Shown: positions 1 through 41,413 of the stretch, in pieces
Layout: the number at the start of each line of letters is the position of its first letter
How positions within the stretch are numbered: position 1 is the stretch's first letter
Virus record (IMG/VR): IMGVR_UViG_2541047940_000004
Coordinates: 1 to 41,413 of that record
Source of the DNA: a virus
Lineage: Duplodnaviria; Heunggongvirae; Uroviricota; Caudoviricetes
Length of the DNA stretch: 41,413 nucleotides
Direction: 5' to 3' (one strand)
Translations under genes and position numbers: made by a program
The notes under the pieces: model-generated
Databases searched by the model: none
What the model was told of the DNA's origin: nothing
The model's input: only the letters and a program-made list of their open reading frames with translations

Positions 1-1158
1 ATGCTCACCGTTAAGCAGATTGAAGCAGCAAAGCCGAAAGAAAAACCATACCGCCTACTCGATGGTAATGGCCTGTACCTTTATGTCCCTGTGTCAGGGA
101 AAAAGGTATGGCAGCTTCGCTACAAGATTGACGGTAAGGAGAAAATCCTGACCGTAGGAAAATATCCGCTAATGACTTTGCAGGAGGCAAGAGATAAAGC
201 ATGGACCGCGAGGAAAGACATCTCGGTTGGCATCGATCCGGTAAAAGCGAAAAAGGCTTCGTCTAACAACAATTCCTTTAGTGCCATTTACAAGGAATGG
301 TACGAGCACAAGAAGCAAGTCTGGTCAGTAGGCTATGCAACTGAACTTGCCAAAATGTTTGATGACGACATTTTACCCATCATCGGCGGTCTTGAGATTC
401 AGGATATTGAGCCGATGCAACTGCTGGAAGTAATCCGCAGATTTGAAGATCGCGGTGCAATGGAGCGAGCCAACAAAGCCCGCAGAAGATGCGGCGAGGT
501 TTTCCGTTACGCTATTGTCACCGGCAGGGCTAAATATAACCCGGCACCTGACCTTGCTGACGCCATGAAGGGGTACCGCAAGAAGAACTTCCCGTTTCTT
601 CCTGCAGACCAGATCCCGGCATTCAATAAAGCACTGGCAACATTTTCAGGAAGTATCGTATCGCTCATTGCCACCAAGGTTTTACGCTACACTGCCCTAA
701 GAACGAAAGAGCTTCGTTCCATGCTATGGAAGAACGTCGATTTTGAAAACAGAATTATCACCATCGACGCCAATGTGATGAAGGGACGCAAAATTCATGT
801 GGTCCCGATGTCAGACCAGGTGGTTGAACTTCTCACTACGCTAAGCTCAATCACCAAACCAGTATCAGAGTTTGTTTTTGCCGGGCGCAACGATAAGAAG
901 AAGTCAATCTGCGAGAACGCGGTACTGCTTGTGATCAAACAAATCGGCTATGAAGGTCTGGAAAGCGGTCACGGATTCAGGCATGAATTCAGCACGATTA
1001 TGAACGAGCACGAATGGCCTGCTGACGCTATTGAAGTGCAACTGGCACATGCCAACGGCGGATCTGTGCGAGGGATTTACAACCATGCTCAGTATCTCGA
1101 TAAGCGCAGAGAAATGATGCAGTGGTGGGCGGACTGGCTTGATGAAAAGGTGGAGTGA
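1..1158 (+). CDS. int: Tyrosine integrase, P4-type (tRNA-site family)
   Basis: 385-aa ORF; N-terminal arm-binding-like region (KPYRLLDGNGLYLYV...WQLRY) and C-terminal catalytic motifs (HGFRHEF ... RGIYNHAQY); sits at prophage end. Confidence 0.85.
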   Translation: MLTVKQIEAAKPKEKPYRLLDGNGLYLYVPVSGKKVWQLRYKIDGKEKILTVGKYPLMTLQEARDKAWTARKDISVGIDPVKAKKASSNNNSFSAIYKEWYEHKKQVWSVGYATELAKMFDDDILPIIGGLEIQDIEPMQLLEVIRRFEDRGAMERANKARRRCGEVFRYAIVTGRAKYNPAPDLADAMKGYRKKNFPFLPADQIPAFNKALATFSGSIVSLIATKVLRYTALRTKELRSMLWKNVDFENRIITIDANVMKGRKIHVVPMSDQVVELLTTLSSITKPVSEFVFAGRNDKKKSICENAVLLVIKQIGYEGLESGHGFRHEFSTIMNEHEWPADAIEVQLAHANGGSVRGIYNHAQYLDKRREMMQWWADWLDEKVE

Positions 1159-1183
1159 TCCACCTTAACCACTATCGGATAGT

Positions 1184-1215
1184 ACAAAGCCTTGCAATCC
1201 AGTGCAAAGCTTTGT
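1184..1215. terminator. Imperfect 13-bp hairpin between convergent int and tailspike genes
   Basis: acaaagccttgca / tgcaaagctttgt arms with 6-nt loop, one mismatch; lies between two convergent stops; no clear T-run. Confidence 0.35.
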
Positions 1216-1294
1216 GTGTTTCAGTTCCCTCACAATCACTATAATGTTCATTACGGTAATCATAAAACTAATGTATAGTTACATATTGTTTTCT

Positions 1295-3469
1295 TCATTT
1301 CACCACCCAACCAGAATTCCAGCGACCTGATTCTTTGATGTAGAGTCTTCCATTTACGATATCTCGATACTCGCTTCCAGGTGTGGCTATTTGTACTCCT
1401 TCAGGATTTCCAGTGCCAGCAATTATACTGTAACTAACGTCTGTGGCTAAATTCCTAACAATGTTAGCAGGAGGGTAAACGTTATCTGCAACAATAATAT
1501 TTGAGCAACTTGCTGTTACATCTACAAAAAACTCATTGCTTATCGAGTTGTGATAACAGTTGTTACTAATCACACCATTTTTAGCAGATGAATCAATACC
1601 TATAACTGCGTCTCCAGCTACAGATTCAAATGAATTTGATGTCACAGTGAATCCGTGGCATTCGCAGTTAATATGGACAGCTCTTCTTCCGTTCATTGCT
1701 GTATTACCTACAATTGATATGTTTCTACTTAACAAAGTTCCTTTGTATTCGCCATCATCCTCAAATATATAGAATATCGCCTTAGCCGTATCAACTTTAT
1801 TGTTGCTTGCAATCACATTAGCAATGTAATTCCCTCTAAGGAATATCCCATTACATGAATCGACTGTGTTTCCAGTGATGGAAACTCCGTCAACCCATCT
1901 CATATCAAGAATGGAGCCATCACAGGACTCAAAATTATTTCCTGATATCCTCCAGTCTCTGTGAAATATTCTACTACCTTCCAATCCGCTCTCAATAAAT
2001 GTTGGTGTAAGGCATGATATCACAGAATTTCCAGTGCAATTTTTAAATGTATTATGATGTATACACACATCTCTTGATGTTTCCCGAAGAGTTGTGCTTA
2101 CTTTCCTCCCGGTAAATATTATTGCTGGATTAGTGAAATTTATAAATGTGTTTGAACCAATGTCAACATTTTCCCACCTAGAAAAGCCACGAATGCCAGA
2201 ATAAGAATTACCATCAAAAGTACAATGGTGGATTTTTATATCAATAACTGGCTGCGCTCCATCTGTTGAACCGTGATTCCCTACGCCAACAGCCCATGAC
2301 GGTAGAGATTCTGACGGTCCAAAATAACAACCAGACACTTTAATGCTAGCGATATTATCATTGCTGGACAATGGTGTTTCAATCTGAATAGCATCTGAAA
2401 AACCTCTGTTACCTGCCCAATCCATAAACCCCATAAAACGGCAGTTTTCAATATTAACATTTCTCACGCGAGACAAGTCTATAGCATGCGCCCCTGAAAC
2501 ATTAAGGAATGTGCAATCCCGAAATATAATCCCATTAGTAAAAACAAATTCAAATATACTGGCTTGGTTTTTGTATATATTGCCATTGTTATTAAAAACA
2601 CCACCAAATACAGATATATTATTACCACATTCGACTTCAGATGTGTATATGCAAGCAAATGTATTTACACCTGTGTCTGAATTATCAAAAGCACGAATAA
2701 TAGTTGCACCTCGTAGATGTAAACTTGTGTTTGAGTATATCATTATTTTTTTTGTTATTTTTATAAGCCATTCACTACGAAAAGTTAAATTCAAACATCC
2801 GTTTATCTTTGCGATATTTAAAGCATTCTGTAAGGCATCGCTATCGTCGCTTACACCATCACCTGTAACCCCAAACCATGACGGTGAAACCTCATTCCCG
2901 TAAACCCTCTTCCACCTTCTACCGTTAAAACCTACAAGAATTGTTCCGTCATTATCTTCTGATGTCGTATCTGTTGGGTCAGCATAGAACACCCCATCAC
3001 CGCCATCGAACAAATTATTTCTTCCATAACAGATTATTTTGTCATTTGTGCCATTATATGAACGTATGTCTGTATAATTACCACCTCCTAAATACGATAC
3101 CCCGTCAATCTGATTTAGTTTCTGCTGAAACATGTCTGGATCATACTTCAGCACATTAGGAAAATAGAATTGCTGCGCTCCATACGCATCATATACAGCC
3201 ATAGAATGGCCTTGCACGGTTACGAATTTGGCAATCTGTCCGTTATATACCGGATATCCAGCAGCGTTAATGATGATTGGTTGCGAAACAGGGATGTGAG
3301 AACCGTCTTCGTTCTCCACATAAACCTGAATCTGGTTTTCAGGATTTACCGGGTCAGTGTCAATTTTACCGATATAAATTTTGCCATTAGCTACGGCTTT
3401 AAAAGAACGCGCCATAGTGAAAAGTTGCGAAGGCATCGATACGATCACATTGGCTGTAATGTCTGTCAT
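1295..3469 (-). CDS. Tailspike protein: P22-type head-binding N-terminal domain plus beta-helix receptor-binding domain
   Basis: 724 aa; N-terminus MTDITANV...[37 protein letters not shown] matches the P22/Sf6-family tailspike head-binding domain from memory; remainder is Asn/Gly/Ser-rich repetitive and AT-rich, consistent with a beta-helix. Confidence 0.9.
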
Positions 3470-3526
3470 TTAATTTTCTCCAGATACAAGGAATCGCCGA
3501 AGCATGGCTACGGTGAATTTTAGGCA

Positions 3527-3550
3527 TAAAAAAACCCAGCCTAAGCTGGG
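3527..3550 (-). terminator. Rho-independent terminator downstream of ant
   Basis: Minus strand reads CCCAGC-ttag-GCTGGG followed by a 7-8 nt T-run, immediately after the ant stop. Confidence 0.55.
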
Positions 3551-3569
3551 TCGTTGCGTTGGTTATCTG

Positions 3570-4538
3570 TCAGTAGTTATGTACTGAAGGAGGTAATTCT
3601 TTATTCTTAAGTCTTATCCATGCGGAAAGATTCGTTGGTCCGTCTGGCTCATTGATATCAACATCTCGTGTGTGGTTGATTAAAACGTCTCTCGCCATTC
3701 CGATAACATACGAGAATTCATGACCGTAGTCGTAGCATCTGCCGGAATAGTTCGATTGAATTTGTTTCAGCGCCGGATACAATTCGCGGAATAATGCCTG
3801 TGAGCGGTTGGCATAATCCCATAACCATACAAGGCTGTTTGCTTCTTTTGCAGAAAGCTCGTTTGCTTTCTTCTCTTGTTTGCCGATTAACTCGCCTTCA
3901 AGCACTACCCTGTGGATGTACTCTACGGCTTGCGGTATCTGAGATGCATCAAGCTCTTCAATACTTTCCACATTGAAACGCTGATGAATCATTGCATAAG
4001 CTTCTGGGTACATTAGATGCTTTTTGCTGACTAGCATATTTACAGCATCACGAAGCGGAGTCCTGTCATCAACAGATGTTTTCTTACGTGCATTTTCTGC
4101 CTTTCCCTTTGTCCAGTAGTCATGCAGTACAGTAAAGCATTCTTCCTGGTACTGAATCAGTTTATCACGGATGTCAGCACGAACTTTCTCAGGGTTGATG
4201 CTGATCAGCCATCCATTTAACTTCTTCAAAGGAAGGCATAGTAGCTTACGAAGCTTCCCATCAGCGGCAACCATGTTCATATGAACACAGTTGAATTTGC
4301 TAATCTGCTTCATGAGTTTTGTTTGCTGCGTTGACCAGCTCATTCCAAGGTTTTCAACGATTGGCTTCATCGCAACATATGCAACTCCGGCAGCCATGGC
4401 GGTGATAATTTGCTGACCGTTGAATGGTACATAAGAGGTGTTCACTGCTTCTAAAATTGCTATACTATTCATGTTGGTTTTTCTCCACGGATTTACTGAC
4501 AACCGAAGCCCTGACTGTTCCCGCAGTTGGGGCTTCAC
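3570..4538 (-). CDS. ant: Antirepressor Ant
   Basis: Position downstream of arc in the immI operon; ORF start at 4538 overlaps the stop of the upstream ORF (ATGA); alternative start at 4472 (MNSIAIL..., preceded by GGAG) gives 300 aa, the size I recall for P22 Ant. Confidence 0.8.
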
Positions 4539-4756
4539 TGTTTTTGTAAGTCACTGTAGTTATAAAGCCACTGACCACTCATTCTTGCTTTGATTGACTC
4601 TACTGAATCACGGCAAGGAATGATTCCACCTGACATCATTCTGATCTCCGTAAATTCACCGCTCCTTATCGACTCAATGCCATTAACGTTAACTAAAGAT
4701 TTACCTCTACCAAGTGCATTCTCATAGCCAATCTCATCAACCTCAATAAACCTCAT
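4535..4756 (-). CDS. Hypothetical 73-aa protein inserted between arc and ant
   Basis: ORF with ATGA overlap to the arc stop and to the ant alternative start; AGGGG-type RBS upstream; no P22 counterpart at this position as far as I recall. Confidence 0.5.
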
Positions 4757-4911
4757 ACCGTTATCCCCTCTCTCTTCAGGCTGTCCATCACTCGCTTATA
4801 AATCTCAGAGTTAACAGATCGCCCGTTCTCTTCAGCTACCTTGCGCACCAAATCCAATACTTCTTTAGGCCACCGCAAATTGAACTGCGGCATTTTGCTC
4901 ATTCCTTTCAT
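4753..4911 (-). CDS. arc: Arc repressor
   Basis: MKGMSKMPQFNLRWPKEVLDLVRKVAEENGRSVNSEIYKRVMDSL... matches P22 Arc from memory; true start at internal Met of the 73-aa track ORF (4753-4974). Confidence 0.9.
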   Translation of the reverse strand: MKGMSKMPQFNLRWPKEVLDLVRKVAEENGRSVNSEIYKRVMDSLKREGITV

Positions 4912-4927
4912 ATTTACCTCACAATAT

Positions 4928-4944
4928 AGGTCCACGGTGGACCT
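4928..4944. promoter_or_regulatory. Mnt operator (Omnt)
   Basis: Exact 17-bp palindrome AGGTCCACGGTGGACCT between divergent mnt and arc. Confidence 0.75.
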
Positions 4945-4953
4945 ATTGAGAAT

Positions 4954-4974
4954 ATAGTAGAGTGCTTCTATCAT
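4954..4974. promoter_or_regulatory. Arc operator (Oarc)
   Basis: 21-bp ATAGTAGAGTGCTTCTATCAT, the reverse complement of the P22 arc operator as I recall it. Confidence 0.75.
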
Positions 4975-5001
4975 GTCAATACACTAACTTGGGGTGATGG
5001 C

Positions 5002-5256
5002 ATGGCTAGAGACGATCCGCACTTTAACTTCCGTATGCCTTTGGAAGTAAGAGAAAAATTGAAATTAAGAGCAGAGGCTAACGGAAGGTCAATGAACTCT
5101 GAGTTATTACAAATCGTTCAGGATGCTCTCTCAAAGCCATCATCAATTGTAGGCTATCGAGACGAAGCTGAGCGAGTCGCGGATGAGCAATCTGACGTTG
5201 TTAAGAAGATGGTCTTTGAAACGCTGAAAAATATTTATAGCAAAAGTAAGTTATAG
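5002..5256 (+). CDS. mnt: Mnt repressor
   Basis: 84 aa MARDDPHFNFRMPLEVREKLKLRAEANGRSMNSELLQIVQDAL... matches P22 Mnt from memory; divergent from arc. Confidence 0.9.
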   Translation: MARDDPHFNFRMPLEVREKLKLRAEANGRSMNSELLQIVQDALSKPSSIVGYRDEAERVADEQSDVVKKMVFETLKNIYSKSKL

Positions 5257-5305
5257 GCTTATGACGTACAGTTAACCATATCGATATTGGCTCGCGTGAT
5301 GACAA

Positions 5306-6025
5306 ATGAAAAAAAGCAATGGACTCACATTAAAACTTGACGGAACCACCCCAGGCCAGCTGTCAATGGCTAAGTTGGTCAAGTATATGTCTGCTCTCGT
5401 AGATCTATACGGTTCTGCAGATTCTGTTCACTTCGACTGTGTAAGTGAAGGATCGGCTGACTTAAATGCATGGGTCGATAATGATATTTGTTATAACGCT
5501 GTCATAGCAAGGGCCTCTCTCTCAGCCAAAGAGAAATCACCCGCGTATCAAAAAATTGTTAATTTACTGGAACATGATGGTTTTTCAGCGAAACTACTCG
5601 GACGAAACCACTCAACCATTATCGCATTCCCGCGAGTAAAAAAGGAGCCAATCCCTTTACTCATAACAAAAACGTCAGAAGTTCAAGGAAGGCTATACAG
5701 TGTTGGCGGAAAAGACAACTCAATACCTGTGCGTATTGAGGGAGCCAACGGTGAAACATTCAAGTGCGAGGCAACCCCTGATTTGGCGGCAGCTCTTGGG
5801 TCCCATCTATTCAAATATATTAGGGTTAAAGGAGATGGGTGCTGGGAAAAAAAGAACAACAAATGGGAGCTAAAGAAACTAAAAATAACTTCATTTGTAT
5901 TGCTCAAAAAATCATCACTCAAGGATGCTATTAATGCTATCAAGCAAGTTCCTGGAGATCAGTGGTCCGAGGAACGCGATGTTGATTCAATCCTTAGGAC
6001 TCTGAGGAAGATAAATTGCGAGTAA
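5306..6025 (+). CDS. Hypothetical 239-aa protein, upstream partner of PIN-like gene
   Basis: Long ORF immediately after mnt; AT-rich by eye; stop overlaps the start of the next gene; no domain recognised by eye. Confidence 0.7.
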   Translation: MKKSNGLTLKLDGTTPGQLSMAKLVKYMSALVDLYGSADSVHFDCVSEGSADLNAWVDNDICYNAVIARASLSAKEKSPAYQKIVNLLEHDGFSAKLLGRNHSTIIAFPRVKKEPIPLLITKTSEVQGRLYSVGGKDNSIPVRIEGANGETFKCEATPDLAAALGSHLFKYIRVKGDGCWEKKNNKWELKKLKITSFVLLKKSSLKDAINAIKQVPGDQWSEERDVDSILRTLRKINCE

Positions 6026-6564
6026 TTTTAGATACCAATATTCTGGTATACCTACTATCAGATATAGAACACGATTATAGATTATCTGACCCTATACTTG
6101 GTTCTGAGATTCCAGATGCCAAAAGAAGAGCAGAAGCTCTTGTTGATCGAATAGATAACAAGAACGGGACAATCATCGTTCCAACTCCTGTATTGGCGGA
6201 GTTTTTAGTTGGAATCCATAAAGATTACCAACAAGAAAAACTGAATGTTATCAAATCGTTATCGTGCTTCGAGACTGTATCATTTGATGAGTTGGCTGCT
6301 ATTGAATGCGCATCGATACCAACATTAAAAGAATTAAGGAAAATTAGCACAGAAGGTACAGCAAATAAAATTAAGTTTGACAGACAAATAATAGCAATTG
6401 CAAGAGCAATTAATGCTGACGAGGTATGGACTCATGATAAGGGAGTGTTTGAGCGTTGCAAAAGTCTCAATATTCCTGTGTTCACATTATCATCAATAGA
6501 ACCAATTCCGGTTCAAAGTCTCATGGAGTTCTTACACGATTCAGACGATCAGAGATTACACTAA
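6016..6564 (+). CDS. PIN-domain-like nuclease (VapC-like fold), 182 aa
   Basis: TTG start overlapping upstream stop (TTGCGAGTAA); motifs ILDTNIL (D6), PVLAEF (E62), FDRQIIAIARA (D122), WTHD (D141) fit the PIN acidic quartet. Confidence 0.7.
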   Translation: MRVILDTNILVYLLSDIEHDYRLSDPILGSEIPDAKRRAEALVDRIDNKNGTIIVPTPVLAEFLVGIHKDYQQEKLNVIKSLSCFETVSFDELAAIECASIPTLKELRKISTEGTANKIKFDRQIIAIARAINADEVWTHDKGVFERCKSLNIPVFTLSSIEPIPVQSLMEFLHDSDDQRLH

Positions 6565-6692
6565 AATATAATTTTTATGCATCCGTGATAATTACATCCG
6601 TCACGGATACATAAAGCTATAGCCAAAAGTGGACAAACCTTTATCTCACTCCAAACCATCTGGTATCCTACTCAAAACTAAGGAGGTTGGTG

Positions 6693-6880
6693 TGAAGAAA
6701 AAATTTGTAAACGTTGCAAAGTGCGCAATTTTTATATTTTTTATGACCTTTTACGGATTTAGTGCCGGAGAAGGTTTCGATCGTGATGCCAATGCATTCA
6801 GTTTCTTTTGTCTGTCTATAGTGGTCATAATTGTATGGGTGGAATTAAAGCAAACATTGTTTCATGTGCTAGGGAAATAA
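6693..6880 (+). CDS. Small predicted membrane protein (about 62 aa, two hydrophobic segments)
   Basis: GTG start 5 nt after a strong AAGGAGG; VKKKFVNVAKCAIFIFFMTFYGF...FFCLSIVVIIVWV; track ORF 6629-6880 is the same frame extended. Confidence 0.5.
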
Positions 6881-6897
6881 CCATCCATGGCATTTAG

Positions 6898-8739
6898 TCA
6901 CTGCTGTGTTGCCTCAGTGGCAAGCAGCGGTCTGATGGCATTTGCAGCGTTACTCAACGCTCTTTCATAGGCTGGCGTTCCAGCTTTAGTGTTTGCCAGA
7001 CGTAAGAGCGCATTCCTTGCTGCTTTGGATTCATACAAGCGCATCATTGCACCGAAACCAGCCTCAAGCCCCATTGATACGCCAAGAGTCGCAGTTGCGC
7101 CAATCGTCCTTATCCTGTTGGCTTGCGATTGCCCCGTCTGAGTTACTACATTTGCGGTGTCTGACCTTGCTGTTTGCTGCAGAACTTCATGAAGAGCATC
7201 AAGTTCTTTCATGTGCTTTCCAGAAAAAATAGTGTTGTAAATTTCACCGCCTGACTGAGATTTCAGCTTATTAACTTCAGTGATGAACTTGGCTGGAGAG
7301 TCACCGGCCTTTTCCGCTATTTTGCTGACGTAAGCTGCACGCATAGCATCTTTCCCTTTATCATCCAGTGCGCTCCAGATTCGTTTCACGTCAGATGGTT
7401 TTCTGCTTAATACAACGGTATTTATAAGTTCAGGACTGGCTTCACTGCTTGCCTTGTTGAGCTTGTTAGCAATGTTTTTATTAAGCACCTTATTATAAAC
7501 GTTTGCATAATCGGAATTTGCTTTAAGGTATTTTGCTGCGTCTGATGCACCGAGGTTTTTAGCAACTGCGTTACGAAGGTCTTTTGACATTGCATTCTCT
7601 ACCATATTGGTAGCTGCTTTTGCCTGGTTGGGGAAGACCATAGCATCTCCCTGAACATTAGATCTAAATGCTGTTCTGTGCTGACGCAAGAGATCAAACG
7701 TAACATCCAAATCAGTTGCAGGGTTTGCTAATTCTTCACGTAGGTTACGCAAGGATGTAAGCAGGCTTTGATTGGCAGACGTCCCAAGCCGTTCCTGTCT
7801 TGCGATCGCTGTATTCAGAGCATTCATGGTATTTGTGGTATCAACTGCGGCATTACCCATTTTATTGGTGACGTCATTGATAACAGCGCCAGCGGCATCC
7901 TTCCGCCCCCTTAACGTGGTGGTCAGAGATTTCACCACATCATCAGGGTTGTACTCACCAAAACGGTCAAAATAATTGCTTACCAGCTTACTACGCGTTG
8001 CATATTGCTCCGCTCGCTTTGAGCCTGTCCCGAGCAAAGCCCCCTCGGCATCCTGAGTAAGGCCGCGAGTGAAAGCATTTTTCGGCGGGATAACATCAGA
8101 TGTCATTGGTGTCACGCCCATCGATTCTGATGTGGCAATTTTCTTCGCCACTTCTGGCGCAATATCACCTTTTATAGCCGTTATTCCACGCCCTATTCCC
8201 TTTGCTGCTGCGGAAAGAACACCCTGAGCGGCAAGGTTAACTCCGGCATTTTTAGCTGCATTTTGTGCGAAATCGCCTTTCTGATTTGCGGCCTCTGCCA
8301 GTGATCCAATAGCCATGCTTCCTGCCGTTCCAACTCCTGGAACTAAATACCCGCCAATTGTTTCTCCAGCTTGCGCATAAGGGTCTGTTGGTCGATCTAC
8401 TGGACGATAGACATCGTCCAAAACCTTGGGGCCACCAAGCCCCTGGCTGATTGCATTAATCAGACTTGCGCCACCCTGCAATACGTCAAATGGTATGTTT
8501 ACCAGACCACGACCAGCCTGCTCTGCAATTTGCCCTGCACTTTGACCATCTGTGAGCCAATCGCCAGCTTGTTGCATCAATGATGGTTCTTCACGTGCTG
8601 GTTCATTATTGGCCTGATTAACTGTTTGTTGCTGAACAGCCTGACCAGCAAAATACTCATCAATGGCGGTGCCAATATCTTCCGTGCTCGTACCATCAGG
8701 GAAGGTAAATGTCTTACCGTTTGCAGTTACTTTCATCAT
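6898..8739 (-). CDS. Ejection (injection) protein, P22 gp16-like
   Basis: 613 aa; last gene of the P22-order virion operon; size and position match gp16; Ala/Gly-rich. Confidence 0.75.
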
Positions 8740-10112
8740 TCCACCGTAAATTGAATGCCTGATTTTGACGTGTAGCTACCTCCTGCTGATTGCTGAGTAG
8801 CTGGCTGTTGCCTTGATGATTTCTTCCCGCCATTACCGACATTAACGTTATATTGCTGGTTGTAATTGTCGGTATATTGCTGAATGTCGCGCATTGATTG
8901 TTGCAGTGCTTCAGGGCTTGAGAAATCAACCTGTGGCATACCTTGAAAATACATCTTTGCTTCTGCAACGGTGTTGATACCGGATGCCCCCATGTCTCTG
9001 GCTGCTGCAATGCCCTGATTCTGCATCTTTCCTTGGATTCGCTGTGCAGCGTTGTATAGTTTCCTCTGATCACCACCAGATGCACGGCTACGAATATCTG
9101 CACCAAGAGCAGGAGAACCTGAAGAGCCTGTAATGCCAGTCATGAAGCCAAGATCGTCAATTGATGCACCAGAAATTGCATCAAGATCTTTCTTCATTGC
9201 GTAATTCTGCGCGCTTGCTGCCGATGTAGCCGGAGCGGCAATAGAGCCAGCAGGAACGCGAACCATATTCCCCTCGTTGTCGATACCTTCGTAGAACGCA
9301 TTAGCCCCAGCGCCGTGAAGCTTCCCGCCTACCGTTACAGTTCTGCCATCTGCTAACTGAACTGTACGCTCATTATTCCCAACCGCCCCTTTCATTGATG
9401 CTCTCTGCATCGATAAATCCTGACCGCGCATCGTGATGTTCTGACCTCGTGCTGTTAGCGCCTCTCCAGCCTGATTGCTGCGGATTGTCTCTGCCAGTCT
9501 GCCTCGGTCAATCTCACGACCAGCTATCTTGTCCTGAACATTGAAGTAATCAATCGGACCAAGCGCGGCCATTCCAAGGTGATCAACAAACTCCGTGAAA
9601 CCTTGTGGATTTTGCTGATACATTTTCGCCACATCCAGAGGGTCTACTCCGGCACGAGTAAGCTCAGATGAGTTGTTCTGCAACCATGACATCATGGCTT
9701 CTGGAGATGAAGCTGCGAGTCTGGCACTTGCTGCCAGTGTACCGACAGTGGAACGCTGGTCTTCATCAACAAATTTCATGCCGTTTCTTACAGCGTCAAA
9801 CTGCTCAGGATACTGTGATGCCAGTTTTCGCATTGCATCGCGGTCACCAGATGTATATGCATCAGCATAAGCCTGCTGAAACTCTTGATGTCGCTTCTGC
9901 TGATCCATCTGCTTATACATATCCATGACAGGTGAAATGCCCTGCAAAGCCTGCAAGCCAACGTTATTACGTCCTGAACGCTCCATCTCGTTATTCTGTC
10001 GAATGTATGCAAGCGTGGCGTCTGCATCACTTGCTCTTGGAGCGTTGGAGTTCATGCCGCCCAACCCGGCAAGAAGCGCGCCTGAATTACCAGCCTGTTG
10101 CCATGTAGCCAA
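8736..10112 (-). CDS. Ejection protein, P22 gp20-like
   Basis: 458 aa; synteny and size match gp20; overlapping stop/start with neighbours. Confidence 0.75.
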
Positions 10113-10124
10113 GAGACACCTCCA

Positions 10125-10784
10125 TTAAAAAAGTGAACCAAGAAGACCGACGCCAGCACCAATTGCTGTACCCCAACCAGGCATGATTGCAGTACCTGCA
10201 GCTGCACCGGCCGCCGCTCCACCCAAGGCGCTCTGAAATCCTGATGGTTTATTTGCATTCGCCGCAGATGCTGCCGCCTGCTGTTGATACAATTGGCTGA
10301 CGTTGTTAGCGTAGTTCTGCCCAGCGTTTGCCTGACCTGTAAGAGCACCAAGGCCGATATTTGCCAGATTGTTGTAGTTGTTCATCTGACCTGACAGCCA
10401 GTTTTGACCGAGTGTAGGTGCGATTGCTGCTAACTGGTTTCCTGTTGCTGTAGAGCCTAATCCACCCGTTGCCTCTGCTGCTGCCAGACTCTGGTAACGC
10501 GCCTGACCAGCAAGGTCTTTGTACTGCTGGGAGTTGTAATACTGGTTAAGCGCCTGACCTTGCCCCTGAAGAGAGGAAAGATTTTGCAACTGTGATACGT
10601 ACTGCTGAGCGAGTGGCGTGAACGGTGCAAGGTTCTGCATGTTCGTCTGCCACATTTCACGTTGCAGTTCGATGCCCTTTTCAGTTGCGCGTGCCTGGGC
10701 TTTAGATCCGGAGTCGCTGCCGCCTTTCATATACCCATTCATGGGAAGCAATTTATTCTTGAAGCTTTCGCTAAGTACTAACAT
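10125..10784 (-). CDS. Ejection protein, P22 gp7-like
   Basis: 219 aa; Gln/Ala/Gly-rich; synteny and size. Confidence 0.7.
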   Translation of the reverse strand: MLVLSESFKNKLLPMNGYMKGGSDSGSKAQARATEKGIELQREMWQTNMQNLAPFTPLAQQYVSQLQNLSSLQGQGQALNQYYNSQQYKDLAGQARYQSLAAAEATGGLGSTATGNQLAAIAPTLGQNWLSGQMNNYNNLANIGLGALTGQANAGQNYANNVSQLYQQQAAASAANANKPSGFQSALGGAAAGAAAGTAIMPGWGTAIGAGVGLLGSLF

Positions 10785-11241
10785 TTAATAGCTCCTCATA
10801 TTTCGAACGAGGTAATTGATAGAGGGTGATTCCAACCGGTTTTCCGTTACTCATGTAAGAATCATCAAGGTGACCAACACGGGTAGCGCCAAGCAAACGG
10901 ATAATTGCCCGTCCGTATTTCGTTGTGTCAGGAACCATAGTGATGCTGTTAAGGAATGGTGAGTTTTCGAGAAGCCATTTGCAGAATAATCGATGCCCTT
11001 GCAGTGCATATTCACCACGGAATCCGGGGTCGTACACCGCATGGCATTCAACAACGCTATGCCAGAAGTTACGCACTTCATGAACTCCAGCCAGCACTAA
11101 TCCTTCGTAGATGCCGAGGTATACCGCATCAGGCTTGATGTAGTATTTATCTCCACTGTCTACGATATTTCCCGTGTTTGCCGGGTTGTTAAGGAATTCT
11201 GCAAGCTTCACCGGGTTATCGATGAGCTTTATTTCCATCAC
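10771..11241 (-). CDS. Head assembly/ejection-associated protein, P22 gp14-like
   Basis: 156 aa; position between tail needle and gp7 homologs. Confidence 0.65.
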
Positions 11242-12191
11242 TGCTCCGCAATGATTTTGATGGTTGTGGCAGTAAACGCCGCACCATTTGACTGAATGGT
11301 TAACGTACTGCCATTTGTGGCAAGAAAGCCGTTTTTATCCACGCTGAAGAACGTAGCTAACAGGATGTTGTCGGTTGTTGTCGCCGCATTACGACTGCTC
11401 ACAAGTGTGTCAGGAACAGAGCCGGAAAAGGTTAGCTGCATTGACCTGTTGGCGGTTCCGCTGGGCCACGTCCCGACAATCGACAGCTTGAAGAACAAGG
11501 TTTTGTTCTCGTTGAACACAACCATCTTGTTGTTAACGGTGTCGAAGAATGGTGCCAACGTGCCGGATGACGGCGTGAGCGTTTTCAGCAGGCTAACAAG
11601 GTTGGTCGGCGCTGTCGGGATGGTTACCGATAGTCCTGAGTAAACAACCTCTGATTTCTTGCGCGTGGTGGCATACTCAAGCGCAGATATTCTTGTTGAG
11701 TGATCACCAACTGTGCTTTGTAGCGTCGAAATACTTCCCTCTGCCGCTGTGAGCCTGGTATCAAGTGCGCCGATATCGGTTGTATTCTGAGTTATTCGCG
11801 CATCATGGTTTGCTAACTCAGATTCATTGGCAGCAATTCGCGTCTCGTGATCAGCCAGCTCTGTTTCGGCAGCCGTAATCCTTGTTTCATGATCTGCAAG
11901 AGTGCTTTCCGCTGCTGCAATTCTATGTTCATGATTGATGAGAGTTGCTTCAGCAGCTTCAATTCTGGATTCATGGTCTGCAAGGGTGACATCCTGCTCA
12001 TCATTCTTCACCTGTGCATCATAAGCCCCCTTCCCTGCTTCGTTGGCCTTGTTAGCCACGTTACCAACATCAGTACCCTGTGCGATAACGTACAGCAGAT
12101 ATGACTGCGAGAAGATATTGCGTGGAAGGACTGATGTGTCGAGTCTTGTAGCCTGAATGATTACCGGCTCATTGAGATTCGAATCAGCCAT
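11238..12191 (-). CDS. Tail needle protein (P22 gp26-like) with extended C-terminal domain
   Basis: N-terminus [43 protein letters not shown]...[13 protein letters not shown] matches P22 gp26 from memory; heptad-like HE(T/S)RI repeats; 317 aa versus about 233 in P22, implying an added C-terminal knob. Confidence 0.85.
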
Positions 12192-13609
12192 TACTCGATC
12201 CTTATCTGGCAGCCTGACAGAGTGACAGGTGACTTAGTGATAACACGCAATTTGAAGCCGACATTTTTCCTGATGCGCCCAACTCGCTTCCACAAAACGC
12301 GTTTGTCGTAAACGAACGGTTCATTCTGCTCAATCATCTGCTCACGACCGTAATTGATGCCGTCAGTGGTTGCAGAGAGGAACAGGCGGTCAGCGTACTG
12401 CGCAACGCCAGTTGACGATTCAACCTCAAGGTCGAAAACTCTGGCGTTATCTGCTTTGAAGAGTGGAGTAAACAGCAGATGTTCCTGTTGCTTGTCGTAC
12501 TGGCTGCTGATATCGAATTGCAATTTCCCGGTCACGGATTCCAGCTTATCGCCGCACGTTATCTGATTGCCTTCGTAAATGAAGTCGATAGCGCGATACA
12601 CATCGTCATACAGGCATGTTTTCAGTACACACCATTGCGGACCATTGGCGCTTGAAGATGCGTCGTACACGAGAACATGGCGCGGAAGATGGATAATCAG
12701 CAGCTCATGCGCATCAAATCGCAGAGACTCCATCACACCCTCAGCCAGTTCATCAGCAGTGTAGGAGCGGAGAATTTTCTCAATGCTCGCGCTGGCGATT
12801 GGTGATACCTGACCGGAACCGATGATGTATACAGACGGCGCACCTGTTGCCGGATTGCTGATGAACGCATAGGAATCAGCAAACGGCGTTTTGCAGTAAG
12901 TCCCGGCGATGCCTTTTTGCACCATCAGTGATGGCTGTGCGACATACAAAGCAGCACCAACTGTGGTTGCGCCAGTCAGGGAGAAATATTCAATAGTCGA
13001 TGAACCAAAGCAGACGATGAAGTCTCGCCATGTTCCGATGCCGATGATGCCGTCAGGCTGCGATTCTGCGCGATATTGTGCGCTGTAGCGGTCAGGGTGC
13101 GATTCGTCTTCAAGGTCAGTGATAAACCATGAATCAGTTCCGTCTTTTGACCACGCATAACGCCCACGTAAGCGCGTAATGTCACGAACAGAACCTAACT
13201 CATACTGAGTGAATCCGCTGTCTGTAGGCCAGTTTGAGACGGTTTTAACCGTGCCATCATAGCGATACTCGACCAGTTGACCATTAACGCCTACAGCCTG
13301 AGATGTCCGACCATGCGCCATTGATACGCGACCACTTCCGGCAACATCACCGACTGCATTTTCTCCTTTGTACAGCTTGCCACCACACACGCGATAAACA
13401 GCACTCTGCGCCATGTTGTACTCGACGCCTCGAGATACACCGTTCACATCAGAACGTTTGGCAATGCCCGGGAATGAGCGAAGATATCCGCTGCTGTTCA
13501 GGATTTCTTTGGGTGTAGCCAGCATATTCACTGGCAGATAGTCGATATAGTCGGCGTTTCGAAAGTCTTTGCCGACACCTTTCATAAGCGGAAGTTGCTG
13601 AATCGGCAT
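12191..13609 (-). CDS. Tail accessory factor, P22 gp10-like
   Basis: 472 aa, same length as P22 gp10 as I recall; synteny. Confidence 0.75.
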
Positions 13610-13618
13610 TTATTCACC

Positions 13619-14080
13619 TCACGTACTCGGATCATCTTTCTCGATGTAAAACCGATTCCACGTAAACGCGCTTTTGTTACCACTACCGCGAGGCATGTCA
13701 TTTCGCCGCTCAAGTGGTGGTATTTTGGTTAAAGCGATACAGATTGTTTGATATGCACTGTCAGCAGCGGTAATGAGAGCGTCTGACGGCTGAATGACGT
13801 TATCCATGCACACTTGCACAGCGAGTTTCAAAGCGACGCCATCATTTGCCCATGCAGGGATACCTGAATCATCGTCAGGTAACGGCATGATGCCGTTTTC
13901 TGTATCAGCAAACTGATACCCAAGCTCGATACCTTTCGCCAGCCATGCTGCCATCATGTCTTCGAGGTCATTAATGGCATCTTCAATTGCCTGAGGGTCA
14001 GCATCTGTCAACGTGGCATTGGAATACAGCCCGGCTTTTCGTAAAGCCTTTAGAACGAGATCACCCTTCGTTTTCGCCAT
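13619..14080 (-). CDS. Head completion / tail adaptor protein, P22 gp4-like
   Basis: 153 aa; synteny between coat and gp10. Confidence 0.7.
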   Translation of the reverse strand: MAKTKGDLVLKALRKAGLYSNATLTDADPQAIEDAINDLEDMMAAWLAKGIELGYQFADTENGIMPLPDDDSGIPAWANDGVALKLAVQVCMDNVIQPSDALITAADSAYQTICIALTKIPPLERRNDMPRGSGNKSAFTWNRFYIEKDDPST

Positions 14081-14249
14081 CTTCTTCCGCCTTAGCCACT
14101 TTTTGCTTCGTTGCGGTTTCTTCAGGAGTTTTTACCCAACCTTTTTTCAGGTGAGATTTAACTTCTTCGTCATCAACAATGATGTAATCGACAGCAAACT
14201 GACCACAGGTGATCATGTTGCCAGGCTTATAGAGCATTGCTCGTGCCAT
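14061..14249 (-). CDS. Small hypothetical protein between coat and gp4 genes
   Basis: ATG at 14249 (MARAMLYKPGN...) with GGAAG upstream; acidic C-terminus; track ORF 14061-14288 starts at a TTG. Confidence 0.4.
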   Translation of the reverse strand: MARAMLYKPGNMITCGQFAVDYIIVDDEEVKSHLKKGWVKTPEETATKQKVAKAEEDGENEG

Positions 14250-14260
14250 TGTCTTCCCCC

Positions 14261-14283
14261 AATAAAAATGGGGCCGAAGCCCC
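14261..14283 (-). terminator. Hairpin plus T-run just downstream of coat gene (possible partial terminator)
   Basis: Minus strand reads GGGGC-ttcg-GCCCC followed by ATTTTTATT. Confidence 0.45.
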
Positions 14284-14290
14284 ACCAAAA

Positions 14291-15544
14291 TTACTGCCCG
14301 GCAATAACGATGCCCGTATATTCAGGAACAAGTACAGAGCAACCGTACAGAGTGGTGAAACGCGCAGTGGTTACGCCTTTGATGTGGTCGAAGGCGTAAG
14401 ACATGATCAGCGTAGCGCCCTGCTCGGTGGTTGCCGTCATTACCTGTGGACCCTGACCAGTCGGGAACGCCAGTTTGCCGTACATCAGTTCAACAGAACC
14501 ATCAGCCCAGAACAGGTTAGCCGGTGCGGAATTTTTGTTGAGAATGGTGATTGCTGCTGATGCTGCCGGTTTGGCATCGACGTTTGCATATGGACGACTC
14601 GCAACATCGGTATTTTCAACAGGGAGAATCTTTGGAGAGATTGTTACGGTAGTTCCGCTAACAGCCAGAACACGGAATACCTGCGGTTGCCCGGTGGTAT
14701 CTTTTGTGATCTGGTGTACGGAATTCACACCGGCAATGGTGAACGCATCACCAACCTGCAAGCCAGATGCAGATACCGTAATAGTCCCCTGTCGGTTATC
14801 AACTGGCATACCATTTGAATCTTTCGCTTCAACCTTGTGTTCAGGTTGGCCTGATACTGTCAAGGATTCAGAGCTTCCTTTCGGTAATCGACCAGAAATA
14901 TCGGTCTTGTAGCTATCGAAGGACGCAACCGGAGGGATCTGCGCTTTTTCGTATGCTGTCAGGGTTGCACCCTGAGCATAGGCACGGTGACCAAGCTCGC
15001 CAGCAAGGTCTTTGTAGTTGAAGGGGTTCCAGAAAGAGCGACGGTTGATACCCTGAGGTACACCAATCGCCGTCATGGTGGCATCAATACCTGCTGCACA
15101 GTTCCACAAATCACGGCCCCGTGAACCTGTGGTTGAGTCAGCCATCGTGATCACGTTAGTAGCACGCTGCGTGACCATGGAAATCAGGTCAGAGTCAATC
15201 TGTGCAGCAAGGCGCATACCTGCGGCTCGACCAGCTTCAGTTTTATGTTCCGGGTCACGCATTTCACGCGCATCCAGAGTGTACAGAATGTTTTTCGGCT
15301 CCTTGAACACAGAAGGAACAAGGCGCTGAACCAGTGCTGTAGGCGTTTTGCTGCTGAGGTCTAGGCCTTCCTCAATGTTCATGTGGTAATGCTGCGGACG
15401 ATACAGAACATCACCTGCTCGCTGCATTGCTGTATCACCAGGACGGAATTTTTTAGCGTTACGGGAAACTACACAGGCGGCCTCAAAGCCTTCAACGTAG
15501 TTTTCGAACATGATTTCAAGGTCTTTTGCTAATTGGTTAGCCAT
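14291..15544 (-). CDS. Major coat protein (P22-type)
   Basis: 417 aa; position after scaffold; local similarity to P22 coat from memory (for example NLFWADGSVEL versus NVFWADDAIRI). Confidence 0.8.
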   Translation of the reverse strand: MANQLAKDLEIMFENYVEGFEAACVVSRNAKKFRPGDTAMQRAGDVLYRPQHYHMNIEEGLDLSSKTPTALVQRLVPSVFKEPKNILYTLDAREMRDPEHKTEAGRAAGMRLAAQIDSDLISMVTQRATNVITMADSTTGSRGRDLWNCAAGIDATMTAIGVPQGINRRSFWNPFNYKDLAGELGHRAYAQGATLTAYEKAQIPPVASFDSYKTDISGRLPKGSSESLTVSGQPEHKVEAKDSNGMPVDNRQGTITVSASGLQVGDAFTIAGVNSVHQITKDTTGQPQVFRVLAVSGTTVTISPKILPVENTDVASRPYANVDAKPAASAAITILNKNSAPANLFWADGSVELMYGKLAFPTGQGPQVMTATTEQGATLIMSYAFDHIKGVTTARFTTLYGCSVLVPEYTGIVIAGQ

Positions 15545-15562
15545 GCTTAATGCTCCGATAGG

Positions 15563-16456
15563 TTATTTTTTTGCCTTTTTAGCGGCGAAATACGGCGTCC
15601 AGTCACCAGTTTCCAGCGCCTTGGCTTTCAGTTTGTCGAGGTTATTGATTACTGCGCCGCTGCTCCCCTTAACTGTCGGGGTTGTGGCTGCCGTGTTTTT
15701 TGCTTTTGGCATGATTTTGGCCTTCGATTCGATACGTTCCAGCAGACGACCAATTGCTACGGGGTTGGTAGCTTCTGCCAGTTGCTTGCGCAGTTCAGCG
15801 TTGCGACCGAGTGCCAGAACAACGATTTCCGGCTTCTCTGACTCAAACAGGATCGCGTTTTGTGTCTCGATGGGGATTTCCTCGAGTACGGCCTGTTCTG
15901 CTTCCTGATAGCCAGGAACCTTGAGAGCCTTAACACGTTGCTGATATTTGGATAATCGCTCTTGATAAGCAGCCTGAAGCTCCTGCTCCTTCTGCTTGCG
16001 AGCCATCTCCTGTTGCTGGTACTTTCCGTTATCCTCTGCCCACTTAGCCATGCGTTGCTGGTAGATTTCTTCATCGAAACCGATGTCCTCATCGTCCAGT
16101 TTTGGCATTCGCGGTGGTTGAGTGATTACCGACTGCTGCTCGACGGGTTTCTGAGACTGACGCATCAGTTCTTTCAGTTCGCGGTCTTTCTCTTTAATCG
16201 TCTTGCGCAGGTGTTTTACCAGTCCATGCTCTGCGCTATCTTCGCTGGTTGGCGAATCCAGCTTTTCGTCACCAAAGTAGAATTCCTGTTCTGATTCGTC
16301 GTCATCAGTTTCAGTAGCTTCCTCTGCATCATTGCCGGAGGACTCACTGCCATCTTCTGTTTCAACTTCTTCAGCCAGTTCGACATCATCAGGAATCTGC
16401 TCTGACGCGTCGTTTTCGATTTCAACTTCTGGTGTGTTTTCTGCCATCTGGTCCAT
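15563..16456 (-). CDS. Scaffolding protein
   Basis: 297 aa; highly acidic N-terminus, charged helical C-terminus; between portal and coat. Confidence 0.8.
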   Translation of the reverse strand: MDQMAENTPEVEIENDASEQIPDDVELAEEVETEDGSESSGNDAEEATETDDDESEQEFYFGDEKLDSPTSEDSAEHGLVKHLRKTIKEKDRELKELMRQSQKPVEQQSVITQPPRMPKLDDEDIGFDEEIYQQRMAKWAEDNGKYQQQEMARKQKEQELQAAYQERLSKYQQRVKALKVPGYQEAEQAVLEEIPIETQNAILFESEKPEIVVLALGRNAELRKQLAEATNPVAIGRLLERIESKAKIMPKAKNTAATTPTVKGSSGAVINNLDKLKAKALETGDWTPYFAAKKAKK

Positions 16457-16546
16457 TTGTTACCCCTGTTTACTCGATGTTCAGCCCATCGGAAGGCAAT
16501 AGGGTGCCAGGCCTCATAAAGACAGCCATTGCACGTTATGGGTTAA

Positions 16547-18745
16547 TTACTGCTGTGGTTGTTGCTGAGTTGATTTTTGCAGGATGCTGCTGATGTCCAT
16601 GCGCTGCGCATGGCCCTGTGCCTGACTTTTCAGGACAAGCTCTGCATCAGCACGGGCATTGTCTCCTTGCTGTTGCTGGAACTGTCCGAGCAGTTTCAGA
16701 GCCTCGCGGATATCAGATTTCTGCTGGCTATCGGCAGATGCGAGGATTTTCACAACATTTGCCGCTGCAACCTGAGCATCAGTCTGTGCCTGGAATGCTT
16801 TAACCTGAATGGCTGCCTGTTCGTTCTGCGCTTTCTGCAATTCAGCCTGACCAGCAAGAAGCTGACCTTGCGCAGCAACCATAGCCGGATCTGGCTGACT
16901 GGCCTGTTGTTGTTTCGCCTGCTCAACCATCTGCTGTTCTTCTGGGGTTCTCGGCTTGATAACTCCAGACAGAAGCAACTGATTGCGGTTGTATTCTTTA
17001 AGGTCGTCCATCCCTTCGCCGTCCATATTGTCGAGAATCATCGACGATACAAGGTCGTGCTTCGGCGTTCCTGGTGGGATAAGTGCCAGCATGGAAAGTA
17101 ACGACTTAACCGTTGCATCACGGCGAGTAGCGAACGACTGACCAACATCGACAGTCACTTCATAGTTGCCCTGCGAAAGGTCATTAAGCGCGATAACCTG
17201 CCCTGTCTGACGGTCAACAACTTCACCAGTCATCAGCGCCACATCATCGCTGCCGTCCTCATTAACGATACGCATCGGCGTATCACTGCCATAGACCTCA
17301 CGCGCCATAGAAAGCCACACGACGCCAGCGCGGCGCATGGATTTAGCCATGTTGTCCATGTAGATATAGGACTGCGTATCCATCCGGTTAAAGATGCTAT
17401 CAACGGTATCGGTAGCAACGTTGCTCGGCATGTTCTCAAGCTGCGAAGCCCCGGTAATTTGCTGAATAGCCGTTCCGGTGTACTGCAATAACCCGGCAAG
17501 AGCAGGAGGCATTTGTGTCGGAGGTGTATAACTACTTACCTGAGCCTGCGCAGTAATATCTCCGTTTTTGTTTTTCAGACTGACCATCGGCAGGAACGCC
17601 GGGCGCTTTTTGTTGCGCTCCGCCCAATGAGTGGCGAGAGGACCAGGAATCATGTCAACATCAACTACAGGAATGCCATCACCGCCAGCCTGAGTAGCGT
17701 TATCTGCAATCATGGAAACCATCAGGTTCTCAAGACGCTGTGCATCCATCGCTTTTGCTGCGTGGCCTTCGATTCGCTCCTGATTATCAACAAATGAGCG
17801 ACGCCCATATACCGGGATGAGTGGAATATGTTCGCCCGGAATACGCTTCGGTTCTTCCAGCCATTCAGCGCCAGACAGAAGACCGCAATAAACGCGGCGT
17901 TTCTTCACTGTCCGCTCACCGATCAGTTCGAATGAACCATCGGTTAGCTCGTCGACAATATCTTTGATTTGATCTTCATCATAGATTGCCGTTTCTCCGC
18001 TAACAGGGTTGCGCCATGCTGAGAGCTTCACCTTCTCTATGCGAACTTCGTAGTAGCGACCAACATAGATAGCATCAGGAGTTGACCAGTCATATTGAGT
18101 GCCAGTGTCATCACGAGAAAGGCTTGCCGCGATGGAATCAGGGTATTCAGCCTCGAACGCTTTAGGTGTCATGGAGAACATTTCCAAAGCCCACATAGCA
18201 TCAGAGCGGTCATATTGCTTGCTGTCCTGATCGAAGAAGACGCATGTCGCTGGGTCGTAAACCGGGATAAGGCTTATACGGCGCTGTTCGTTACTCGGAT
18301 CCATTTCATCTTCGTAATCGGCACACATGCGGAAACAACCGAATCCGCCAGTTACGGCATCATCAAATGCGTTATCACACGCTTCGCCACCGGATGTTTC
18401 CTGATAGTCAGCGCGGAATTTGCCGTTCATCTTTTCGGCTAACGCTTCCGATGCCTTGTCGTCCTTCGGCCTGAATTTAACGCTGATGCGATTCTGTCGA
18501 TACTCACCAATGATGCGATCACATTCACGGGCGATCTTATTCAGCTCAAAGCGCGGGTAATGCTCAAACCTGCCCTCATCAAATGAGTAACCAGCGTTTG
18601 TGCTGCCTTCCCACTGTGCGCCGGACACCCGTACGAAACGTTGAGCCTCAATAATCTGCTCACGCATATCCTGCGTTGCTGACCAGGCATTATCAAAGTT
18701 GCACAGCACCTTGCGATGCCAGTCAGTCATCTTTTTTTCTGCCAT
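16547..18745 (-). CDS. Portal protein
   Basis: 732 aa with Gln-rich C-terminal tail, as in the P22 portal; follows large terminase. Confidence 0.85.
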   Translation of the reverse strand: MAEKKMTDWHRKVLCNFDNAWSATQDMREQIIEAQRFVRVSGAQWEGSTNAGYSFDEGRFEHYPRFELNKIARECDRIIGEYRQNRISVKFRPKDDKASEALAEKMNGKFRADYQETSGGEACDNAFDDAVTGGFGCFRMCADYEDEMDPSNEQRRISLIPVYDPATCVFFDQDSKQYDRSDAMWALEMFSMTPKAFEAEYPDSIAASLSRDDTGTQYDWSTPDAIYVGRYYEVRIEKVKLSAWRNPVSGETAIYDEDQIKDIVDELTDGSFELIGERTVKKRRVYCGLLSGAEWLEEPKRIPGEHIPLIPVYGRRSFVDNQERIEGHAAKAMDAQRLENLMVSMIADNATQAGGDGIPVVDVDMIPGPLATHWAERNKKRPAFLPMVSLKNKNGDITAQAQVSSYTPPTQMPPALAGLLQYTGTAIQQITGASQLENMPSNVATDTVDSIFNRMDTQSYIYMDNMAKSMRRAGVVWLSMAREVYGSDTPMRIVNEDGSDDVALMTGEVVDRQTGQVIALNDLSQGNYEVTVDVGQSFATRRDATVKSLLSMLALIPPGTPKHDLVSSMILDNMDGEGMDDLKEYNRNQLLLSGVIKPRTPEEQQMVEQAKQQQASQPDPAMVAAQGQLLAGQAELQKAQNEQAAIQVKAFQAQTDAQVAAANVVKILASADSQQKSDIREALKLLGQFQQQQGDNARADAELVLKSQAQGHAQRMDISSILQKSTQQQPQQ

Positions 18746-18746
18746 A

Positions 18747-20162
18747 TCAACCTACACCACAAGGAATTGAGTAACTGGAATAGTCGGGTTGCGCAGCCGA
18801 CTCCGGGCAATGCATACACATCATCAGCGCATCAGCCAGGTTAGGAGATGGAATACCGAGCTTCTGCTTCATTTCGACCTTAGTCATTAGCTCCAGCTTC
18901 CCGTTGTTATTGAATTTGCGCTGAATCTGCGTCAGTTCTGCAAACAGCTTCTCAAGCATCTTCTCGCCTATCGCTTCTTTGTCGAAACTCAGCATGTCGT
19001 CGGGGTCTGCATACTCACCGTGAACAACCGCCCGATATGTCAGATACAACCTGTCAGCCAGCGCGTAATAGAATTGCGCTCGCTTATTGCGGAACACATC
19101 GCCAATAGTGCGAACGTTGTCGCCCTGCACGACTTCATCAGCCCATGCTCCAGCCTGATATGGTGCATCTTCATCAAATGGCGATTCGCTGCCCTTGAAC
19201 ATCGTGGCGGTGATTTTCTTACCGGAGAACGCTTCCGTTGTCTGTCTGCGTAGCCCTGCACCGACACCATCACCATCCCACAAGTAGTGGTCAGCACCGT
19301 CTTCAATCGCCAGCGAAGTAGCCCAGTCAGCCCCCTCGTTGATGTCCATCAGCAGACCTTCGGCAATGCGCTTAACTACCGAACCGTGACGCGATGCGTA
19401 ACCTTTAGCATCTGGCCCTGTATCTGATGGGTCATGCGCAGAGACAACAGCGCCTTTCGCTTTCCATCCGAGTTTCTTGTGCGCATCGGTTGCAGCTTCA
19501 AGCCATTCTCGTTTGATGATTGCCATATCACTTGCGCTTACCGGCTCACCAAGCCAGATGTGACGATACAGTGTCGGATTTCTGCGTTTACACTCTTCCA
19601 TCTCCAGACGGAGAACTTCAGGAAAGTGCGGGTTGTCGGTGTAGTTCACCGTCAGCAGACAAATATCATCAGGAGGATTTACGACGAATCGCTGATAGGT
19701 ATCGTCGAGGATGTTCTTCGGGTTAAAGCTCACCCATATTTCAGAGAACGGCTTACGGATGGTTGGTATCAGGATATCCCATGATTCCTTCGTTACCGCC
19801 TCCGCTTCTTCCACCCAGCAGATATCAATACCTTCGAGCGATTTAATCTTCGTCGGGTTGTTTTTGATGCCGTAGAACATGAATTCAGCATTCGTTCCGA
19901 GATGACGAATCATGGAACGCTGAATTTCAAACTCAGCCGTATACCCTTCACGCTCGATGGTATCTTCAAGCAACCGGATTACCGAATCGCTGATACTGTT
20001 TTGCAGTTCACGAGCGCAGAGAATACGCACAGGCTGCCGACGCGCCGCTTCAACAAGCAGCCTCGCAATTGCCCATGATTTGCCGCTACCTCGACCGCCT
20101 TTGGCGACTTTGTAGCGATGCGCCTCAATGAACGGTTCAAAGATAGGATTAATCGAGGTCAT
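18747..20162 (-). CDS. Terminase large subunit
   Basis: 471 aa; Walker A KGGRGSGKS; position. Confidence 0.9.
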   Translation of the reverse strand: MTSINPIFEPFIEAHRYKVAKGGRGSGKSWAIARLLVEAARRQPVRILCARELQNSISDSVIRLLEDTIEREGYTAEFEIQRSMIRHLGTNAEFMFYGIKNNPTKIKSLEGIDICWVEEAEAVTKESWDILIPTIRKPFSEIWVSFNPKNILDDTYQRFVVNPPDDICLLTVNYTDNPHFPEVLRLEMEECKRRNPTLYRHIWLGEPVSASDMAIIKREWLEAATDAHKKLGWKAKGAVVSAHDPSDTGPDAKGYASRHGSVVKRIAEGLLMDINEGADWATSLAIEDGADHYLWDGDGVGAGLRRQTTEAFSGKKITATMFKGSESPFDEDAPYQAGAWADEVVQGDNVRTIGDVFRNKRAQFYYALADRLYLTYRAVVHGEYADPDDMLSFDKEAIGEKMLEKLFAELTQIQRKFNNNGKLELMTKVEMKQKLGIPSPNLADALMMCMHCPESAAQPDYSSYSIPCGVG

Positions 20163-20599
20163 TTTCCGAATAGAGTGCTCATCGGTGATGTTTCAATCTG
20201 GATTGCGCCGCCGTCTTTGCCTGTTAGCTCGTGATCAACCTTGTCGCGCCATTTATCCTTCTGTCGGTTCTTAAGCCAGAAAATGGCAGCGGTTGTATCA
20301 GGCGGGTAATACTTCTCAAGCGGAGTTTCGACAATTCTGTTTTCAATAACACGAATATCGATATCTGGAGCCACGAAGCCCATAGCGCGTTGATAAAGAC
20401 GATCACTAACTTCTGCATCAGCGACGGCCTTACCCTTTTTTATGGACTCCGAAAACTTAGGATAATCAAGCTTCCACTTGTTAATAGTTGACTCACTGAC
20501 TTCAAAGAAATCAGCAAGTTCTGCATCGGTGTAGCCCAGCAAGCACAGTTTGCGTGCCTGTTCGGCATACGCCTCTTGATACTTTGTTGGGCGCGCCAT
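20159..20599 (-). CDS. Terminase small subunit
   Basis: 146 aa immediately upstream of and overlapping the large terminase gene. Confidence 0.75.
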   Translation of the reverse strand: MARPTKYQEAYAEQARKLCLLGYTDAELADFFEVSESTINKWKLDYPKFSESIKKGKAVADAEVSDRLYQRAMGFVAPDIDIRVIENRIVETPLEKYYPPDTTAAIFWLKNRQKDKWRDKVDHELTGKDGGAIQIETSPMSTLFGK

Positions 20600-20601
20600 G
20601 T

Positions 20602-20844
20602 TTATGCTCCGGTAGTGAACAGGTCTAACGCTTCCTTCGATTTACGCACCGCTTCGAATGTGCGGGTCGTGATATCTGAATTAGCGCCACCTGACTGGAA
20701 GTGAATTTTAAATAGCTCAAGCTTCAGCTCGTCAGTGCCAATGAATTGAAATGCTTCTTCAGCGGCTGCGTTCTGGTTCATGACCAGTTTATAAATCTCT
20801 AACTGGAATTTCTGTTCTTCAGTCATGGGAATAATCTCTGCCAT
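20602..20844 (-). CDS. Hypothetical 80-aa protein upstream of terminase genes
   Basis: ORF with GGAG RBS about 7 nt upstream; tightly packed against small terminase. Confidence 0.5.
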   Translation of the reverse strand: MAEIIPMTEEQKFQLEIYKLVMNQNAAAEEAFQFIGTDELKLELFKIHFQSGGANSDITTRTFEAVRKSKEALDLFTTGA

Positions 20845-21139
20845 TGTTGGCTCCGTTTATCCGTTAAAAGGGATATCAGTTAAGTTATCCCGTGTAGGGT
20901 ATAAGCTATTGTCGAGACCACTCATTGAATGGCCTCTGCAATAACCGATGTCTTTCCATCAGTCCGCCACCACAAAGAATCTTTTTTTGCCATAAGGCAG
21001 GAGGTTCATCTTTCAGTGGCTGCCAGTGTTATTTCCCCACTTACTGGCTTGGGTTGTTTCGCTGTACTGCCGTAACTGGTTGCCCAGAATAAATTCCGGT
21101 TTCATTATCAAGCCCACCCGTAGATGGGCTTTGGAATGG

Positions 21140-21658
21140 TCACTTTGGCAGTCCGGGGATCGATATTTGCGCCTGCTGCTCAAGCCTTTCGATTCTTGCT
21201 ATGAGTTGCGGTTTGTTGATCCTGCCCCAGCGGTTCAGCAAGCGTCCTGACATACTGGCAACATCCTTTTCCTTCATGAACTCCAGCATTAACTCGTTGT
21301 GCTCTCTTTGGTATGAGTGAGCCATCTCCATCAGCCTGTCACGCATCCAATTAAATGCTTTGATAAACGCCTCTTTGATGGCGGCAGCTTTTTTGCCGGT
21401 AAACGACATGATGATGTACATCGCGCCGTCTTTGGAAATTTCATATTCAACATACTGATTACCCTTGTGTTCATAGGTAACCCGCGAAAAGTTGCTGGTT
21501 AGAAATTCATCCGAACAGTCTAGCTTTTCGATTTTCTGAATGATGTGGTGATGCTGCTTGTCGAAGTAAGCTGCTACCTTGCGGGAGGTTGTGATCACGC
21601 GATCACCAGAAACAACCACCATGTCCCGGAAATCGAGATTAGCCAATTGATGATTCAT
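21140..21658 (-). CDS. rha: Rha-family phage regulatory protein
   Basis: Start placed at internal Met MNHQLANLDFRDMVVVSGDRVITTSRKVAAYF..., which fits the Rha N-terminal pattern; same position as P22 rha between lysis and terminase genes; the 81-codon upstream extension of track ORF 21140-21901 is rejected. Confidence 0.65.
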   Translation of the reverse strand: MNHQLANLDFRDMVVVSGDRVITTSRKVAAYFDKQHHHIIQKIEKLDCSDEFLTSNFSRVTYEHKGNQYVEYEISKDGAMYIIMSFTGKKAAAIKEAFIKAFNWMRDRLMEMAHSYQREHNELMLEFMKEKDVASMSGRLLNRWGRINKPQLIARIERLEQQAQISIPGLPK

Positions 21659-22000
21659 AGCGTCTTTACCTTTTAGAAAGTGAGCCTGTCTCACAGAAAA
21701 GCCGCCCGAGAGAGGTCGCCACCTATAACGGCATTTCTCAGGCTCGCTTACTGAAAGGCTCTCGTTAATATTCGCGTGAGATGCGCTGTGAAATTCAGAT
21801 ATAAAAAGCCCCGCGAATGCGAGGCTAAATCCTGGTATTTGTAATGAACTGGCTCTTATCTCAACGCAGCCCCTTACTGCGCGCCAGATGCTCAATATCA
21901 AGCATCAGCAATGAGATGTTTAATCTGGATTTACTCCAGAAGTGATCACCACCCTGTCTACAGAGCCAGATGTGAAGGATGATGAGTAAAATTATCGCTA

Positions 22001-22450
22001 TCATCGAAGGCATTGCGTCCTGATGTATTCCTGCAGGTAGTTAACCTGCGCGGTTATTTTGTCGATTCCACTTCGGAGACGGTAATAATTGAGTTCAGCA
22101 TCTGCTGTAAGTCTTGGGCTTTCTCCATCGCCCATGCTGCTGGCTCCGGTCGTTGGCTTTGCACAGGTGGCGGCGACTTGCAGGCGCTTACGACCAGCAG
22201 AAACATCAGCACGGAGACTTTCGATAGTCGCGTTAGCATCAGCAAGTTCCTTTGTATATCTTGCGTCGAGTTCTGCTACATCACGTTGACGCTTCTGCAT
22301 ATCAGCGATGATGGATGTGGCTTTATCGCGCTGTTCTTTGTAGGTCATGGCGTTATCACGGTAATGATTAACAGCCCATGACAGGCAGACGATGATGCAG
22401 ATAACCAGAGCGGAGATAATCACGGTTACTCTACTCATTGTTGCCCCCAC
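22001..22450 (-). CDS. Rz i-spanin
   Basis: 149 aa with N-terminal TM segment ([20 protein letters not shown]) and coiled-coil remainder; last gene of lysis cassette. Confidence 0.8.
22054..22245 (-). CDS. Rz1 o-spanin (embedded in Rz, +1 frame)
   Basis: 63 aa with lipobox-like LLVVSAC and proline-rich [12 protein letters not shown]; entirely within Rz. Confidence 0.7.
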
Positions 22451-22932
22451 AAACAGACTTCACGCTCAATCTCACGGCGAGTCATCAGCCCTTTCCATTG
22501 CTTACCGCCAGCGTATGTCCAGCGCCGTAGCTGATCACATGCGCCTTTGATATCGCCCTGGTTTATTTTGCGAAGAAGCGTCGATGTTCTGAAATTTCCA
22601 GCACCAACGTTGTAAACGAACGAGTAAAGAGCGCCGCGCGTTGTTTCCGGTATATCGACTTTGATGTACGGGTTAATTTGTCTGGCGACAGTGGCAAGGT
22701 CTTTATTCAGGAGGGCTTTGCATTCTGCTTCGGTATACGTTTTACCGAGCATAATGTCTTTTCCGGTATGCCCGTAACATACAGTCCATACACCAACGAT
22801 ATCTTTATATGGTATGTAGCTGACGCCTTCCAGACCATCGTTACCACTTGGGCCAGTGATTAACACAGATGCTATAGCAATAGCCCCGCCACCAATAGCC
22901 GCAGCAACGGCTTTTCGTAATGATGGAGGCAT
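22435..22932 (-). CDS. SAR endolysin (lysozyme)
   Basis: 165 aa; Gly/Ala-rich N-terminal signal-anchor-release-like segment ([20 protein letters not shown]), then lysozyme-like core; between holin and Rz. Confidence 0.8.
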
Positions 22933-23147
22933 TATTCACCTCTCGCAGCCTTTCTTCTGTCTTCTCTGATTTTGAAGTACAGATTTGTCAGATAGGTGAG
23001 AAAGCCCAACACAAGGCTTCCAAGCACCCCAATCGCAGCCCACTGTGATGGACTGACCTGATCCAACCACTGCAAAAACCAGTATCCCGCACTACCAGCG
23101 GATGTTCCGTAGGCAATGCCAGTTGAGATTTTGTCCATTGATTTCAT
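22932..23147 (-). CDS. Pinholin (phage 21 S21-type)
   Basis: 71 aa [71 protein letters not shown] matches S21 from memory. Confidence 0.85.
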
Positions 23148-23265
23148 AGCAACGCCTCCGCCAGTAACGGATTGCGTAGTTCTTATATTGGGAAGGGAGA
23201 AAAAGAAGACCGCAGCATAACTATCACTGATGAATTCAGGACATCCAGTGGCTACGGCTCAGTTA

Positions 23266-23341
23266 TGGTGCTGGTTAACGGACTTGAACCGCTACCCATT
23301 CGCTTACAAGGCGACCGCTCTACCATTGGAGCTAAACCAGC
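23266..23341 (-). tRNA. Phage-encoded tRNA-like gene, anticodon UGU (Thr)
   Basis: Hand-folded cloverleaf: 7-bp acceptor GCTGGTT/AACCAGC, D-stem GCTC/GAGC, anticodon loop CUUGUAA (U33, A37), T-arm AGCGG-TTCAAGT-CCGTT, discriminator A plus CCA; one G-A mismatch at the base of the anticodon stem. Confidence 0.6.
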
Positions 23342-23346
23342 ATATT

Positions 23347-23421
23347 TGGCGGGACAGCGTGGACTCGAACCACGATAAGAAGGTTAACAGCCTTCCGTAA
23401 TGACCTTTATACGACTGACCC
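23347..23421 (-). tRNA. Phage-encoded tRNA-like gene, anticodon GUU (Asn)
   Basis: Hand-folded: acceptor GGGTCAG/CTGTCCC (one U-U mismatch), anticodon arm GAAGG-CUGUUAA-CCTTC, T-arm CGTGG-TTCGAGT-CCACG, CCA end; D-stem imperfect. Confidence 0.5.
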
Positions 23422-23425
23422 AAAT

Positions 23426-23467
23426 AAAAAAAGCCACCGTTGCAACTTAAGAGTCACTAACGGCAGC
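23426..23467 (-). terminator. Hairpin plus 7-T run downstream of Q (tR'-like), with a possible pR' just upstream
   Basis: Minus strand reads GCTGCCGTT...AACGGTGGC then TTTTTTT; a TTGACA hexamer lies about 75 nt upstream on the minus strand. Confidence 0.4.
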
Positions 23468-23512
23468 TTATGCGAATAGTGTTGCTCATTTGCTCAATGA
23501 TGTCAACACGTT

Positions 23513-24001
23513 CTATGCTACATGTTTAATTTTCTCTACACGTTTCCGGTTTTTAAACGCACTATCCAGAACCGGGTAAATCATAAACAACGAGGCATTG
23601 AGGATTTCGTCAACTTCCCGTCGACAGGTTGCGAGCGATGGTTTTTGAATGCGCCCGCCGCCCCGGCATAACATCTTGCGAGGTCTTGCGACGCGATGAT
23701 AGTAAGATGCAATGGCGTGCTTGGAAGAGCCGTGGGCGTAGTAGCTGAGGAGGATGCCAAAGGCTTTCTTGTCAATGTACATGACGGAATCGACGACCTG
23801 AGAAATCAACATTCCATCATCATCATTACACATTGGCCTTGTCATAACTCTTCCCGGCTCTACGCTCTCCATGAACTTCGCTATTACGCTGCTCATGCGC
23901 TTTTCCAGACGACCTGAATAAACCCATGCGCCCCACAGTTCAAGCCAGCCATTCAGCCACTCATGCTGTTCTTTGGTGAGGTTTAGTTCTCTTATGCTCA
24001 T
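23513..24001 (-). CDS. Late-gene antiterminator Q-like protein
   Basis: 162 aa, last gene before the tRNAs and lysis cassette; resembles the phage-21/82-type Q family from memory; position-based. Confidence 0.65.
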   Translation of the reverse strand: MSIRELNLTKEQHEWLNGWLELWGAWVYSGRLEKRMSSVIAKFMESVEPGRVMTRPMCNDDDGMLISQVVDSVMYIDKKAFGILLSYYAHGSSKHAIASYYHRVARPRKMLCRGGGRIQKPSLATCRREVDEILNASLFMIYPVLDSAFKNRKRVEKIKHVA

Positions 24002-24186
24002 GGTCTACCCCTCTTGCCCTGTTTGACCATCAGGACGCCGTTAACTATTACGTGACGCTCACCTTTGCTGTCTCGGTTGTACTTGAGCACTGTTCCTCTT
24101 GCGCAGGAAAGCATCCTCGCCACTTCGGTCTGATTGCCTCGTGTCTGGATAAGAAGCTCTGGTATCGTTTGAATTGTGGCGTTCAT
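23998..24186 (-). CDS. ninH: NinH-like small DNA-binding protein
   Basis: 62 aa; IPELLIQTRGNQTEVARMLSCARGTVLKY resembles lambda NinH from memory. Confidence 0.75.
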   Translation of the reverse strand: MNATIQTIPELLIQTRGNQTEVARMLSCARGTVLKYNRDSKGERHVIVNGVLMVKQGKRGRP

Positions 24187-24545
24187 ACATTCTCCAGTTC
24201 GGTGATTTTTATTCCAAGCCTTCCGCCTGGTACTTTCACACCACGAATTACGCGAATGTCATCGAATTGCTCGTCGTCTTCCGCAAATCCGGCGTGGATA
24301 AGGGAGTCGAGTAAACCTTTCAGGATGTTGTCGAGGTCGCGGCGGCGGGAGTCTGGAACGTCTGCGATGACTTTGATGCGGAGTCGTGATTTGGTGAAAA
24401 TGTCTAACTTAAGTTGGCGGATGATTTGCTGAACGTCTTTTCGGTATTTCTGGCCTTTATCGCTGATGTAGTATTGGCTTCCCCGTCTTCGCCAGTAGGT
24501 ATTCACCGACGGCGGGTATGGAAGCACAAACTGATATTCGTTCAT
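24183..24545 (-). CDS. rusA: RusA-type Holliday junction resolvase
   Basis: 120 aa; motifs YWRRRG, RRRDLDN, AGF..DD and PGGRL..I.E match RusA from memory. Confidence 0.85.
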   Translation of the reverse strand: MNEYQFVLPYPPSVNTYWRRRGSQYYISDKGQKYRKDVQQIIRQLKLDIFTKSRLRIKVIADVPDSRRRDLDNILKGLLDSLIHAGFAEDDEQFDDIRVIRGVKVPGGRLGIKITELENV

Positions 24546-24832
24546 GACTTAATCTTCCCCTCCTTCAGCAGTATCGCCTGCGTCCTGATCACGCCTTCGA
24601 GGTGGTAAAGTCTGGCGTCTTTGTTGTCGAGATTATGGGTGCGTCGGTCGATTTCATCGTGACACGCGCTACAAGCCCATGCGCCAATCAGGTCGTCAGG
24701 TTTCATTCCCGTTCCGCAAATTCCAGCCATCCGGTAATGTGCCAGAACTGTAGTTTCAGGATTACCATTGCATACGCCGTAAATACGTACCTGACATTCT
24801 CTGCCGCGCGCTTCTTTGCGTAGGTTAGCCAT
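24542..24832 (-). CDS. DUF1364-family protein (YbcO-like)
   Basis: 96 aa; MANLRKEARGRECQVRIYGVCNGNPETTVLAHYRMAGICGTG...CSACHDEIDRR resembles E. coli DLP12 YbcO from memory. Confidence 0.7.
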   Translation of the reverse strand: MANLRKEARGRECQVRIYGVCNGNPETTVLAHYRMAGICGTGMKPDDLIGAWACSACHDEIDRRTHNLDNKDARLYHLEGVIRTQAILLKEGKIKS

Positions 24833-25554
24833 TAAGCAGCCTCACCTGTTACTTTCAGCATTCCGTTATCGAGAAGCTTTCTGGTCAGCCACTGTTGACC
24901 ACGCCCGGTGATTTTTGTGGTGAACGATATCTGTATTCCGTGATTTGTATTGACCGCTGTTTCTTTCACTGTGAAATAGCCGCGATCCATATATTCCTGC
25001 ATTGGCACATTGCGCCGGGAACCTGAAGCAATAAGGATTTTGTGATCGCGCATCCACGCAAACAGTTTGTTTGGACCAATTCCAACAACCTTTGCAAAGT
25101 TTCCAATCAAAATTCCGCTGGCCTCGCCAACGCGATCGGCAAACTCAACTTTAGGTGCTGCAATTGCGAGCTGGTTTTCCAGTTGCATTTTCTGCTCAGC
25201 AAGATCAGCAGCAAGGCGCAACGCTTCTGGTAGAGTTTTGGGGATATTAACCGCAGCGTCTTCAAGCTCTCGCCAACGGTCAACAAGACGAGCGGTGAAT
25301 TCCGGCGACAACTGGGCTACAACGACAATACTGTCTCGCTTACCTTGTTCTCCCTCAAAAACGTAAGCCTCTACGCCACGAAGTAATCCTAAGTTATTGA
25401 TTTTTTCGAAAACCACCATTGGGGGATTTCGGATCACACCTCGAGCCGCCAGTCGTTCAATAGATTGTTTCACCTTGTCATGACGACTTCCCACCAACTC
25501 AGCGATTTCAATGCTTGTCATTTTGATGGCATTGCCATTTATTAACTCATTCAT
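24832..25554 (-). CDS. Antirepressor-like DNA-binding protein (Roi / KilA-C type) occupying the ninG slot
   Basis: 240 aa in the nin region; N-terminal HTH-like segment, C-terminal region resembling KilA-C-type domains from memory. Confidence 0.5.
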   Translation of the reverse strand: MNELINGNAIKMTSIEIAELVGSRHDKVKQSIERLAARGVIRNPPMVVFEKINNLGLLRGVEAYVFEGEQGKRDSIVVVAQLSPEFTARLVDRWRELEDAAVNIPKTLPEALRLAADLAEQKMQLENQLAIAAPKVEFADRVGEASGILIGNFAKVVGIGPNKLFAWMRDHKILIASGSRRNVPMQEYMDRGYFTVKETAVNTNHGIQISFTTKITGRGQQWLTRKLLDNGMLKVTGEAA

Positions 25555-25723
25555 CGTCTTCTTCCTCGTACATTGAGCTATTCGGATCGCTCATCAGTTC
25601 TGCGCAGCAGTGCTCACACACGTGAACTTCCAGCATATGCAGCTTCTGACCGCAGTTAGCGCACGTTAAAGCTCGCTCGACGCTTTCTTTCTGGTATTGA
25701 AGGGATTGGGATGGGCTAAGCAT
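25547..25723 (-). CDS. NinF-like small Cys-rich protein (58 aa), absent from the supplied ORF track
   Basis: Hand-translated: [58 protein letters not shown]; ATG overlaps the stop of the upstream gene. Confidence 0.6.
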   Translation of the reverse strand: MLSPSQSLQYQKESVERALTCANCGQKLHMLEVHVCEHCCAELMSDPNSSMYEEEDDE

Positions 25724-26088
25724 TATTGGATTCTCTGCATCATGAGAAAGACAATCATGGCGGCGCGGAGGGGATTTTCATGTATAGCTCGCTTAGATTT
25801 ACAGTAGGCCACACCGCGTGCACCCCACTCGTCTTCATCGAGATTGATAATGCTAATCCTGTATTTTTCAATAATCGGCCATGCGTCTGCTGGGTTTACG
25901 CATGGGTTAAATGATCCGCGCTCAACTTCTACTTCAACTGCGTCTCCGTTTACAATGTCTCCCTCAAATGAGACAAACACCATATCGCCATTCTCACCTT
26001 CTTTGTAATCAGGTGATCCGTTATGAATGGCTTCGAATACCGCCACGTTAATTTCAAAATCACTTAACTGTGAATAATCCATTGTCAT
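25723..26088 (-). CDS. NinX-like protein
   Basis: Start at internal Met ([18 protein letters not shown]...) overlapping NinE stop (ATGA); position between ninE and ninF as in P22. Confidence 0.6.
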
Positions 26089-26261
26089 TTCCTCGCACGA
26101 TGTCTTAGCCACCGGATATCCCACAGGTGAGCCGTGTAGTTGAAGGTTTTTACGTCAGATTCTTTTGGGATTGGCTTGCGTTTATTTCTGGAGCGTTTCG
26201 TTGGAAGGTATTTGCAGTTTTCGCAGATGATGTCGGTGATACTTCGTCGCTGTCGCCTCAT
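26085..26261 (-). CDS. ninE: NinE-like protein
   Basis: 58 aa [58 protein letters not shown] resembles lambda NinE from memory; ATGA overlap with ninB stop. Confidence 0.7.
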
Positions 26262-26698
26262 GCCGCCCTGTCTCCCCATCTCGCTTTCCACTCCAGAGCC
26301 AGTCGCGCTTCGTCTGACCACTTAACGCCACGCTCTGTACCGAATGCCTGTATAAGCTCTAATAACTCCGCAAATTCGCTTACACGCATCCTGCTGGTTG
26401 ACTGGCCTATTACCACAAAGCCATTCCCGGTAAGGTTAGGAACAACGTCCTGCTGCTTTAATGCTGCTGTAAAAACGCACTTCCAGCTTTCTGCATCCAG
26501 CCAGCGACCATGCCATTCAACCTGACGAGAGACGTCACCAAGGCAAGCCCAAAGCTTTCGATTCTGGTCTAAGCTGCGGTTGCGTTCCTGAATGGTTACT
26601 ACGATTGGTTTGGTTGGGTCTGGAAGGATTTGCTGGATAGCTTGAATGGCGTTCTGCTGATGGATGGGGCTTCTTAGTTCAAATGTTAGTTTCCTCAT
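26258..26698 (-). CDS. ninB: NinB (Orf-family recombination mediator)
   Basis: [66 protein letters not shown]... matches lambda NinB from memory; start at internal Met of track ORF. Confidence 0.85.
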
Positions 26699-26867
26699 CA
26701 CCCTTAACCCTCTCGAAGTTCTTCTCGAAGTTTTTGGTGTCGAATACTGACCACCGCCCATTGTGAATGGCGTATGCACAGGTTTTGTTTTCGTCCTGAT
26801 AAACAACTCTTACCTTGCGATAAAACCGTGGCTTAATTTCTCTAAATATTTTCTCGCTCATACTCAC
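26679..26867 (-). CDS. Hypothetical 62-aa protein (ninA-position)
   Basis: ORF between replication genes and ninB; overlaps ninB start. Confidence 0.45.
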   Translation of the reverse strand: MSMSEKIFREIKPRFYRKVRVVYQDENKTCAYAIHNGRWSVFDTKNFEKNFERVKGDEETNI

Positions 26868-27178
26868 TCCTTCACTTTGATTCCAGCGGCGCGGATGGCC
26901 TCTACATCGCTTTCGTATTGTGATTCTGCACCTGAGTCATAGCCAATGTGATAATCACCGGGAAGTGGGCCTTTCTTTGGCTTTTGCAGCTCAATTTCAA
27001 TAGCTGCTCTCGATGCCTGCCACGTTTGCCAGTGGCCTTGAACATCGTCCATCACGTATTGACCACCAATATCACCACTGCCAATTTCATGGTGATTTTC
27101 AGGGTAACGGATAAGGTCTGATGATTCGCCTCCACGTCGCAACCAACTTTCTTCAAACTGCTTTCTTGATTCGTCCAT
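26864..27178 (-). CDS. Hypothetical 104-aa protein
   Basis: ORF with GAGGG upstream; acidic. Confidence 0.5.
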   Translation of the reverse strand: MDESRKQFEESWLRRGGESSDLIRYPENHHEIGSGDIGGQYVMDDVQGHWQTWQASRAAIEIELQKPKKGPLPGDYHIGYDSGAESQYESDVEAIRAAGIKVKE

Positions 27179-27416
27179 CGATACTTACCCTCAGTTCAAC
27201 TCACAAAACGCCACGCCATTTTTGCTACGACAACAGGCATAACACCGATAATCACCCAGACAAATGCAGCGCCAAACAACGTATACCATGGGTCTTTACC
27301 GTCATTCACAAGACGAAGTAGCTATGCAGAACAATAAAAAACGTCAGAAGAATCCATCCAACGCCAACGCATTTGAATGCGACGAGCATGAACTCAGCCA
27401 CGATTTACTCTCCCCC

Positions 27417-27447
27417 AAATAAAAAGGCCTGCGATTACCAGCAGGCC
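27417..27447 (-). terminator. Rho-independent terminator downstream of helicase gene (tR2-like)
   Basis: Minus strand reads GGCCTGC-tggtaatc-GCAGGCC followed by TTTTTATTT. Confidence 0.5.
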
Positions 27448-27473
27448 TGTTATTAGCTCAGTGATGTAGATGG

Positions 27474-28850
27474 TCATACGTCAGCCCCTTGTGCATATCG
27501 TCTGCCACGTGCAGCGGGTGCATTTGATGCTGTGCAAATCTGTCTGGCTTCATCCTGGTCACATGCAACAAAGTGTCCGTTACAGAACCGCTGGTAAACC
27601 GTACCAAGTGAGCCAAAACGGTTTTTCGTCACGATGATTTCAGCAAATGGCGCGGCGCTACTGTTCTCGTCATATACCGCTTCCCGATAGAGCATGATGA
27701 TTGAGTCTGCGTCCTGCTCAATGCTTCCTGAATCACGCAAATCTGCGTTTGTCGGGCGTTTGTTTGGTCGCTTCTCAACATCGCGCGAAAGCTGACTCAG
27801 GGAGATAACAGGCGTTTTCAGGTCTTTCGCCATCGCCTTCAGGCTTCCTGAGATGTGAGCAATTGCGAGGTCGTTGCGGTCTGCTTTCGGCTTCTCAATC
27901 AGGCCAAGATAATCCGCCATGATGAGTGACAGGTTTGGATTTTCCTGTTTGTGCCGCTCTGCGATTGAGCGAATTTCTTCTACCGATAACCGCGAGGCAT
28001 CGACTACCCATACATCCAAATCTGCAAGCTGACTCATGCCGTTAGCAACACGCGCCCAGCCTTCGTCATCCATCGATGCAGGATTTCGCAGTACGCTAAC
28101 CGACATCCTCCCGGCGTTGGCAATGCTTCGCTCTGCAATCTGCAATGCGCTCATTTCCATTGAGAAAATCAATACCCCGCGCCGGACGTCAGAACCAGGA
28201 ATAACGCGGCTTGCAACGCCTTCGGCAATCTTCAGCGCCAGTTCGGTTTTCCCCATACCAGGACGAGCAGCGATTATCACCAGGTCTTCCGCGTTCATCC
28301 CTCCGGTGATGGCATCAAGTTCTTCGATTCCGGTCTTCAGGGTATCTGACTCTTCTCCGTTCCTCAGACGCCTGTCAAGCGTGTCAGTGTAGTCGGTGAT
28401 GATTTCCCCTAACCGTACCGGTTTAACCTCGTCACGGGGCTTTCTGATGGCTGAAAGACGCTTTACAAGCTCATCCATCGCCTGACTCGATGCGTCGATG
28501 GTTCCGCTCTGAATTGGTTCACGCATTTCGTCCATGATTTCCAGCACCAGACGGCGGTGATAGTTATCCGCGACCATTCCAGCATATCCCTTCAGGTTTG
28601 CGGCGCTCGGGCAGTTTTTGCTGGTCATCAGGATTGACGTGAAATGCTCCTCTCCGCACGCCTCGGCAACCATCAGCGCGTCGATTAGGTTTCTGTTTCT
28701 CGCCTGCTTGCGGATAACCTCGAAGGCTTTCCGGTAGAGCGGAATTGAAAACGCTTCCGGCTCAAGCGTTGCCAGAACGTCACTGGCAGTTGGTGTTAAT
28801 CCACCAATCAGCAGGCCACCGATAACGCTCGCTTCGATATCCTGTCTCAT
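27474..28850 (-). CDS. Replicative DNA helicase, DnaB family (P22 gene 12-like)
   Basis: 458 aa; Walker A ARPGMGKT; N-terminal DnaB-like domain; downstream of O-like gene. Confidence 0.9.
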
Positions 28851-29794
28851 GCTATCCCCCTGTCTGCAAACTTCCCTTCCCGTACTCCCGTTAACGAGTC
28901 TTCCCTCAGCAGGTAATCAAAATCAGCCGTCCAGCCCGTGTCGTTGTCTCCGAAGTAAAACGGCTTGGCCTGATGCACAAACGCCCTGACATACGCTCTG
29001 AAACCGTCCACGTTTGGCGTTTTCAGTTGCGGAATGATTTTCTTCAGGCGACGTTTGCGTTTCTCGTTGACCGCAACAGCGTGTGGCAGTCTGTCACCGA
29101 CTTCGGTGTTGTAGGCGTTCAGGAAGGATTCGTAGTCGATGCGTTCTGCCTTGCGACGTTCAGGTTTAACCTGCCCATCGCCTCCCCCATTGGGGGGTAG
29201 GGGGGTATTATTTATATTCTTGTTAATACCTTCTTGTTCATGATGTGCGGTTGTTTGTGCGGCTTCATGTGCGCTTTCATGTGCGGCATGTACGCTGAAT
29301 GCCGCGCCATTACTGGCTTCATCATGTGCGGCATCATGTGCGGTTGTTTGTGCGGCTTCATGTGCGGGTAAATTGTCCATTTTTTGAGCATATTCATAGT
29401 AATTTGTGATGGTTATCACACGACCTTTTTGCTTCTCTCCATCAATGGAGATCATCCCCTCTTTCACAAAAACCTGAAGCATCCGCTCAACCTGATCACG
29501 GCTTGCTGGCTTGCCATGCCTGTCGCATAACTGAAGACCTAAATCAGCTGCTGTCACAACCAGTTGACCGGGTTGCAGATGCCATTCATGACCTTTGAAA
29601 TTCGCTTTGTATGGCTTTCTGGCGGCATTCAGGAGAAGGTTTTCCCACAGGGTGCGAAGATAAACATCTTTCGCCCATGACTGTTTCAGAATGCTCCGGT
29701 ACAACGGAATGTAACCAGTTTTCTGGTTCTCCATCCTGTTGCTCCTGCGCTCGTGTGCGGCGCTGAAATCGTAGATTTTTGCTGTATTGCTCAT
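28847..29794 (-). CDS. Replication initiator O-like protein with internal repeat linker
   Basis: 315 aa; position between cII and helicase; His/Ala-rich repeats ([19 protein letters not shown]...) encoded by tandem DNA repeats. Confidence 0.7.
29239..29365. repeat. Tandem ~12-bp repeats within O-like gene (candidate origin iterons)
   Basis: Units such as ttgtttgtgcgg / cttcatgtgcgg recur about 8 times; a roughly 33-bp block is duplicated at about 29230 and 29326; an AT-rich stretch lies at about 29205-29230. Confidence 0.5.
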
Positions 29795-29796
29795 AA

Positions 29797-30069
29797 CTAC
29801 CTGCCTTGACGAAAGACCTTAAGAACATCGTTAAACTGACTTACGGATATGTCTTCTTTGAGCAGCTTTTCCAGAAATGCGTTTGGAATGAACGTATATC
29901 CCTCCTCTTTTGGTAGAGACGGGAGCAACGCCCTCGCCTCAGCCTTCAGAAGCTCAGTTCTGGCAACTTTCACAAAAGAGATTTGAGTTCTTTCATCAAT
30001 GGAACGAAGGAAGCGCAAACGCTTAGCTTCTTTGTGTGTATCAGGTGGATTAAAGCCTTTGTTTCGCAT
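29797..30069 (-). CDS. Hypothetical 90-aa protein between cII-like and O-like genes
   Basis: Start at internal Met MRNKGFNPPDTH... with GAGGT RBS; stop overlaps O start (ATGA); the longer track ORF 29797-30234 overlaps cII and is rejected. Confidence 0.5.
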   Translation of the reverse strand: MRNKGFNPPDTHKEAKRLRFLRSIDERTQISFVKVARTELLKAEARALLPSLPKEEGYTFIPNAFLEKLLKEDISVSQFNDVLKVFRQGR

Positions 30070-30091
30070 ATAATTACCTCGCTGGATGTTG

Positions 30092-30388
30092 TTAAAATTC
30101 CATTTGTATTTGATCAGAACGCTCGGTTGCCGCCGGGCGTTTTTTATTGGTGAGTCCATCAAGCGCATACTTAAAAGCCCTGCTAATCGGACTGATGTCT
30201 GATGCCATTCCGAAAGCACACAAGACCGAAGCAATAAATCTCCAGTCCGTTCTGCTTATCTTCGATTCATGATAGCCAATCATCTTTGCCAACCCGCGCT
30301 GGGTAAGCGTTGACAGGTTGATGAGTAAATCAGTTTCAGCGCGATCAATTTCTCGCTGTGTTGGCTTGCTGTAGCTTGCTTGTGCCAT
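30092..30388 (-). CDS. CII-like transcriptional activator (P22 c1 homolog)
   Basis: 98 aa; C-terminus TNKKRPAATERSDQIQMEF matches the lambda CII C-terminus from memory. Confidence 0.8.
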   Translation of the reverse strand: MAQASYSKPTQREIDRAETDLLINLSTLTQRGLAKMIGYHESKISRTDWRFIASVLCAFGMASDISPISRAFKYALDGLTNKKRPAATERSDQIQMEF

Positions 30389-30503
30389 TTGTTAATTTTC
30401 CTATATTGATATTGAGTTATAGCGGCACACCCAATGGATTTGCCGCTGATGTTTGCTCACCCTGTTAGAGGTGAAAGGCCAGAACTGTTAAAGAGCAATT
30501 TGC

Positions 30504-30689
30504 TTATGCCACTTGGCGGTAAGCACTTTCTTGATACTTCAGGGCGCCAGCTGTAACAATTTCCAATCGATAGGCGTCTTTCTCTGGGATAACTTCTTTC
30601 CACTGAGAGACTGCTGCATCGCTAATGCCTAGTGCTTTAGCAACAGCACGCTGGGTTCCGAAGTGGTCAATAACATCTTTTTTGTACAT
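30504..30689 (-). CDS. cro: Cro repressor (P22-type)
   Basis: 61 aa MYKKDVIDHFGTQRAVAKALGISDAAVSQWKEVIPEKDAYRLEIVTAGALKYQ... matches P22 Cro from memory. Confidence 0.85.
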   Translation of the reverse strand: MYKKDVIDHFGTQRAVAKALGISDAAVSQWKEVIPEKDAYRLEIVTAGALKYQESAYRQVA

Positions 30690-30769
30690 AGACTCGCTCC
30701 GAAATTAAAGAACACTTAAATTATCCACCAAAGGAATCTTAAGTCAAGTTTATTTAAGATGTCTTAACT
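30690..30769. promoter_or_regulatory. OR operator / pR-pRM region between cro and c2
   Basis: P22-type operator palindromes ATTTAAGATGTCTTAACT (30752-30769) and ATTAAAGAACACTTAAAT (30703-30720); minus-strand TTGACT-17 bp-GATAAT promoter ahead of cro. Confidence 0.7.
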
Positions 30770-31420
30770 ATGAATACACAACTGATGGGTGAGCGTATTC
30801 GCGCTCGCAGAAAAGAACTCAAGATTAGGCAGGCTGCCCTTGGCAAGATGGTTGGCGTGTCTAATGTTGCTATTTCCCAATGGGAGCGATCTGAAACTGA
30901 GCCCAATGGCGAAAACCTATTGGCCTTAGCCAAGGCTTTGCAGTGCTCCCCTGATTACCTGTTGAAAGGAGAGGATAGTCTTTCAAACATTGCCTATCAC
31001 AGCAGGCATGATCCAAGAGGTTCGTATCCTCTAATTAGTTGGGTAAGCGCAGGATGTTGGATGGAAGCTGTAGAGCCATATCATAGGCGTGCAATAGATA
31101 ACTGGTACGACACAACGGTAGATTGTTCTGAAGACTCTTTTTGGCTCGATGTTAAAGGCGACTCAATGACTGCCCCGGCAGGACTGAGTATTCCTGAGGG
31201 GATGATTATTCTCGTCGACCCAGAAGTCGAACCACGTAATGGAAAGCTGGTAGTTGCCAAACTTGAAGGAGAAAACGAGGCGACATTCAAAAAGTTAGTT
31301 ATTGATGCCGGTAGAAAATTCCTGAAACCACTCAATCCACAATACCCAATGATTGAAATCAATGGGAACTGTAAAATCATTGGCGTTGTCGTTGATGCCA
31401 AGCTAGCAAACCTTCCTTAA
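30770..31420 (+). CDS. c2: C2 repressor (P22 immunity repressor, LexA-like autocleaving)
   Basis: 216 aa; near-identical to P22 C2 as recalled (MNTQLMGERIRARRK...GVVVDAKLANLP). Confidence 0.9.
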   Translation: MNTQLMGERIRARRKELKIRQAALGKMVGVSNVAISQWERSETEPNGENLLALAKALQCSPDYLLKGEDSLSNIAYHSRHDPRGSYPLISWVSAGCWMEAVEPYHRRAIDNWYDTTVDCSEDSFWLDVKGDSMTAPAGLSIPEGMIILVDPEVEPRNGKLVVAKLEGENEATFKKLVIDAGRKFLKPLNPQYPMIEINGNCKIIGVVVDAKLANLP

Positions 31421-31440
31421 GGGGCTTTCGCCCCTTTTTT
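31421..31440 (+). terminator. Rho-independent terminator after c2
   Basis: GGGGC-tttc-GCCCC followed by TTTTTT. Confidence 0.6.
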
Positions 31441-31509
31441 ATTTCCCGTTAAAAATCAAAGACAAACTAAATTCACGCTCATAAAATTAAGTTTTCTTCA
31501 AAAATACAC

Positions 31510-31538
31510 TTGACCAATAAATTAAGAGGTCTTAAATT
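31510..31538 (+). promoter_or_regulatory. pL-like promoter overlapping OL operator
   Basis: TTGACC, 17-bp spacer, TAAATT; operator palindrome AATTAAGAGGTCTTAAAT at 31519-31536. Confidence 0.5.
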
Positions 31539-31734
31539 TAAGCCATCGGCAGGACGCCGGAAGCCAAACGGAACAGATTGGCGGGCTCTTTAACATCGAC
31601 GAACTCTCAACCTAACCGTTGAGACCAGAACTTGAGTGGTTTTGGGGATGGCGCGAATTGCAGCTGCAAGACAGCGATCGAGAAGATAAGCACCTCGACG
31701 CGTCATGCGCCAAAGCCACTTAAAGGAGACCATC

Positions 31735-32040
31735 ATGGTAACCATTGTCTGGAAAGAATCCAAAGGTACGGCAAAAAGCCGCTACAAAGCTCGCAGAGCA
31801 GAACTTATTGCCGAGCGACGCAGTAATGAAGCACTGGCGCGAAAAATTGCGCTAAAGCTCTCTGGTTGCGTCAGAGCAGACAAAGCAGCTTCACTAGGAA
31901 GCCTTTGCTGCAAAAAGAAAGAAGAAGTCGTTCGAAAAAATAGAAGTATTTATTACAAGGATTCAAACCCATTAGGAAACAAAATACATGCAGTCCAAAA
32001 AATAAAATTGTACAGTAAACTGCCGTACGGTGCTTATTGA
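31735..32040 (+). CDS. N-like antiterminator
   Basis: First gene of the leftward early operon; arginine-rich motif KSRYKARRAELIAERRSNEALARK; start at internal Met MVTIVW of the track ORF. Confidence 0.65.
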   Translation: MVTIVWKESKGTAKSRYKARRAELIAERRSNEALARKIALKLSGCVRADKAASLGSLCCKKKEEVVRKNRSIYYKDSNPLGNKIHAVQKIKLYSKLPYGAY

Positions 32041-32042
32041 GT

Positions 32043-32381
32043 ATGCTTATGGTGAAAAAGACTATTTATGTTAATCCTGACCGCGGACAAAACAGAAAAG
32101 TATCTGATAGAGGTCTTACATCTCGGGACAGGAGGAGAATAGCGAGATGGGAAAAGAGGATAGCATATGCATTAAAAAACGGTGTAACAACTGGATTTAA
32201 TGCTATAGATGACGGTCCTGAATATAAGATTAATGAAGCCCCAATGGACAAAGTTGACAAAGCATTAGCAACACCATTTCCTCGCGATGTCGAAAAAATT
32301 GAAGATGAAAAATATGAGGATGTAATGCACAGAGTTGTTAATCACGCTCACCAACGAAATCCAAATAAAAAATGGTCATAG
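32043..32381 (+). CDS. Hypothetical basic protein (moron at the N 3' end)
   Basis: ORF beginning at or just after the N stop; AT-rich; followed by its own terminator. Confidence 0.5.
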   Translation: MLMVKKTIYVNPDRGQNRKVSDRGLTSRDRRRIARWEKRIAYALKNGVTTGFNAIDDGPEYKINEAPMDKVDKALATPFPRDVEKIEDEKYEDVMHRVVNHAHQRNPNKKWS

Positions 32382-32402
32382 CCCACTTCGGTGGGTTTTT
32401 TA
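32382..32402 (+). terminator. Rho-independent terminator
   Basis: CCCAC-ttcg-GTGGG tetraloop hairpin followed by TTTTTTA. Confidence 0.6.
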
Positions 32403-32410
32403 TTGTCTGA

Positions 32411-32512
32411 ACTAACAGAATTTATTACAGCAAGCCACGCAGCGAAGTGGGTGTGACTTGTGTTGGTCGCCAAAAGCAACGCGGAAAATCAATTCCAGCT
32501 TATTACGATTGA
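32411..32512 (+). pseudogene. Remnant of an N-gene 3' end (lambda N C-terminus-like)
   Basis: Short open frame translating TNRIYYSKPRSEVGVTCVGRQKQRGKSIPAYYD, resembling the lambda N C-terminus (...YSKPGERGITCSGRQKIKGKSIPLI) as recalled; no start codon, preceded by a terminator. Confidence 0.5.
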
Positions 32513-32520
32513 GGTGAGAT

Positions 32521-32970
32521 ATGGAAGAGCAAGCAAACAAGATTCTCGTAGAACTACTGCAAAAAGCCAGTAATGGAATAGACGCGGCTGTTTCATTTAG
32601 CCAGGCACAGATTCCTGATGTTGTTCATCAGTTGCTGCTATGGAATATGGTTGACAGTCTGATTAAAACATTAATGGCCATTCTAACAATCCCACTGGTT
32701 TTCTGGTTTATGAAGAAGCAGTGCCAAAGAGTTGAGACAGGTAAAATCGGTGATGAAGGATATTCATGGGAGAAAGGAAATCCCAAATACAGGCCGACAA
32801 TGGTTTGGGATAGCAAAGGTGATATTAATCTTCTTATCATGCCATTGGTTGGAGTTTTGACTCTGTGGGGGATTTTTATTATTGGTGTAGTAACCAATAT
32901 GACTTGGTTAAAAATTTGGCTGGCCCCAAAGCTTTACCTTATCGAATATGCAGCATCATTGGTTAAGTAA
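32521..32970 (+). CDS. Predicted inner-membrane protein in the SieB-equivalent position
   Basis: 149 aa with two long hydrophobic segments; GAGGTGA RBS; early-left operon downstream of N. Confidence 0.55.
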   Translation: MEEQANKILVELLQKASNGIDAAVSFSQAQIPDVVHQLLLWNMVDSLIKTLMAILTIPLVFWFMKKQCQRVETGKIGDEGYSWEKGNPKYRPTMVWDSKGDINLLIMPLVGVLTLWGIFIIGVVTNMTWLKIWLAPKLYLIEYAASLVK

Positions 32971-32974
32971 TTTC

Positions 32975-33000
32975 AGGCCGCATAGTCGGCCTTTATTTTT
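32975..33000 (+). terminator. Rho-independent terminator
   Basis: AGGCCG-catagt-CGGCCT followed by TTTATTTTT. Confidence 0.55.
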
Positions 33001-33022
33001 GGCATAAACAACAGAGGTGAAT

Positions 33023-33157
33023 ATGAACGCAGTTGAATTTACAAAATGGATGGCAGAGCAAGATATCACAGAAGCCGACGAAAAGGCTGTGTACTACATG
33101 GCTCTGCTATGGATTCACAAAGCAAAAGAGGCTGCAAATGCTCTTGGAGGTGAGTGA
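33023..33157 (+). CDS. Small hypothetical protein (44 aa)
   Basis: GAGG RBS; stop overlaps next start (TGATG); below the track length cutoff. Confidence 0.4.
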   Translation: MNAVEFTKWMAEQDITEADEKAVYYMALLWIHKAKEAANALGGE

Positions 33158-33345
33158 TGAAAGTAAAAATAACTGCTTCTAATACCAGTTTTGTTAGTGT
33201 TGGTGATATTACAGAAGTAATAACAAACCATGATGGAACACAAGTTATGTGGTCTGATTTTTGTAAAAGACATGAGCGAGTTAGTTGGTGTAAAAACGTA
33301 TGGGGAGTCGAATACGAAGAATTACCTGAAATGCATGACGAATAA
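33157..33345 (+). CDS. Small hypothetical protein (62 aa)
   Basis: ATG overlapping upstream stop; track ORF 33154-33345. Confidence 0.45.
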   Translation: MKVKITASNTSFVSVGDITEVITNHDGTQVMWSDFCKRHERVSWCKNVWGVEYEELPEMHDE

Positions 33346-33530
33346 GCACTGTGTATTCATTCCAACGAGTGAATACACGGAGCAATGTCGCTCGTAACTA
33401 AACAGGAGCCGACTTGTTCTGATTATTGGAAATCTTCTTTGCCCTCCAGTGTGAGGGCCTTTTTATATGCATACCAATAACGCTTCACTTGAGGCGTTTT
33501 CGTTATGCAATCAAATATAAGGAGTTACCC

Positions 33531-33665
33531 ATGATGCACTTTCAGCTCGCGGGTAGCGGCGTCATGTCCGCTTTCTACCCGCACGAATCTGAATTATCAC
33601 GCCGAGTTAAACAATTAATCAGAGCAGCAAAGAAACAACTGGAGGCGTTATGCGCAATGAAATAG
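33531..33665 (+). CDS. Small hypothetical protein (44 aa)
   Basis: AAGGAG 6 nt upstream of ATG at 33531; the upstream part of track ORF 33426-33665 is rejected. Confidence 0.4.
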   Translation: MMHFQLAGSGVMSAFYPHESELSRRVKQLIRAAKKQLEALCAMK

Positions 33666-33802
33666 CCATCAATCACCAGATGCTTCGTGCAGCACAAAAC
33701 AAAGCAGTAATAGCCAGATTTATTGGTGATTCAAAAATGTGGCTTGAAGCAAATAAAGCGATGAAATCAGCTATCAACCTTCCGTGGTATCGCAGGAAAT
33801 GA
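33650..33802 (+). CDS. Small hypothetical protein (50 aa)
   Basis: GGAGG 4 nt upstream of ATG; below track cutoff. Confidence 0.4.
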   Translation: MRNEIAINHQMLRAAQNKAVIARFIGDSKMWLEANKAMKSAINLPWYRRK

Positions 33803-33883
33803 GTTTTACAGATAACTGGTCAGACGAAGAATTCATTCGTCAGATGAACAAAATGCTCAATCAGCACAAAGAACAGGAGAAAG

Positions 33884-34195
33884 ATGATGATTCTGACTCT
33901 GAATGATAAGCGTGAAATATCGCAAATAATCGCAAGTTTTACTGATGAAGATTACGAGCGAATCAACAGTGAAGTTGATCGCCTCTGCAAACGTTGCGAC
34001 CCAATAAGCGAAATGCTTCGCTCATATAAACCAGATGAACACACTAAGGACGCTATCGACTGGCTGGAAGATGATGACTGTAACTATCAGGAAAAAGCCG
34101 CTGAATGGTTCTGGGATGCAATAACCGAAAGAGTTAAGGCTGAATATGCCTTCGCAATATTCAAACGCAGACATATTTATGGAGAAGCTGCATGA
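33884..34195 (+). CDS. Hypothetical 103-aa protein
   Basis: ORF immediately upstream of and overlapping the recT-like gene. Confidence 0.5.
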   Translation: MMILTLNDKREISQIIASFTDEDYERINSEVDRLCKRCDPISEMLRSYKPDEHTKDAIDWLEDDDCNYQEKAAEWFWDAITERVKAEYAFAIFKRRHIYGEAA

Positions 34196-35103
34196 GCAAT
34201 ATCGTTGAATTCGTTAAACAGCAAGAGCAGTTATTCTGCGGAGCATTGACTGAACAGACGGTGACATGGGCTAAGGAAAGCCAGTTTGCAATTCAGTATT
34301 TCCAGAAAAACGATTGCCTGGCTAAAACAGCACTGGCAAATCCAACCAGCGCACAGAACGCCATCATCAACGTTGCGGCGATCGGCATCACCTTAAACCC
34401 TGCAAGCAAACTGGCTTATCTAGTTCCGCGCGATGGCATGGTTTGCCTTGATATCAGCTATATGGGATTGCTTCATATTGCAATGGAGTCTGGTGTTATC
34501 TCATGGGGTCAGGCAAAACTTGTTCATGCTAACGATACCTATGAGTCAAACGGGCTTGATAAAGCACCAACCCATAAATACAACGCCTTCGGTGATCGTG
34601 GTGATATCGTTGGCGTTTACTGCACAGTTAAGACGCCGGCAGGTGATTATCTAACGGAAGAGATGAGTCTGGCTGAAATTGAGGCTGTAAGGAAAACAAG
34701 CAAGGCGGCATTCAGCGATAAAGGACCATGGGTAAATCACTGGAATGAGATGGCGCGAAAGACGGTCGTAAAGCGTGCAAGCAAGTATTGGCCTAAGGCA
34801 TCACGTCTTGATAGTGCTATTCACGTACTAAACGAAGAAGAAGGTGTGTGGACTGAACCAGTTATGCCGCACAAATCAGAGGAAGATATCCGCGAAGATG
34901 AACGGAAACGCCAGCAGGAAATAATGGATAAAGCACAACTTCTTTGCGATGAAATGGCTCAGGCAGAAAACATGGACGATTTGAAGCGATATTTTGCAGA
35001 AGCATATCGCCTGACATCTGGAATGAAATTGCAGCAGAACGTACAAGCCATTTACGCAGAATGCAAAGCGAAACTGGAGGTTGCCAGTGAGCAAACTATA
35101 TGA
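34192..35103 (+). CDS. RecT-family single-strand annealing recombinase
   Basis: 303 aa; position in early-left recombination module; resembles RecT-family proteins from memory; family assignment should be confirmed by HMM. Confidence 0.6.
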   Translation: MSNIVEFVKQQEQLFCGALTEQTVTWAKESQFAIQYFQKNDCLAKTALANPTSAQNAIINVAAIGITLNPASKLAYLVPRDGMVCLDISYMGLLHIAMESGVISWGQAKLVHANDTYESNGLDKAPTHKYNAFGDRGDIVGVYCTVKTPAGDYLTEEMSLAEIEAVRKTSKAAFSDKGPWVNHWNEMARKTVVKRASKYWPKASRLDSAIHVLNEEEGVWTEPVMPHKSEEDIREDERKRQQEIMDKAQLLCDEMAQAENMDDLKRYFAEAYRLTSGMKLQQNVQAIYAECKAKLEVASEQTI

Positions 35104-35569
35104 AATTGCCAATGAATACGCAAAATTGATGGATTCAGATTTAGAACCAGAGATGATTGCTGACACAATAGAAGGCATGGAAGGAGAATTTACCGATAAA
35201 ATAGAGCAACTTCTTTCCATTATTAAAAATGAATCTGGTTATGCCGAACGCCTCAAGGAAGAGGCAAAGTCACTGAATGAGCGAGCCGCAGTAATTCAAA
35301 ATAAGATTGACAGCATCAAATCATATATAGCGTCATCGCTTGAAATGGTTGGCAAGAAAAATATTCGAGCAGGTATTCACCAGGTAACAATCCGCAAACC
35401 GTCAGAAACTGTAGAAATCATCGACTCAAGCGCCCTTCCTCCTGAATACGTTGAGTTTGAAACGACAATTAAAGCCGACAAACTGGCAATCAAACACCAA
35501 CTAAAAGCAGGAATAAATATCCCCGGCGCTCAACTCAAAGTTGGGAAACCTTCACTTCTTATCAAATAA
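35087..35569 (+). CDS. Hypothetical protein, possibly Gp157-like recombination-module partner
   Basis: GTG start 6 nt after GGAGG; coiled-coil-like; directly downstream of recT-like gene. Confidence 0.4.
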   Translation: MSKLYEIANEYAKLMDSDLEPEMIADTIEGMEGEFTDKIEQLLSIIKNESGYAERLKEEAKSLNERAAVIQNKIDSIKSYIASSLEMVGKKNIRAGIHQVTIRKPSETVEIIDSSALPPEYVEFETTIKADKLAIKHQLKAGINIPGAQLKVGKPSLLIK

Positions 35570-35580
35570 CGGTATCGCCT

Positions 35581-35895
35581 ATGAAAAAGACTCCATGGGA
35601 GAAATGGGAAGTCGATTTCTTGCGCGAAGTAGCGGCGACAATGCCAGTTGAAGTTATCGCTGAAAAACTGGAAAGGACTGAAAAAGCAGTAATGGCGAAA
35701 GCAACAAGGATTGGCGCTGACATTGTTAGCCGACTTCGTGGAAGACGCTGGACAAGAGCCGAAGTATCACTTTTCGGTAAGTTCTCCGCAGAAGAAATAG
35801 CAATTGCAACCTGCCGCTCAATTTATTCAGTAAGAGCTATGCGATACAAGCTAAAAAAACTCGATGAAGAAAGAGAAGGCATACGAATAAATTAA
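35581..35895 (+). CDS. Hypothetical 104-aa protein
   Basis: ORF in early-left region. Confidence 0.5.
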   Translation: MKKTPWEKWEVDFLREVAATMPVEVIAEKLERTEKAVMAKATRIGADIVSRLRGRRWTRAEVSLFGKFSAEEIAIATCRSIYSVRAMRYKLKKLDEEREGIRIN

Positions 35896-35911
35896 CATGG
35901 AGTAATTAACA

Positions 35912-36193
35912 ATGAAGCTAAACATCGACCTAGGCAAATACGTTATTACCGGAACAAAACACGATCTGATTCTTAGTGAAATAGGAGTTATCAAAGAAGG
36001 TGATAATGCAGGGAAAGAAACATTAAGTCGTATCGGTTATTACAGCAAGTTTGAGCATCTGGTAAAAGAGTTATGCAACCGTGAAATCCTGTTATCTCAG
36101 GCGCAGACGCTACAGGATATTCAGCAGCATATCGAGACTTTAGGTGTATCACTTAGCATGGCTATTGACCAGTTCGTGGAGAGTAAATCATGA
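35912..36193 (+). CDS. Hypothetical 93-aa protein
   Basis: ORF in early-left region. Confidence 0.5.
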
Positions 36194-36354
36194 GAGGACT
36201 TGCATACAATCCCGGCATTCTTCCGGCAGAAATGATTATTCGCCAGCGCGTAAAGCCAATGCCATCGAGAGAGGAATTGCTTAAGAGAAATTCTTTTCCG
36301 TCAGTGAATCAAAACAAATATCTGAATGCGATGTGGTGGAGTGGAAAGAAATGA
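36190..36354 (+). CDS. Small hypothetical protein (54 aa)
   Basis: ATGA overlaps with both neighbours; below track cutoff. Confidence 0.4.
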
Positions 36355-36773
36355 AACAAATGACACTAATTGAGATGGATGGTTTTCTGAAAGGTAAATG
36401 CATCCCACGAGATTTAAAGGTTAACGAAACAAATGCTGAGTATCTGGTGCGTAAATTTGCTGAAGCGGAGGCCAAGTGCGCGGCGCTGGCTGCTGAAGTT
36501 GAGGCTGTGAAATCAGCACATCAAGATGCTGTAAACACCATCATGTATACCGCCAATCGAACGGGTGTTTTATACACTGAGAAGGCAATTCAAATGTCCT
36601 GCAAAACCCCGGCCACCGACGCCTTCCTGGCTGAAATTGAACGCAAAGCAATCCGCAAGTTCATTAACAGCATTGAACACATCCTGCGTGACAAGCTGTC
36701 TCCGTATGACACCGAAGAGATGCTTGAGGCTATGCGTATTTTTCTGGAAGAACAGGAAGGTGAGCAAAAATGA
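36351..36773 (+). CDS. Ead/Ea22-like protein (motif-sharing paralog)
   Basis: Contains [16 protein letters not shown], shared with the 37715-38314 gene; start at [10 protein letters not shown] overlaps upstream stop. Confidence 0.5.
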
Positions 36774-37081
36774 TGATCACAAAACAACGTGTAGAAGAAA
36801 TCATATCCCGTATTGAAATGTATGGGCATGGTTCCGGGTATACCGCTGATGAGGTTTATGACCTTGCTGTACTGGCGCTGAATTTATCAAATATCGCAAA
36901 ACTCAAGCGATACGAGCTTGATATGGATGGTTGTGACTCGTTCGGTCAGGATTGTGGCGCTGACATGACTGAAGATTCTGATGGCGATTATGTCCTGTTT
37001 GATGACGTGGTTAAGTTGTTTGAGTTTGATACAACCACTCAAAAGTTAGAAATCCCGGCAAAGGAGGCAACCAGTGAATAA
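36770..37081 (+). CDS. Hypothetical acidic 103-aa protein
   Basis: ORF with overlapping start. Confidence 0.5.
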   Translation: MMITKQRVEEIISRIEMYGHGSGYTADEVYDLAVLALNLSNIAKLKRYELDMDGCDSFGQDCGADMTEDSDGDYVLFDDVVKLFEFDTTTQKLEIPAKEATSE

Positions 37082-37718
37082 CCGCTTTTACATGATGTGC
37101 TTGCGTGAAACTGTAGGTAATAACGCCTCATTCCATTGCCATAACGGCAATGGTTACAGTTCTGATATCGATCGCGCTCATGTTTACACGCTGGAAGAAG
37201 CCCAAAAAACCTGGAATTGTGGTCGAGATATCGATCAGCCTGTTTGCGCTGATAGCGTGGATGCAATGGCAGTGTGGCACGTTGATTGCCAGTACATCCC
37301 TACAGAAAGCCTGATTGAGCCAGATTGCACTGCGTATGTGGCCTATAAAAAAGGTTGCTGGAATGGCAACGATGTTTATTGGCTTCAACACGGTGGATTG
37401 CCAACAGATGACTTCAGTAAAGCGACCATCTTTAGCGTCGCCAACAAAAACGAACCAGGAATAATTTGGTTGCCATTTCCCATTGCTGATGCAGCAAAGC
37501 GCCGGACGTTCAATATCAATAACTTTAACCGCAGAACAATGGTTCAGGGCGCAGGTTTGGTCATGCCTGACTGGTTGAAAGAGCAGAACAGAAGAAAGAA
37601 GTCGCGAAGCGGGAAGGTGCGTTGGAATTGTCCGCATTGCGGAAAAATAACCTGGCAGTACAGCCCATATGATTTTGAAGGCTGTAGTGATTACAACTGT
37701 GAAGGATGGCGAGAATGA
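37074..37718 (+). CDS. Hypothetical Cys-rich protein with C-terminal CxxC...C..C cluster
   Basis: GTG start 6 nt after AAGGAGG; C-terminus WNCPHCGKITWQYSPYDFEGCSDYNCEGW. Confidence 0.55.
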   Translation: MNNRFYMMCLRETVGNNASFHCHNGNGYSSDIDRAHVYTLEEAQKTWNCGRDIDQPVCADSVDAMAVWHVDCQYIPTESLIEPDCTAYVAYKKGCWNGNDVYWLQHGGLPTDDFSKATIFSVANKNEPGIIWLPFPIADAAKRRTFNINNFNRRTMVQGAGLVMPDWLKEQNRRKKSRSGKVRWNCPHCGKITWQYSPYDFEGCSDYNCEGWRE

Positions 37719-38314
37719 CAATTGACTATCAGGTACTGCGTGAGGCGGCAGAAAAGGCAACACCAGACGAATGGGTCGCATTTATTTCGACGGATACTGG
37801 TACTTATGCGGTGCACACGCCCGGTGATGAACGATGTGAAGACGTTATCAAATGGACCGGCTTTGATGGACAGAAAAATGCAGAGAACAACGCTCGTCAT
37901 GTTGCCGCGTTCAACCCAAAGGTTGCACTGGAGCTGCTTGGTGAAATTAAGTGCCTGGAGGACACAAATATTGATGCTATGTGTCGAATTGCAGAGCTTG
38001 AGACTAATCGCGCGGCGCTGGTGGTGGAGAATGAGCTGGCTCGTAAAGCAGTTCAGGCATTCTGCGATGTTGTTGGCGACAACACTGAGGTTATCTGTGA
38101 GGAGGTTGGGAGAGATGGCGTTCTGGTTATTTTGGAGGCCATGAAGGCAACAGGAAATATGCCAGCCACCGACGCTTTCCTGGCTGAAGTACGGGCGCAG
38201 GGCGTGGAGATGGCTATGGAGCATATGCAGTCGAGCGGTTCGTTAACATTTGGAGATTGCTACATATCACTTAACGAGTTCGCCGCCCAGCTTCGCAAAG
38301 GAGGCAACCAGTGA
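37715..38314 (+). CDS. Ead/Ea22-like protein
   Basis: N-terminus MTIDYQVLREAAEKAT parallels the next gene (MSEINYQALREKAEKAT); contains [12 protein letters not shown] motif; ATGA coupling. Confidence 0.55.
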   Translation: MTIDYQVLREAAEKATPDEWVAFISTDTGTYAVHTPGDERCEDVIKWTGFDGQKNAENNARHVAAFNPKVALELLGEIKCLEDTNIDAMCRIAELETNRAALVVENELARKAVQAFCDVVGDNTEVICEEVGRDGVLVILEAMKATGNMPATDAFLAEVRAQGVEMAMEHMQSSGSLTFGDCYISLNEFAAQLRKGGNQ

Positions 38315-39030
38315 GCGAAATTAATTACCAGGCACTGCGTGAAAAGGCAGAGAAAGCAACGTGTGGTGTGTGGTCGCTAGAATATGGAGAGGGCCGATTT
38401 GATGGTGATGATGCACTAATTCATCGCGAGGCTGCTGGATATATTCCCATTTGCAGAATTGAAGGAGCGCATCCAGAAAGCGGTTTCGATGAAGATTTCC
38501 AAATGGAACAGCAGGCCAATGCTGAATTCATCGCCGCAGCCAATCCGGCTACCGTCTTGGCGCTGCTGGGCGAGCTGGAAACAGCAAAAAAGCGCATAGC
38601 AGAACTGGAAGCCGAACCTGTAAGCCAAGCTTACAACTTGCCAGAATTAATCGAAGGCATGGAAGTTTCCATTGATGTAAGTACTTGTGATGCTGATTTA
38701 GGTAATCGCTATTTCGGCACCGTCACCGAGGCGTTAGAACTTGATACTGCCAAGAATGGTTACATCCTCCTGGTTCAGGACGCAGAGCCAAACTTCGATG
38801 TAAATGGCAACTCTCCGGTAACTCCGGATGGTTGGATAAGCTGTAGTGATCGAATGCCGGATACCAAAACAGCCGTTCTTGTTGCCGTGGAGTTTGACAG
38901 GAAAGGTGACTGGCGAATGAAATGGGCGACTTACATCCCGGGTCATCCTGACGCTAATGATGGGTGGATAATTCCTGGTGCGTCGTGGAAACCGTCACAC
39001 TGGATGCCGCTACCAGAGCCTCCACTTTGA
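38311..39030 (+). CDS. Ead/Ea22-like protein with C-terminal DUF551-like domain
   Basis: GTG start 6 nt after AAAGGAGG; C-terminus ...WISCSDRMPD...SHWMPLPEPP typical of DUF551 as recalled. Confidence 0.6.
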   Translation: MSEINYQALREKAEKATCGVWSLEYGEGRFDGDDALIHREAAGYIPICRIEGAHPESGFDEDFQMEQQANAEFIAAANPATVLALLGELETAKKRIAELEAEPVSQAYNLPELIEGMEVSIDVSTCDADLGNRYFGTVTEALELDTAKNGYILLVQDAEPNFDVNGNSPVTPDGWISCSDRMPDTKTAVLVAVEFDRKGDWRMKWATYIPGHPDANDGWIIPGASWKPSHWMPLPEPPL

Positions 39031-39126
39031 AAGCGAAGCTTATACATATCTTTTACATCAGCAATCTATTGTTAATCTCCAATCAATGTTACGTTGTCAT
39101 CTCACTCATGCTTTGGAGGTAGTGAT

Positions 39127-39306
39127 ATGTCTTGTCCAAAATGCGGTTCTGGAAATATTGCAAAAGAAAAAACAATGCGTGGATGGTCTGATGATTATGT
39201 GTGCTGCGATTGCGGATACAACTACTCTAAAGACGCATTTGGAGAGCGTGGTAAAAACGAGTTTGTCAAAATTAATAAAGAACGCGAAGGCAACGAAAAA
39301 AGCTAA
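39127..39306 (+). CDS. Small zinc-ribbon protein (59 aa)
   Basis: GGAGG 7 nt upstream; MSCPKCGSGN...CCDCGYNY with two CxxC pairs. Confidence 0.5.
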   Translation: MSCPKCGSGNIAKEKTMRGWSDDYVCCDCGYNYSKDAFGERGKNEFVKINKEREGNEKS

Positions 39307-39371
39307 TTTATTTATTCATATATGAAAACAATGTAACCAATATTCGAATTGAAGAACTGAAAGAACACCAA

Positions 39372-39392
39372 GCCGCCTGATGGCGGTTTTTT
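39372..39392 (+). terminator. Rho-independent terminator
   Basis: CCGCC-tgat-GGCGG followed by TTTTTT. Confidence 0.55.
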
Positions 39393-39437
39393 ATTGCCTG
39401 ATTTGCAGGTTCGATTCCCTATTCGGAGATAGCACTC

Positions 39438-39638
39438 ATGCAACACGAACTACAACCTGATTCACTGGTTGATTTGAAATTCATCATGGCCGATACTGGC
39501 TTCGGTAAAACCTTCATCTACGACCGGATTAAGTCCGGCGACCTGCCAAAAGCCAAAGTTATCCACGGGCGAGCAAGATGGTTATATCGTGACCATTGTG
39601 AATTCAAAAATAAGCTCTTAAGCCGCGCCAATGGGTAA
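39438..39638 (+). CDS. AlpA-family excisionase / transcriptional regulator (Xis-like)
   Basis: 66 aa; small HTH protein directly beside the att core at the prophage end. Confidence 0.65.
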   Translation: MQHELQPDSLVDLKFIMADTGFGKTFIYDRIKSGDLPKAKVIHGRARWLYRDHCEFKNKLLSRANG

Positions 39639-39711
39639 AATAGCGGGTAAAATATTTTTCACATCTAAAAAACACCATTCCAATCAATCCCCTGCCGCGT
39701 CAAGTAGATGT

Positions 39712-39726
39712 CTGCAGGGGACACCA
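39712..39726 (+). repeat. attR core: 15-nt copy of the argW tRNA 3' end (CTGCAGGGGACACCA)
   Basis: Matches the 3' terminus of E. coli argW as recalled; upstream bases do not continue the tRNA, so this is a partial copy left by integration. Confidence 0.7.
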
Positions 39727-40165
39727 GATACCCTTCAAACGATATCTACCTTCACCCCGTAAAAGATAAGTTTGGCAGCACATTTGCCCTATCTACTCAT
39801 TTTTCCTGCAACAGGTTGAAATCTCAACACGGTCAGAAAACGCTGATGACTAAACAGCCCTGGGCTGGGCGATGTAACCATCACACACAATCCTGATCGC
39901 GAAATATGGCGTGACTTGATACTTCACTCCACAATGCTTTCCTTGATGAATTCGCAGGCCCGTGATACACGGGACAGGTCGCTGAATTACGACAATGCCC
40001 TGGAAATCAGCGAGCCGTGTATCCGGAGTACATTTGAGCGACTGTACCAGAACATGAATGAGGCGTTTGGATTAGGCGATTATTAGCAGGGCTAAGCATT
40101 TTGGTATTATTATTTTCCGGTTGAGGGATATAGAGCTATCGACAACAACCGGAAAAAGTTTACGT

Positions 40166-41413
40166 TTATATTGCTGAAGGTACTGGCGTTTCCATCACTA
40201 TTTGCTCACGTTTTTTACTCAGGAAGAAAATGCCAAATAGCAACATCAGGCAGACAATACCCGAAATTGCGAAAAAAACCGTCTGGTAGCCTGCGTGGTC
40301 AAAGAGTATCCCAGTCGGCGTTGAAAGCAGCACAATCCCCAACGAACTGGCAATTTGAAAACCAATCAGAAAGATCGTCGACGACAGGCGCTTATCAAAA
40401 TTTGCCACGCTGTATTTGAAGACGGATATGACACAAAGTGGAACCTCAATGGCATGTAACAGCTTCACTAATGAAATAATCCAGGGGTTAACGAATAGCG
40501 CGCAGGAAAGGATACGCAACGCCATAATCACAACACCGATAAGTAATGCATTTTTTGGCCCTACCCGATTCACAAAGAAAGGAATAATCGCCATGCACAG
40601 CGCTTCGAGTACCACCTGGAATGAGTTGAGATAACCATACAGGCGCGTTCCTACATCGTGGGATTCGAATAAACCTGCATAAAAGACAGGAAAGAGTTGT
40701 TGATCAAAAATGTTATAGAAAGACCACGTCCCCACAATAAATATGACGAAAACCCAGAAGTTTCGATCCTTGAAAACTGCGATAAAATCCTCTTTTTTTA
40801 CCCCTCCCACATCCGCCGCTACGCACTGGTGTTCCTGCTCTTTAAAACGCATGTTGATCATCATAAATACAGCGCCAAATAGAGAGACCAACCAGAAGTT
40901 GATATGGGGACTGATACTAAAAAATATGCCAGCAAAGAATGCGCCAATAGCATAGCCAAAAGATCCCCAGGCGCGCGCTGTTCCATATTCGAAATGAAAA
41001 TTTCGCGCCATTTTTTCGGTGAAGCTGTCAAGCAAACCGCATCCCGCCAGATACCCCAGACCAAAAAAGAGCGCCCCCAGAATTAAACCTACAGAAAAAT
41101 TGCTTTGCAGTAACGGTTCATAAACGTAAATCATAAACGGTCCGGTCAAGACCAAGATGAAACTCATACACCAGATGAGCGGTTTCTTCAGACCGAGTTT
41201 ATCCTGAACGATGCCGTAGAACATCATAAATAGAATGCTGGTAAACTGGTTGACCGAATAAAGTGTACCTAATTCCGTCCCTGTCAACCCTAGATGTCCT
41301 TTCAGCCAAATAGCGTATAATGACCACCACAGCGACCAGGAAATAAAAAAGAGAAATGAGTAACTGGATGCAAAACGATAGTACGCATTTCTGAATGGAA
41401 TATTCAGTGCCAT
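40166..41413 (-). CDS. cscB: LacY-family oligosaccharide:H+ symporter, CscB-like sucrose permease (host gene)
   Basis: 415 aa with about 12 hydrophobic segments; matches E. coli CscB as recalled (MALNIPFRNAYYRFASSYSFLFF...); the csc locus is known to sit at argW. Confidence 0.8.
   Translation of the reverse strand: MALNIPFRNAYYRFASSYSFLFFISWSLWWSLYAIWLKGHLGLTGTELGTLYSVNQFTSILFMMFYGIVQDKLGLKKPLIWCMSFILVLTGPFMIYVYEPLLQSNFSVGLILGALFFGLGYLAGCGLLDSFTEKMARNFHFEYGTARAWGSFGYAIGAFFAGIFFSISPHINFWLVSLFGAVFMMINMRFKEQEHQCVAADVGGVKKEDFIAVFKDRNFWVFVIFIVGTWSFYNIFDQQLFPVFYAGLFESHDVGTRLYGYLNSFQVVLEALCMAIIPFFVNRVGPKNALLIGVVIMALRILSCALFVNPWIISLVKLLHAIEVPLCVISVFKYSVANFDKRLSSTIFLIGFQIASSLGIVLLSTPTGILFDHAGYQTVFFAISGIVCLMLLFGIFFLSKKREQIVMETPVPSAI

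Follow-up and report, generated by a model that had tools for sequence, protein, structure and literature searches.

A mosaic tailspike cassette of a P22-family prophage that probably targets the Escherichia coli K2 capsule

The window analysed here is a stretch of viral DNA of 41,413 nucleotides. An intact tailspike gene lies on its minus strand in the P22-type position, at the end of the virion gene block and beside the immI region. Its neighbours are intS, torI and an antirepressor gene (3570-4538), the product of which carries a P22 antirepressor domain. In E. coli E3 and MS15236, genes 98.7-98.8% identical to it bear the annotation 'phage tailspike protein', and PHROG 2234 'tail spike protein' matches the product with E=2.6e-173. 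The virion genes are 95-96% identical to those of CUS-3, 720R6 and Kapi1. The integrase gene beside the tailspike gene could be explained by a circular phage genome; this was ruled out by torI and a host sugar-transporter gene at the right end of the window, which point to the argW-type layout of KplE1 and CUS-3. The tailspike belongs to a CUS-3/HK620-like prophage of the P22 family in the argW/KplE1 integration layout. The features of the locus are as follows:

1295..3469, minus strand: complete tailspike gene, a single ORF with an ATG start, 724 codons and a stop (724 aa)
3116..3469, minus strand: module 1 (aa 1-118), P22/Sf6-type head-binding (tail-attachment) domain and a short helix at aa 111-118, from Pfam, Sf6 gp14 and AF2
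2885..3115, minus strand: module 2 (aa 119-195), small beta domain, probably PF27114 Phage_tail_beta, from homology and AF2
1454..2884, minus strand: module 3 (aa 196 to ~672), right-handed parallel beta-helix, PfbA-like, receptor-binding and putatively catalytic
1298..1453, minus strand: module 4 (aa 673-724), C-terminal beta strands conserved among the relatives of the module, pLDDT 91-94
3470..3569, minus strand: upstream boundary sequence; it contains a terminator-like hairpin (3533-3552) belonging to the antirepressor gene, and GGAG stands 9 nt upstream of the ATG
1159..1294, no strand assigned: intergenic spacer where the integrase and tailspike genes converge, with an inverted repeat and without a modification gene; its sequence is AAAGCTTTGCACTGGATTGCAAGGCTTT
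1075..3535, no strand assigned: maximal extent of a shared cassette of ~2.44 kb, ~98% identical to prophages at other chromosomal sites (blastn)

Analysis of the product identified a mosaic of four modules: after the head-binding domain come a small beta domain, probably Phage_tail_beta, a parallel beta-helix of PfbA-like type and a short tail at the C-terminus. An earlier note, made by eye, had described two parts, a head-binding domain of the first ~110 residues and a divergent receptor-binding module; the joining of the two is borne out, but the modules number four. Pfam Head_binding (PF09008) covers aa 1-112 with E=1.1e-65 and 219 bits (cut-off 24), and Sf6 gp14 (7sg7) aligns with aa 1-118 at ~93% identity by hand count on the alignment (E=3.7e-65). 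In the AF2 model this module consists of a beta-domain at aa 8-103 and the helix at aa 111-118, and it is 91-100% identical to many P22-type tailspikes. The remainder is, as the note had it, unlike P22 in sequence: P22 tailspike chains, including the full-length 2xc1 and 8tvr, align with aa 1-117 only, and no homology to P22 gp9 endorhamnosidase was detected in the C-terminal ~550 residues.

Module 2 carries the PF27114 label in the precomputed annotation of a 98% identical protein (P0001). Residues 42-132 of the tailspike of Acinetobacter phage AM24 (5w5p, E=7.7e-18) are homologous to it, as are CBA120 TSP2 and a K64-1 depolymerase; the module is predicted with pLDDT 86-96. Sharing with many P22-type tailspikes extends through this module to about aa 195-220, at the lower identity of 40-60%. 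Module 3 has the right-handed parallel beta-helix seen in receptor-binding domains of P22-like tailspikes, in a monomer prediction with a pLDDT of 83; Pfam gave only a sub-threshold Beta_helix match in the C-terminal part, and NCBIfam assigned no family to the tailspike. Module 4 has the motif G.P.G...A..GS.Y......LYIK.SG....GW..K in common with five relatives (P0002-P0005 and P0009), and we assume for it a putative role in trimer stability.

The note had also called the remainder AT-rich. GC and GC3 are 42.4% and 42.4% for aa 1-118, 41.4% and 33.3% for aa 119-217, and 36.8% and 27.6% for aa 218-724, against 46.5% GC for the whole window and a GC3 of 0.455 +/- 0.067 across the other 42 long ORFs. 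The lowest-GC stretches of 1,521 nt in the window all fall within the tailspike gene. The step at the head-binding border is modest, short of significance over all sites (Fisher P=0.09) and significant at third positions (P=0.004). The head-binding part already lies below the window mean, and the deepest trough (30%) is found at aa 220-320, away from that border. The AT-richness could be an intrinsic trait of the module family. This was ruled out, since siphovirus members of the same family have 49% GC; AT-richness therefore belongs to this lineage and not to the module family.

Mosaic tailspikes are textbook knowledge for P22-like phages, and three sets of data agree with the earlier suggestion of a swapped receptor-binding module. 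Firstly, a search of 5,426 complete E. coli genomes gave 1,137 records whose match to the gene is limited to nt 1-354 or nt 1-348, at 90-95% identity, and only two with the full-length gene, at 98.7-98.8%. Secondly, comparison of the three near-identical alleles gives 28 and 27 nucleotide differences, of which 18 and 19 are located in nt 1-354 (binomial P=1.6e-8 and 6e-10); divergence is 5.1-5.4% there, 0% in nt 355-651 and 0.5-0.7% in the remainder. This clustering places a recombination joint at the domain border, at about codon 118. Thirdly, above 50% identity aa 196-724 has no relatives but P0002-P0004 (50-55%); these have different N-terminal anchors, Tail_spike_N (PF18668) in P0003 and P0004, and reside in tail modules of siphovirus type, related to those of Kagunavirus-like and Sf11-like phages. 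No close characterised tailspike was found: among sequenced phages the best identity is 27-28%. Near-identity to a characterised tailspike together with an even composition, which would have spoken against a swap, was thus not what we observed.

The whole tailspike gene moves between prophages as a cassette of ~2.4 kb. The segment shared with MS15236 covers 1075-3514 of the window and that shared with E3 covers 1098-3535; both include the final 61-84 nt of the window's integrase gene, and in MS15236 this integrase remnant is annotated as a truncated pseudogene beside torT. The flanks differ by site, being near torT, near dacD and, in the window, adjoining intS. An attachment site in the 3′ end of the integrase gene was considered as the source of the remnants and rejected: the breakpoints in E3 and MS15236 are 23 nt apart and the host sites differ. 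At the other end, 3470..3569 matches, at ~96% identity, a 101-nt stretch that the annotation of CUS-3 calls 'bsq1 boundary sequence', and it may serve as the 5′ homology anchor for cassette exchange.

The specificity, which the note held to be beyond reading by eye, can be narrowed with the help of carrier genomes, which point to a capsule, probably K2, and not to an O-antigen. Host O-serogroup proved no guide to the receptor: E3 is O18 and MS15236 is O6. We therefore compared the capsule loci. Capsule region 2 is 99.9% identical between E3 and MS15236 and 98.4% identical to that of CFT073 and of records named O2:K2:H1 and O6:K2:H1, which identifies it as the K2 locus. This locus is present in 141 of the 5,426 E. 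coli genomes (2.6%), so that its presence in both tailspike carriers (2/2, two complete genomes only) has P=6.7e-4, or 5e-6 for their 13-genome sub-allele. MS15236 carries IS100 in the prophage and IS1 in the O6 cluster, and its present-day surface may therefore differ from the surface at infection.

A sister tailspike, P0005, has the same head-binding domain, is 37% identical over its full length and equally AT-rich (GC3 0.277), and differs in having no Phage_tail_beta domain. It occurs in 24 genomes, mainly O25b:H4 ST131, of which at least 18 are K2 (17 among the 94 K2 genomes listed and one confirmed directly, so that 18 carriers were covered). Among those 94, 16 carriers would be expected if all 24 were K2 and 0.4 by chance. 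The carriers are for the most part clonal, namely ST131 and one clone from wastewater, and represent about four or five independent lineages; the very small P therefore overstates independence. A third link comes from vKMB47, a halo-forming Vectrevirus propagated on the K2 strain CFT073, which has a K5-lyase-like spike and a second spike. The second spike, like that of 101101UKE1, belongs to the same beta-helix family and is a 27% relative of the module. P0005 and the second spike of the Vectrevirus phages each have a link to K2 hosts, and each is too divergent for the same specificity as that of the window's tailspike to be assumed. Overall, the carriers checked have a single capsule type, by an association that is partly clonal, whether the O-background is O18, O6 or O25b and whether the source is poultry, canine or human, and at three prophage sites. 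Chemically, K2 is a polymer of galactosyl-glycerol-phosphate that resembles teichoic acid, and its locus contains a CDP-glycerol glycerophosphotransferase gene. Acetylation of galactose has been noted for K2 (PMC13171606).

The precedent for a capsule-specific, and not O-antigen-specific, tailspike of P22 type is CUS-3, a Lederbergvirus prophage of E. coli K1. As in the window, its integrase gene stands beside a convergent tailspike gene with the antirepressor gene upstream; its virion genes are 95% identical and its head-binding domain is 92.7% identical over aa 1-123. The match is confined to these residues. The receptor-binding part is unrelated, and a search of the window's tailspike for an endosialidase domain gave only End_N_terminal (PF12218) over 23 residues, with E=0.046 and 13.9 bits, below the cut-off of 26.3. 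CUS-3 also carries neuO at the position of the spacer 1159..1294, where the window has no modification gene. The target of CUS-3 is K1, whereas that of the window's tailspike would be K2. With P22 gp9, Sf6 gp14 and HK620 gp9 the tailspike has in common the head-binding domain, the beta-helix architecture and mosaic exchange at the domain border.

The beta-helix has significant sequence and fold similarity to the core domain of PfbA, its closest solved structure (~21% identical), a cell-wall-anchored bacterial protein that lacks both the phage N-terminal modules and the C-terminal tail. For PfbA an active centre of H293, Q296, E328, Q331, E333 and H377 has been proposed (PMC3718772), and six residues of the tailspike occupy the aligned columns. 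Their codons, with the centre predicted from conservation, are:

2273..2488, minus strand: codons of the predicted active or binding centre
2486-2488, minus strand: H328
2477-2479, minus strand: D331
2393-2395, minus strand: D359
2384-2386, minus strand: Q362
2378-2380, minus strand: E364
2273-2275, minus strand: H399

H328, Q362, E364 and H399 are conserved with the centre of PfbA. H328, Q362 and H399 do not vary in an alignment of 184 family members, in which position 331 is D or E throughout and position 359 is E or D in 179. The positions of the two centres are thus common but the chemistry is different, as the column that is Asp or Glu throughout the phage family is Gln296 in PfbA. A likeness to the stacked NTD / DD / GHG / RIK motifs of family 28 polygalacturonases was set aside as an analogy only. 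The family has 882 representatives; the P0001 cluster comprises 72 member sequences and the P0005 cluster 336. Relatives of the PfbA-like module are also present in SPO1-like, Bacillus pumilus, Staphylococcus and Streptomyces phages.

We consider it reasonably likely that the locus is a mosaic tailspike cassette of a P22-family prophage with a beta-helix that targets the group 2 capsule K2 of E. coli, putatively as a capsule-cutting enzyme. By analogy with the tailspikes of P22, Sf6, HK620 and CUS-3, the protein would trimerise and dock on the tail hub through its N-terminal domains, and, as in P22-type tailspikes generally, the beta-helices would bind the surface polysaccharide and thereby set the host range. 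The genome associations suggest that this polysaccharide is K2 and not an O-antigen, in which case the tailspike would be the K2 counterpart of the K1-directed CUS-3 endosialidase. Judged by conservation, cleavage may take place in a groove around H328, D331, D359, Q362, E364 and H399, and the bond cut could be glycosidic or phosphodiester. From the associations and conservation combined, the tailspike is probably a K2 capsule depolymerase.

The beta-helix might instead bind its glycan without catalysis and act as a phage adhesin, in the way PfbA is currently described. PfbA had no detectable lyase activity on a panel of polysaccharides and has no obvious catalytic machinery (PMC3718772), and no enzyme activity is described for any family member in the literature searched. 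On enzyme activity in the PfbA-like family, or a link between PfbA and tailspikes, we found nothing relevant in the open-access literature, an absence that is not proof. We regard a purely binding role as unlikely, as an acidic residue at 331 in place of Gln and the invariant H328, Q362 and H399 are more typical of catalysis. The phage with a distant relative of the module forms halos, though its other spike could explain them. To our knowledge, the capsule-targeting podovirus tailspikes characterised so far are enzymes.

A conventional O-antigen-specific endoglycosidase, as in P22, Sf6 and HK620, directed at one E. coli O-serogroup such as an O18 subtype, is also improbable, even though O-antigen is the target of most characterised Lederbergvirus tailspikes and the tailspike type of a prophage usually tracks the host O-type (PMC10408124). 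The lysogen E3 is O18, and no gene for O-antigen or capsule modification lies beside the tailspike. However, the O18 and O6 clusters of the two lysogens are unrelated, the sister tailspike occurs mainly in O25b:H4 ST131 genomes, and the O18-specific module of HK620 matches only as a generic beta-helix fold. Tailspike types found across several O-groups are probably not O-antigen binders (PMC10408124). Very unlikely, finally, is another shared glycan (colanic acid, enterobacterial common antigen or LPS core), with the K2 link a by-product of extraintestinal clones carrying both: colanic acid clusters are intact in both lysogens, PHROG 8280 'tail spike protein with colanic acid degradation activity' matches with E=1.2e-111 and the P0005 carriers are strongly clonal, but that profile is matched over only 432 of 632 positions, tblastn to the colanic-acid-annotated tailspike of SEN22 spans only aa 1-190 (60%), and confinement to the 2.6% of genomes with K2, whatever the O-background, source and prophage site, is not expected of a ubiquitous receptor.

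The reading of the tailspike as a K2 depolymerase can be tentatively extended to the family, with a conjecture that we hold to be rather doubtful. PfbA-like beta-helices may be a hitherto unrecognised class of enzymes acting on teichoic-acid-like glycosyl-alditol-phosphate polymers through a centre H-x2-[DE] ... [ED]-x2-Q ... H, with PfbA a degenerate, binding-only member (Asp to Gln). The window's tailspike, the sister found in ST131 and the second spike of the Vectrevirus phages would then have the K2 capsule as their substrate, and the SPO1-like, Bacillus pumilus, Staphylococcus and Streptomyces phage relatives would act on wall teichoic acids.

In the form described by the note the mosaic is ordinary, and it is the probable K2 target that adds value. 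Extraintestinal pathogenic E. coli commonly carry K2, which was seen here in CFT073, ATCC 25922 and several O25b:H4 ST131 genomes. A passage of a 2025 review that lists the E. coli K types with known phage depolymerases omits K2 (PMC12488582), and the open-access literature held nothing relevant on a K2-specific coliphage enzyme, which again is not proof of absence. If K2-specific, the tailspike would be useful as a capsule-typing reagent, as a capsule-stripping enzyme and as an exchangeable module with which to engineer the host range of phages. If true, this would also be the first functional entry point to the PfbA-like beta-helix family, of which the virulence-associated pneumococcal adhesin PfbA is a member.

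The tailspike ORF (1295-3469, minus strand, ATG start, 724 aa), a gene already annotated 'phage tailspike protein' in RefSeq genomes, was divided using sliding identity to relatives, sequence searches and two AlphaFold models. This identified four modules.

Modules of the tailspike
aa 1-118: head-binding beta-domain and short helix; 91-100% identity to many P22-type tailspikes
aa 119-195: small beta domain; PF27114 Phage_tail_beta, precomputed for P0001, a 98% identical tailspike
aa 196 to about 672: right-handed parallel beta-helix; asparagine ladder conserved
aa 673-724: short C-terminal tail; motif common only to the module's own relatives

The earlier note had recognized a P22/Sf6-family head-binding N-terminus followed by a sequence unlike P22, and both points were confirmed. 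Pfam Head_binding (PF09008) matched aa 1-112 with E=1.1e-65; in a search of solved structures Sf6 gp14 showed about 93% identity over aa 1-118 (counted from the printed alignment), and the alignment of P22 tailspike chains, full-length ones included, was confined to aa 1-117. The second module has homologues in CBA120 TSP2 and in the Acinetobacter phage AM24 tailspike (residues 42-132, E=7.7e-18), and many P22-type tailspikes have 40-60% identity in the equivalent region. In a collection of 50,697 phage records none matched the protein with 80% coverage; the nearest tailspikes for aa 212-724 were those of Vectrevirus, with 27-28% identity.

The remainder of the gene is AT-rich, as had been noticed by eye, and the GC profile showed that the change is gradual, with the lowest values around aa 220-320.

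Base composition of the tailspike gene and of the window (GC 46.5%)
Head-binding part, aa 1-118: GC 42.4%, GC3 42.4%
aa 119-217: GC 41.4%, GC3 33.3%
aa 218-724: GC 36.8%, GC3 27.6%
Other 42 long ORFs of the window: GC3 45.5 +/- 6.7% (mean +/- sd)

All of the lowest-GC 1.5 kb stretches of the window fall inside this gene, and its receptor-binding part differs in composition from the portal gene (P=5e-18). The step at the domain border was significant at third positions (P=0.004) and not significant at all sites (P=0.09). The siphovirus modules of the 50-55% identical relatives P0002-P0004 have 49% GC, so the AT-richness is peculiar to this lineage. A 114-aa early-left ORF (32037-32381, plus strand) has a GC3 of 0.278, the lowest of the window.

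The proposal that the receptor-binding module had been swapped was supported. The search of 5,426 complete E. coli genomes gave 1,137 records that matched nt 1-354 or 1-348 only, at 90-95%, against two with the full gene at 98.7-98.8%: E3 (poultry, China) and MS15236 (CSF, Sweden). Their divergence from the window's gene is 5.1-5.4% in nt 1-354 and 0.5-0.7% after nt 651, with 0% in between (nt 355-651). Differences are concentrated in nt 1-354 (18 of 28 and 19 of 27; P=1.6e-8 and 6e-10), and therefore one receptor-binding part has been joined to different head-binding alleles. Relatives of aa 195-724 numbered 882 in an exhaustive search of 1.84 billion representatives, with identity above 50% in two clusters only, the tailspike's own and that of P0003. 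P0002-P0004 have anchors other than the P22-type head-binding domain; P0003 and P0004 are encoded after tape-measure and tail genes, on contigs that share 88-93% identity with Shigella phage Sf11 and with E. coli siphoviruses related to phiEc3 and vB_Eco_K-01. These data demonstrated a recombination joint and a modular anatomy. The observation and interpretation in the earlier note were right and by themselves ordinary, evolution of tailspikes through an anchor and swappable modules being already well described (PMC10408124); what goes beyond them is the four-module structure, membership in a PfbA-like family and a link to the K2 capsule that is consistent but indirect.

The window has virion genes 95-96% identical to those of CUS-3 (an E. 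coli K1 prophage with an endosialidase tailspike), vB_EcoP-720R6, phiv205-1 and Kapi1, a P22-type antirepressor gene upstream of the tailspike, and an IntS-like integrase ORF at its left end (1-1158, plus strand). At the right end (38900-41413), 2.5 kb match E. coli regions annotated torI, Eag, ead and oligosaccharide MFS transporter; the ORF that ends the window (40166-41413, minus strand) encodes a LacY-family sugar transporter and is of host origin rather than phage cargo. Because of the virion genes, antirepressor, integrase, torI and host transporter, the window is a complete prophage in the KplE1/CUS-3 layout, where the integrase adjoins a convergent tailspike. This layout is that of argW-integrated prophages, argW itself lying beyond the window. 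Upstream of the tailspike, a 100-nt stretch that includes a GGAG ribosome-binding site and a hairpin resembling a terminator has 96% identity to the CUS-3 'bsq1 boundary sequence'. CUS-3 carries neuO between int and the tailspike, whereas the window has just 136 nt there (1159-1294), with an inverted repeat and no capsule- or O-antigen-modifying gene; in K-12 CPS-53 the equivalent position is occupied by gtr genes. Elsewhere, two overlapping low-GC ORFs (5306-6564, plus strand) between the immI region and the DNA-transfer genes encode a 239-aa protein without Pfam match and a PIN-domain protein of 182 aa (E=4e-10), whose gene has the second-lowest GC3 of the window, 0.29. The pair resembles accessory cargo, perhaps a toxin-antitoxin or defence pair. 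Adjacent tRNA-Thr(tgt) and tRNA-Asn(gtt) genes (23266-23421, minus strand) lie upstream of the lysis genes.

A cassette of about 2.44 kb is common to the window, E3 and MS15236. It starts 45-65 nt before the ATG and ends 200-220 nt beyond the stop, its 3' part taking in the terminal 61-84 nt of the integrase gene of the window (a truncated pseudogene in MS15236). The prophages of E3 and MS15236 occupy different sites, near dacD and near torT. Integrase remnants are followed by unrelated host DNA in both prophages (L001 8312-8395 in MS15236; L002 about 8176-8372 in E3), with breakpoints 23 nt apart. The cassette seems to have moved into prophages whose integration modules differ. In MS15236 an IS100 is inserted in the immI region (L001 2683-4484), and this prophage may be defective.

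Both O-antigen and capsule of the two lysogens were considered as receptor. The O-antigen clusters differ: E3 carries an O18-family cluster, a type present in 69 of 5,426 genomes, and in MS15236 the cluster is of type O6, with an IS1 that disrupts a glycosyltransferase gene (L009 32941-33638); this strain may be rough. The serotype-specific region 2 of the group 2 capsule locus is the same in both (99.9% nucleotide identity, several proteins with identical accessions). It shares 98.4% identity with CFT073 and with records whose names give O2:K2:H1 and O6:K2:H1, and is the K2 locus, which encodes a CDP-glycerol glycerophosphotransferase-family protein. K2 was found in 141 of 5,426 genomes (2.6%) and the sub-allele common to the lysogens in 13; the probability that both are K2 by chance is 6.7e-4, and 5e-6 for the sub-allele. 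With L011 37883-45514 as query, the E. coli genome collection contained two variants of the locus: a major one in 128 genomes, CFT073, ATCC 25922 and ST131 strains among them, and a minor one, 1.6% different, in 13 genomes, which include several isolates from poultry and dogs as well as E3, MS15236, F11 and canine strain 317.

As an independent test of the K2 link we used P0005, the next full-length relative (37% identity, same family, P22 head-binding domain), whose receptor-binding DNA is present in 24 genomes. Among 94 listed K2 genomes 17 were carriers, where 16 would be expected if all 24 were K2 and 0.4 by chance; one further carrier was directly confirmed as K2, giving at least 18 of 24. 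The nominal P=8e-26 overstates independence because many carriers are clonal (ST131, one wastewater clone); a canine strain, E3 and MS15236 are separate lineages with O-types other than O25b. The tailspike is associated with K2 hosts, in genomes that are partly clonal. The K2 biosynthesis region (L011 37883-45514, GC 30.9%) and both K2-associated P22-type receptor-binding modules are strongly AT-rich alike, with GC3 of 0.276 (window 1298-2818) and 0.277 (L013 3355-5079) in the modules and 49% GC in siphovirus homologues. The Vectrevirus vKMB47, propagated on the K2 strain CFT073, is halo-forming and has a K5-lyase-like spike and a second spike (PMC11162368); the latter is a 27% relative of our module. 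K2 is absent from a passage of a 2025 review that names the E. coli K types for which phage depolymerases are known (PMC12488582). These associations point, consistently though indirectly, to the K2 capsule as the target.

The module profile matched PfbA, a pneumococcal surface protein of solved structure, with E=1.3e-64. PfbA was also the top Foldseek match to the predicted fold, with HK620, CBA120 and similar solved tailspikes giving only generic beta-helix matches. Residue equivalence was counted along the tailspike-PfbA alignment and the numbering compared with PMC3718772.

Equivalent residues
PfbA H293: tailspike H328
PfbA Q296: tailspike D331
PfbA E328: tailspike D359
PfbA Q331: tailspike Q362
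PfbA E333: tailspike E364
PfbA H377: tailspike H399

Across 184 aligned family members H328, Q362 and H399 do not vary, position 331 is Asp or Glu in all 184 and position 359 Glu or Asp in 179; the conserved columns coincide with PfbA's proposed active centre, and for PfbA itself neither lyase activity nor obvious catalytic machinery was found (PMC3718772). Position 331 is Gln in PfbA and always acidic in the phage family, which would fit PfbA being a non-catalytic relative of enzymes. Other phage members are annotated tail spikes, in SPO1-like, Bacillus pumilus, Staphylococcus and Streptomyces phages. The tailspike belongs to a PfbA-like family that is enzymatically uncharacterised: literature searches turned up no biochemical study of any of its members.

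Since the K2 polymer consists of galactosyl-glycerol-phosphate, the bond that would be cut could be glycosidic or phosphodiester; the two invariant histidines are compatible with the phosphodiester option. By analogy with P22, Sf6, HK620 and CUS-3, tailspike trimers would attach to the tail hub via the head-binding domain, and the beta-helix would bind surface polysaccharide along its length. Host associations suggest that this is the K2 capsule, which may be cleaved at a centre predicted from conservation (H328/D331/D359/Q362/E364/H399). The protein would then be a putative capsule-specific P22-type tailspike, with CUS-3 as precedent.

Follow-up and report, generated by a model that had tools for sequence, protein, structure and literature searches.

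The nearest described relatives of the locus reported here are the VapBC toxin–antitoxin (TA) loci, such as VapBC of Shigella and Salmonella, VapBC2 of Rickettsia and FitAB of Neisseria. In these loci a PIN nuclease of the VapC type is paired with an antitoxin of about 70–100 residues that carries an RHH, AbrB, HTH or Phd domain. The tails of VapB and FitA insert into the pocket of the PIN domain. Two systems with a PIN nuclease and a different kind of partner have been validated in phage defence. DS-5 (PN12; WP_021513008.1 and WP_021513009.1) is a two-gene E. coli system that requires the catalytic residues of its PIN domain as well as the non-PIN partner, and TA behaviour was ruled out for it (PMC13092281). 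HEC-03 combines a VapC-like PIN effector with an ABC ATPase (10.1101/2024.01.29.577857). By position, the locus also resembles P22 sieA and lambda rexAB, which are lysogeny cargo adjoining, and co-oriented with, a maintenance repressor gene (mnt and cI, respectively).

We analysed a stretch of 41,413 nucleotides of a tailed-phage genome (hereafter, the window). Two genes, A (5306–6025, + strand, ATG start, 239 aa) and B (6016–6564, + strand, TTG start, 182 aa), follow mnt (5002–5256, + strand), which forms the left edge of the A-B cassette. An ORF check placed all three reading frames as the first-pass annotation had drawn them. The product of mnt is an Arc/Mnt ribbon-helix-helix maintenance repressor (Pfam Arc, E 6e-27; Repressor_Mnt, E 5e-13), named Arc family DNA-binding protein in RefSeq. 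The same annotation had recognized the interval between mnt and the gp16 homolog as the sieA slot, and the curated P22 record agrees: its order is mnt, orf59a, terminator, PsieA, sieA and gene 16, in an orientation identical to that found here, so that A-B takes the orf59a/sieA slot of P22. Cargo found in this slot elsewhere includes sieA (P22) and a Panacea-domain pair (phiv205-1). Unlike RexB and SieA, which are located in the membrane (SieA as a 164-aa inner-membrane protein), A and B are predicted soluble proteins, and they have no sequence or fold kinship with either. The insert had been described as AT-rich; this was most marked for B and the sequence downstream of it (35–38% GC), A having 40–44% GC, and the tailspike region (1200–3000) is as AT-rich as B and its downstream part. 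The window contains no tRNA-Arg gene, and the sole basis for the label of an argW prophage is an IntS-type integrase at 1–1158. A tRNA-Arg attachment site was accordingly rejected as a feature of the window.

B is an acidic protein (pI 5.1). It matched the Pfam PIN family (PF01850) with an E value of 4.1e-10 and a score of 40.8 bits (cut-off, 23.6). The four acidic residues that had been picked out by eye as PIN hallmarks (D6, E62, D122 and D141) were correctly numbered, and all of them were invariant in an alignment of 62 homologs reaching down to about 29% identity. R38, E97 and the motif F121-D-R-Q-I125 were also invariant. The AlphaFold (AF2) model of B (pLDDT 86.4) has the Rossmann-like alpha/beta/alpha fold of PIN domains. 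When it was searched with Foldseek, the top matches were VapC toxins (E 6e-7), with probability 1.00 to many VapC/PIN structures, and the nearest folds were tRNA- and rRNA-cleaving VapC toxins rather than FEN-type nucleases. Pfam and the fold search thus agreed on a VapC-type PIN domain with a conserved catalytic set. B differs from the VapC toxins in its insertions and C-terminal extension, and it fell far under the NCBIfam VapC cut-offs (NF047863, 27.1 against 140 bits; TIGR00028, 19.9 against 73.6; NF047959, 14.8 against 80). As judged from its sequence and model, B is a PIN nuclease of the VapC-like kind whose active site is both intact and conserved, and it is the proposed effector of the pair.

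The two genes overlap by 10 nt, the stop codon of A (TAA, 6023–6025) falling within TTGCGAGTAA (6016–6025), which begins with the TTG start of B at 6016. A GAGG Shine-Dalgarno motif (6004–6007) lies within the last codons of A, and the whole junction spans 6004–6025 on the + strand. The translational coupling that had been claimed from the overlap is strengthened by this motif and by the fact that a tight junction is kept across phyla. In 20 non-redundant A-B junctions the genes overlapped by 1, 4, 10 or 14 nt or were separated by 1–4 nt. B started with TTG, GTG or ATG; TTG or GTG was used in 12 of the 20, so that the start of B is often a weak one. An intact B was adjacent to A in 35 of the 37 A loci with readable downstream sequence. 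In the other two a remnant of B was present, frameshifted in one and truncated in the other (L037 and L035, respectively), and A was intact in both. None of four sampled contexts of B lacked A. Decay of B with retention of A is the pattern predicted for a toxin and its antidote, an argument based on these two defective copies only. The divergence of A also followed that of B (r = 0.95; Mantel test, 0 of 2000 permutations), although simple linkage would equally produce such co-divergence. At the level of sequence, these comparisons show A to be an obligate, co-evolving partner encoded upstream of B. An upstream, translationally coupled partner gene, together with the PIN fold and the four acidic residues of B, is what the pair shares with VapBC.

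These features would also suit a plain addiction module, in which A-B stabilizes its host prophage or island and gives no meaningful protection from phages. Type II TA loci typically show this PIN toxin fold, gene order and coupling, decay is restricted to B, and A-B is found on diverse mobile elements. The structure of A is less easily reconciled with this explanation, as described below.

A is a basic protein (pI 9.1). It had been considered uncharacterized and much bigger than a VapB antitoxin, and both points stood: it gave no match to Pfam, NCBIfam or PADLOC, and 72 of its homologs gave no family match to Pfam or NCBIfam. Searches of Pfam, NCBIfam and PDB sequences with the single sequence and with a profile returned nothing significant, the best match to a ssDNA-binding protein in the PDB profile search having an E value of 0.23. 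Matches to USP7, the macro domain, TCAD3 and ABATE (E 0.002–0.6, in at most 2 of the 72 members) were taken as noise. In keeping with what had been surmised, the profile searches placed neither A nor B in a well-characterized non-defence family. A belongs to PHROG 19868, whose function is not known, and has at least 416 homologs. The family comprises 2,142 clusters at 50% identity, in Proteobacteria and beyond, and has no Pfam model; A is here the founding member of this large unannotated family.

It had also been stated that A contains no recognizable domain. This was overturned by structure prediction and fold search. The AF2 model is confident (pLDDT 90.5) and shows two globular domains and a tail. 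The N-terminal alpha/beta domain (about aa 1–112; 5306–5641, + strand), with the order beta-alpha-beta-beta-alpha-alpha-beta-beta, is the best-conserved portion of A (D12, P16, M21, R/K23, L24, Y27, L31, G36, V41, H42, F43, G49 and S50), and its fold search gave no structural match among the matches listed. The second domain (aa 118–199; 5657–5902, + strand) is predicted to be an OB-fold of the nucleic-acid-binding type, in which F169, R173, W180, K182, W187 and F197 are kept in at least 97% of sequences. Its structural neighbours include SSB, RPA and PriB, and also the OB domains with which LysRS and AsnRS bind tRNA anticodons. The model has the five-stranded OB barrel of the bacterial SSB family, and the sequence gave no Pfam match to SSB or tRNA_anti. 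Identity to OB proteins of the SSB, RPA, PriB and Stn1 types was only 7–20%, and A differs from them in its extra conserved N-terminal domain and its obligate nuclease partner. The C-terminal helical tail (aa 200–239; 5903–6022, + strand; pLDDT 67–80) is variable and less strongly conserved than the globular domains. Within it W220 and R234 are near-invariant, R234 being present in every one of 26 non-redundant tails and in 99% of the sequences of alignment A2.

A variable tail with a conserved arginine recalls the tails of VapB and FitA, and we propose that the tail of A may be a PIN-binding, neutralizing element or else one for oligomerization. No DNA-binding antitoxin domain (RHH, AbrB, HTH or Phd) was found in A. 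Its 239 aa and its two conserved globular domains set it apart from a simple antitoxin, and we propose that it regulates the PIN nuclease, acts as a sensor for it or is otherwise its partner.

The pair was compared with the two validated PIN systems. Like DS-5, A-B has a protein of function not known upstream of a PIN ribonuclease. It was rejected as DS-5 since the accessions (here WP_000749484.1 and WP_001263856.1), the size of the partner and the partner domain all differ: the DS-5 partner, a 166-aa protein, combines DUF5830 with an AcrIF4-like domain, and neither A nor any of the 72 homologs matched DUF5830 (PF19148) at E up to 0.1. The name PN12 suggests, moreover, a PIN of the PIN_12 type with catalytic D7/E44, whereas B has E62 and matched PIN_12 at an E value of 0.025 only, under the cut-off of that family. 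HEC-03 likewise has a VapC-like PIN with a non-VapB partner; identity with it was rejected since that partner is an ABC ATPase and neither a motif nor a fold of NTPases was seen in A. As to other known defence systems, none was assigned from PADLOC-DB 2.0.0, in which A, B and the small ORF further downstream gave no family at E up to 1. No earlier description of A-B was found in the literature by accession or keyword; Brenes & Laub 2025, who reportedly validated prophage-borne defence systems of E. coli, may cover the pair.

Both precedents bear on how A might act. In a second form of defence, A would bind phage ssDNA or RNA, or tRNA, and recruit or license B for its direct cleavage. Defence would then need both proteins, B alone would be non-toxic, and cell death would be unnecessary. 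The conserved nucleic-acid-type OB-fold with its invariant aromatic and basic residues suits such a cofactor, as do the size of A and the stronger conservation of its globular domains relative to its tail. The anticodon-binding domains among the neighbours of the OB-fold point the same way, since VapC enzymes cut tRNA. DS-5 depends on its PIN partner, the deletion of which is not toxic (PMC13092281), and in HEC-03 the ABC ATPase that accompanies the VapC-like PIN is a sensor (10.1101/2024.01.29.577857). As the DS-5 partner is required without being an antitoxin, an inhibitory role of A is not assured. Against this, the antitoxin-first gene order, the overlap, the weak starts of B and the decay confined to B suit an inhibitor at least equally well. 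We regard action of A as a cofactor as a possibility worth keeping in mind, with the odds against it.

Homologous A genes were found upstream of B from E. coli to Pseudomonas, Providencia, Marinobacterium and Binatia. The distribution of A-B is patchy: 33 complete E. coli genomes out of 5,426 carried it, at differing chromosomal sites. Only 2 of 50,697 deposited phage genomes encoded a relative of A, and in most P22-like phages other cargo fills the slot. The carriers are prophages, IS-flanked islands, and plasmids or chromids. Of 28 loci, 26 had a co-oriented neighbour upstream of A. An S24 repressor was immediately upstream in 7 of the 28 and within three genes in 11; additional repressors were HTH-only CI-type proteins and Mnt. 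In lambdoid prophages of Pseudomonas, Leclercia and Providencia, A-B adjoins cI in the same orientation, and phage Ostro has the order CI-like repressor, A, 'nuclease'. A-B has thus been inserted repeatedly just 3' of, and on one strand with, the maintenance repressor gene of a prophage, and this placement in unrelated prophages lends independent support to a role in defence. It is also a difference from VapBC, in that A-B usually rides in the repressor operon of a prophage instead of regulating itself. By analogy, sharing a slot with cargo that elsewhere serves exclusion or TA functions would favour defence as well. Most neighbours of A-B are ordinary prophage genes, not defence islands, and defence genes occur next to it occasionally (a type IIG R-M enzyme at locus L032; an Mrr-like gene at L016). 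In the output of the machine-learning classifier DefensePredictor (Table S10), B has a mean log-odds of 6.8 and the label 'Predicted novel defense gene', and 45% of its predictions put to test were validated (PMC13092281). This call on B is further, independent support for defence, at the level of a prediction.

With these observations, a plain addiction module appears unlikely. The repeated insertion into lysogeny cargo slots (the sieA slot and the rexAB-like position 3' of cI) and the defensive score of B argue against it, and simple neutralization of a toxin needs neither the conserved OB-fold nor the N-terminal domain of A. The two are not exclusive, however, as many TA modules serve both roles.

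The placement beside repressor genes could also mean that A-B serves the biology of its own phage, either as a lysis–lysogeny accessory (for instance a sensor of ssDNA or SOS that trims particular transcripts) or as a replication or recombination helper made of an SSB-like protein and a flap-type nuclease. The resemblance of the OB-fold to SSB, RPA and PriB would fit this, and FEN and flap nucleases are members of the PIN-like superfamily in its wider sense. We consider it very improbable. The nearest folds of B are not FEN-type, A-B is transcribed against the late operon and along with the lysogenic repressor, and most P22-like phages, like nearly all of the phage genomes searched, do without it. 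A-B also occurs outside prophages, in a Pectobacterium island (with Fic and IS elements), in Marinobacterium (by an Mrr-like gene) and in Binatia (with IS1595).

The reading we prefer is that A-B is a mobile, lysogen-expressed, TA-like defence of the abortive-infection type, directed against other phages; we put its probability at roughly 0.55. Expression in the lysogen would come from upstream of mnt. A consensus scan gave a Pmnt-like promoter (TTGAGA-17-TATCAT, 4946–4974, + strand) face to face with a Pant-like promoter (4979–4951, − strand), with 10 and 11 of 12 consensus matches, respectively, and the same face-to-face layout is annotated in P22. No promoter-like or terminator-like site was found in the scanned gap between mnt and A. 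The Pmnt-like promoter therefore probably drives transcription of mnt, A and B in the lysogen, co-transcription being suggested solely by the absence of consensus signals between mnt and A. In such a lysogen A, which is basic, may bind B, which is acidic, and hold it inactive, possibly through the C-terminal tail; the tail would fill the acidic PIN pocket as those of VapB and FitA do. Upon infection, the OB-fold or the N-terminal domain might sense single-stranded nucleic acid or a protein derived from the phage; alternatively, depletion of A could be the trigger. B, once freed, would act on RNA, its target probably being tRNA or rRNA as for VapC enzymes, and cleavage would stop translation and phage growth. 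More tentatively, and we think it doubtful, A-B may be the first example of a widespread immune module of prophages and other mobile elements that has no name as yet, in which an OB-fold sensor of single-stranded nucleic acid from the infection, or of a phage protein that targets SSB-like folds, unleashes a VapC-like RNase.

If A-B does defend, its alpha/beta plus OB-fold protein would be a new type among the few non-VapB partners of PIN effectors, of which the HEC-03 ABC ATPase and the DS-5 DUF5830 protein are known, and a function would be gained for an unannotated family of more than 2,000 clusters. The OB-fold would be a handle on how infection turns on VapC-type nucleases. Were the sensor reading true, it would mean a TA-style innate immunity that senses nucleic acid, and both the sensor family and its N-terminal domain would be new. 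The pair is also a concrete test case for one DefensePredictor prediction. Since the same cargo has been exchanged between the P22-like mnt-gp16 slot and the lambdoid post-cI slot, repressor operons are a good hunting ground for defence genes outside the classical islands.

Ten nucleotides past the stop codon of B is a stable hairpin (6574–6615, + strand). Its inverted repeat had been given as 8 bp; the arms (6574–6588 and 6601–6615) are in fact 15 nt long and 93% complementary, and as RNA it has a folding energy of −17.1 kcal/mol (z = −4.7). It has no T-run and was rejected as a canonical intrinsic terminator, stable as it is. An Rfam search in and around it gave no known ncRNA at E up to 1. 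Canonical terminators occupy its place in three divergent cassettes (L012, L015 and L004), and the hairpin probably marks the end of the operon or stabilizes the transcript.

Further downstream is a small ORF of 62 aa (6692–6880, + strand; PHROG 21338, function not known), which PGAP leaves without annotation. The GTG start, the AAGGAGG (6680–6686, 5 nt ahead of the in-frame GTG at 6692) and two predicted transmembrane segments were all as previously reported. Its sequence showed no significant similarity to P22 SieA (E 0.49), and the ORF was rejected as a remnant of sieA or orf59a by sequence comparison. The first-pass annotation had counted it as a member of the cassette. This had to be given up, since phages phiv205-1, JEP4 and UPF_BP1 carry the ORF (99% identity) but no A-B, and in E. 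coli MLI121 A-B is present with a different small ORF in its place, to which it shows no similarity. As far as such comparisons go, the small ORF is an independent, separable moron outside the A-B module. The AAGGAGG and the GTG lie in a conserved linker of about 45 bp (6657–6700, + strand), which is the mosaic junction where the A-B unit adjoins that of the small ORF, with match boundaries at query positions 1401/1418 and 1438/1441.

Reading of the ORFs bore out the layout of the region given in the first-pass annotation. The repressor gene mnt (5002–5256, + strand; Pfam Arc, E 6e-27; Repressor_Mnt, E 5e-13), with Pant/Pmnt-like divergent promoters at 4946–4979 (both strands; promoter scan of the window), is followed by gene A (5306–6025, +; ATG start, 239 aa) and gene B (6016–6564, +; TTG start, 182 aa). 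The stop of A and the start of B overlap by 10 nt (TTGCGAGTAA); the Shine-Dalgarno sequence of B, GAGG, is present at 6004–6007 (+). Downstream, AAGGAGG (6680–6686, +) lies 5 nt upstream of an in-frame GTG at 6692, which opens a small ORF (6692–6880, +; 62 aa) with two hydrophobic, predicted transmembrane segments. The gp16-type DNA-transfer gene (6898–8739, − strand) is convergent with the cassette. The inverted repeat described 3′ of B exists, but its arms (6574–6588 and 6601–6615) are 15 nt each and 93% complementary, rather than 8 bp. Folded as RNA, the hairpin gave −17.1 kcal/mol (z = −4.7), and no T-run was found behind it in the window sequence (6574–6615). The description as an AT-rich insert holds for B and the sequence downstream (35–38% GC, against 47–53% for the structural genes), but the bias is milder in A (40–44%) and the tailspike region is just as rich in AT (33–38% GC).

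The curated P22 record lists, in the same orientation, gene 9, ant, arc, Pant/Pmnt, mnt, orf59a, terminator, PsieA, sieA, and gene 16. Hence, A-B fills the orf59a/sieA slot, as had been proposed. A-B is a real, well-delimited feature, the unit running from 5257 to about 6657; the stretch from there up to 6700 is a linker common to the A-B and small-ORF units.

B matched Pfam PIN (PF01850) above the cut-off (E 4e-10), and the NCBIfam VapC models matched only far beneath theirs. At least 197 homologs of B were found. When 62 of these sequences, down to ~29% identity, were aligned, the four PIN residues recognised earlier by eye (D6, E62, D122, and D141) were all invariant, together with R38, P56, P58, V59, F90, E97, and the motif F121-D-R-Q-I125. 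The AlphaFold model of B was confident (pLDDT 86.4), and VapC toxins were its best PDB structural matches: Rickettsia VapC2 (E 6e-7) and those of Shigella, Salmonella, the F-plasmid, and several of M. tuberculosis. Compared with a canonical VapC (~132 aa), B is longer at 182 aa, with insertions around 11–20 and 101–120 (lower confidence) and a C-terminal tail. By sequence and predicted structure, B thus has the fold of a VapC-type nuclease, with the active site conserved. The protein is acidic (pI 5.1).

For A, the earlier view that no domain can be recognised was upheld by sequence but not by structure. No match was obtained in Pfam, NCBIfam, or PADLOC, either for A or for 72 family members scanned singly, and PDB sequence and profile searches gave no significant match. 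However, the confident AlphaFold model (pLDDT 90.5) has three parts: an N-terminal α/β domain (~residues 1–112), which is the most conserved segment, a β-barrel that forms an OB-fold (residues 118–199), and two C-terminal helices of lower confidence. None of the structural matches listed covered the N-terminal domain. Residues F169, R173, W180, K182, W187, and F197 were kept in at least 97% of aligned sequences. A is basic (pI 9.1; OB domain, 9.4). Its tail is variable, yet W220 and R234 are nearly invariant, and an R234-type arginine was found in all 26 non-redundant tails examined.

A single-sequence search gave 58 homologs of A in Enterobacterales and Pseudomonas, and a profile seeded with distant partners raised this to at least 416, some of them from Alphaproteobacteria. 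When 1.84 billion representatives were searched exhaustively with a profile, 2,142 clusters came up at E ≤1e-3 (565 at E ≤1e-30), almost all of 235–265 aa and aligned over their full length; no fusion to another domain was found among the best 150 of the 2,142. A, B, and the small ORF fall into PHROGs families 19868, 21691, and 21338, respectively, none of which has an assigned function.

Every distant homolog of A or B whose context was examined adjoined its partner. Such pairs occurred in Pseudomonas lambdoid prophages, a Pectobacterium island, Leclercia and Providencia prophages, Marinobacterium, and Binatia, and in Providencia (E 1e-37), Marinobacterium (2e-24), and Binatia (7e-23) the upstream partner was a full-length A homolog. 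Another 20 viral contigs agreed. We fetched 38 A-carrying loci; with the window, 37 had readable downstream sequence, and an intact B was adjacent to A in 35 of these. In the other two A was intact, B being frameshifted (L037) or truncated and followed by another ORF (L035). Translational coupling, suggested earlier from the overlap in the window, was supported by 20 junctions, all tight (overlaps of 1, 4, 10, or 14 nt, or gaps of 1–4 nt). The Shine-Dalgarno sequence for B sits within the last codons of A, and B starts with TTG (8/20), GTG (4/20), or ATG (8/20). Pairwise identities of A and B were strongly correlated (Pearson 0.95, 26 non-redundant pairs; reached in 0 of 2000 Mantel permutations), showing that partners were not swapped, although linkage by itself would give the same correlation. 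A is B's obligate upstream partner; it carries an OB-fold, diverges along with B, and is coupled to it in translation.

The gene directly upstream of A-B was co-oriented in 26 of 28 non-redundant loci. It carried a Peptidase_S24 (CI/LexA-type) domain in seven of the 28; in others it was an HTH-only CI-type repressor, and in the window it is Mnt. An S24 repressor lay within three genes in 11 of the 28. In Pseudomonas phage Ostro the annotation reads CI-like repressor, hypothetical protein (the A homolog), 'nuclease'. Hence, A-B is recurrently part of a lysogeny-maintenance repressor operon and is placed in lysogeny-expressed cargo slots. The rexAB genes of lambda occupy a comparable position in its repressor operon, as does sieA in the curated P22 record. 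Since the window scan found no consensus promoter or terminator between mnt and A, co-transcription of mnt-A-B in the lysogen is likely. Canonical terminators were seen immediately 3′ of B in divergent cassettes. In two Pseudomonas syringae-group prophages (L009/L010, 5177–5854), the CI-type repressor and A-B are separated by a DUF4145-domain gene, a second cargo gene of the same operon. Outside prophages, A-B adjoined Fic and IS elements (Pectobacterium island), an Mrr-like gene (Marinobacterium), or IS1595 (Binatia), and it also occurred on a few plasmids or chromids. In one viral contig a type IIG R-M enzyme (E 4e-224) was directly downstream.

The distribution of A-B is patchy and mobile. 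It was present in 33 of 5,426 complete E. coli genomes at 99.4–99.9% identity, in P22-like prophages at varied chromosomal sites (torT-adjacent in AST20, ybhB/bioA-adjacent in MLI121), and only 2 of 50,697 deposited phage genomes encoded a relative of A. The small membrane ORF, earlier counted with the cassette, proved to be a separate unit: phiv205-1, JEP4, and UPF_BP1 carry it with the gp16 flank at 99% identity without A-B, and in MLI121 an unlike 75-aa ORF follows A-B. Hence it is an independent moron. It showed no similarity to SieA and was left unannotated by PGAP in AST20. The ~45-bp linker (6657–6700; CATCTGGTATCCTnCTCAAAACTAAGGAGGTTGGTGTGAAG), containing the Shine-Dalgarno sequence and GTG start, is conserved in the window, phiv205-1, and MLI121, while the ORF bodies behind it differ; from its sequence it looks like a recombination junction and also a portable translation-initiation region.

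In phiv205-1 (L003, 2206–3661) other genes fill the mnt–gp16 slot. One, of 178 aa, is ClpP-like (PF00574, E 4e-12) and was deposited under the name 'head maturation protease'. Two more ORFs run on the opposite strand: the first encodes 159 aa (weak PADLOC NsnC match, E 9e-6) and the second 90 aa, with a domain of the Panacea/SocA antitoxin type (PF13274, E 4e-14). The two ORFs on this strand look like a PanA-type toxin–antitoxin pair. In viral contig L035 (6653–7374), only 60 aa of the PIN protein are left as a remnant, and the 164-aa ORF behind it (MTPEELRELFNYDPETGVLTW...) looks by eye like a candidate HNH or homing-endonuclease-type insertion.

Brenes and Laub reportedly validated defence systems of E. 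coli prophages in 2025. No mention of WP_000749484.1 or WP_001263856.1, the accessions of the pair, was found in the main texts of the papers searched. WP_001263856.1 (gene B) is included among the uncharacterised clusters of DefensePredictor Table S10, with mean log-odds 6.81 and predicted_defensive TRUE; the entry gives it no homolog among known defence proteins (PMC13092281). It was absent among the cloned units in the tables examined; 45% of the tested predictions were validated (PMC13092281). The validated pair DS-5, distinct from A-B, combines a 166-aa DUF5830/AcrIF4-like protein with a PIN protein (catalytic D7 and E44). DS-5 depends on the two genes together and is no TA system (PMC13092281). 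In HEC-03, a VapC-like PIN is partnered by an ABC ATPase.

A-B is a candidate module for defence, or of TA-like type, in which a PIN effector is paired with a new family of partner proteins; a pure addiction module, or a function in the biology of the phage itself, appears less likely. A might restrain B, possibly through its arginine-bearing C-terminal tail, by analogy with VapB and FitA, whose tails occupy the PIN pocket. Infection would be sensed by A through the OB-fold or the N-terminal domain, and released B would cleave RNA, aborting the infection. The size and conservation of A, and the DS-5 precedent, keep alive the alternative that A is a cofactor or targeting partner of B; the antitoxin-first gene order, the weak start codons of B, and decay that hits B only (just two cases) favour an inhibitor. 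The main value of the locus is the large unannotated A family and the testable hypothesis of an OB-fold sensor.

Elsewhere in the window, a 73-aa ORF (4535–4756, −; RefSeq hypothetical protein WP_001210981.1) separates arc from the antirepressor gene; the curated P22 record shows no gene there. The IntS-type integrase gene (1–1158, +) directly adjoins the tailspike gene (1295–3469, −). This is the vegetative (circular) P22-like order and not that of a prophage. The 41.4-kb window may hence represent an entire phage genome, opened at int. No tRNA-Arg gene was found within the window; two adjacent genes, tRNA-Thr(tgt) and tRNA-Asn(gtt), are located inside the phage genome at 23266–23421 (−).

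Follow-up and report, generated by a model that had tools for sequence, protein, structure and literature searches.

The pair of tRNA genes described here, tRNA-Asn (GUU) followed by tRNA-Thr (UGU), is already known: it is annotated in phages and in hundreds of genomes, and counter-defence by the Thr member was published in 2025-2026. According to Govande et al. (NAR 2025), P2 OLD kills by excising the anticodon arm of host tRNA-ThrU (UGU), which it cuts at paired CNG motifs. In a cleavage time-course with four host tRNAs including tRNA-Asn, tRNA-ThrU was cut fastest; phage 21 tRNA-Thr protects cells against P2 OLD and is almost fully resistant at Site 1 in vitro, and this resistance requires both a shortened anticodon stem, with positions 27/43 unpaired, and alteration of the CNG motif by C28U/G42A (Govande et al. 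2025). Overexpression of host tRNA-ThrU is published to give no protection from OLD whereas the phage variants protect, so the sequence differences between them matter. According to a 2026 preprint, HK446 tRNA-Thr (UGU) restores plaquing of OLD-sensitive phages, tRNA-Thr alone gives no rescue of lambda or of OLD toxicity in recB cells, and the escape of HK446 itself from OLD is ascribed mainly to the protein inhibitor Oad2. Phage tRNAs were expressed from plasmids throughout the published rescue experiments. Three host tRNAs, Lys (UUU), Thr (UGU) and Asn (GUU), are cut by the PARIS nuclease AriB, with cleavage falling between positions 40 and 41 and depending on U39, A41 and U16 (Belukhina et al. 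2025); Lys is its best substrate and was required for rescue in every reported case. The role of the Thr tRNA as a stand-in is established for the near-identical copies of phage 21 and HK446.

The stretch of DNA analysed in this work (the window, 41,413 bp) is overall a P22-like E. coli podophage genome, with nucleotide identity of about 96% to CUS-3, phiv205-1 and Kapi1 (56-59% of the first 25 kb covered) and a P22-type sar RNA at 4473-4539 (Rfam). Set within this P22-like virion background is a late control region of the phage 21 type: positions 23150-23560 share 97.8% identity with phage 21 and, over 411 bp, 99.8% with the Shigella phage SfI. The interval 23266-23467, in which the first-pass annotation had placed two tRNA-like genes, contains tR', tRNA-Asn and tRNA-Thr. 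Features of the region are given below, from the antiterminator gene to the lysis genes.

23513-24001, minus strand: Q antiterminator of the phage 21 type, a 162-aa ORF (Pfam Phage_antitermQ, 87.4 bits) that matches the phage 21 antiterminator CDS
23478-23506, minus strand: late promoter pR', coordinates carried over from the phage 21 record OL657228
23501-23506, minus strand: -35 element TTGACA, transferred from OL657228, sequence identical
23483-23498, minus strand: Q-binding element (QBE) ATTGAGCA/AATGAGCA, transferred from OL657228, sequence identical
23478-23483, minus strand: -10 element, transferred from OL657228, sequence identical
23471, minus strand: predicted late transcription start, transferred from OL657228, sequence identical
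23464-23470, minus strand: predicted sigma-dependent pause element, transferred from OL657228, sequence identical
23422-23469, minus strand: intrinsic terminator tR', made up of a hairpin (23431-23469) and a U-run (23422-23430)
23347-23421, minus strand: tRNA-Asn (GUU), 75 nt, encoded CCA, discriminator G73, 4-nt variable loop
23342-23346, minus strand: 5-nt spacer AAUAU between the tRNAs, read from the sequence
23266-23341, minus strand: tRNA-Thr (UGU), 76 nt, encoded CCA, discriminator A73, G27/A43 unpaired
23172-23378 and 23230-23400, plus strand: antisense ORFs lying opposite both tRNAs
23210-23257, minus strand: hairpin just 3' of tRNA-Thr, fold z = -2.5
22932-23147, minus strand: S21-type pinholin, first late gene (Pfam 'Bacteriophage P21 holin S', 122 bits; phage 21 annotation)
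22435-22932, minus strand: endolysin (ORF; Pfam Phage_lysozyme; phage 21 and SfI annotation)
22001-22450, minus strand: Rz spanin (ORF; phage 21 and SfI annotation)

The elements of the control module are annotated with literature references in OL657228, which also annotates tRNA-Asn, tRNA-Thr, the S21 pinholin/antiholin, the SAR endolysin and the spanins. A Q21-family antiterminator, pR', two QBE half-sites, a pause element and a terminator were all found in the window, and from the -35 element through tRNA-Asn this Q/pR'/QBE/tR' module is base-identical to that of phage 21. The predicted transcript from 23471 to 23422 (minus strand) folds with -20.2 kcal/mol (z = -6.1), and none of 200 shuffles folded as well. 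Its hairpin comprises 17 pairs, interrupted, and is followed by UUUUUUUAUUU (U7AUUU), so that the hairpin and T-run previously noted after Q are real; the first base of tRNA-Asn directly follows the U-run. The same terminator is annotated as such in the phage 21 and Sf6 records, being identical in phage 21 and differing in Sf6 solely by one T fewer in the U-run. A simple consensus scan for promoters and terminators missed both pR', whose -10 element is weak, and tR', whose stem is interrupted.

ARAGORN was run on the full window and called exactly two tRNA genes, both within the interval above. Full-model matches to Rfam RF00005 scored 61.2 bits (E = 5e-11) for tRNA-Thr and 55.3 bits (E = 2e-9) for tRNA-Asn, where the gathering score is 29; for calibration the same test was run on genuine tRNAs of E. 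coli K-12, which gave 53.4-74.6 bits, and both phage scores are normal in that they fall inside this range. The two programs agree with the first-pass annotation on identity, anticodon, strand and position of both genes, and the CCA ends and canonical T-loops it described can be read in each sequence. Both tRNAs have stems of 7/4/5/5 bp, G18G19, U33 and a 7-nt anticodon loop, and their T-loops, UUCAAGU in tRNA-Thr and UUCGAGU in tRNA-Asn, fit the pattern UUCRANU. The stem mismatches that had been pointed out are also present, namely G27/A43 in Thr and U4/U69 and U13/U22 in Asn. Position 14 of tRNA-Thr is C in place of the usual A14, and this C14 is common to phage 21 and Klebsiella ST16. The bases read at identity positions were G1-C72, C2-G71, G35 and U36 in Thr and G34, U35, U36 and G73 in Asn, which we take to be the sets recognised by E. 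coli ThrRS and AsnRS. A Pfam search of the plus-strand ORFs 23172-23378 and 23230-23400 gave no match, and the view that ORF 23172-23378 is spurious is a reasonable one given its position antisense to the tRNAs; a revised annotation should list two tRNA genes here and omit the ORFs antisense to them.

Between the start site and the holin ATG lies a leader of 324 nt, about half of which consists of the two tRNAs. The pinholin gene begins 118 nt past tRNA-Thr, and the ORFs and the phage 21 annotation both bear out the location of the pair between Q/tR' and the lysis cassette. The outer stem of the hairpin that follows tRNA-Thr is kept in phage 21, Sf6 and HK446. This hairpin was considered as a second terminator and rejected, as its U-rich tail is found only with the S21 cassette and is absent in Sf6 and HK446.

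The pair was found in 369 of 5,426 complete E. coli genomes, where it is routinely annotated, and it is annotated in phages 21, Sf6, SfI and BTP1. The conserved unit consists of the late start site, tR', tRNA-Asn, tRNA-Thr and the hairpin; the same span is shared by more than 20 phage records and ends at about 23204. In phage 21 the gene order, the 5-nt spacer length, the encoded CCA, the following hairpin and the S21 pinholin cassette are as in the window, and tRNA-Thr differs at position 26 only (G26 against A26); the spacer has a C where the window has a T, and the virion genes of the window are, unlike those of phage 21, P22-like (relatives CUS-3, phiv205-1 and Kapi1). The tRNA pair of SfI is identical to that of the window, and BTP1 has the same block in the same position. 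In Sf6 the block is again in the same position, with an identical tRNA-Asn and a tRNA-Thr one base away (position 26), but the similarity to the window begins at the start site and ends past the hairpin, and the lysis cassette differs. HK446 carries the block in the same position with a pair 99.4% identical to the window pair, but behind a lambda-type Q/pR'/tR', and the junction, TTTTTTATTT followed by GGGTCAG, is the same as in the window. The lambda-type control elements of HK446 and the different lysis cassette of Sf6 indicate that the block is an independent mosaic unit.

More distant relatives were drawn from an annotated phage collection; a pattern scan of IMG/VR returned eight loci, which were giant-phage tRNA arrays or chance matches without a tRNA call. 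Other lambdoids fill the post-Q slot differently: JLK-2012 has Asn-Thr-Gly and Klebsiella lambdoids have Asn-Phe-Thr-Arg, Asn-Arg or Thr alone, with Arg (UCU) and Gly (UCC) tRNAs among the occupants. Some of these cassettes have Asn and Thr genes homologous to those of the window, and the Klebsiella variants of both differ at the bases linked to resistance. P1, Cyrano and N4 have the same anticodons in the order Asn then Thr, adjacent in P1 and Cyrano, in a genomic context that is not a late leader. Their Thr tRNAs are 76-82% identical to that of the window and have a full 5-bp anticodon stem, and their Asn tRNAs form a separate sequence lineage with 56-61% identity to that of the window.

The phage tRNAs of the window are 59-65% identical to the host tRNAs with which the first-pass annotation had proposed to compare them, and their anticodon-arm bases differ from those of thrU and asnT as follows.

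Window tRNA-Thr: positions 28-30/40-42 UCG/CGA, no CNG; 27-43 G/A, unpaired; positions 39/41/16 G/G/A
Host thrU: positions 28-30/40-42 CUG/CAG, CNG on both strands; 27-43 A-U, paired; positions 39/41/16 U/A/U
Window tRNA-Asn: positions 28-30/40-42 AAG/CUU, no CNG; 27-43 G-C, paired; positions 39/41/16 C/U/A
Host asnT: positions 28-30/40-42 CGG/CCG, CNG on both strands; 27-43 G-U, paired; positions 39/41/16 U/C/U

The anticodon arm of the window tRNA-Thr is identical to that of phage 21 tRNA-Thr, with the same UGU anticodon as host tRNA-ThrU, and both published determinants of OLD resistance are present in it. The G27/A43 mismatch, at first read as possible decay, is part of a published resistance mechanism. 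Substitutions at the positions that matter for AriB cleavage (39, 41 and D-loop 16) are present in both window tRNAs but are only suggestive: with some 35-41% divergence from the host, differences at 39 and 41 are fairly expected by chance. A tRNA-Lys was sought in the 41,413-bp window with ARAGORN and none was found, and a pair without Lys (UUU), the best target of AriB, cannot alone defeat B185 PARIS. Not all relatives retain the bases linked to resistance: the Asn tRNA of Klebsiella ST16 has regained paired CNG motifs, that of P1 has a perfect AriB motif (UAAUCA), and the Thr tRNAs of P1, Cyrano and Klebsiella ST974 keep a host-like CNG and a full stem. A lambda Gam-type trigger of OLD was sought among ten ORFs of the pL operon, where only RecT-like and Mu Gam-like proteins were found.

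Codon usage of the late genes, which had been proposed as a check on the tRNA genes, was enriched for ACA, at 21.2 per thousand; early genes had 14.6, ordinary K-12 genes, of which a sample was taken, 11.5, and ribosomal protein and EF genes 3.7 (p = 6e-6). Asn codons were mildly enriched (55.5 per thousand in late genes, 43.8 in ordinary host genes, 33.4 in ribosomal protein and EF genes), and the tailspike alone contains 28 ACA and 73 Asn codons. The late-gene ACA rate is about twice that of ordinary host genes (1.8-fold, and about 6-fold that of highly expressed ones), so codon supply is also plausible, and a pure form of it would have the tRNAs serve ACA and the Asn codons of Asn-rich late proteins, with nuclease resistance incidental. 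The SfI paper gives a similar contrast for ACA (17.3 vs 7.1 per thousand), and the Arg (UCU) and Gly (UCC) tRNAs that share the slot elsewhere decode AGA and GGA, codons likewise enriched in this phage. AAC and AAU, however, are not rare codons, highly expressed host genes match the late-gene rate for AAC, and the SfI authors found no codon bias accounting for tRNA-Asn. AGA, AGG and GGA are enriched above ACA, yet the phage has no tRNAs for them. Supply of the codon also leaves out the failure of extra host tRNA-ThrU to protect against OLD where phage variants succeed, and the lineage-specific combination of unpaired 27/43 with C28U/G42A fits the two-part resistance mechanism exactly. We therefore hold codon supply on its own to be an unlikely, if serious, explanation of the pair.

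A second alternative takes the tRNAs as RNA-processing punctuation, whereby their excision by RNase P and 3' nucleases would detach the Q-loading part of the leader and determine where the late mRNA begins and how stable it is. Their position in the leader, past tR' and ahead of the first late gene, and the conserved hairpin after tRNA-Thr are what such a function would call for, but the conserved anticodons, identity bases and resistance determinants are left unexplained by it. Lambda and many other lambdoids have no tRNAs in that slot and express their late genes normally, and processing as the main function is improbable.

An adaptation to the prophage state, in which tRNAs expressed in the lysogen would offset a host tRNA gene disrupted by integration, is more doubtful again and in our view has very little chance of being correct. 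It was proposed for HK446 in the discussion of the 2026 preprint, and RNA-seq of a BTP1 lysogen set both tRNA genes aside among highly expressed features, although those reads could stem from high spontaneous induction. The promoter pR' is constitutive in lambdoid lysogens, so that leaky read-through of tR' could yield stable tRNAs. The genes belong, however, to the late operon and follow tR' so closely that a separate promoter would not fit; related phages integrate in thrW (SfI) or argW (Kapi1), isoacceptors other than UGU and GUU; and the same pair is found in the non-integrating P1 and the lytic N4.

Whether the genes are functional or decaying had been left open by the first-pass annotation, and was addressed by comparison with homologues from Klebsiella lambdoid phages, P1, N4 and the SSU5-like Cyrano and with host thrU and asnT. 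For the Thr cloverleaf, 97% of cells were paired across 8 distinct sequences, and double changes were found at 10 of 21 pairs, values reached by none of 500 shuffles; when the register of the 3' partner was slid, pairing fell to 21-50%. Compensatory changes among relatives were found at 16 of 21 Asn pairs, which were counted with a structure-aware script because MAFFT had put the 4-nt variable-loop gap inside the Asn T-stem. Examples from the Klebsiella ST16 phage are U3-A70 to C3-G70 and U6-A67 to C6-G67 in Thr, and A28-U42 to C28-G42 in Asn. The G27/A43 mismatch is common to the window, phage 21 and this same Klebsiella phage, with its two compensated changes in the acceptor stem, and U4/U69 is common to three Asn lineages, one of which has its D, anticodon and T stems all rewritten. 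The noted mismatches are features conserved within lineages and not scattered damage. The window, phage 21, Sf6, SfI, JLK-2012 and ST160 share one tRNA-Asn sequence (100% identity), although their flanks differ.

Degenerate Thr copies do occur: that of ST160 has lost 4 nt and lacks a proper anticodon loop, that of JLK-2012 is chimeric, with a 5' half of phage type and a 3' part like host thrU, and neither is called by ARAGORN, with Rfam scores down to 42 and 49 bits, so that Thr is dispensable in those lineages. That the window copies are likewise non-functional relics, kept as passengers of the late regulatory block, is a reading to which the non-Watson-Crick stem positions in each tRNA, C14 of Thr and the existence of these degenerate copies lend something, and to which we give next to no credence against the strong covariation of cloverleaf pairs, mismatches kept across lineages that otherwise differ by compensated changes, an unchanged tRNA-Asn among unlike flanks, and the published in vivo activity of phage 21 and HK446 tRNA-Thr. 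Decay of the window copies is rejected on the covariation, the conserved mismatches and the normal Rfam scores. Of the two states that had been left open, function is favoured because covariation, mismatches kept within lineages, identity bases and working near-identical Thr copies all point the same way.

The reading that we consider likely, argued from sequence comparison and the published work on near-identical copies, is that the window encodes two intact, functional tRNAs within the leader at the 5' end of the late operon, with tRNA-Thr acting as a nuclease-resistant stand-in that also decodes ACA and tRNA-Asn likely having the same dual role. By its identity to phage 21, transcription would start at pR' (about 23471) and, without Q, would stop at tR', some 50 nt on. 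At the QBE and pause site Q would modify RNA polymerase, which would then pass tR', and the read-through transcript would then cover tRNA-Asn, tRNA-Thr, the conserved hairpin and the lysis and morphogenesis genes; dependence of the window tRNAs on Q is in this respect extrapolated from phage 21. Host RNase P and 3' processing enzymes would presumably excise the tRNAs. tRNA-Thr would replace host tRNA-ThrU, which is the primary target of the Toprim tRNase P2 OLD and also ranks among the prime targets of PARIS AriB, and would also supply ACA decoding to the late genes. For tRNA-Asn, a counter-defence role is suggested by the host tRNA-Asn being a slower substrate of both nucleases and by the phage tRNA lacking the bases linked to cleavage, and the same dual role is the most probable one. 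Q and the early genes also contain ACA and Asn codons, and tRNAs made only after Q cannot rescue a block of early translation.

A wider reading is put forward tentatively, namely that Asn (GUU) and Thr (UGU), as one conserved block, may form a minimal mobile cassette directed against Toprim tRNases, in which Asn, the member overlooked in HK446, would be a second cleavage-resistant tRNA against nucleases of the OLD and PARIS types. If so, placement behind tR' would provide either a Q-gated supply or a low constitutive one through leaky read-through, and the recurrence of the pair in lambdoids, P1, SSU5-like phage-plasmids and N4 would reflect Toprim tRNases, not codon usage, the pressure from such nucleases coming from P2 prophages and P4 satellites.

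Functional parallels are the tRNAs of T5, T4 and BASEL phages that act against PARIS, OLD and retron-Eco7, in which, as here, the anticodon is kept and anticodon-stem bases near the cleavage site are changed, so that the phage tRNA can take the place of the cleaved host one. Those phages are lytic and carry arrays of 10-25 tRNAs in expression units of their own, whereas the phage of the window is temperate and carries a minimal set of two tRNAs that would be gated by Q antitermination. The locus would be a natural case of a temperate phage with nuclease-resistant replacement tRNAs.

The arrangement of tRNA-Asn(GUU) followed by tRNA-Thr(UGU) was also found outside the lambdoid phages, with the same anticodons as in the window, at the following positions (numbered within each extracted comparison locus):
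L018 2425-2578, Asn-then-Thr pair of P1
L020 2473-2625, Asn-then-Thr pair of Cyrano
L019 2337-2586, Asn-then-Thr pair of N4
Host-like paired CNG motifs, the target of the P2 tRNase OLD, and the full anticodon stem are kept in the tRNA-Thr of P1, Cyrano and Klebsiella ST974, so a nuclease-resistant appearance is not general among the phage copies. The tRNA-Asn of P1 contains UAAUCA, the exact motif preferred by the PARIS tRNase AriB.

Two unusual bases were noted in the window tRNAs. Position 14 of tRNA-Thr (23266-23341, minus strand; D-loop CAAUGGUA) is C14, at a site where A14 is nearly universal in tRNAs; this C14 is common to the window, phage 21 and Klebsiella ST16, and is absent from P1 and N4. 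Position 16, which is contacted by AriB, is A16 in both window tRNAs whereas it is U16 in the host tRNAs.

Two further features of the window bear on the type of phage and on its leftward operon:
4473-4539, plus strand, sar RNA (Rfam RF00262, 87.7 bits)
34192-35569, plus strand, leftward-operon genes for an annealing protein (RecT-like) and an end-protection protein (Mu Gam-like)
The immI/ant region of P22 is under antisense control by sar RNA, and the presence of this RNA identifies the window as a P22-like phage. Lambda Gam is the usual trigger of OLD; it was not seen among the ten leftward-operon ORFs scanned in the window, and thus the usual trigger is not evident there.

Directly 3' of tRNA-Thr lies a conserved hairpin:
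23210-23257, minus strand, hairpin (fold z = -2.5) with a U-rich tail extending to ~23198
By sequence comparison, phage 21, Sf6 and HK446 all retain its outer stem (GCCGUAGC/GCUGCGG), and the hairpin is possibly a processing or 3'-protection element. Its assignment as a terminator is not clear, as the U-rich tail is limited, among the phages compared, to those with the S21 (pinholin) lysis cassette.

The BTP1 prophage carries the tRNA pair as in the window, within a block 97.4% identical. In the RNA-seq study of the BTP1 lysogen, 'the two tRNA genes' were set aside when features with TPM >100 were listed, which hints that these tRNAs build up in cultures of the lysogen, owing either to leaky read-through of tR' or to spontaneous induction.

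In two other phages the Thr copy is degenerate. Salmonella phage ST160 (L017, 2576-2660) has a tRNA-Asn 100% identical to that of the window, beside a Thr homologue that lacks 4 nt and whose anticodon arm is scrambled (no ARAGORN call; Rfam, 42.1 bits); Thr has thus been lost and Asn retained in a lineage-specific manner. The annotated tRNA-Thr of E. coli phage JLK-2012 (L015, 2581-2656) is chimeric, being phage-type at positions 1-25 and host thrU-like in the remainder, with a damaged anticodon stem (no ARAGORN call; Rfam, 49 bits), and is followed by:
L015 2900-3740, tRNA-Gly(UCC), P1-like tciA/tciB and a match to the STnc100 sRNA (107 bits)
In HK446 (NC_019714; L024, 1501-1656) the block adjoins a lambda-type tR', and the junction between tR' and block is the same as in the window.

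Follow-up and report, generated by a model that had tools for sequence, protein, structure and literature searches.

Introduction

The iterons of phage lambda are about 19-20 bp long, have internal dyad symmetry and are bound by dimers of the O protein. In lambda, the sites bound by O are four inexact ~20-bp repeats close to the middle of its gene, and gene 18 of phage P22 holds four different repeats of ~20 bp (PMC8022706). Origin binding by lambda O resides in its N-terminal 162 amino acids (PMC2629481). Gene 18 of phage L contains six imprecise 11-bp repeats, described as 'likely the origin' (Zaworski et al. 2021, PMC8022706); this origin is itself only predicted. The P22virB-3 record places a rep_origin feature, 'similar to phage lambda', on the equivalent stretch of gene 18, and extends it through a CCCCC..GGGGG element.

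Here, we analyse an array of short direct repeats inside the O-like gene of a P22-like tailed phage, within a 41,413-nt stretch of viral DNA (IMG/VR record IMGVR_UViG_2541047940_000004; hereafter, the window). The layout of this array is ordinary for an origin of the lambda-like phages, and this version of it is previously unannotated: the matches listed (40 of 122, and 60 of 122 phage records) carry only protein-coding genes at the site and no origin annotation, and no description of a repeat array for this type of O was found in the literature or in annotation. On the sequence evidence set out below, we consider that the array is very probably the phage's origin of replication, of the iteron type, and that the repeats would be the binding sites of the initiator. 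It appears to constitute a new specificity variant of a recognised, largely predicted origin class, because phage L and P22 have likewise placed origins, putative in the former and annotated in the latter.

Results

The O-like gene and its neighbourhood

The gene that hosts the array belongs to the phage O family. Its 315-aa product matches Pfam Phage_rep_O over aa 20-132 (E=2.9e-15, 57 bits, cutoff 28.7) and PHROG 345, 'replication initiation O-like' (E=1.6e-100); no sequence relatives of the protein were found in the PDB. The features of the gene and its surroundings are as follows.

28847..29794, minus strand: O-like replication initiator gene, 315 aa (open reading frame; Pfam Phage_rep_O; PHROG 345)
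29371..29794, minus strand: region coding for the N-terminal domain, aa 1-141, a predicted winged helix-turn-helix (AlphaFold model; residues 82 and 100 track the iteron variant)
28850..29227, minus strand: region coding for the C-terminal domain, aa 190-315 (tblastn relatives HK97 O and P22 gp18)
27474..28850, minus strand: DnaB-type replicative helicase gene, analogue of P22 gene 12, directly downstream of O (Pfam DnaB_C, E=9.5e-78; DnaB N-terminal domain, E=4.5e-13)
30720..30747, minus strand: pR-like promoter, TTGACT-16-GATAAT, between the cI and cro reading frames (consensus scan only)

Along the direction of transcription the order is cI (on the opposite strand), cro, cII, a small open reading frame, O and the DnaB-type helicase, and the arrangement around O is that of P22 gene 18 and gene 12. 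The pR-like promoter, as read from its consensus match, would drive transcription of cro, cII, O and the helicase gene across the repeat array. Phages Gally and CUS-3 carry an O gene with 98.6-98.8% DNA identity to that of the window, under the annotation O or replication protein, and many Stx2a-converting phages carry one with 97.8% identity.

Anatomy of the repeat array

Tandem Repeats Finder reported period-12 arrays at 29256-29287 and 29320-29367, inside the interval proposed for such a check (around 29150-29420), and a separate repeat search recovered a four-copy family at the same array. Read in frame, these resolve into two clusters of four units about a spacer, followed by AT-rich and G/C-rich elements.

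29321..29368, minus strand: iteron cluster 1, promoter-proximal, four 12-bp direct repeats with core CGCACAT/A (repeat finders and in-frame reading)
29288..29320, minus strand: spacer between the clusters, 33 bp, of constant length (33 bp in 33/33 homologous loci parsed, and in phage L)
29293..29316, minus strand: G+C-rich core motif within the spacer, CCAGTAATGGCGCGGCATTCAGCG on the coding strand (third codon positions 87-97% conserved in 30 diverged loci)
29240..29287, minus strand: iteron cluster 2, four 12-bp direct repeats (repeat finders and in-frame reading)
29205..29239, unstranded: AT-rich stretch, 35 bp, 21% GC, purine-rich on the coding strand (composition; conserved counterparts in homologues)
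29181..29204, unstranded: G/C-rich element, a CCCCC...GGGGG inverted repeat coding for PLPPNGG at the junction with the C-terminal domain (sequence; common to P22 and HK97)

On the coding strand, the units of cluster 1 (29368-29321) read CCCGCACATGAA GCCGCACAAACA ACCGCACATGAT GCCGCACATGAT, and those of cluster 2 (29287-29240) read GCCGCACATGAA AGCGCACATGAA GCCGCACAAACA ACCGCACATCAT. The original prediction had placed tandem 12-bp repeats here, within the O-like gene, and in both respects it was right; the eight contiguous copies that it described are, however, four plus four, parted by the 33-bp spacer. The block of ~33 bp that it saw repeated ~96 bp apart is a genuine duplication, albeit one of 31 exactly matching bp with an offset of 93 bp (at 29243 and 29336, one copy per cluster). 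This identity between clusters points to exchange between repeats, which could inflate the uniformity of units within a genome. A CRISPR array (repeats of 24-48 bp, unique spacers of similar length, location outside genes), which the prediction had discounted, is ruled out by contiguous 12-bp units that run in frame inside an intact 315-aa reading frame.

The array codes for aa 143-185, between the N-terminal (aa 3-143) and C-terminal (aa 190-315) modules of the protein. Ten occurrences of TGTGCGG are found in the 41.4-kb window against ~5 expected, and seven of the ten fall within the 124 bp at 29244-29367. No inverted repeats were found in 29100-29450, and the units lack dyad symmetry. Directly past the repeats, on their promoter-distal side, lies the AT-rich flank that had also been predicted: 29205-29238 has 21% GC relative to 46% for the whole window, in which only 0.3% of 34-mers are equally AT-rich. 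A counterpart (GAACAAGAAGGTAATAACAAGAATA...) is present in all homologues, and P22 and HK97 have an AT-rich stretch at the same position; we regard 29205..29239 as a candidate DNA unwinding element. The adjoining G/C-rich element falls within the rep_origin feature of the P22virB-3 record; the homologues from Klebsiella and Yersinia, with their C-terminal half of the lambda type, lack it. The TTWTNCACA consensus for DnaA boxes occurs twice in the window, both times far from the array, and since there is no DnaA box near it the putative origin would not be of the DnaA type. No RNA family was found at the array in Rfam, and a promoter and terminator scan inside it returned only a weak terminator-like match caused by the repeats.

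Comparison with described origins

The N-terminal domain encoded by gene 18 of phages L and ST64T (putative rep_origin in MW013503) is distantly homologous to that of the window's O (hhalign probability 95.5%, E=1.4e-8, 110 columns, 25% identity). The two loci are alike in plan: the phage L array comprises 3 x 11 + 33 + 3 x 11 bp followed by AT-rich DNA, is placed inside the initiator gene upstream of a DnaB-type helicase gene, and has a 33-bp spacer (AACACCAGTAATGACGCGGCTCACAGCAAATGT) that carries CCAGTAATGACGCGGC; the window has this bipartite layout in the form of 4 x 12 + 33 + 4 x 12 bp, with CCAGTAATGRCGCGGC in its spacer. They differ in that the phage L units are 11 bp long (TGTCCAACGGA), number three plus three rather than four plus four, and have an unrelated core, and in that phage L gp18 scores below the Pfam Phage_rep_O threshold whereas the window's O scores above it.

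Lambda resembles the window in having its origin midway through the gene of a Phage_rep_O family initiator, with repeats followed by an AT-rich region, and the lambda P family supplies the partner gene joined to window-type N-terminal domains in the Klebsiella and Yersinia relatives. In contrast to the four ~20-bp repeats of lambda, the window has eight abutting 12-bp direct repeats around a G+C-rich spacer; two blocks of direct units thus stand where the lambda form would have four dyad repeats of ~18-20 bp. Moreover, lambda O recruits the host DnaB through P, whereas the window phage encodes its own DnaB-type helicase. P22 and HK97 share with the window the C-terminal domain (60.5% identity to P22 gp18 and 97.6% to HK97 O over O aa 190-315, by tblastn), the DnaB-type helicase partner after O, and an AT-rich stretch and CCCCCTTACCCCC..GGGGG element after the repeats. 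Their N-terminal domains, however, have no detectable tblastn match to that of the window, and their repeats are longer, spaced at ~23 bp (TCGGTAAAAC in P22) and without the central 33-bp spacer motif.

DNA-level constraint across homologues

A first genome scan with a single-sequence query gave no matches, and an alignment-based scan found prophage loci. The homologue set comprises 36 such loci, one genome per species, with N-terminal identities of 47-87%; a close-relative set comprises 80 near-identical viral contigs, of 410 viral-contig relatives. Unit statistics derive from 190 units in 30 non-redundant loci, whose N-terminal domains are 65-81% identical to that of the window.

Units are read in the frame xCC GCR CAT xxx, giving the DNA core CGCRCAT. 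Bases at position 1, the first of a codon, are close to random (0.21 bit), and the encoded amino acid may be P, A, T, S or G, whereas position 3, the third position of the same codon, is C in 190/190 units. Position 6, the third of the Ala codon, is A in 134 units and G in 56, and never C or T; the N-terminal domains of these genes, by comparison, use the four Ala codons at similar frequencies (85/90/61/101). At position 9, again a third codon position, T occurs 168 times, A 19 and C three, such that His is encoded by CAT 168 times versus three for CAC, compared with 38 versus 12 in the N-terminal domains. As a control, we considered the 12 N-terminal columns with a fixed four-fold-degenerate codon family, and the third base varied in every one of them (mean major-allele frequency, 0.56). 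Between these genes, synonymous sites are therefore saturated, and yet the repeat core is frozen. Third positions that stay fixed as the encoded residue varies mark a DNA site, and by this measure the repeats appear to be selected as DNA sites rather than as codons, although some constraint at the protein level may also operate on the array, as the Ala-His dipeptide is conserved too.

Spacing is equally rigid. Every one of the 33 loci of the 'Ala-His' group has the form n x 12 + 33 + n x 12 bp, where n is three or four and equal on both sides. Among 77 close relatives there are 43 array haplotypes, each exactly 129 bp long, that differ mainly at positions 1 and 10-12 of the units and on the right side of the spacer; a functionless, slippage-prone repeat would vary in copy number, and the common length of all 43 haplotypes argues otherwise. 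The 7-mer core occurs three to eight times inside each array, and outside the arrays 11 times against 12 expected in 200 kb. Across homologues, an extra copy near the start of O (29754-29760) is no commoner than chance.

Co-inheritance and covariation with the N-terminal domain

By tblastn against phage genomes, O aa 3-143 match phages of Klebsiella (80-81%), Yersinia (74.5%) and Enterobacter (47%). The Klebsiella and Yersinia phages have only this N-terminal domain in common with the window (74-81%); their C-terminal half is of the lambda type, and the gene that follows O belongs to the lambda P family (Pfam E=5e-60) and is not a helicase. Nonetheless, their arrays have the core, spacing and spacer of the window, with 4 + 4 and 3 + 3 units, respectively. 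Conversely, HK97 and P22 have only the C-terminal half in common with the window, and their repeats are different. Retention of the core with the N-terminal domain across exchanges of the C-terminal half implies that the repeats belong with the N-terminal, DNA-binding module.

The base at unit position 6 is uniform within each genome, save for two single-unit exceptions, dividing the loci into 21 A-type (CGCACAT) and nine G-type (CGCGCAT). Residue 100 of O is Asp in 21/21 of the former and His in 9/9 of the latter, and residue 82, which is Ala or Pro in A-type loci and Ser in G-type loci, separates the two just as perfectly. In an AlphaFold model built with 24 homologues (mean pLDDT 77), helices span residues 82-88 and 99-111 and a beta hairpin spans 115-129, so that residues 82 and 100 each start a helix, that of residue 100 being the predicted recognition helix. 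The N-terminal domain is accordingly predicted to be a helix-turn-helix plus wing, of the winged-helix type; all of the best Foldseek matches are DNA-binding winged-helix proteins, though weak ones (E >= 0.015). In one locus (L018), the first half is nearest to the A-type window (87%) and the second half to G-type loci (90%), and the repeats are of the G type; in two others (L022 and L024), overall similarity fails to separate the types, and residues 82 and 100 do so. The covariation of A or G with Asp or His is supportive and not conclusive, as it may reflect few independent evolutionary events, maybe one or two.

In more distant subfamilies (45-51% identity), the 3 x 12 + 33 + 3 x 12 geometry is kept and the cores differ (CCGATGAACC, CGTCGAAGGT/GTGACGAGCC and GAGGTAACA). 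The peptides encoded by the arrays of these sister subfamilies are wholly different (PDEPCDKPSD, GVEGSDEPPVE and EVTKQVSNEVT).

The spacer motif in other replicons

In the spacer's left-hand two-thirds (CCAGTAATGGCGCGGC..), conservation of third codon positions stands at 87-97% in 30 loci, relative to the background mean of 0.56, and the motif is common to subfamilies with other repeat cores and to phage L. Separate scans of viral contigs for CCAGYAATGRCGCGGC and AATGRCGCGGCYTNYAGCG returned, apart from random G+C-rich matches, ~30 distinct contexts, in which the motif, extending to A..CCAGYAATGRCGCGGCYT.YAGCG, lies within or beside other repeat families. Genes beside it encode unrelated replication proteins, among them O-like proteins of at least five repeat specificities, phage L gp18 and P1/P7 RepA, and members of the following Pfam families.

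Locus L139: classical Phage_rep_O, with the motif inside the gene
Locus L239: HTH_36, with the motif inside the gene
Locus L128: Rep_3 neighbour, at oriR of P1-like plasmid prophages
Locus L132: D5_N / Pox_D5 helicase neighbour
Locus L152: AAA_25 neighbour
Locus L230: Prim-Pol + PriCT_2 neighbour
Locus L231: DUF927 neighbour
Locus L153: Toprim_3 + VapE neighbour
Locus L213: DUF3987 neighbour

The oriR of P1 and P7 is like the window in that an iteron array adjoins a G+C-rich stretch with the spacer motif (GGCCAGACGTGGCGCGGCCTGCAACG in P7 and GGCCAGTAATGACGCGGCTTACAGCG in P1-like variants), and the annotated order in P7 is RepA iterons, ..GGCCAGACGTGGCGCGGCCTGCAACG, GATC heptamers and a DnaA box. 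It is unlike the window in its unrelated Rep_3 initiator, its 19-bp iterons on one side only, its dependence on DnaA and Dam, and its location outside the initiator gene. The P1 G+C-rich stretch is said, from work by Brendler et al. in 1991, to act as a length-critical spacer. A 2016 review called the role of this 'G+C-rich' part of the P1 origin core unclear (PMC5043065).

Plasmids also carry the motif: it is found in 760 of them, always in DNA without a listed gene. In ColE2-like Col156 plasmids it lies between a ColE2-type origin and a homologue of the ColE1 primosome assembly site, and in a small Rep plasmid beside AT-rich repeats upstream of rep. The RNA-to-DNA switch region of ColE1/pMB1 bears only a degenerate resemblance to the motif; in the RNA II switch region of ColE1, GGAAAAACGCCTGCTACGTGGCCTTCTT resembles a degenerate, shorter copy.

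Rfam holds no family at the motif in 12 sources, and no occurrence of the motif string was found in the papers searched. A tRNA or tRNA-like reading was rejected, as ARAGORN finds none and only tRNA fragments of att sites lie nearby; IHF, Fis, LexA, sigma-54 and gyrase consensus readings were dropped after inspection of the sequence, and a conserved hairpin was discarded as there is no covariation.

Discussion

The reading of the array as an origin, already advanced in the original prediction, is supported by its position, its AT-rich flank, conservation at the DNA level, fixed spacing and covariation with the N-terminal domain of O. Several features could nevertheless suit a low-complexity, His-rich flexible linker (AHxxAHxx), the DNA regularity of which would stem from recent tandem duplication: the array codes for the peptide between two folded domains, the Ala-His dipeptide recurs in most homologues, and a 31-bp block identical in both clusters suggests recent duplication or conversion. 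This account strikes us as very unlikely, given that first positions vary and synonymous third positions are fixed, which is the reverse of selection at the protein level, that sister subfamilies encode other peptides in the same 12-bp/33-bp geometry, and that the switch of the Ala codon from GCA to GCG affects every unit of a genome together. A linker conserved in amino acids and not in DNA had been named at the outset as the competing explanation; the opposite was found, with variable amino acids and a fixed DNA core. Nor does neutral concerted evolution account well for the data. Tandem repeats homogenise easily, and phages swap N- and C-terminal modules precisely where this array lies, as would suit functionless products of slippage or gene conversion at a mosaic recombination joint. 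However, slippage predicts polymorphism in copy number, and the 43 haplotypes in 77 relatives have one length and clusters that are always equal; conversion homogenises whole units, and here fixed positions (3-9) coexist with positions that differ between units (10-12 and 1). We find this last explanation scarcely credible.

A different question is whether binding sites for O need be the place where replication starts. Plasmid iterons, for example those of P1, serve initiation and control alike, and in the P7 record one set of five RepA iterons is annotated twice, as the incC incompatibility determinant and as a component of oriR, such that the repeats might act as an operator or as a handcuffing, copy-control array, with replication starting elsewhere; our computed data fit an array that fires and one that titrates equally. 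Against this, the array adjoins the most AT-rich stretch of the region and occupies the position of the annotated and putative origins of P22 and phage L, and no second array of the core was found in the window or in the 3.4-kb stretches around 30 homologues. Taken together, we consider a purely regulatory array quite improbable, and the origin the reading to be preferred.

To the anatomy of the array, its constraint at the DNA level, and its co-inheritance and covariation with the N-terminal domain, all of which are observed, an origin model adds steps drawn by analogy with lambda and P22. The winged-helix N-terminal domain would bind the eight 12-bp repeats (core CGCACAT), four on each side of the G+C-rich spacer, and O monomers or oligomers would coat both blocks at 12-bp spacing, thereby forming a nucleoprotein complex on the DNA that encodes the inter-domain linker of O itself. 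This complex would strain and open the adjoining 35-bp AT-rich stretch, with the G/C-rich element bounding its far side. The C-terminal domain, for which a role in helicase recruitment is suggested by the same analogy, would then bring in the DnaB-type helicase that the phage itself encodes in the next gene, and transcription from pR would cross the origin site.

If any part is to prove novel, it is the spacer motif. A G+C-rich element of ~24 bp, A..CCAGYAATGRCGCGGCYT.YAGCG, may be a core shared by the origins of many enterobacterial mobile elements, irrespective of initiator, a generalisation which we advance tentatively and hold to be possible but somewhat doubtful. DnaG starts synthesis at a CTG triplet. 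As the motif is asymmetric and its complementary strand carries CTG, we hypothesise that it might be a fixed site of leading-strand priming or start. In that case, the primer would be pppAG(U/C)AAUGRCGCGGC, and the coding strand would be expected to have a discrete 5' end at the AG of CCAGTAATGG. Alternatively, the motif may be a site for a host factor, or a stiff boundary that focuses unwinding.

The placement of the array locates the origin, as we interpret it, of a widespread replication module: the window's O gene occurs in CUS-3-like and Gally-like phages of the P22 type and in dozens of Stx2a-converting phages of E. coli O157:H7, and recent surveys of the replication regions of Stx phages list the genes and do not mention iterons. 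The association of Asp100 with CGCACAT and of His100 with CGCGCAT offers a testable rule for the specificity of initiator and site, and the n x 12 + 33 + n x 12 rule could be used to locate origins in related prophages. Should the spacer motif prove functional, it would constitute a shared element, independent of the initiator, that links the origins of phages, satellites and plasmids.

A G+C-rich motif shared by the spacer and the origins of unrelated replicons

The 33-bp spacer between the two clusters of 12-bp units contains a G+C-rich motif, CCAGYAATGRCGCGGCYT.YAGCG, the synonymous sites of which are conserved within this part of the O-like gene. The same motif is carried by the origins of unrelated replicons, including ColE2-like plasmids, small Rep plasmids, and islands whose genes are of the D5-type, Toprim/VapE and Prim-Pol kinds. 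In the oriR of P1 and P7 it lies in the G+C stretch. Beyond many of the compared loci L126-L337, its occurrences are:

Window 29293-29316, minus strand: motif inside the spacer
Locus L125, 3684-3716: further occurrence
Locus L338, 595-633: further occurrence
Locus L339, about 1495-1520: further occurrence
Locus L340, 340-365: further occurrence

Four islands that bear an integrase have the motif near two landmarks: a tRNA 3' fragment (the att site) is no more than about 30 bp away, and the integrase gene ends at most about 120 bp from the motif:

L233, about 3700-3800
L187
L137, about 20-130
L198, about 2235

In these four islands the origin may sit directly beside the attachment site; alternatively, the motif may serve some other purpose in them.

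The final 9 bp of the spacer hold a near-copy of the heptamer core predicted to bind the initiator:

Window 29288-29296, coding strand: core near-copy AGCGTACAT

This near-copy is out of the register of cluster 2 by 3 bp. In many close relatives a perfect AGCGCACAT stands at the spacer end, where it is possibly a ninth site; among the relatives compared, the spacer-end copy is absent in the more distant genera.

Neighboring genes and RNA genes

Upstream of O, and elsewhere in the window, the following were located:

30116-30143, plus strand: strong terminator-like hairpin with a 12-pair stem followed by a run of T
29797-30234, minus strand: ORF between cII and O
4473-4539, plus strand: sar RNA (Rfam match, 87.7 bits)
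23269-23341 and 23350-23421, minus strand: two adjacent tRNA genes (Rfam)

The hairpin lies on the antisense strand of the cII 3' end, the place occupied in lambda and P22 by the oop RNA terminator. The ORF holds the position of P22 orf48, and its last 90 residues match PHROG 2519, a family of unknown function (E=8e-57). The sar RNA is the antisense RNA that belongs to the ant region of P22; its match here supports assignment to the P22-like phages.

Database records of the initiator

Many initiator entries among proteins P0001-P0072 are marked 'partial' (146-250 aa) and stop within the repeat region or close to it, which would fit short-read assemblies breaking at repeats. Record L005 (OR850084.1; 2.7 kb), labelled 'Staphylococcus phage SA 1298 Kay' (UNVERIFIED_ORG), encodes an O-like protein of the enterobacterial lambdoid kind, together with the beginning of a DnaB-type helicase; its organism label is probably wrong.

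A G/C-rich element beside the AT-rich stretch

At the joint of the AT-rich stretch and the region encoding the C-terminal domain lies a further element:

Window 29181-29204: CCCCCTACCCCCCAATGGGGG, coding for PLPPNGG

It is common to the window, P22, HK97 and several further O-like genes; those with a lambda-type C-terminal half are without it. This element may serve as a G+C clamp for the candidate unwinding element, or may be a recombination joint for module exchange.

Follow-up and report, generated by a model that had tools for sequence, protein, structure and literature searches.

A probable nun module in the 3' end of the N gene of a lambdoid prophage, followed by an orphaned N remnant

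The region downstream of the early-left promoter in a 41,413-nucleotide phage sequence (IMG/VR record IMGVR_UViG_2541047940_000004; below, the window is this whole stretch) is very probably the nun module of a lambdoid (P22-like) prophage, set into the 3' end of the prophage's own N antiterminator gene. Judged by its protein sequence, the cargo gene is classical nun, coding for an HK022-type factor of transcription arrest and superinfection exclusion. Behind it lies the orphaned tail of another N gene. The resulting N-nun-remnant layout is a kind of scar that gene shuffling ordinarily leaves in phages, here a very clear one. An initial annotation had described an N-like gene, a cargo ORF, its terminator and a startless N-like frame, and all of these are present. 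The features of the region are as follows.

About 30486-30496, minus strand: boxA of nutR, 21-type, with the boxB stem-loop just downstream
31510-31538, plus strand: pL-like early-left promoter (TTGACC-17-TAAATT, 9/12 consensus matches)
31585-31624, plus strand: nutL, with boxA GCTCTTTAA (31585-31593) and a phage-21-type boxB hairpin (31605-31624)
31735-32040, plus strand: N gene, an ORF of 101 amino acids with the tail ...NRSIYYKDSNPLGNKIHAVQKIKLYSKLPYGAY before the stop
31735-31930, plus strand: phage-21-type N body (ARM and central region, residues 1-65), assigned by nucleotide identity to phage 21
31931-32040, plus strand: Salmonella-phage-type ("X-type") C-terminal segment of N, in frame, with TGA at 32038-32040; doubles as nun leader
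31988-32016, plus strand: PNun, predicted constitutive nun promoter (-35 ATGCAG 31988-31993, -10 TACAGT 32011-32016), within N codons
32043-32381, plus strand: nun ORF, 112 amino acids counted from ATG, 114 from TTG at 32037
32380-32403, plus strand: predicted intrinsic terminator of nun (hairpin 32380-32397, then a T tract)
32404-32421, plus strand: spacer and right-hand junction zone between nun cassette and N remnant
32414-32512, plus strand: orphaned C-terminal remnant of N, 32 codons and a stop, startless
32521-32970, plus strand: gene of a TM-helix protein (phrog_3054, E 4e-64)

The cargo protein matches the family phrog_5632 ('Nun-like transcription termination factor') with E 6.8e-70 over positions 1-112 of 112, and chain N of PDB 6ALG with E 3.3e-69. 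The homology search on this protein, proposed in the initial annotation, gives 97% amino acid identity to HK022 Nun, and the genes are 96% identical in nucleotides. The Nun peptide in the Nun-boxB structure 1HJI (chain B) corresponds to residues 22-47 (E 5.9e-11). The ARM is identical to that of HK022, and D29, R30, R31, R32, R35 and W36 are invariant across the family; Nun is predicted to bind lambda boxB RNA through this motif. The C-terminus ...HRVVNHAHQRNPNKKWS is also that of HK022, with H101, H103, K109, K110 and W111 invariant in 10 homologues. Arrest by HK022 Nun needs the C-terminal residues H98, K106/K107 and W108 (PMC5386594). Searches for Nun in Pfam, NCBIfam and PADLOC found it in none of the three. 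The unit had been called a moron in the N 3' end, and a promoter-gene-terminator unit does lie between N and the gene that is its neighbour in phage HF4s; however, the cargo is a known gene.

The nun unit has its own predicted promoter and terminator, the former by transferred annotation and a conservation footprint, the latter by scan, fold and covariation. The PNun hexamers recur with the same sequence and register in phage O276 (HK022 early-left region), whose annotation calls them 'nun gene promoter'. The block 31981-32021 around them is identical in 37 of 41 positions (90%) to locus L095, whose nun is only 69% identical in nucleotides. The N gene of ES18, a phage without nun, has ACGCAG and AACAGC where the hexamers stand in the window. 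A generic promoter scan of the region did not call PNun because its -35 box is weak. King et al. (2000) reportedly demonstrated PNun activity in HK022, where nun is said to be expressed from the repressed prophage. The level of Nun in lysogens is quoted as about 100 nM (PMC5386594).

The terminator is a 7-bp GC-rich hairpin (stem AGCCCAC/GTGGGTT, loop TTCG) followed by TTTTTTATT, which folds at -10.3 kcal/mol. Terminator-like sites are frequent in the region (7 found, 1.5 expected). The HK022 allele carries a compensatory change in the stem (CCCGC/GCGGG), and the terminator of locus L095 is identical in 21 of 24 positions (88%).

Upstream of N, the pL-like promoter sits between the repressor terminator (31419-31436) and nutL, in the position of the annotated pL of phage 21. 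The nutL site aligns with the annotated boxA-L and nutL of phage 21 and contains an exact boxB CTCAACCTAACCGTTGAG at 31606-31623; nutR likewise matches its annotated phage 21 counterpart. No lambda-type boxB was found within 2 mismatches anywhere in the window, and a resident lambda-type boxB as the target of the prophage's own Nun was rejected on this ground.

The N gene is a mosaic of two N types. The whole protein matches the N profile phrog_271 over residues 1-99 (E 4.6e-31), and residues 8-29 are the phage 21 N peptide of PDB 1NYB without differences. The score against the Pfam family N_peptide (PF25694) is 18.4 bits, under the cutoff of 27.9, so that Pfam alone would not name it N. From 31560 to 31930 the window is 97.3% identical in nucleotides to the N regions of phage 21, DE3 and lambda imm21, and the homology ends at 31930. 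The part coding for residues 1-65, nutL and nutR are 97% identical to phage 21 in DNA and the ARM peptide is the same; in phage 21, however, ral directly follows N and there is no nun, whereas the last 36 residues of the window N have been swapped for a Salmonella-phage-type tail.

This tail was recovered by tblastn against a phage collection in ES18 gp54 (E 3e-8), BTP1 N and L/ST64T gp24; a homologue search with the 44-residue X-type tail alone yielded only 2 fragments. These Salmonella N/gp24 alleles have the C-terminal motif YxDxNPLGNKIHAVQ(K/R)xKLxSK in common with the window N, at 66-77% amino acid identity across 30-38 residues. They differ from it in the ARM and central regions, end in ...SKPLI or ...SIPAYYD, and lack nun, the AT enrichment and the PNun hexamers. 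In the comparison with ES18, 20 of 25 amino acids and 53 of 75 nucleotides are identical; the codon differences are synonymous in 11 cases and non-synonymous in 5, and 16 base changes run from GC to AT against 2 from AT to GC. The tail, where the RNA-polymerase-binding region of N is expected, aligns with the end of the phrog_271 profile and with the Salmonella-phage N tails as far as ...SK; the homology to N genes stops near 32021, and 32022-32040 (LPYGAY and the stop, in place of PLI) is nun leader. Thus the tail is fused to the leader 3 codons ahead of the ancestral stop (...SK/LPYGAY).

The AT-rich end of N noted in the initial annotation is confirmed, with a GC content of 0.31 (0.309) for 31931-32040, against 0.38 (0.378) for nun and 0.465 for the whole window. 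The further suggestion of a replacement 3' end is right insofar as a different tail travels with the cargo, but this tail is a bona fide Salmonella-phage N allele and not makeshift AT-rich DNA. Since it resembles the tails of viable Salmonella phages, shows a synonymous excess of 11 to 5, and occurs in an N of 99% amino acid identity in the viable phages mEp235, mEpX1 and Kapi1, the mosaic protein with its 21-type RNA-binding and central part and its Salmonella-phage-type C-terminus is likely functional.

The remnant frame, which reads NRIYYSKPRSEVGVTCVGRQKQRGKSIPAYYD up to its stop, has no start codon, is preceded by an in-frame TGA at 32408-32410 and differs from the frame of nun. Its resemblance to the lambda N C-terminus, pointed out in the initial annotation, holds (score 87, against 21 +/- 3.9 in 2000 shuffles, none of which reached 87). 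HF4s/N7-type and phage-21-type N alleles are closer to it than lambda N. It matches the C-terminal positions 142-172 of the 176 in the phrog_271 profile (E 5e-11), and it shares 29 of 32 amino acids and 87 of 99 nucleotides with the intact HF4s N at its 3' end. The last bases of the remnant carry the ribosome-binding site of the next gene: its stop overlaps the RBS GAGGTGAG, as in an intact N. The proposed comparison with a relative lacking the insert could be made with HF4s, where N stands directly before the same TM-helix gene, which starts 8 bp past the N stop with nothing between, so that HF4s shows the empty site. The TM-helix gene is the natural right-hand neighbour of N in HF4s.

Being startless, behind a terminator and preceded by an in-frame stop, the remnant appears to be the dead leftover of another N gene's tail. 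Every remnant detected, in a search that required an open frame, keeps its frame open to the original N stop, which could hint at a function instead of repeated renewal.

The motif ATTTATTACA occurs at 31948-31957 and again at 32420-32429, as had been observed, within a direct repeat of 16/20 positions. Its reading as a mark of insertion does not stand: both copies encode homologous N residues, I-Y-Y, and the right-hand copy is TTTACTACC or AATTACTACC in relatives, so the repeat is the mark of two homologous N tails, not of a target-site duplication. The motif TTTATTACA as a target-site duplication or insertion signature was rejected on the same grounds. A transposon- or integrase-mediated insertion was also rejected, as the 10-nt repeat varies among relatives, terminal inverted repeats are lacking and the unit contains no recombinase gene. 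Homology between window-type and HK022-type sequences 3' of nun stops after AACAGAAT (32414-32421), which fixes the right breakpoint to about 32404-32422 and no finer. The same right junction was seen in 12 point-variant versions among the IMG/VR loci. Similarity of the remnant to mEp235 breaks at 32475, where the window passes from a 21-type to an HF4s-type end; another mosaic break lies within nun near 32352.

The N-nun-remnant arrangement is present in 194 of 5426 complete E. coli genomes (about 3.6%), and the same junction in at least 55 of 69 IMG/VR loci, the diversity of nun loci being drawn from an IMG/VR scan and protein-cluster look-ups. Phages of the same architecture in GenBank are mEp235, mEpX1, Kapi1, PDP110P1, PA28 and Stx1a-converting phages (90-98% nucleotide identity). 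The mEp235 and mEpX1 records already annotate 'antitermination protein N' and 'Nun'; the remnant is annotated in none of the GenBank phage records compared. In all these phages it ends in the 21-type ...QKMKLGSKPLI and other genes follow, whereas the window has from 32475 an HF4s-type tail and an HF4s-type gene. In the PA28 lineage the terminator has decayed and N is extended by a frameshift.

Among the relatives, the remnant ends in either 21-type or HF4s-type sequence and is followed by one of several different genes. Each of three upstream contexts (21-type N, HF4s-type N, N-less HK022-type relic) was found with each of two downstream contexts (remnant, HK022-type). N and nun occur without a remnant in CUPF09 and L083, and L087 keeps only about 12 nt of it. 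HK022, HK75 and O276 have an N relic and nun but no remnant, L065 and L072 have relic, nun and remnant, and L020 and L085 have an HF4s-type N body with the same tail, nun and remnant. Behind Nun homologues of 60-66% identity lie N remnants of the lambda type or the KDANP type, with junctions at two other positions, 5 codons later or 8 codons earlier. The three junctions may have arisen separately, or deletions may have altered a single old one.

The HK022 module (PNun, nun and terminator; Oberto 1989, King 2000, Kang 2017 with PDB 6ALG) contains the same protein, a homologous terminator and a 120-bp leader with the annotated PNun hexamers, and nun is the first or second gene of the pL operon in both phages. 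The DNA from 31923 onward also precedes nun in HK022. There, however, it is a startless relic of an N tail (one Y changed to C, the stop to TGG) preceded by putL, and no N is present, whereas in the window the same DNA encodes the in-frame C-terminus of a complete N. The nun 3' end and terminator of HK022 also belong to another allele, and no N remnant follows them; IS903 is inserted there. Further N sequence upstream of the HK022 relic was considered and rejected; the best local match is an 11-mer, which is reached by 18 of 500 shuffles with the window N and by 286 of 500 with phage 21 N.

Juhala et al. (2000) reportedly described morons and mosaic junctions in lambdoid phages, and the Hendrix model explains them by illegitimate recombination plus selection. 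Like a moron in the sense of Juhala and Hendrix, the window unit has its own promoter and terminator, deviates in composition and stands between genes adjacent in a relative. Its junctions, with small duplications, likewise fall at gene ends or close to them, and expression from the prophage is expected of it as of a moron. It differs from a typical moron in that its left junction lies 3 codons inside N and not between genes, its promoter overlaps the coding sequence of an essential regulator, and its right junction has left a 32-codon duplicate of the N tail.

The insertion by recombination within N proposed initially is right in outline. However, the history was probably a multi-step one, since the junction is widespread, remnants accompany diverged Nun homologues and all context combinations exist; the sequences point to a long-lived module, not to a recent single insertion into the window N. 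A single event, by which a cassette of N tail, cargo and terminator entered an intact 21-type N with both junctions formed at once, would suit the left edge, where 21-type homology stops at 31930 and HK022-type homology starts at 31923, and the absence of only about 20 bp of 21-type N between the two junctions, a pattern fitting homology-facilitated illegitimate recombination. We consider it unlikely, as the same right junction was found in every remnant-bearing relative examined, among them those with HF4s-type N bodies, and recurs in lineages about 88-90% identical here (PA28 and related Stx1a-phage/STEC prophages). Moreover, the remnants behind the diverged Nun homologues have entirely different upstream contexts (put RNA, orf147), and this type of junction thus predates the present left-hand context; every upstream context is found with every downstream one, and L090 and L092-L094 look like an N-less ancestor with nun and remnant. 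A tandem duplication of the N 3' end with nun between the copies, followed by divergence of the upstream copy in place that created the promoter, is highly improbable. It would account for the N tails flanking nun as direct repeats, both starting around I-Y-Y with 16/20 identity at their 5' ends, and for the remnant of put-type relatives (KDANP...GNKIHAVQK), which resembles the upstream tail of the window. But the upstream tail is 71% identical in nucleotides and 80% in amino acids to independent Salmonella-phage N genes and scores only weakly against the 21-type tail (34, shuffle mean 17), the remnant is 88% identical in nucleotides to an intact N, that of HF4s, and the functional copy would need far more change than the dead one; the Salmonella-phage matches suggest separate origins of the two copies.

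That the remnant is kept for a role, as RBS or in translational coupling, as an RNA element or as a homology arm of the nun cassette, seems very unlikely to us. The frame open to the N stop in about 55 nun-bearing loci (found by the frame-requiring search), the overlap of this stop with the RBS, the mosaic breakpoint inside the remnant and the many different genes behind it are consistent with such a role. On the other hand, the frame is startless, stands just behind a terminator and an in-frame stop, and is dispensed with in HK022, CUPF09, L083 and nearly so in L087; an RBS needs just the last 10 nt or so, and chance alone would keep a frame of 32 codons open at a divergence of a few per cent. 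Chance resemblance or an ORF-calling artefact, to which only the short length and the missing start codon could point, is refuted and has practically no probability in view of the match to the N profile, the 87/99 nucleotides shared with HF4s ahead of the same downstream gene in synteny, and the shuffles, in which the lambda N score was never attained.

The working of the locus can be proposed by analogy with HK022, where PNun, Nun exclusion and the insensitivity of 21-type nut sites were reportedly studied by Robert et al. (1987) and King et al. (2000). In the lysogen, the weak constitutive PNun in the last codons of N would transcribe nun alone, and this transcript would end at the hairpin right behind the gene. 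The ARM of Nun may then bind lambda-type boxB RNA while the C-terminus wedges into RNA polymerase, so arresting transcription of a superinfecting lambda-type phage. Since its N, nutL and nutR are of the phage 21 type, the resident phage would itself escape Nun. For Nun exclusion of lambda, PNun activity and the insensitivity of 21-type nut sites we draw on studies of HK022 (reviewed in PMC4496710 and PMC5386594). Upon induction, transcripts from pL would acquire N at nutL, pass the nun terminator and the remnant, and reach the delayed-early genes.

The multi-step origin may have begun when collinear lambdoid genomes recombined by crossovers that were slightly out of register and largely non-homologous. 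One of these would have set nun right at the end of an N gene, and another would have linked the middle of a second phage's N tail to the DNA that begins just after the nun terminator. Later, homologous recombination, both in the flanks derived from N and inside nun, could have moved the module between N alleles and kept renewing the remnant from intact N genes. The order of these events cannot be fixed from present-day sequences.

A tentative extension, for which the case is nearly but not quite balanced, is that the N-derived flanks make nun a portable, homology-flanked cassette that enters N genes, swaps between them and leaves them precisely. PNun would then have arisen by few AT-ward changes (AACAGC to TACAGT, with N to Y in ...KLYSK), its segment would be under the double constraint of protein and promoter, and HK022, by the textbook the exception among lambdoid phages in lacking N and depending on put RNA, would have come to this state secondarily. 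Under this extension the HK022 leader, being an N relic, and the put-type N tails just after nun imply that the link of nun to N predates the replacement of N by put.

In the full-text literature, coverage of which did not extend to Oberto 1989 and Juhala 2000, no description was found of the N remnant, the N-nun chimera or the N relic of HK022; an earlier description may exist. The known workings of Nun and N are unchanged by these findings. In the roughly 3.6% of complete E. coli genomes that carry the arrangement, N and nun have the RefSeq labels 'hypothetical protein', 'regulator' or 'transcriptional regulator'. Naming the genes reveals a lambda-specific exclusion factor in many STEC and commensal prophages, including Stx1a phages. 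The locus also makes the formation of mosaic genomes unusually easy to read: a junction formed out of register doubled the tail of a gene, a promoter sits among codons, the remnant still serves as a crossover site, and there is evidence for the descent of HK022 from N-bearing ancestors.

In the window, the c2/cI-type repressor gene lies on the plus strand and cro on the minus strand, so the early-left operon reads from left to right. The following features were found:

30504-30689, minus strand: cro
30770-31420, plus strand: c2/cI-type repressor gene
31419-31436: terminator of the repressor gene
31510-31538: pL-like promoter
31606-31623: boxB, an exact match to phage 21, in nutL (boxA and boxB hairpin)
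31735-32040: N, 101 aa
32043-32381: nun ORF of 112 codons, starting two bases after N
32380-32403: terminator, hairpin and T-tract
32414-32512: startless frame of the N remnant, reading NRIYYSKPRSEVGVTCVGRQKQRGKSIPAYYD (stop)
32521-32970: gene with TM helices, after the remnant

The product of the last gene (149 aa, phrog_3054) is a predicted membrane protein without matches in Pfam, NCBIfam or PADLOC; in phage HF4s the gene naturally lies next to N. Elsewhere the window contains the sar antisense RNA of a P22-type immI region (4473-4539, plus strand, Rfam RF00262, 87.7 bits) and a tRNA-Thr(TGT) and tRNA-Asn(GTT) pair (23266-23421, minus strand). It has the appearance of a complete genome of a P22-like phage or prophage.

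The initial annotation described an anonymous cargo ORF with a terminator inserted in the 3' end of N. The placement was right, and all coordinates and sequences were correct on rechecking, but the cargo is not anonymous: homology identifies it as nun. Along its entire length the ORF aligns with phrog_5632, "Nun-like transcription termination factor" (E 6.8e-70); it also matches the Nun chain in the cryo-EM structure of the RNA polymerase-Nun complex (6ALG, E 3e-69) and, in the Nun-boxB complex (1HJI), the Nun peptide. The protein is 97% identical to HK022 Nun, with an identical arginine-rich motif, and retains the histidines essential for arrest and the KKW C-terminus (residue roles: PMC5386594). 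Nun stops lambda by transcription arrest downstream of the lambda nut sites (PMC4496710, PMC5386594). A mosaic boundary lies within nun near 32352 (window 32340-32400 compared with HK022 and E. coli CUPF09). The last ten or so codons and the terminator occur as two alleles about 20% apart; the changes include synonymous ones and a compensatory one in the stem. Elsewhere in nun, identity is about 97%.

Homology to phage 21 N (97%) extends to 31930, and homology to HK022 begins at 31923, about 120 bp ahead of nun. The 3' stretch of the window N encodes EVVRKNRSIYYKDSNPLGNKIHAVQKIKLYSKLPYGAY (stop). By tblastn, this tail (31931-32040, below the X-type tail) is the C-terminal allele of Salmonella phages ES18 (...YHDANPLGNKIHAVQRIKLNSKPLI, stop), BTP1 and L/ST64T, all three of which lack nun. 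It is identical to ES18 at 20/25 amino acids and 53/75 nucleotides; 11 codon differences are synonymous and 5 non-synonymous, and 16 base changes are GC-to-AT against 2 AT-to-GC. The suggestion that a new N 3' end came with the cargo is supported, and the replacement is a genuine N tail of the Salmonella phage type. Homology to N stops after ...SK, near 32021, and so nun is joined three codons ahead of the ancestral N stop.

The candidate hexamers of the nun promoter PNun, taken from the "nun promoter" annotation of phage O276 (HK022 early-left region), fall within N-derived DNA (-35 ATGCAG, 31988-93; -10 TACAGT, 32011-16), where ES18 has ACGCAG and AACAGC. Activity of PNun was reportedly demonstrated in HK022, and is known there only (King et al. 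2000). A diverged locus, L095, has the same layout, namely N with the X-type tail, nun (65% identity in amino acids, 69% in nucleotides), the terminator and an N remnant. Its identity to the window is 37/41 in the promoter block and 21/24 in the terminator, compared with 58% in the remaining N tail and 69% in nun. This conservation footprint supports both PNun and the terminator being functional.

The remnant matches the C-terminal positions 142-172 of 176 of the N family profile phrog_271 (E 5e-11). Its resemblance to the lambda N C-terminus, initially proposed, was confirmed (score 87; shuffled sequences 21 +/- 3.9). The intact N of HF4s ends with ...KQNRIYYRKPRSEMGVTCSGRQKQRGKSIPAYYD (stop), and the same TM-helix gene starts eight bases later; the remnant is identical to this tail at 29/32 amino acids and 87/99 nucleotides. 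HF4s therefore represents the empty site. A 15-nt inverted repeat (13/15; 32382-32396 and 32437-32451) connects the nun terminator, in its 5' arm, with remnant codons S-E-V-G; it depends on an M-to-V change specific to the window and is probably fortuitous.

The arrangement is widespread and old. N, nun and the remnant are common to mEp235, mEpX1, Kapi1, PDP110P1, PA28 and a dozen Stx1a phages (90-98% identity), and in the mEp235 and mEpX1 records both genes are already annotated as N and Nun. Among 5426 complete E. coli genomes, 213 contain N and nun, 194 the nun-terminator-remnant junction, and 118 the alternative, an HK022-type nun end with its downstream sequence. Every upstream and downstream combination was found among 69 IMG/VR loci and one Escherichia sp. 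contig: 21-type N with the remnant (at least 45 loci), an N body of HF4s type followed by the same tail, nun and remnant (3 loci), an HK022-type startless relic with the remnant (L065, L072), the relic without the remnant (HK022, HK75, O276) and 21-type N without the remnant (L083, also strain CUPF09). All remnants of the window's clade start at the same N codons, I-Y-Y, with twelve point variants of the junction sequence. Their 3' ends are either 21-type (...QKMKLGSKPLI, stop) or HF4s-type (...QKQRGKSIPAYYD, stop), and several different genes follow them; similarity between the window and mEp235 breaks at 32475, within the remnant.

In the lineage of PA28, Stx1a phages and STEC prophages, the nun terminator stem has decayed (PA28, L006, 1676-2350, also L014 and L015; CCCACTTCGATAGA; -3.8 kcal/mol, z 0.5), and a 1-nt deletion extends N to 112 aa, making it overlap the beginning of nun; transcripts from PNun may continue there into the genes that follow. 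In HK022 (L002, ~2060-2110), nun is followed about 65 bp later by an IS903 insertion, at a site uninterrupted in CUPF09 (L007, 3190-3260) and L083. The distal part of this downstream sequence is a very common lambdoid segment (2228/5426 E. coli genomes).

More distant relatives have other junctions. In L084, L095 and L096 (Nun 65-66%), nun is preceded by a P22-type N and orf147 (L084) or by N with the X-type tail (L095, L096), and the terminator is followed by a lambda-type remnant, YKQPGERG(I/V)TCSGRQKMKG(R/K)SIPLI (stop), joined five codons later. In the put-type phages L090 (Citrobacter braakii MTJW01000031, 594-1603) and L092-L094 (Nun 60-65%), an HK022-like putL and no N lie upstream, and the remnant VERKNHRTWYKDANPFGNKIHAVQKSRGKSTPLI (stop), beyond the terminator, is joined eight codons earlier. 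This startless tail, from VERKN, follows the Nun homologue directly or behind a 97-aa ORF; in L093 and L094 it is called as a 47-aa gene, and L090 has a separate Phage_N_antitermin gene (Pfam PF26859) further downstream. L087 (Nun 58%) has an HK022-like putL upstream and about 12 nt of N-like sequence after the terminator. HK022 itself carries a copy of the X-type tail upstream of nun; this copy lacks a start and has a Y-to-C change and TGG in place of the stop, and N homology does not continue upstream of it. Flanking N fragments, on one side of nun or on both, are thus a trait of the family.

Several further loci have unusual gene orders. One early-left operon of L091 (Logan ERR3406188_276, 1300-2940) combines a putL resembling that of HK022 with a Nun homologue (60% aa), an overlapping ORF of 97 aa and a complete N. 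This N has the arginine-rich motif of lambda and is 70% identical to lambda N, but its tail is of the KDSNPFGNKIHAVQK type. A Nun-like protein coexists here with a lambda-like N and nut. A conserved 147-aa ORF accompanies divergent nun homologues, upstream of nun in L084 (726-1169) and between nun and the terminator in L087 (1558-2001). In Salmonella phage UPF_BP1 (L012, 606-1299), an HNH endonuclease ORF occupies the position of the 5' two-thirds of N, of which only a 58-aa C-terminal piece, "gp24", is annotated; this may be another N interrupted by a gene insertion.

In the picture of Hendrix and Juhala, crossovers between collinear lambdoid genomes fall at points that lack homology and are slightly out of register, and those products survive that are viable. 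The N-nun-remnant pattern most likely arose in this way. One crossover would have fused the nun leader to N three codons short of the N end; a further one would have linked the sequence immediately beyond the nun terminator with the middle of another phage's N tail, duplicating the tail and leaving the second copy as a dead remnant. Later homologous exchange within the N body, nun and the remnant would have shuffled the parts. The insertion by recombination within N proposed initially agrees with the nun unit lying between N and an N remnant; a single recent insertion into the window's own N is less well supported, given the spread and age of the arrangement. Tandem duplication followed by divergence in place would also leave two tails, and is again less well supported than out-of-register recombination; the tails match those of different phages. 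The same holds for a functional remnant: the remnant is untranslatable as part of any gene, because of the in-frame TGA at 32408-10, a frame different from that of nun, the absence of a start and the preceding terminator.

Residues 8-29 of the window N do not differ from the N peptide of phage 21 (PDB 1NYB), nutL and nutR are both 21-type, and no lambda-type boxB was found in the window. Nun reportedly acts at the nut sites of lambda but not of phage 21 or P22 (Robert et al. 1987). Thus the resident phage should escape its own Nun, while lambda-type invaders are blocked.

The nun gene, its promoter, terminator and mechanism are already known, and the pair of N and nun is annotated in public phage records. 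In the literature searched, older subscription papers excepted, we found no description of the orphaned N tail, of the mosaic nature of the window-type N, or of the descent of PNun and the HK022 nun leader from an N gene. The locus adds one more clear case to a known kind of event. It is of practical use for annotation, as Nun has no entry in Pfam, NCBIfam or PADLOC and is labelled "hypothetical protein", "regulator" or "transcriptional regulator" in RefSeq; on the evolution of HK022 the locus contributes a modest point.

Follow-up and report, generated by a model that had tools for sequence, protein, structure and literature searches.

The open reading frame at positions 32521–32970 of the viral DNA analysed here (41,413 nucleotides at full length, hereafter the window) is an ordinary accessory gene of a catalogued protein family, PHROG 3054. 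Its 149 residue product, a membrane protein with two hydrophobic segments, had been proposed as an equivalent of the SieB exclusion protein of lambda and P22; the comparisons below indicate that the two proteins are unrelated and that the analogy is positional only. The best overall explanation, which we advance tentatively, is that the gene codes for an N-dependent, lytic-phase inner-membrane accessory protein. The features of the window that bear on this reading are as follows.

22001–22450, minus strand: Rz gene of the lysis cassette
22435–22932, minus strand: endolysin gene of the lysis cassette
22932–23147, minus strand: holin gene of the lysis cassette
30770–31420, plus strand: cI/C2-like repressor gene, then its terminator
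31510–31538, plus strand: pL-like promoter, TTGACC-17 nt-TAAATT, located by promoter scan and sequence in P22-type operator sequence downstream of the repressor gene
31585–31624, plus strand: nutL-like site, with a boxA-like sequence, GCTCTTTAACA, at 31585–31595 and a boxB-like hairpin, TCTCAAC-CTAACC-GTTGAGA, at 31605–31624
31705–32040, plus strand: N-like antiterminator gene, 111 aa (PHROG 271, E = 1e-31; weak Pfam N_peptide match)
32037–32381, plus strand: Nun-like transcription termination factor gene, 114 aa (PHROG 5632, E = 7e-70)
32380–32403, plus strand: intrinsic terminator after the Nun-like gene (terminator scan, 32380–32397; -10.3 kcal/mol, z -3.0)
32414–32512, plus strand: 3'-terminal relic of a second, distinct N gene that keeps its TGA stop (translation match to the N protein of phage HF4s)
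32511–32517, plus strand: Shine-Dalgarno sequence GAGGTGA, read from the sequence
32521–32970, plus strand: membrane-protein gene, 149 aa (PHROG 3054 match, homologues, hydropathy, alignment and dN/dS)
32975–33000, plus strand: intrinsic terminator homologous to the lambdoid tL2a/boundary sequence, with a hairpin and T-run at 32975–32992
33650–33802, plus strand: kil
34192–35103, plus strand: RecT gene

Three lines of evidence indicate that the 149-codon frame, which opens with ATG, is a real gene rather than a chance open reading frame. First, the protein matches the PHROG 3054 HMM over its full length (E = 4.2e-64, residues 1–149 on profile positions 1–137 of 137). Second, it has 516 homologues among 90%-identity cluster representatives, and 1,865 clusters at 50% identity match it at E ≤ 1e-3. 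Third, dN/dS against close relatives is 0.12–0.36, and purifying selection evidently acts on the gene. The gap between the GAGG of the Shine-Dalgarno sequence and the ATG is 6 nt; the same Shine-Dalgarno is kept in Salmonella phage Oslo and in Sf6, and is degenerate (GAGGGCA) in HK639. Hydropathy identifies one hydrophobic segment at approximately residues 46–64 (best 19-residue Kyte-Doolittle mean 1.87) and a second at approximately residues 104–127 (2.45), separated by a hydrophilic loop of ~40 residues, and the GC content of the gene is 39.8%, against 46.5% for the whole window. The original prediction of an AT-rich gene with its own ribosome-binding site, coding for a 149 residue protein with two long hydrophobic segments, is borne out by these results.

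The protein is 97–98% identical to the products of genes in Gally, HF4s and Stx2 phages, and many E. coli prophages and phages carry near-identical copies of the gene (97–99%), the database entries at this level of identity being named only 'hypothetical protein' or 'phage transmembrane protein'. Searches for a described function were negative: the protein has no Pfam match at E ≤ 1, no NCBIfam match and no PADLOC-DB match at E ≤ 1, and among PHROGs at E ≤ 0.1 it matches 3054 only, with none annotated as superinfection exclusion. Literature searches found no paper that mentions PHROG 3054 or VOG0622, and none that assigns a role to Sf6 gene 34 or to homologues of it.

The window is a mosaic P22-like (Lederbergvirus-type) coliphage or prophage; among database records phage Kapi1 comes closest to it, matching 59% of 23.4 kb at 96.8% identity. 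The pL-like promoter, the nutL-like boxA and boxB and the N-like gene all precede the membrane-protein gene on its own strand, and by this layout the gene belongs to the N-antiterminated pL (early-left) operon. P22 annotates pL and OL at the position equivalent to 31510–31538, and we infer from position that the promoter is pL. The boxB-like hairpin, a 7-bp stem with a CUAACC hexaloop, folds at -8.0 kcal/mol (z -3.8), and none of 200 shuffled sequences folds as well; it seems to resemble the phage 21 type of boxB rather than the lambda or P22 pentaloop types. Antitermination by N at nut sites is an established paradigm in lambda, and by analogy with the lambdoid systems 31585–31624 would function as nutL.

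The membrane-protein gene had been placed directly after N; its actual upstream neighbour is the Nun-like gene, which overlaps the N-like gene by 4 nt, an arrangement also found in Kapi1, mEp235 and mEpX1. If HK022 Nun is taken as a guide, this Nun-like gene is a better candidate for an exclusion determinant in the region than the membrane protein itself. The sequence between the Nun-like and membrane-protein genes is an apparent spacer that carries the ribosome-binding site of the latter. It translates, over 32414–32512, to NRIYYSKPRSEVGVTCVGRQKQRGKSIPAYYD followed by a stop codon, and the 32 codons plus stop match the last 32 residues of HF4s N. The HF4s homologue of the membrane-protein gene is 97.3% identical and begins 8 nt downstream of the stop codon of N. 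Because of this translation match, and because the HF4s gene follows N so closely, the spacer is the fossil 3' end of an N gene; the simplest arrangement would be one in which the membrane-protein gene directly follows N within one transcription unit. The relic also marks the joint at which recombination introduced the cassette.

A consensus promoter scan of 32400–32520 finds no sigma-70-like site, although a weak promoter inside the N relic may have been missed by such a scan. As the 5' boundary of the cassette is the end of an N gene, co-transcription with N is indicated. The gene would be transcribed from pL and shut off by the repressor in a lysogen, and RNA polymerase modified by N at nutL would have to read through the terminator at 32380 to reach it. 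Since no promoter of its own was found and pL is repressed in a lysogen, the sequence and the lambda paradigm together suggest that the membrane protein is produced at an early stage of the lytic cycle or following induction, and not from the resting prophage.

Comparison with related loci (BLAST of 31401–34300) provides evidence that the gene is interchangeable. Kapi1 matches the window up to 32475 and again from 32975, and between these identical flanks it carries a gene with an Nmad5 (nucleotide-modification-associated) domain, at 3959–4642 in the coordinates of that locus; an Nmad5 gene holds the same slot in many other E. coli prophages. Because Kapi1 has the Nmad5 gene in its place, the gene at 32521–32970 is exchangeable, non-essential cargo, and the slot, which the N/Nun region borders on one side and the tL2a boundary sequence on the other, is a hot spot of cargo exchange. 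The terminator that closes the slot, whose hairpin at 32975–32992 folds at -9.7 kcal/mol (z -2.4), is shared in the same way. Over 32975–33015 it is homologous to sequences that in lambda lie immediately 3' of ral, in Sf6 follow gene 34 and in Kapi1 follow the Nmad5 gene; the Sf6 copy is annotated "tL2A; homology to phage lambda" and lies beside the boundary sequence bsq4, and the same terminator sequence follows the Nmad5 genes of many E. coli prophages. A clean terminator does follow the membrane-protein gene, as had been noted, but it is common to lambda, Sf6 and Kapi1 and is not the gene's own; it is a backbone element of the operon.

Beyond the terminator, the plus strand carries two small open reading frames, a cIII-type region, kil and RecT, in that order. 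The two small frames, at 33017–33157 (PHROG 24660) and 33154–33345 (PHROG 10407), belong to families without an annotated function and make up an extra insert, 33016–33345, that is missing at the equivalent point in Kapi1, HF4s, Gally, Sf6 and lambda; homology resumes at 33346.

The gene resembles the lambdoid morons in being AT-rich and dispensable, in forming a cassette exchanged between conserved boundary sequences and in being followed by a terminator. Morons, however, have their own promoter and terminator and are expressed from the prophage, whereas no promoter of its own is detected for this gene and its terminator is the tL2a backbone element. Its identity as a moron was rejected on these two points, although its GC content is atypically low.

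Because the interval between N and cIII is a cargo slot bounded by the 3' end of N and the tL2a boundary sequence, position within it is no guide to function, and a shared position does not imply a shared function. This bears directly on the proposal that the protein is a SieB-equivalent superinfection exclusion or abortive-infection determinant expressed from the prophage. SieB of lambda, P22 and Rac-type prophages is likewise small and membrane-associated, and its gene lies in the variable interval that separates an N-type antiterminator from cIII/kil, and the membrane-spanning product and AT-rich, cargo-like composition of the gene at 32521–32970 are what such a determinant would show. The SieB-equivalent position claimed for it thus holds as far as the interval is concerned, but the strand is the opposite one: sieB lies antisense to the pL operon, opposite to N, in lambda, P22 and Oslo, whereas the membrane-protein gene lies on the N strand. 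The antisense orientation fits expression of sieB from the prophage, and P22 sieB has an annotated promoter, RNA start and internal esc, the Esc product arising from an internal start. Acting from the prophage, SieB stops phages that superinfect a lysogen from growing lytically, and Esc confers self-protection.

Sequence comparison separates the two proteins further. SieB is 184–194 aa long and is readily recognised by the Pfam SieB profile PF14163, the positive controls scoring 1e-29 (lambda SieB) and 6e-27 (Oslo SieB); the 149 residue protein does not match this profile. An alignment of 149 family members gives hhalign probabilities of 0.13% against lambda SieB and 0.26% against P22 SieB, 0.13% against RexB and 0.10% against P22 SieA, so that the profile comparison suggested as a check on the original prediction, covering SieB and other exclusion proteins, returns at most 0.3% throughout. 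Salmonella phage Oslo carries sieB (gp48) immediately beside an 88.6%-identical homologue of the membrane-protein gene (gp47), and SieB and PHROG 3054 are therefore not alternatives to each other. No promoter-like site lies upstream of the gene, its HF4s counterpart is fused to the end of N, and the family extends to strictly virulent phages. A prophage-expressed, SieB-type function is highly improbable, and this reading is largely refuted on homology and gene organisation. Membership of the other known defence or exclusion families considered (PADLOC-DB, PHROG superinfection exclusion, RexB, SieA) was likewise rejected, there being no sequence or profile similarity to any of them. The SieB analogy is wrong, and for the window itself the gene matters little.

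The family is of broader interest for its distribution. PHROG 3054 is matched by all 149 aligned relatives, whose matches also include PHROGs 23747 (unknown function) and 1486 ('membrane protein'); Pfam matches over the same relatives amount to scattered noise of the transmembrane type. Lambdoid and P22-like members include Sf6 gene 34, HK639 gene 44, Oslo gp47, HF4s g37 and homologues in CUS-3, HK633, SPN9CC, N7, Gally and Stx2a phages. In every lambdoid case examined, among them Sf6 gene 34, HK639 gene 44, Oslo gp47 and the CUS-3-type prophage of UTI89, the gene lies on the N strand before a tL2-type terminator. Members in virulent phages are found in the N4-like Schitoviridae (Shigella phage B2 gp83, Klebsiella phage MY01, Vibrio phage 1.245.O), in the rV5-like Stephanstirmvirinae (gene 141 of phage outra), and in many Vibrio phages, Pseudomonas phage Bjorn and Rheinheimera phage Barba19A.

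In the virulent phages, the genes around the homologue are early, replication or auxiliary ones. Its neighbours vary by phage group and include RNA polymerase and dUTPase, SSB and an HNH nuclease, DUF2800 nucleases, thymidylate synthase and NAD-salvage genes; no conserved partner gene is present across the phage groups examined. The gene that follows the homologue codes for a collagen/YadA-anchor protein in B2 and for an AAA ATPase in outra; the two are unrelated, and a common partner was rejected. One metagenomic relative, 45% identical and located at 625–1059 of Logan contig SRR22403518, lies within a head-tail connector/tail cluster (DUF7370, HK97 gp10-like, tail terminator, Big_2). This location counts against the early-expression model, and because of it early expression is not universal in the PHROG 3054 family.

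In two N4-like phages, envelope-protein genes come next after the PHROG 3054 homologue. In Shigella phage B2 the following gene, at 3973–4962, is an early gene for a collagen-repeat protein with a YadA-like outer-membrane anchor, and in Klebsiella phage MY01 the homologue is followed, at 2914–3956, by early genes for a small membrane protein and a lipoprotein. These envelope genes may form an envelope-remodelling cluster.

The distribution of the family also bears on a possible role in counter-defence, in which an early membrane protein would neutralise a membrane-acting abortive-infection effector (Rex-, SieB- or pore-type) of the host or of a prophage, much as T4 rII acts against Rex. The surrounding early-left operon is rich in counter-defence and takeover genes (ral, abc/gam-type, kil, cIII), the gene lies beside sieB in Oslo, and it adjoins NAD-salvage genes, which act as counter-defence, in Rheinheimera phage Barba19A and Vibrio phage S4-7. 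Early expression, as deduced above, and presence in virulent phages, which need counter-defence, are in keeping with such a role. However, the protein has no homology to known anti-defence proteins, the family shows no conserved association with a particular defence system, and the strong conservation of its ends would call for a target common to very different hosts. We regard counter-defence as unlikely.

Conservation along the protein is sharply bipartite. The protein consists of an acidic N-terminal segment of 44 aa, a first transmembrane helix (TM1, ~46–64), a variable loop, a second transmembrane helix (TM2, ~104–127) and an amphipathic C-terminal tail (128–149). In length class, in its two hydrophobic segments and in both terminal motifs it agrees with the rest of PHROG 3054, from which it shows no difference of substance. 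The family motifs are F..(A)Q(I)PDV..QLL.W at the N-terminus and WL.I..APK.YL.EYAA.L.K at the C-terminus. P136 and K137 are invariant, and L9, F26, P32, V34, Q37–L39, W41, I132, A135, L140, E142, Y143, A145 and L147 are at least 90% conserved. The mean frequency of the commonest residue is 0.60 over the N-terminal 44 residues and 0.78 over the C-terminal 22, against 0.30 in TM1, 0.22 in the loop and 0.22 in TM2; dN/dS against HK639 comes to 0.05 in the N-terminal part and 0.02 in the C-tail. In the family alignment the two helices have mean hydropathies of 2.3 and 2.2, and the loop varies in length from 10 to 76 aa. Because they are poorly conserved compared with the strongly conserved termini, the hydrophobic helices look like generic membrane anchors.

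Both termini should lie on the same side of the membrane if the chain crosses it twice. The charges give mixed signals as to which side this would be. K+R make up 4.4% of the N-tail and D+E 13.5%, and an average of 3.1 K/R falls within the 12 residues that follow TM1; the charges flanking TM1 point to an N-terminus outside, whereas those flanking TM2, together with three conserved lysines of the C-tail, point to a C-terminus inside. On balance the charge statistics slightly favour the periplasmic side for the termini, with the loop inside, although the three conserved C-tail lysines argue against a periplasmic placement. An AlphaFold2 model is all-helical with a moderate pLDDT of 72. Foldseek finds no match for this model in the PDB and only family members in BFVD, and a profile search of PDB sequences returns only GPCR transmembrane noise (E ≥ 0.95).

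The size of the protein and its two hydrophobic helices recall the class II holins, which are of similar size and also have two such helices, and the homologue in Citrobacter phage K1M lies ~3 kb from a holin gene. A holin-, antiholin- or pinholin-like role in lysis timing is nevertheless very unlikely, because the phage has its own cassette of holin, endolysin and Rz genes, complete and located elsewhere in the window (22001–23147, minus strand). In addition, the gene lies in an early operon rather than a late one, its transmembrane helices are the least conserved part of the protein, unlike pore-forming helices, and no holin PHROG or Pfam entry is matched. Identity as a holin was rejected on its absence from the lysis cassette and on the lack of a holin-family match.

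Extreme conservation of both ends across host genera suggests a conserved host target, and the protein might instead serve host takeover, binding and modulating conserved inner-membrane machinery (that of division, FtsH, transport or energy metabolism) in favour of phage development, as its neighbours Kil and cIII do. The gene shares an operon with kil and the cIII-type region, and it has no phage partner. Against this, the protein does not resemble Kil, cIII or any other known host-directed factor, close relatives have exchanged the gene for another and so can dispense with it, and the acidic, K/R-poor N-tail resembles a translocated segment more than a cytoplasmic binding domain. Host takeover is an improbable role, though a conceivable one.

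Under the preferred explanation, that of an N-dependent, lytic-phase accessory protein of the inner membrane, the two hydrophobic helices would serve only as anchors, and the working part would be the acidic N-terminal 44 residues together with the amphipathic C-terminal 22. Needing no dedicated phage partner, the protein would act either on itself or on some conserved component of the host envelope. It would modify the inner membrane during lytic development and so protect the infection under way, with a logic like that of T4 Imm, which bars the DNA of a secondary infection from entering, and unlike that of a prophage-expressed abortive-infection determinant such as SieB. Any exclusion function, if it exists, should act during lytic growth and not from the prophage.

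Most characterised small phage membrane proteins outside lysis are exclusion factors, among them T4 Imm and Sp, P22 SieA, HK97 gp15 and lactococcal Sie2009. For this reason, and because of the adjacency of envelope genes in the N4-like phages, we rank Imm-like, lytic-phase protection against secondary infection, by analogy, as the likeliest specific role, while considering it doubtful in itself. T4 Imm and Sp, P22 SieA and HK97 gp15 are small phage proteins of the inner membrane that work unaided, as the protein described here presumably does. Production of T4 Imm and Sp begins early in lytic infection, the pattern deduced for the gene at 32521–32970; the resemblance is one of logic only, as there is no detectable homology to Imm, Sp, SieA or gp15, PHROG 3054 being the sole PHROG at E ≤ 0.1 and the hhalign probability against SieA standing at 0.1%. 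No similarity was found to annotated exclusion or defence families in PHROGs or PADLOC, or to RexB, SieA or SieB, and the conservation of the ends across Vibrio, Pseudomonas and enterobacterial phages fits a conserved host target, not exclusion specifically.

Extended to the whole family, this role would make PHROG 3054 a large, unrecognised class of lytic-phase membrane-guard proteins in temperate and virulent gamma-proteobacterial phages. In this speculative and rather unlikely scheme, the termini would lie outside the cytoplasm and form a small periplasm-facing domain that acts on a conserved host envelope component, blocking secondary DNA entry or blunting membrane-acting abortive infection. 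If true, it would represent a new exclusion or counter-defence family without homology to Imm, Sp, SieA, SieB or gp15. With ~1,865 clusters, constrained ends and members in temperate and virulent phages of several host genera, PHROG 3054 is a reasonable experimental target.

Two further homologues have short or unexpected records. In HK633, tblastn reveals a 121 aa homologue at 3001–3366, with 50% identity over the whole query. This gene appears to be under-annotated, as the record has only a 58-aa CDS at 3190–3366 and an overlapping upstream CDS at 2691–3080. A match to the 'DH5alpha' E. coli assembly NZ_CP026085.1 had suggested a homologue in a K-12 cryptic prophage; this was rejected, as the match, a short-loop homologue at 4013–4378, actually lies in the early region of a P22-like prophage in that assembly. 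Such a prophage is unexpected in the K-12 derivative DH5alpha, and the stock may have been lysogenised or the strain mislabelled.

Follow-up and report, generated by a model that had tools for sequence, protein, structure and literature searches.

The right junction of a P22-like prophage in argW and its IntS/TorI recombination module

The recombination module common to KplE1, HK620, Sf6 and CUS-3 (Panis et al. 2007, 2010, 2012) is the closest described counterpart of the locus presented here. In the E. coli K-12 prophage KplE1 (CPS-53), which occupies the same target gene, argW, an IntS-type integrase gene lies beside attL in the orientation of the tRNA gene and torI lies beside attR, as is the case here. 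TorI is an experimentally characterised excisionase, needed for excisive recombination both in vitro and in vivo, and the recombination directionality factors (RDFs) of KplE1/HK620/Sf6-type modules are reported in the literature to be 100% identical. KplE1 excises in vivo, a reaction for which TorI, IntS and IHF are all needed (Panis et al.). Promoter activity overlapping attL has been published for KplE1, whose intS gene is read from its own promoter at this position, under repression by IntS as well as by TorI, the latter of which binds five sites in attL. With the transcription of int and RDF uncoupled in this way, excision of KplE1 is controlled mainly via RDF production, and the arrangement has been termed 'a new paradigm for integrase gene regulation'.

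The same module is found in several complete phages. The HK620 and Sf6 records give the order hkaC or gp18, attP core, int, i.e. the circular order xis, attP, int that also applies here. CUS-3, phiv205-1 and Kapi1, all P22-like phages of E. coli, carry the same torI-att module and insert at argW but differ from the present element in their tailspike and accessory genes. Kapi1 has been mapped experimentally to the 3′ end of argW, its attP being located between int and xis, which come to lie at opposite ends of the prophage.

Phage lambda offers a more distant comparison. Like the present element, it encodes a tyrosine integrase with an arm-binding domain and a small winged-helix RDF, and like KplE1-type modules it uses arm-type and core-type sites and requires IHF. 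Yet, in lambda the xis and int genes are neighbours on the same side of attP and share a transcript, whereas KplE1-type modules have attP between the two genes and uncouple their transcription. The integration site of lambda, moreover, is not in a tRNA gene.

Here, we describe an element whose right end falls within the window, by which we mean the whole analysed stretch of 41,413 nucleotides. We consider it highly probable (about 0.96) that this end is the right junction of a P22-like prophage integrated in argW by an IntS/TorI recombination module. The features on which the following sections draw are:

1–1158, plus strand: gene of an intS-type tyrosine integrase, 385 aa (Pfam PF13356, PF22022 and PF00589)
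39370–39396, plus strand: intrinsic-terminator-like hairpin followed by a T run (putative function)
39394–39431, plus strand: putative torI upstream control region (HK620 annotation and box conservation)
39438–39638, plus strand: torI, recombination directionality factor (excisionase), 66 aa (66/66 residues against PDB 1Z4H)
39639–39711, plus strand: P arm, from the torI stop codon to the core (HK620 homology and repeat search)
39712–39726, plus strand: attR core, a 15-nt copy of the argW 3′ end, CTGCAGGGGACACCA (sequence match)
39727–40165, plus strand: host DNA to the right of attR, including a DUF4942 gene fragment (matches the sequence following argW in prophage-free strains)
40166–41413, minus strand: cscB, the host gene of a sucrose MFS transporter (ORF and host-genome match)

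The two prophage junctions

Two independent comparisons, one made from the phage side and one from the host side, place the boundary between prophage and chromosome at 39726/39727. Alignments with the attP regions of HK620 and Sf6, which show 98.6% and 98.2% identity over the matched stretches, respectively, both stop exactly at 39726. In turn, many E. coli chromosomes match 39727–41413 at 100% identity, and in the prophage-free strain E. coli F11 the sequence from 39727 onward starts with the first base after argW, which constitutes the empty attB site. Directly at this boundary lies the 15-mer that an earlier note on this DNA had read as a copy of the argW 3′ end and as the attR core, situated before host DNA and cscB. 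All of these assignments hold: CTGCAGGGGACACCA equals the final 15 nt of the annotated 75-nt tRNA-Arg gene argW of F11 (L003, positions 2926–3000), the homologous 16 bp are annotated as 'attP core' in the HK620 record, and host homology begins at the very next base.

Identity between attP and attB in this strain amounts to exactly the 15 nt of CTGCAGGGGACACCA, as both neighbouring bases differ: on the 5′ side, the phage has T where argW has C, and on the 3′ side it has T where the host has G. For KplE1, which has the same core, CTGCAGGGGACACCA(T), the published K-12 repeat is 16 nt long (CTGCAGGGGACACCAT), and the Kapi1 paper gives a repeat of 17 bp. These lengths of 15, 16 and 17 nt reflect differences in the host flank—here the csc sucrose cluster—rather than in mechanism. 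To judge from these sequences, 39712–39726 is the crossover identity segment common to attL, attP and attB.

The surroundings of the junction are widespread, with the region around torI and attR (39300–40165) being matched in 4160 of 5426 complete E. coli genomes. An Rfam scan of 38500–40300 at a permissive threshold returned chance-level matches only (STnc130 with an E-value of 0.72, all others far below their gathering scores) and thus gave no sign of a hidden RNA gene in attR. Between attR and cscB, at 39865–40086, lies a fragment of a DUF4942 gene (Pfam match at 39916–40086, also annotated in RefSeq), which looks like debris of an older island that had used the same tRNA hotspot beside the csc sucrose cluster. 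Separately, many IMG/VR prophage contigs, among them L019, L020 and L023, were found to end exactly 3 nt past the torI coding match, meaning that their predicted boundary cuts off both the P arm and the attR core.

At the opposite end, the window begins with the ATG of the integrase gene, and attL was therefore read from an identical public contig instead of from the window. The complete E. coli genomes in RefSeq contained no record spanning window positions 1–3500, and suitable contigs were chosen by exact protein matches to window proteins, namely the 385-aa integrase and the tailspike. One of these, L198 (a Logan assembly of SRR958757 with an identical tailspike), shows 0 mismatches to window positions 1–7469 and continues upstream into an intact argW, which occupies −236 to −162 when counted from window position 1. 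The distance of 161 bp from the end of argW to the int ATG is the same in L198 and in 8 further contigs with an identical integrase, in all 8 of which the upstream order is fadL-mlaA-yfdC-argW; an ST131 lysogen has the same argW-int geometry. This upholds the expectation, likewise voiced in the earlier note, that intact argW and attL lie just upstream of position 1 and that argW there ends in the same core. ARAGORN, for its part, recognised only the phage-borne tRNA-Thr and tRNA-Asn genes in the window and no argW, which fits an attL outside of it. The lysogen thus keeps an intact argW gene, as the sequence of these contigs shows.

The spacer of 161 bp in L198 is the P′ arm of the phage. It starts with TTTATCAGTTCGC, as do the corresponding parts of the HK620 and Sf6 attP sites, and contains the pentamers GTTCG, GTCCG and GATCG as well as GGGTAAAA/TTTTACCC repeats, all of these being scored as sequence presence. 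Added to the 39726 bp on the window side, the spacer brings the phage genome between the two junctions to 39,887 bp (~39.9 kb). The integrase, which is read from attL into the prophage and hence, as previously noted, inward from the far left end, comprises Arm-DNA-bind_3 (arm-binding), Phage_int_M (central) and Phage_integrase (catalytic) domains according to Pfam. RefSeq names its homologues 'prophage integrase IntS', and its counterparts are HK620 int and Sf6 gp16; the oac gene that adjoins int in Sf6 is absent here.

With both junctions at hand, the possibility can be weighed that the 15-mer is a chance match or an unrelated tRNA-like fragment and that the real prophage boundary lies elsewhere. 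A match of 15 nt is short by itself, and the window lacks a second copy: CTGCAGGGGACACCA occurs in it once, 0.06 matches being expected with 2 mismatches allowed. However, the match falls exactly where homology switches from phage to host, its position coincides with the annotated attP core of HK620, and the second copy forms the end of argW in L198, the contig that matches the leftmost 7.5 kb of the window without a difference. The attP alignment, the F11 argW match and the attL copy in L198 together rule out a chance fragment, leaving this alternative with a negligible probability.

TorI, the P arm and the predicted route of excision

The gene preceding the junction encodes a 66-aa protein that is identical at 66/66 positions to PDB 1Z4H, whose chain is named 'Tor inhibition protein', i.e. 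TorI of the K-12 prophage KplE1. The homologous gene is called torI in RefSeq and is the same gene as HK620 hkaC and Sf6 gp18; the DNA comprising torI and the P arm of attP is 98.2–98.6% identical to that of these two phages, whose records mark the attP core at the corresponding place. The description of the gene as Xis-like is thereby borne out. Its additional label, AlpA, fared less well. It would make the protein an AlpA-family transcriptional regulator that activates a cryptic integrase and is not itself an excisionase, a view to which one Erwinia phage record adds by citing COG3311 AlpA for a homologue. Against this stands a Pfam search at E ≤ 0.01, in which the Phage_AlpA profile (PF05930) did not match the torI ORF and the sole match was HTH_17, at a sub-threshold 16.9 bits against a cutoff of 27. 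NCBIfam likewise holds no model that matches TorI. The protein, moreover, is identical to one published as required for excisive recombination, and the published data on the TorI sites already speak against a role confined to regulation. We therefore regard a purely AlpA-like role as very improbable and refer to the gene as torI in the following.

A scan of viral contigs with TorI as the query yielded 80 loci, all of them 100% identical. As such a set is uninformative with regard to conservation, Erwinia and Klebsiella homologues were used as queries instead. The torI stop codon lies 73 nt before the attR core, a spacing that is invariant in homologues with ~85% protein identity. The core had been described as following directly after the Xis-like gene, which is right as to its being downstream but slightly loose in view of these 73 nt.

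The P arm filling this interval contains several conserved elements, and the segment is kept in the Erwinia and Klebsiella phages. Two direct GGGTAAAATA repeats, at 39633–39642 and 39645–39654, overlap the torI stop codon, and the homologous 23 bp are annotated as an attP repeat in HK620. The arm-type IntS sites of KplE1 share a TAAA motif, and by homology the GGGTAAAATA repeats are predicted to be arm-type sites of IntS. In addition, TCCCCTGC at 39688–39695 in the P arm forms an inverted repeat with GCAGGGGA at 39714–39721 inside the core, with 18 nt between the arms. The P-arm copy of TCCCCTGC is invariant in HK620 and in the Erwinia and Klebsiella phages, the overall identity of the latter two being 75–80%, and the inverted repeat may constitute an extra candidate core-type site for the integrase.

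Taken as a set, all defining features of the KplE1/HK620/Sf6-type module that can be assessed from sequence were found here: the argW core at both ends, a TorI-family RDF beside attR, attP between RDF and int, an IntS-type integrase at attL in the orientation of the tRNA gene, and the arm-type and TorI site motifs, which are the same as in KplE1. In the phage circle, attP lies between torI and int, since the attR of the window and the attL of L198 are colinear with the attP of HK620 and Sf6. Integration consequently puts the two genes at opposite ends of the prophage, each beside one junction, with int at 1–1158 and torI at 39438–39638, and thus apart from one another rather than grouped as int and xis are in lambda. 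The earlier note had already deduced the circular order xis, att core, int, which the HK620 and Sf6 annotations confirm. It had also contrasted this order with that of lambda; the contrast is real but not new, as it has been published for KplE1, HK620, Sf6, CUS-3 and Kapi1.

The four junction sequences indicate how the element would have entered the chromosome. An IntS-type integrase would have swapped strands inside the 15-bp identity between attP and the end of argW, and recombination at this segment would regenerate an intact argW at attL, ~161 bp upstream of int, and leave the 15-nt argW copy at attR. The subsequent steps draw on the work on KplE1, homology being the guide to protein binding and to the excision of this prophage, while the junction, the gene identities and attL were read directly. 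In the lysogen, a promoter that overlaps attL would drive weak transcription of int, held down by the integrase itself, and torI would be silent. Once made, TorI would occupy the GTTCG-type sites that lie within the P′ arm on the attL side. Excision would then be driven by TorI jointly with IHF and with IntS, the last of these attached to arm-type GGGTAAAA sites of both arms; at the same time, TorI would repress int. By analogy, we infer that this prophage excises as KplE1 does.

An argW-like box upstream of torI

The DNA ahead of torI contains a second fragment of argW. A predicted terminator at 39370–39396 probably ends the upstream early-left genes just ahead of the torI control region. Just before this terminator, at 39128–39306 (plus strand), lies a 59-aa ORF with two CxxC pairs, whose homologue is named 'Eag protein' in RefSeq and which has no match in Pfam. 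The control region itself opens with a TTGC-N6-TTGC box at 39394–39407, for which the HK620 record gives a cII site and integration promoter. A scan of 39250–39800 found no sigma-70 promoter, so that the promoter of torI cannot be placed from consensus alone.

Overlapping this box, the 16 nt of TTGCAGGTTCGATTCC at 39403–39418 reproduce without mismatch the T-arm stretch of argW that, in the tRNA gene, runs right up to the core. The final 30 nt of argW are accordingly present in the phage as two separate parts, with 293 nt, comprising torI and the P arm, between them. The 16-nt copy largely coincides in position with a conserved box, CAGGTTCGATTCCC, at 39406–39419, ~30 nt upstream of torI. The box, GTTCGATT(C/T)CC in its conserved form, belongs to the 16-nt argW copy in the phages of E. 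coli. In several diverged lineages, an inner box, (C)AGGTTCGATT(C/T)CC, is located 27–36 nt upstream of the torI start within differing flanks; Erwinia Midgardsormr38-like phages have it in tandem duplicate, and in one lineage it takes the form of a complete T-arm, CAGGTTCGATTCCTG. Klebsiella RCIP0114-type phages lack it; in these, torI is directly adjoined by an ORF on its upstream side. The TTGC-N6-TTGC cII-type box, by contrast, is not conserved across these diverged lineages. A chance origin of the 16-nt copy was considered and appears unlikely given that the box recurs in diverged lineages.

As for the role of the box, three readings are conceivable: an operator bound by TorI, an element of a promoter, or a leftover of a formerly longer attP that stemmed from the tRNA gene. 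A combination of these, in which a relic of an argW-derived attP once extending over ~30 nt has been kept as a functional operator, is a speculative proposal that we would rate as rather doubtful. Within the operator reading, the most likely form is a candidate TorI site through which TorI would autoregulate the torI promoter, a version favoured by the presence in the box of GTTCG, a pentamer of the published TorI sites. The box is mentioned nowhere in the literature that was examined on the KplE1/HK620/Sf6-type module.

The prophage as a whole and the meaning of the module

The element delimited by the two junctions is apparently a complete, mosaic, P22-like prophage of ~39.9 kb. Its nearest phages are phiv205-1, CUS-3 and Kapi1, which cover 56–65% of the query at ~96% identity. 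PHROG comparison recognised the tailspike, a gp16-type DNA-transfer protein, coat, portal and large terminase, along with a DnaB-like helicase, an O-like initiator, repressor, RecT and endolysin, all at full length, and on the identical contig Pfam matched Head_binding and Phage_P22_gp16, i.e. virion and ejection genes of the P22 type. The element differs from HK620 and Sf6 in its tailspike, immunity and early regions, as one would expect among mosaic phages.

It might still be argued that the element has decayed into a cryptic remnant comparable to KplE1 of K-12, retaining only the recombination module without being a functional phage. In keeping with this, its TorI is identical to that of KplE1, and the element is known here from sequence alone. 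KplE1, however, is a defective remnant of 10.2 kb that lacks a repressor, as opposed to the ~39.9 kb of a full-length prophage here; 10/10 tested ORFs with structural, lysis, replication, repressor and recombination functions are full length and match their families; and phiv205-1, CUS-3 and Kapi1, with whose genomes it is colinear, are active phages. A remnant is thus improbable, and an apparently complete prophage is the reading that we retain.

Two further loci of the prophage were noted in passing. The tRNA-Thr(TGT) and tRNA-Asn(GTT) genes are found 5 nt apart at 23266–23421 (minus strand), upstream of the lysis genes. A 182-aa PIN-domain gene and an overlapping gene of ~219–239 aa occupy 5306–6564 (plus strand; 906–2104 in L198), flanked by the Arc/Mnt immunity region on one side and the gene of the gp16 ejection protein on the other; this pair may represent an accessory toxin or defence cassette.

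In essence, the finding is a known recombination module that has been correctly read, and its arrangement was known before. The locus adds one more instance to a module that was worked out between 2001 and 2012 and is present in thousands of E. coli genomes. For annotation, it fixes the right prophage boundary at 39726 and gives the recombination genes their names, intS-type integrase and torI. One detail of possible further interest is the tRNA-like box ahead of torI, the promoter of this gene having been described as uncharacterised in the KplE1 paper (Panis et al.). If the operator reading of the box were true, a third regulatory loop would be added to the IntS/TorI module, and a fragment of a tRNA gene would have been co-opted as a regulatory site.
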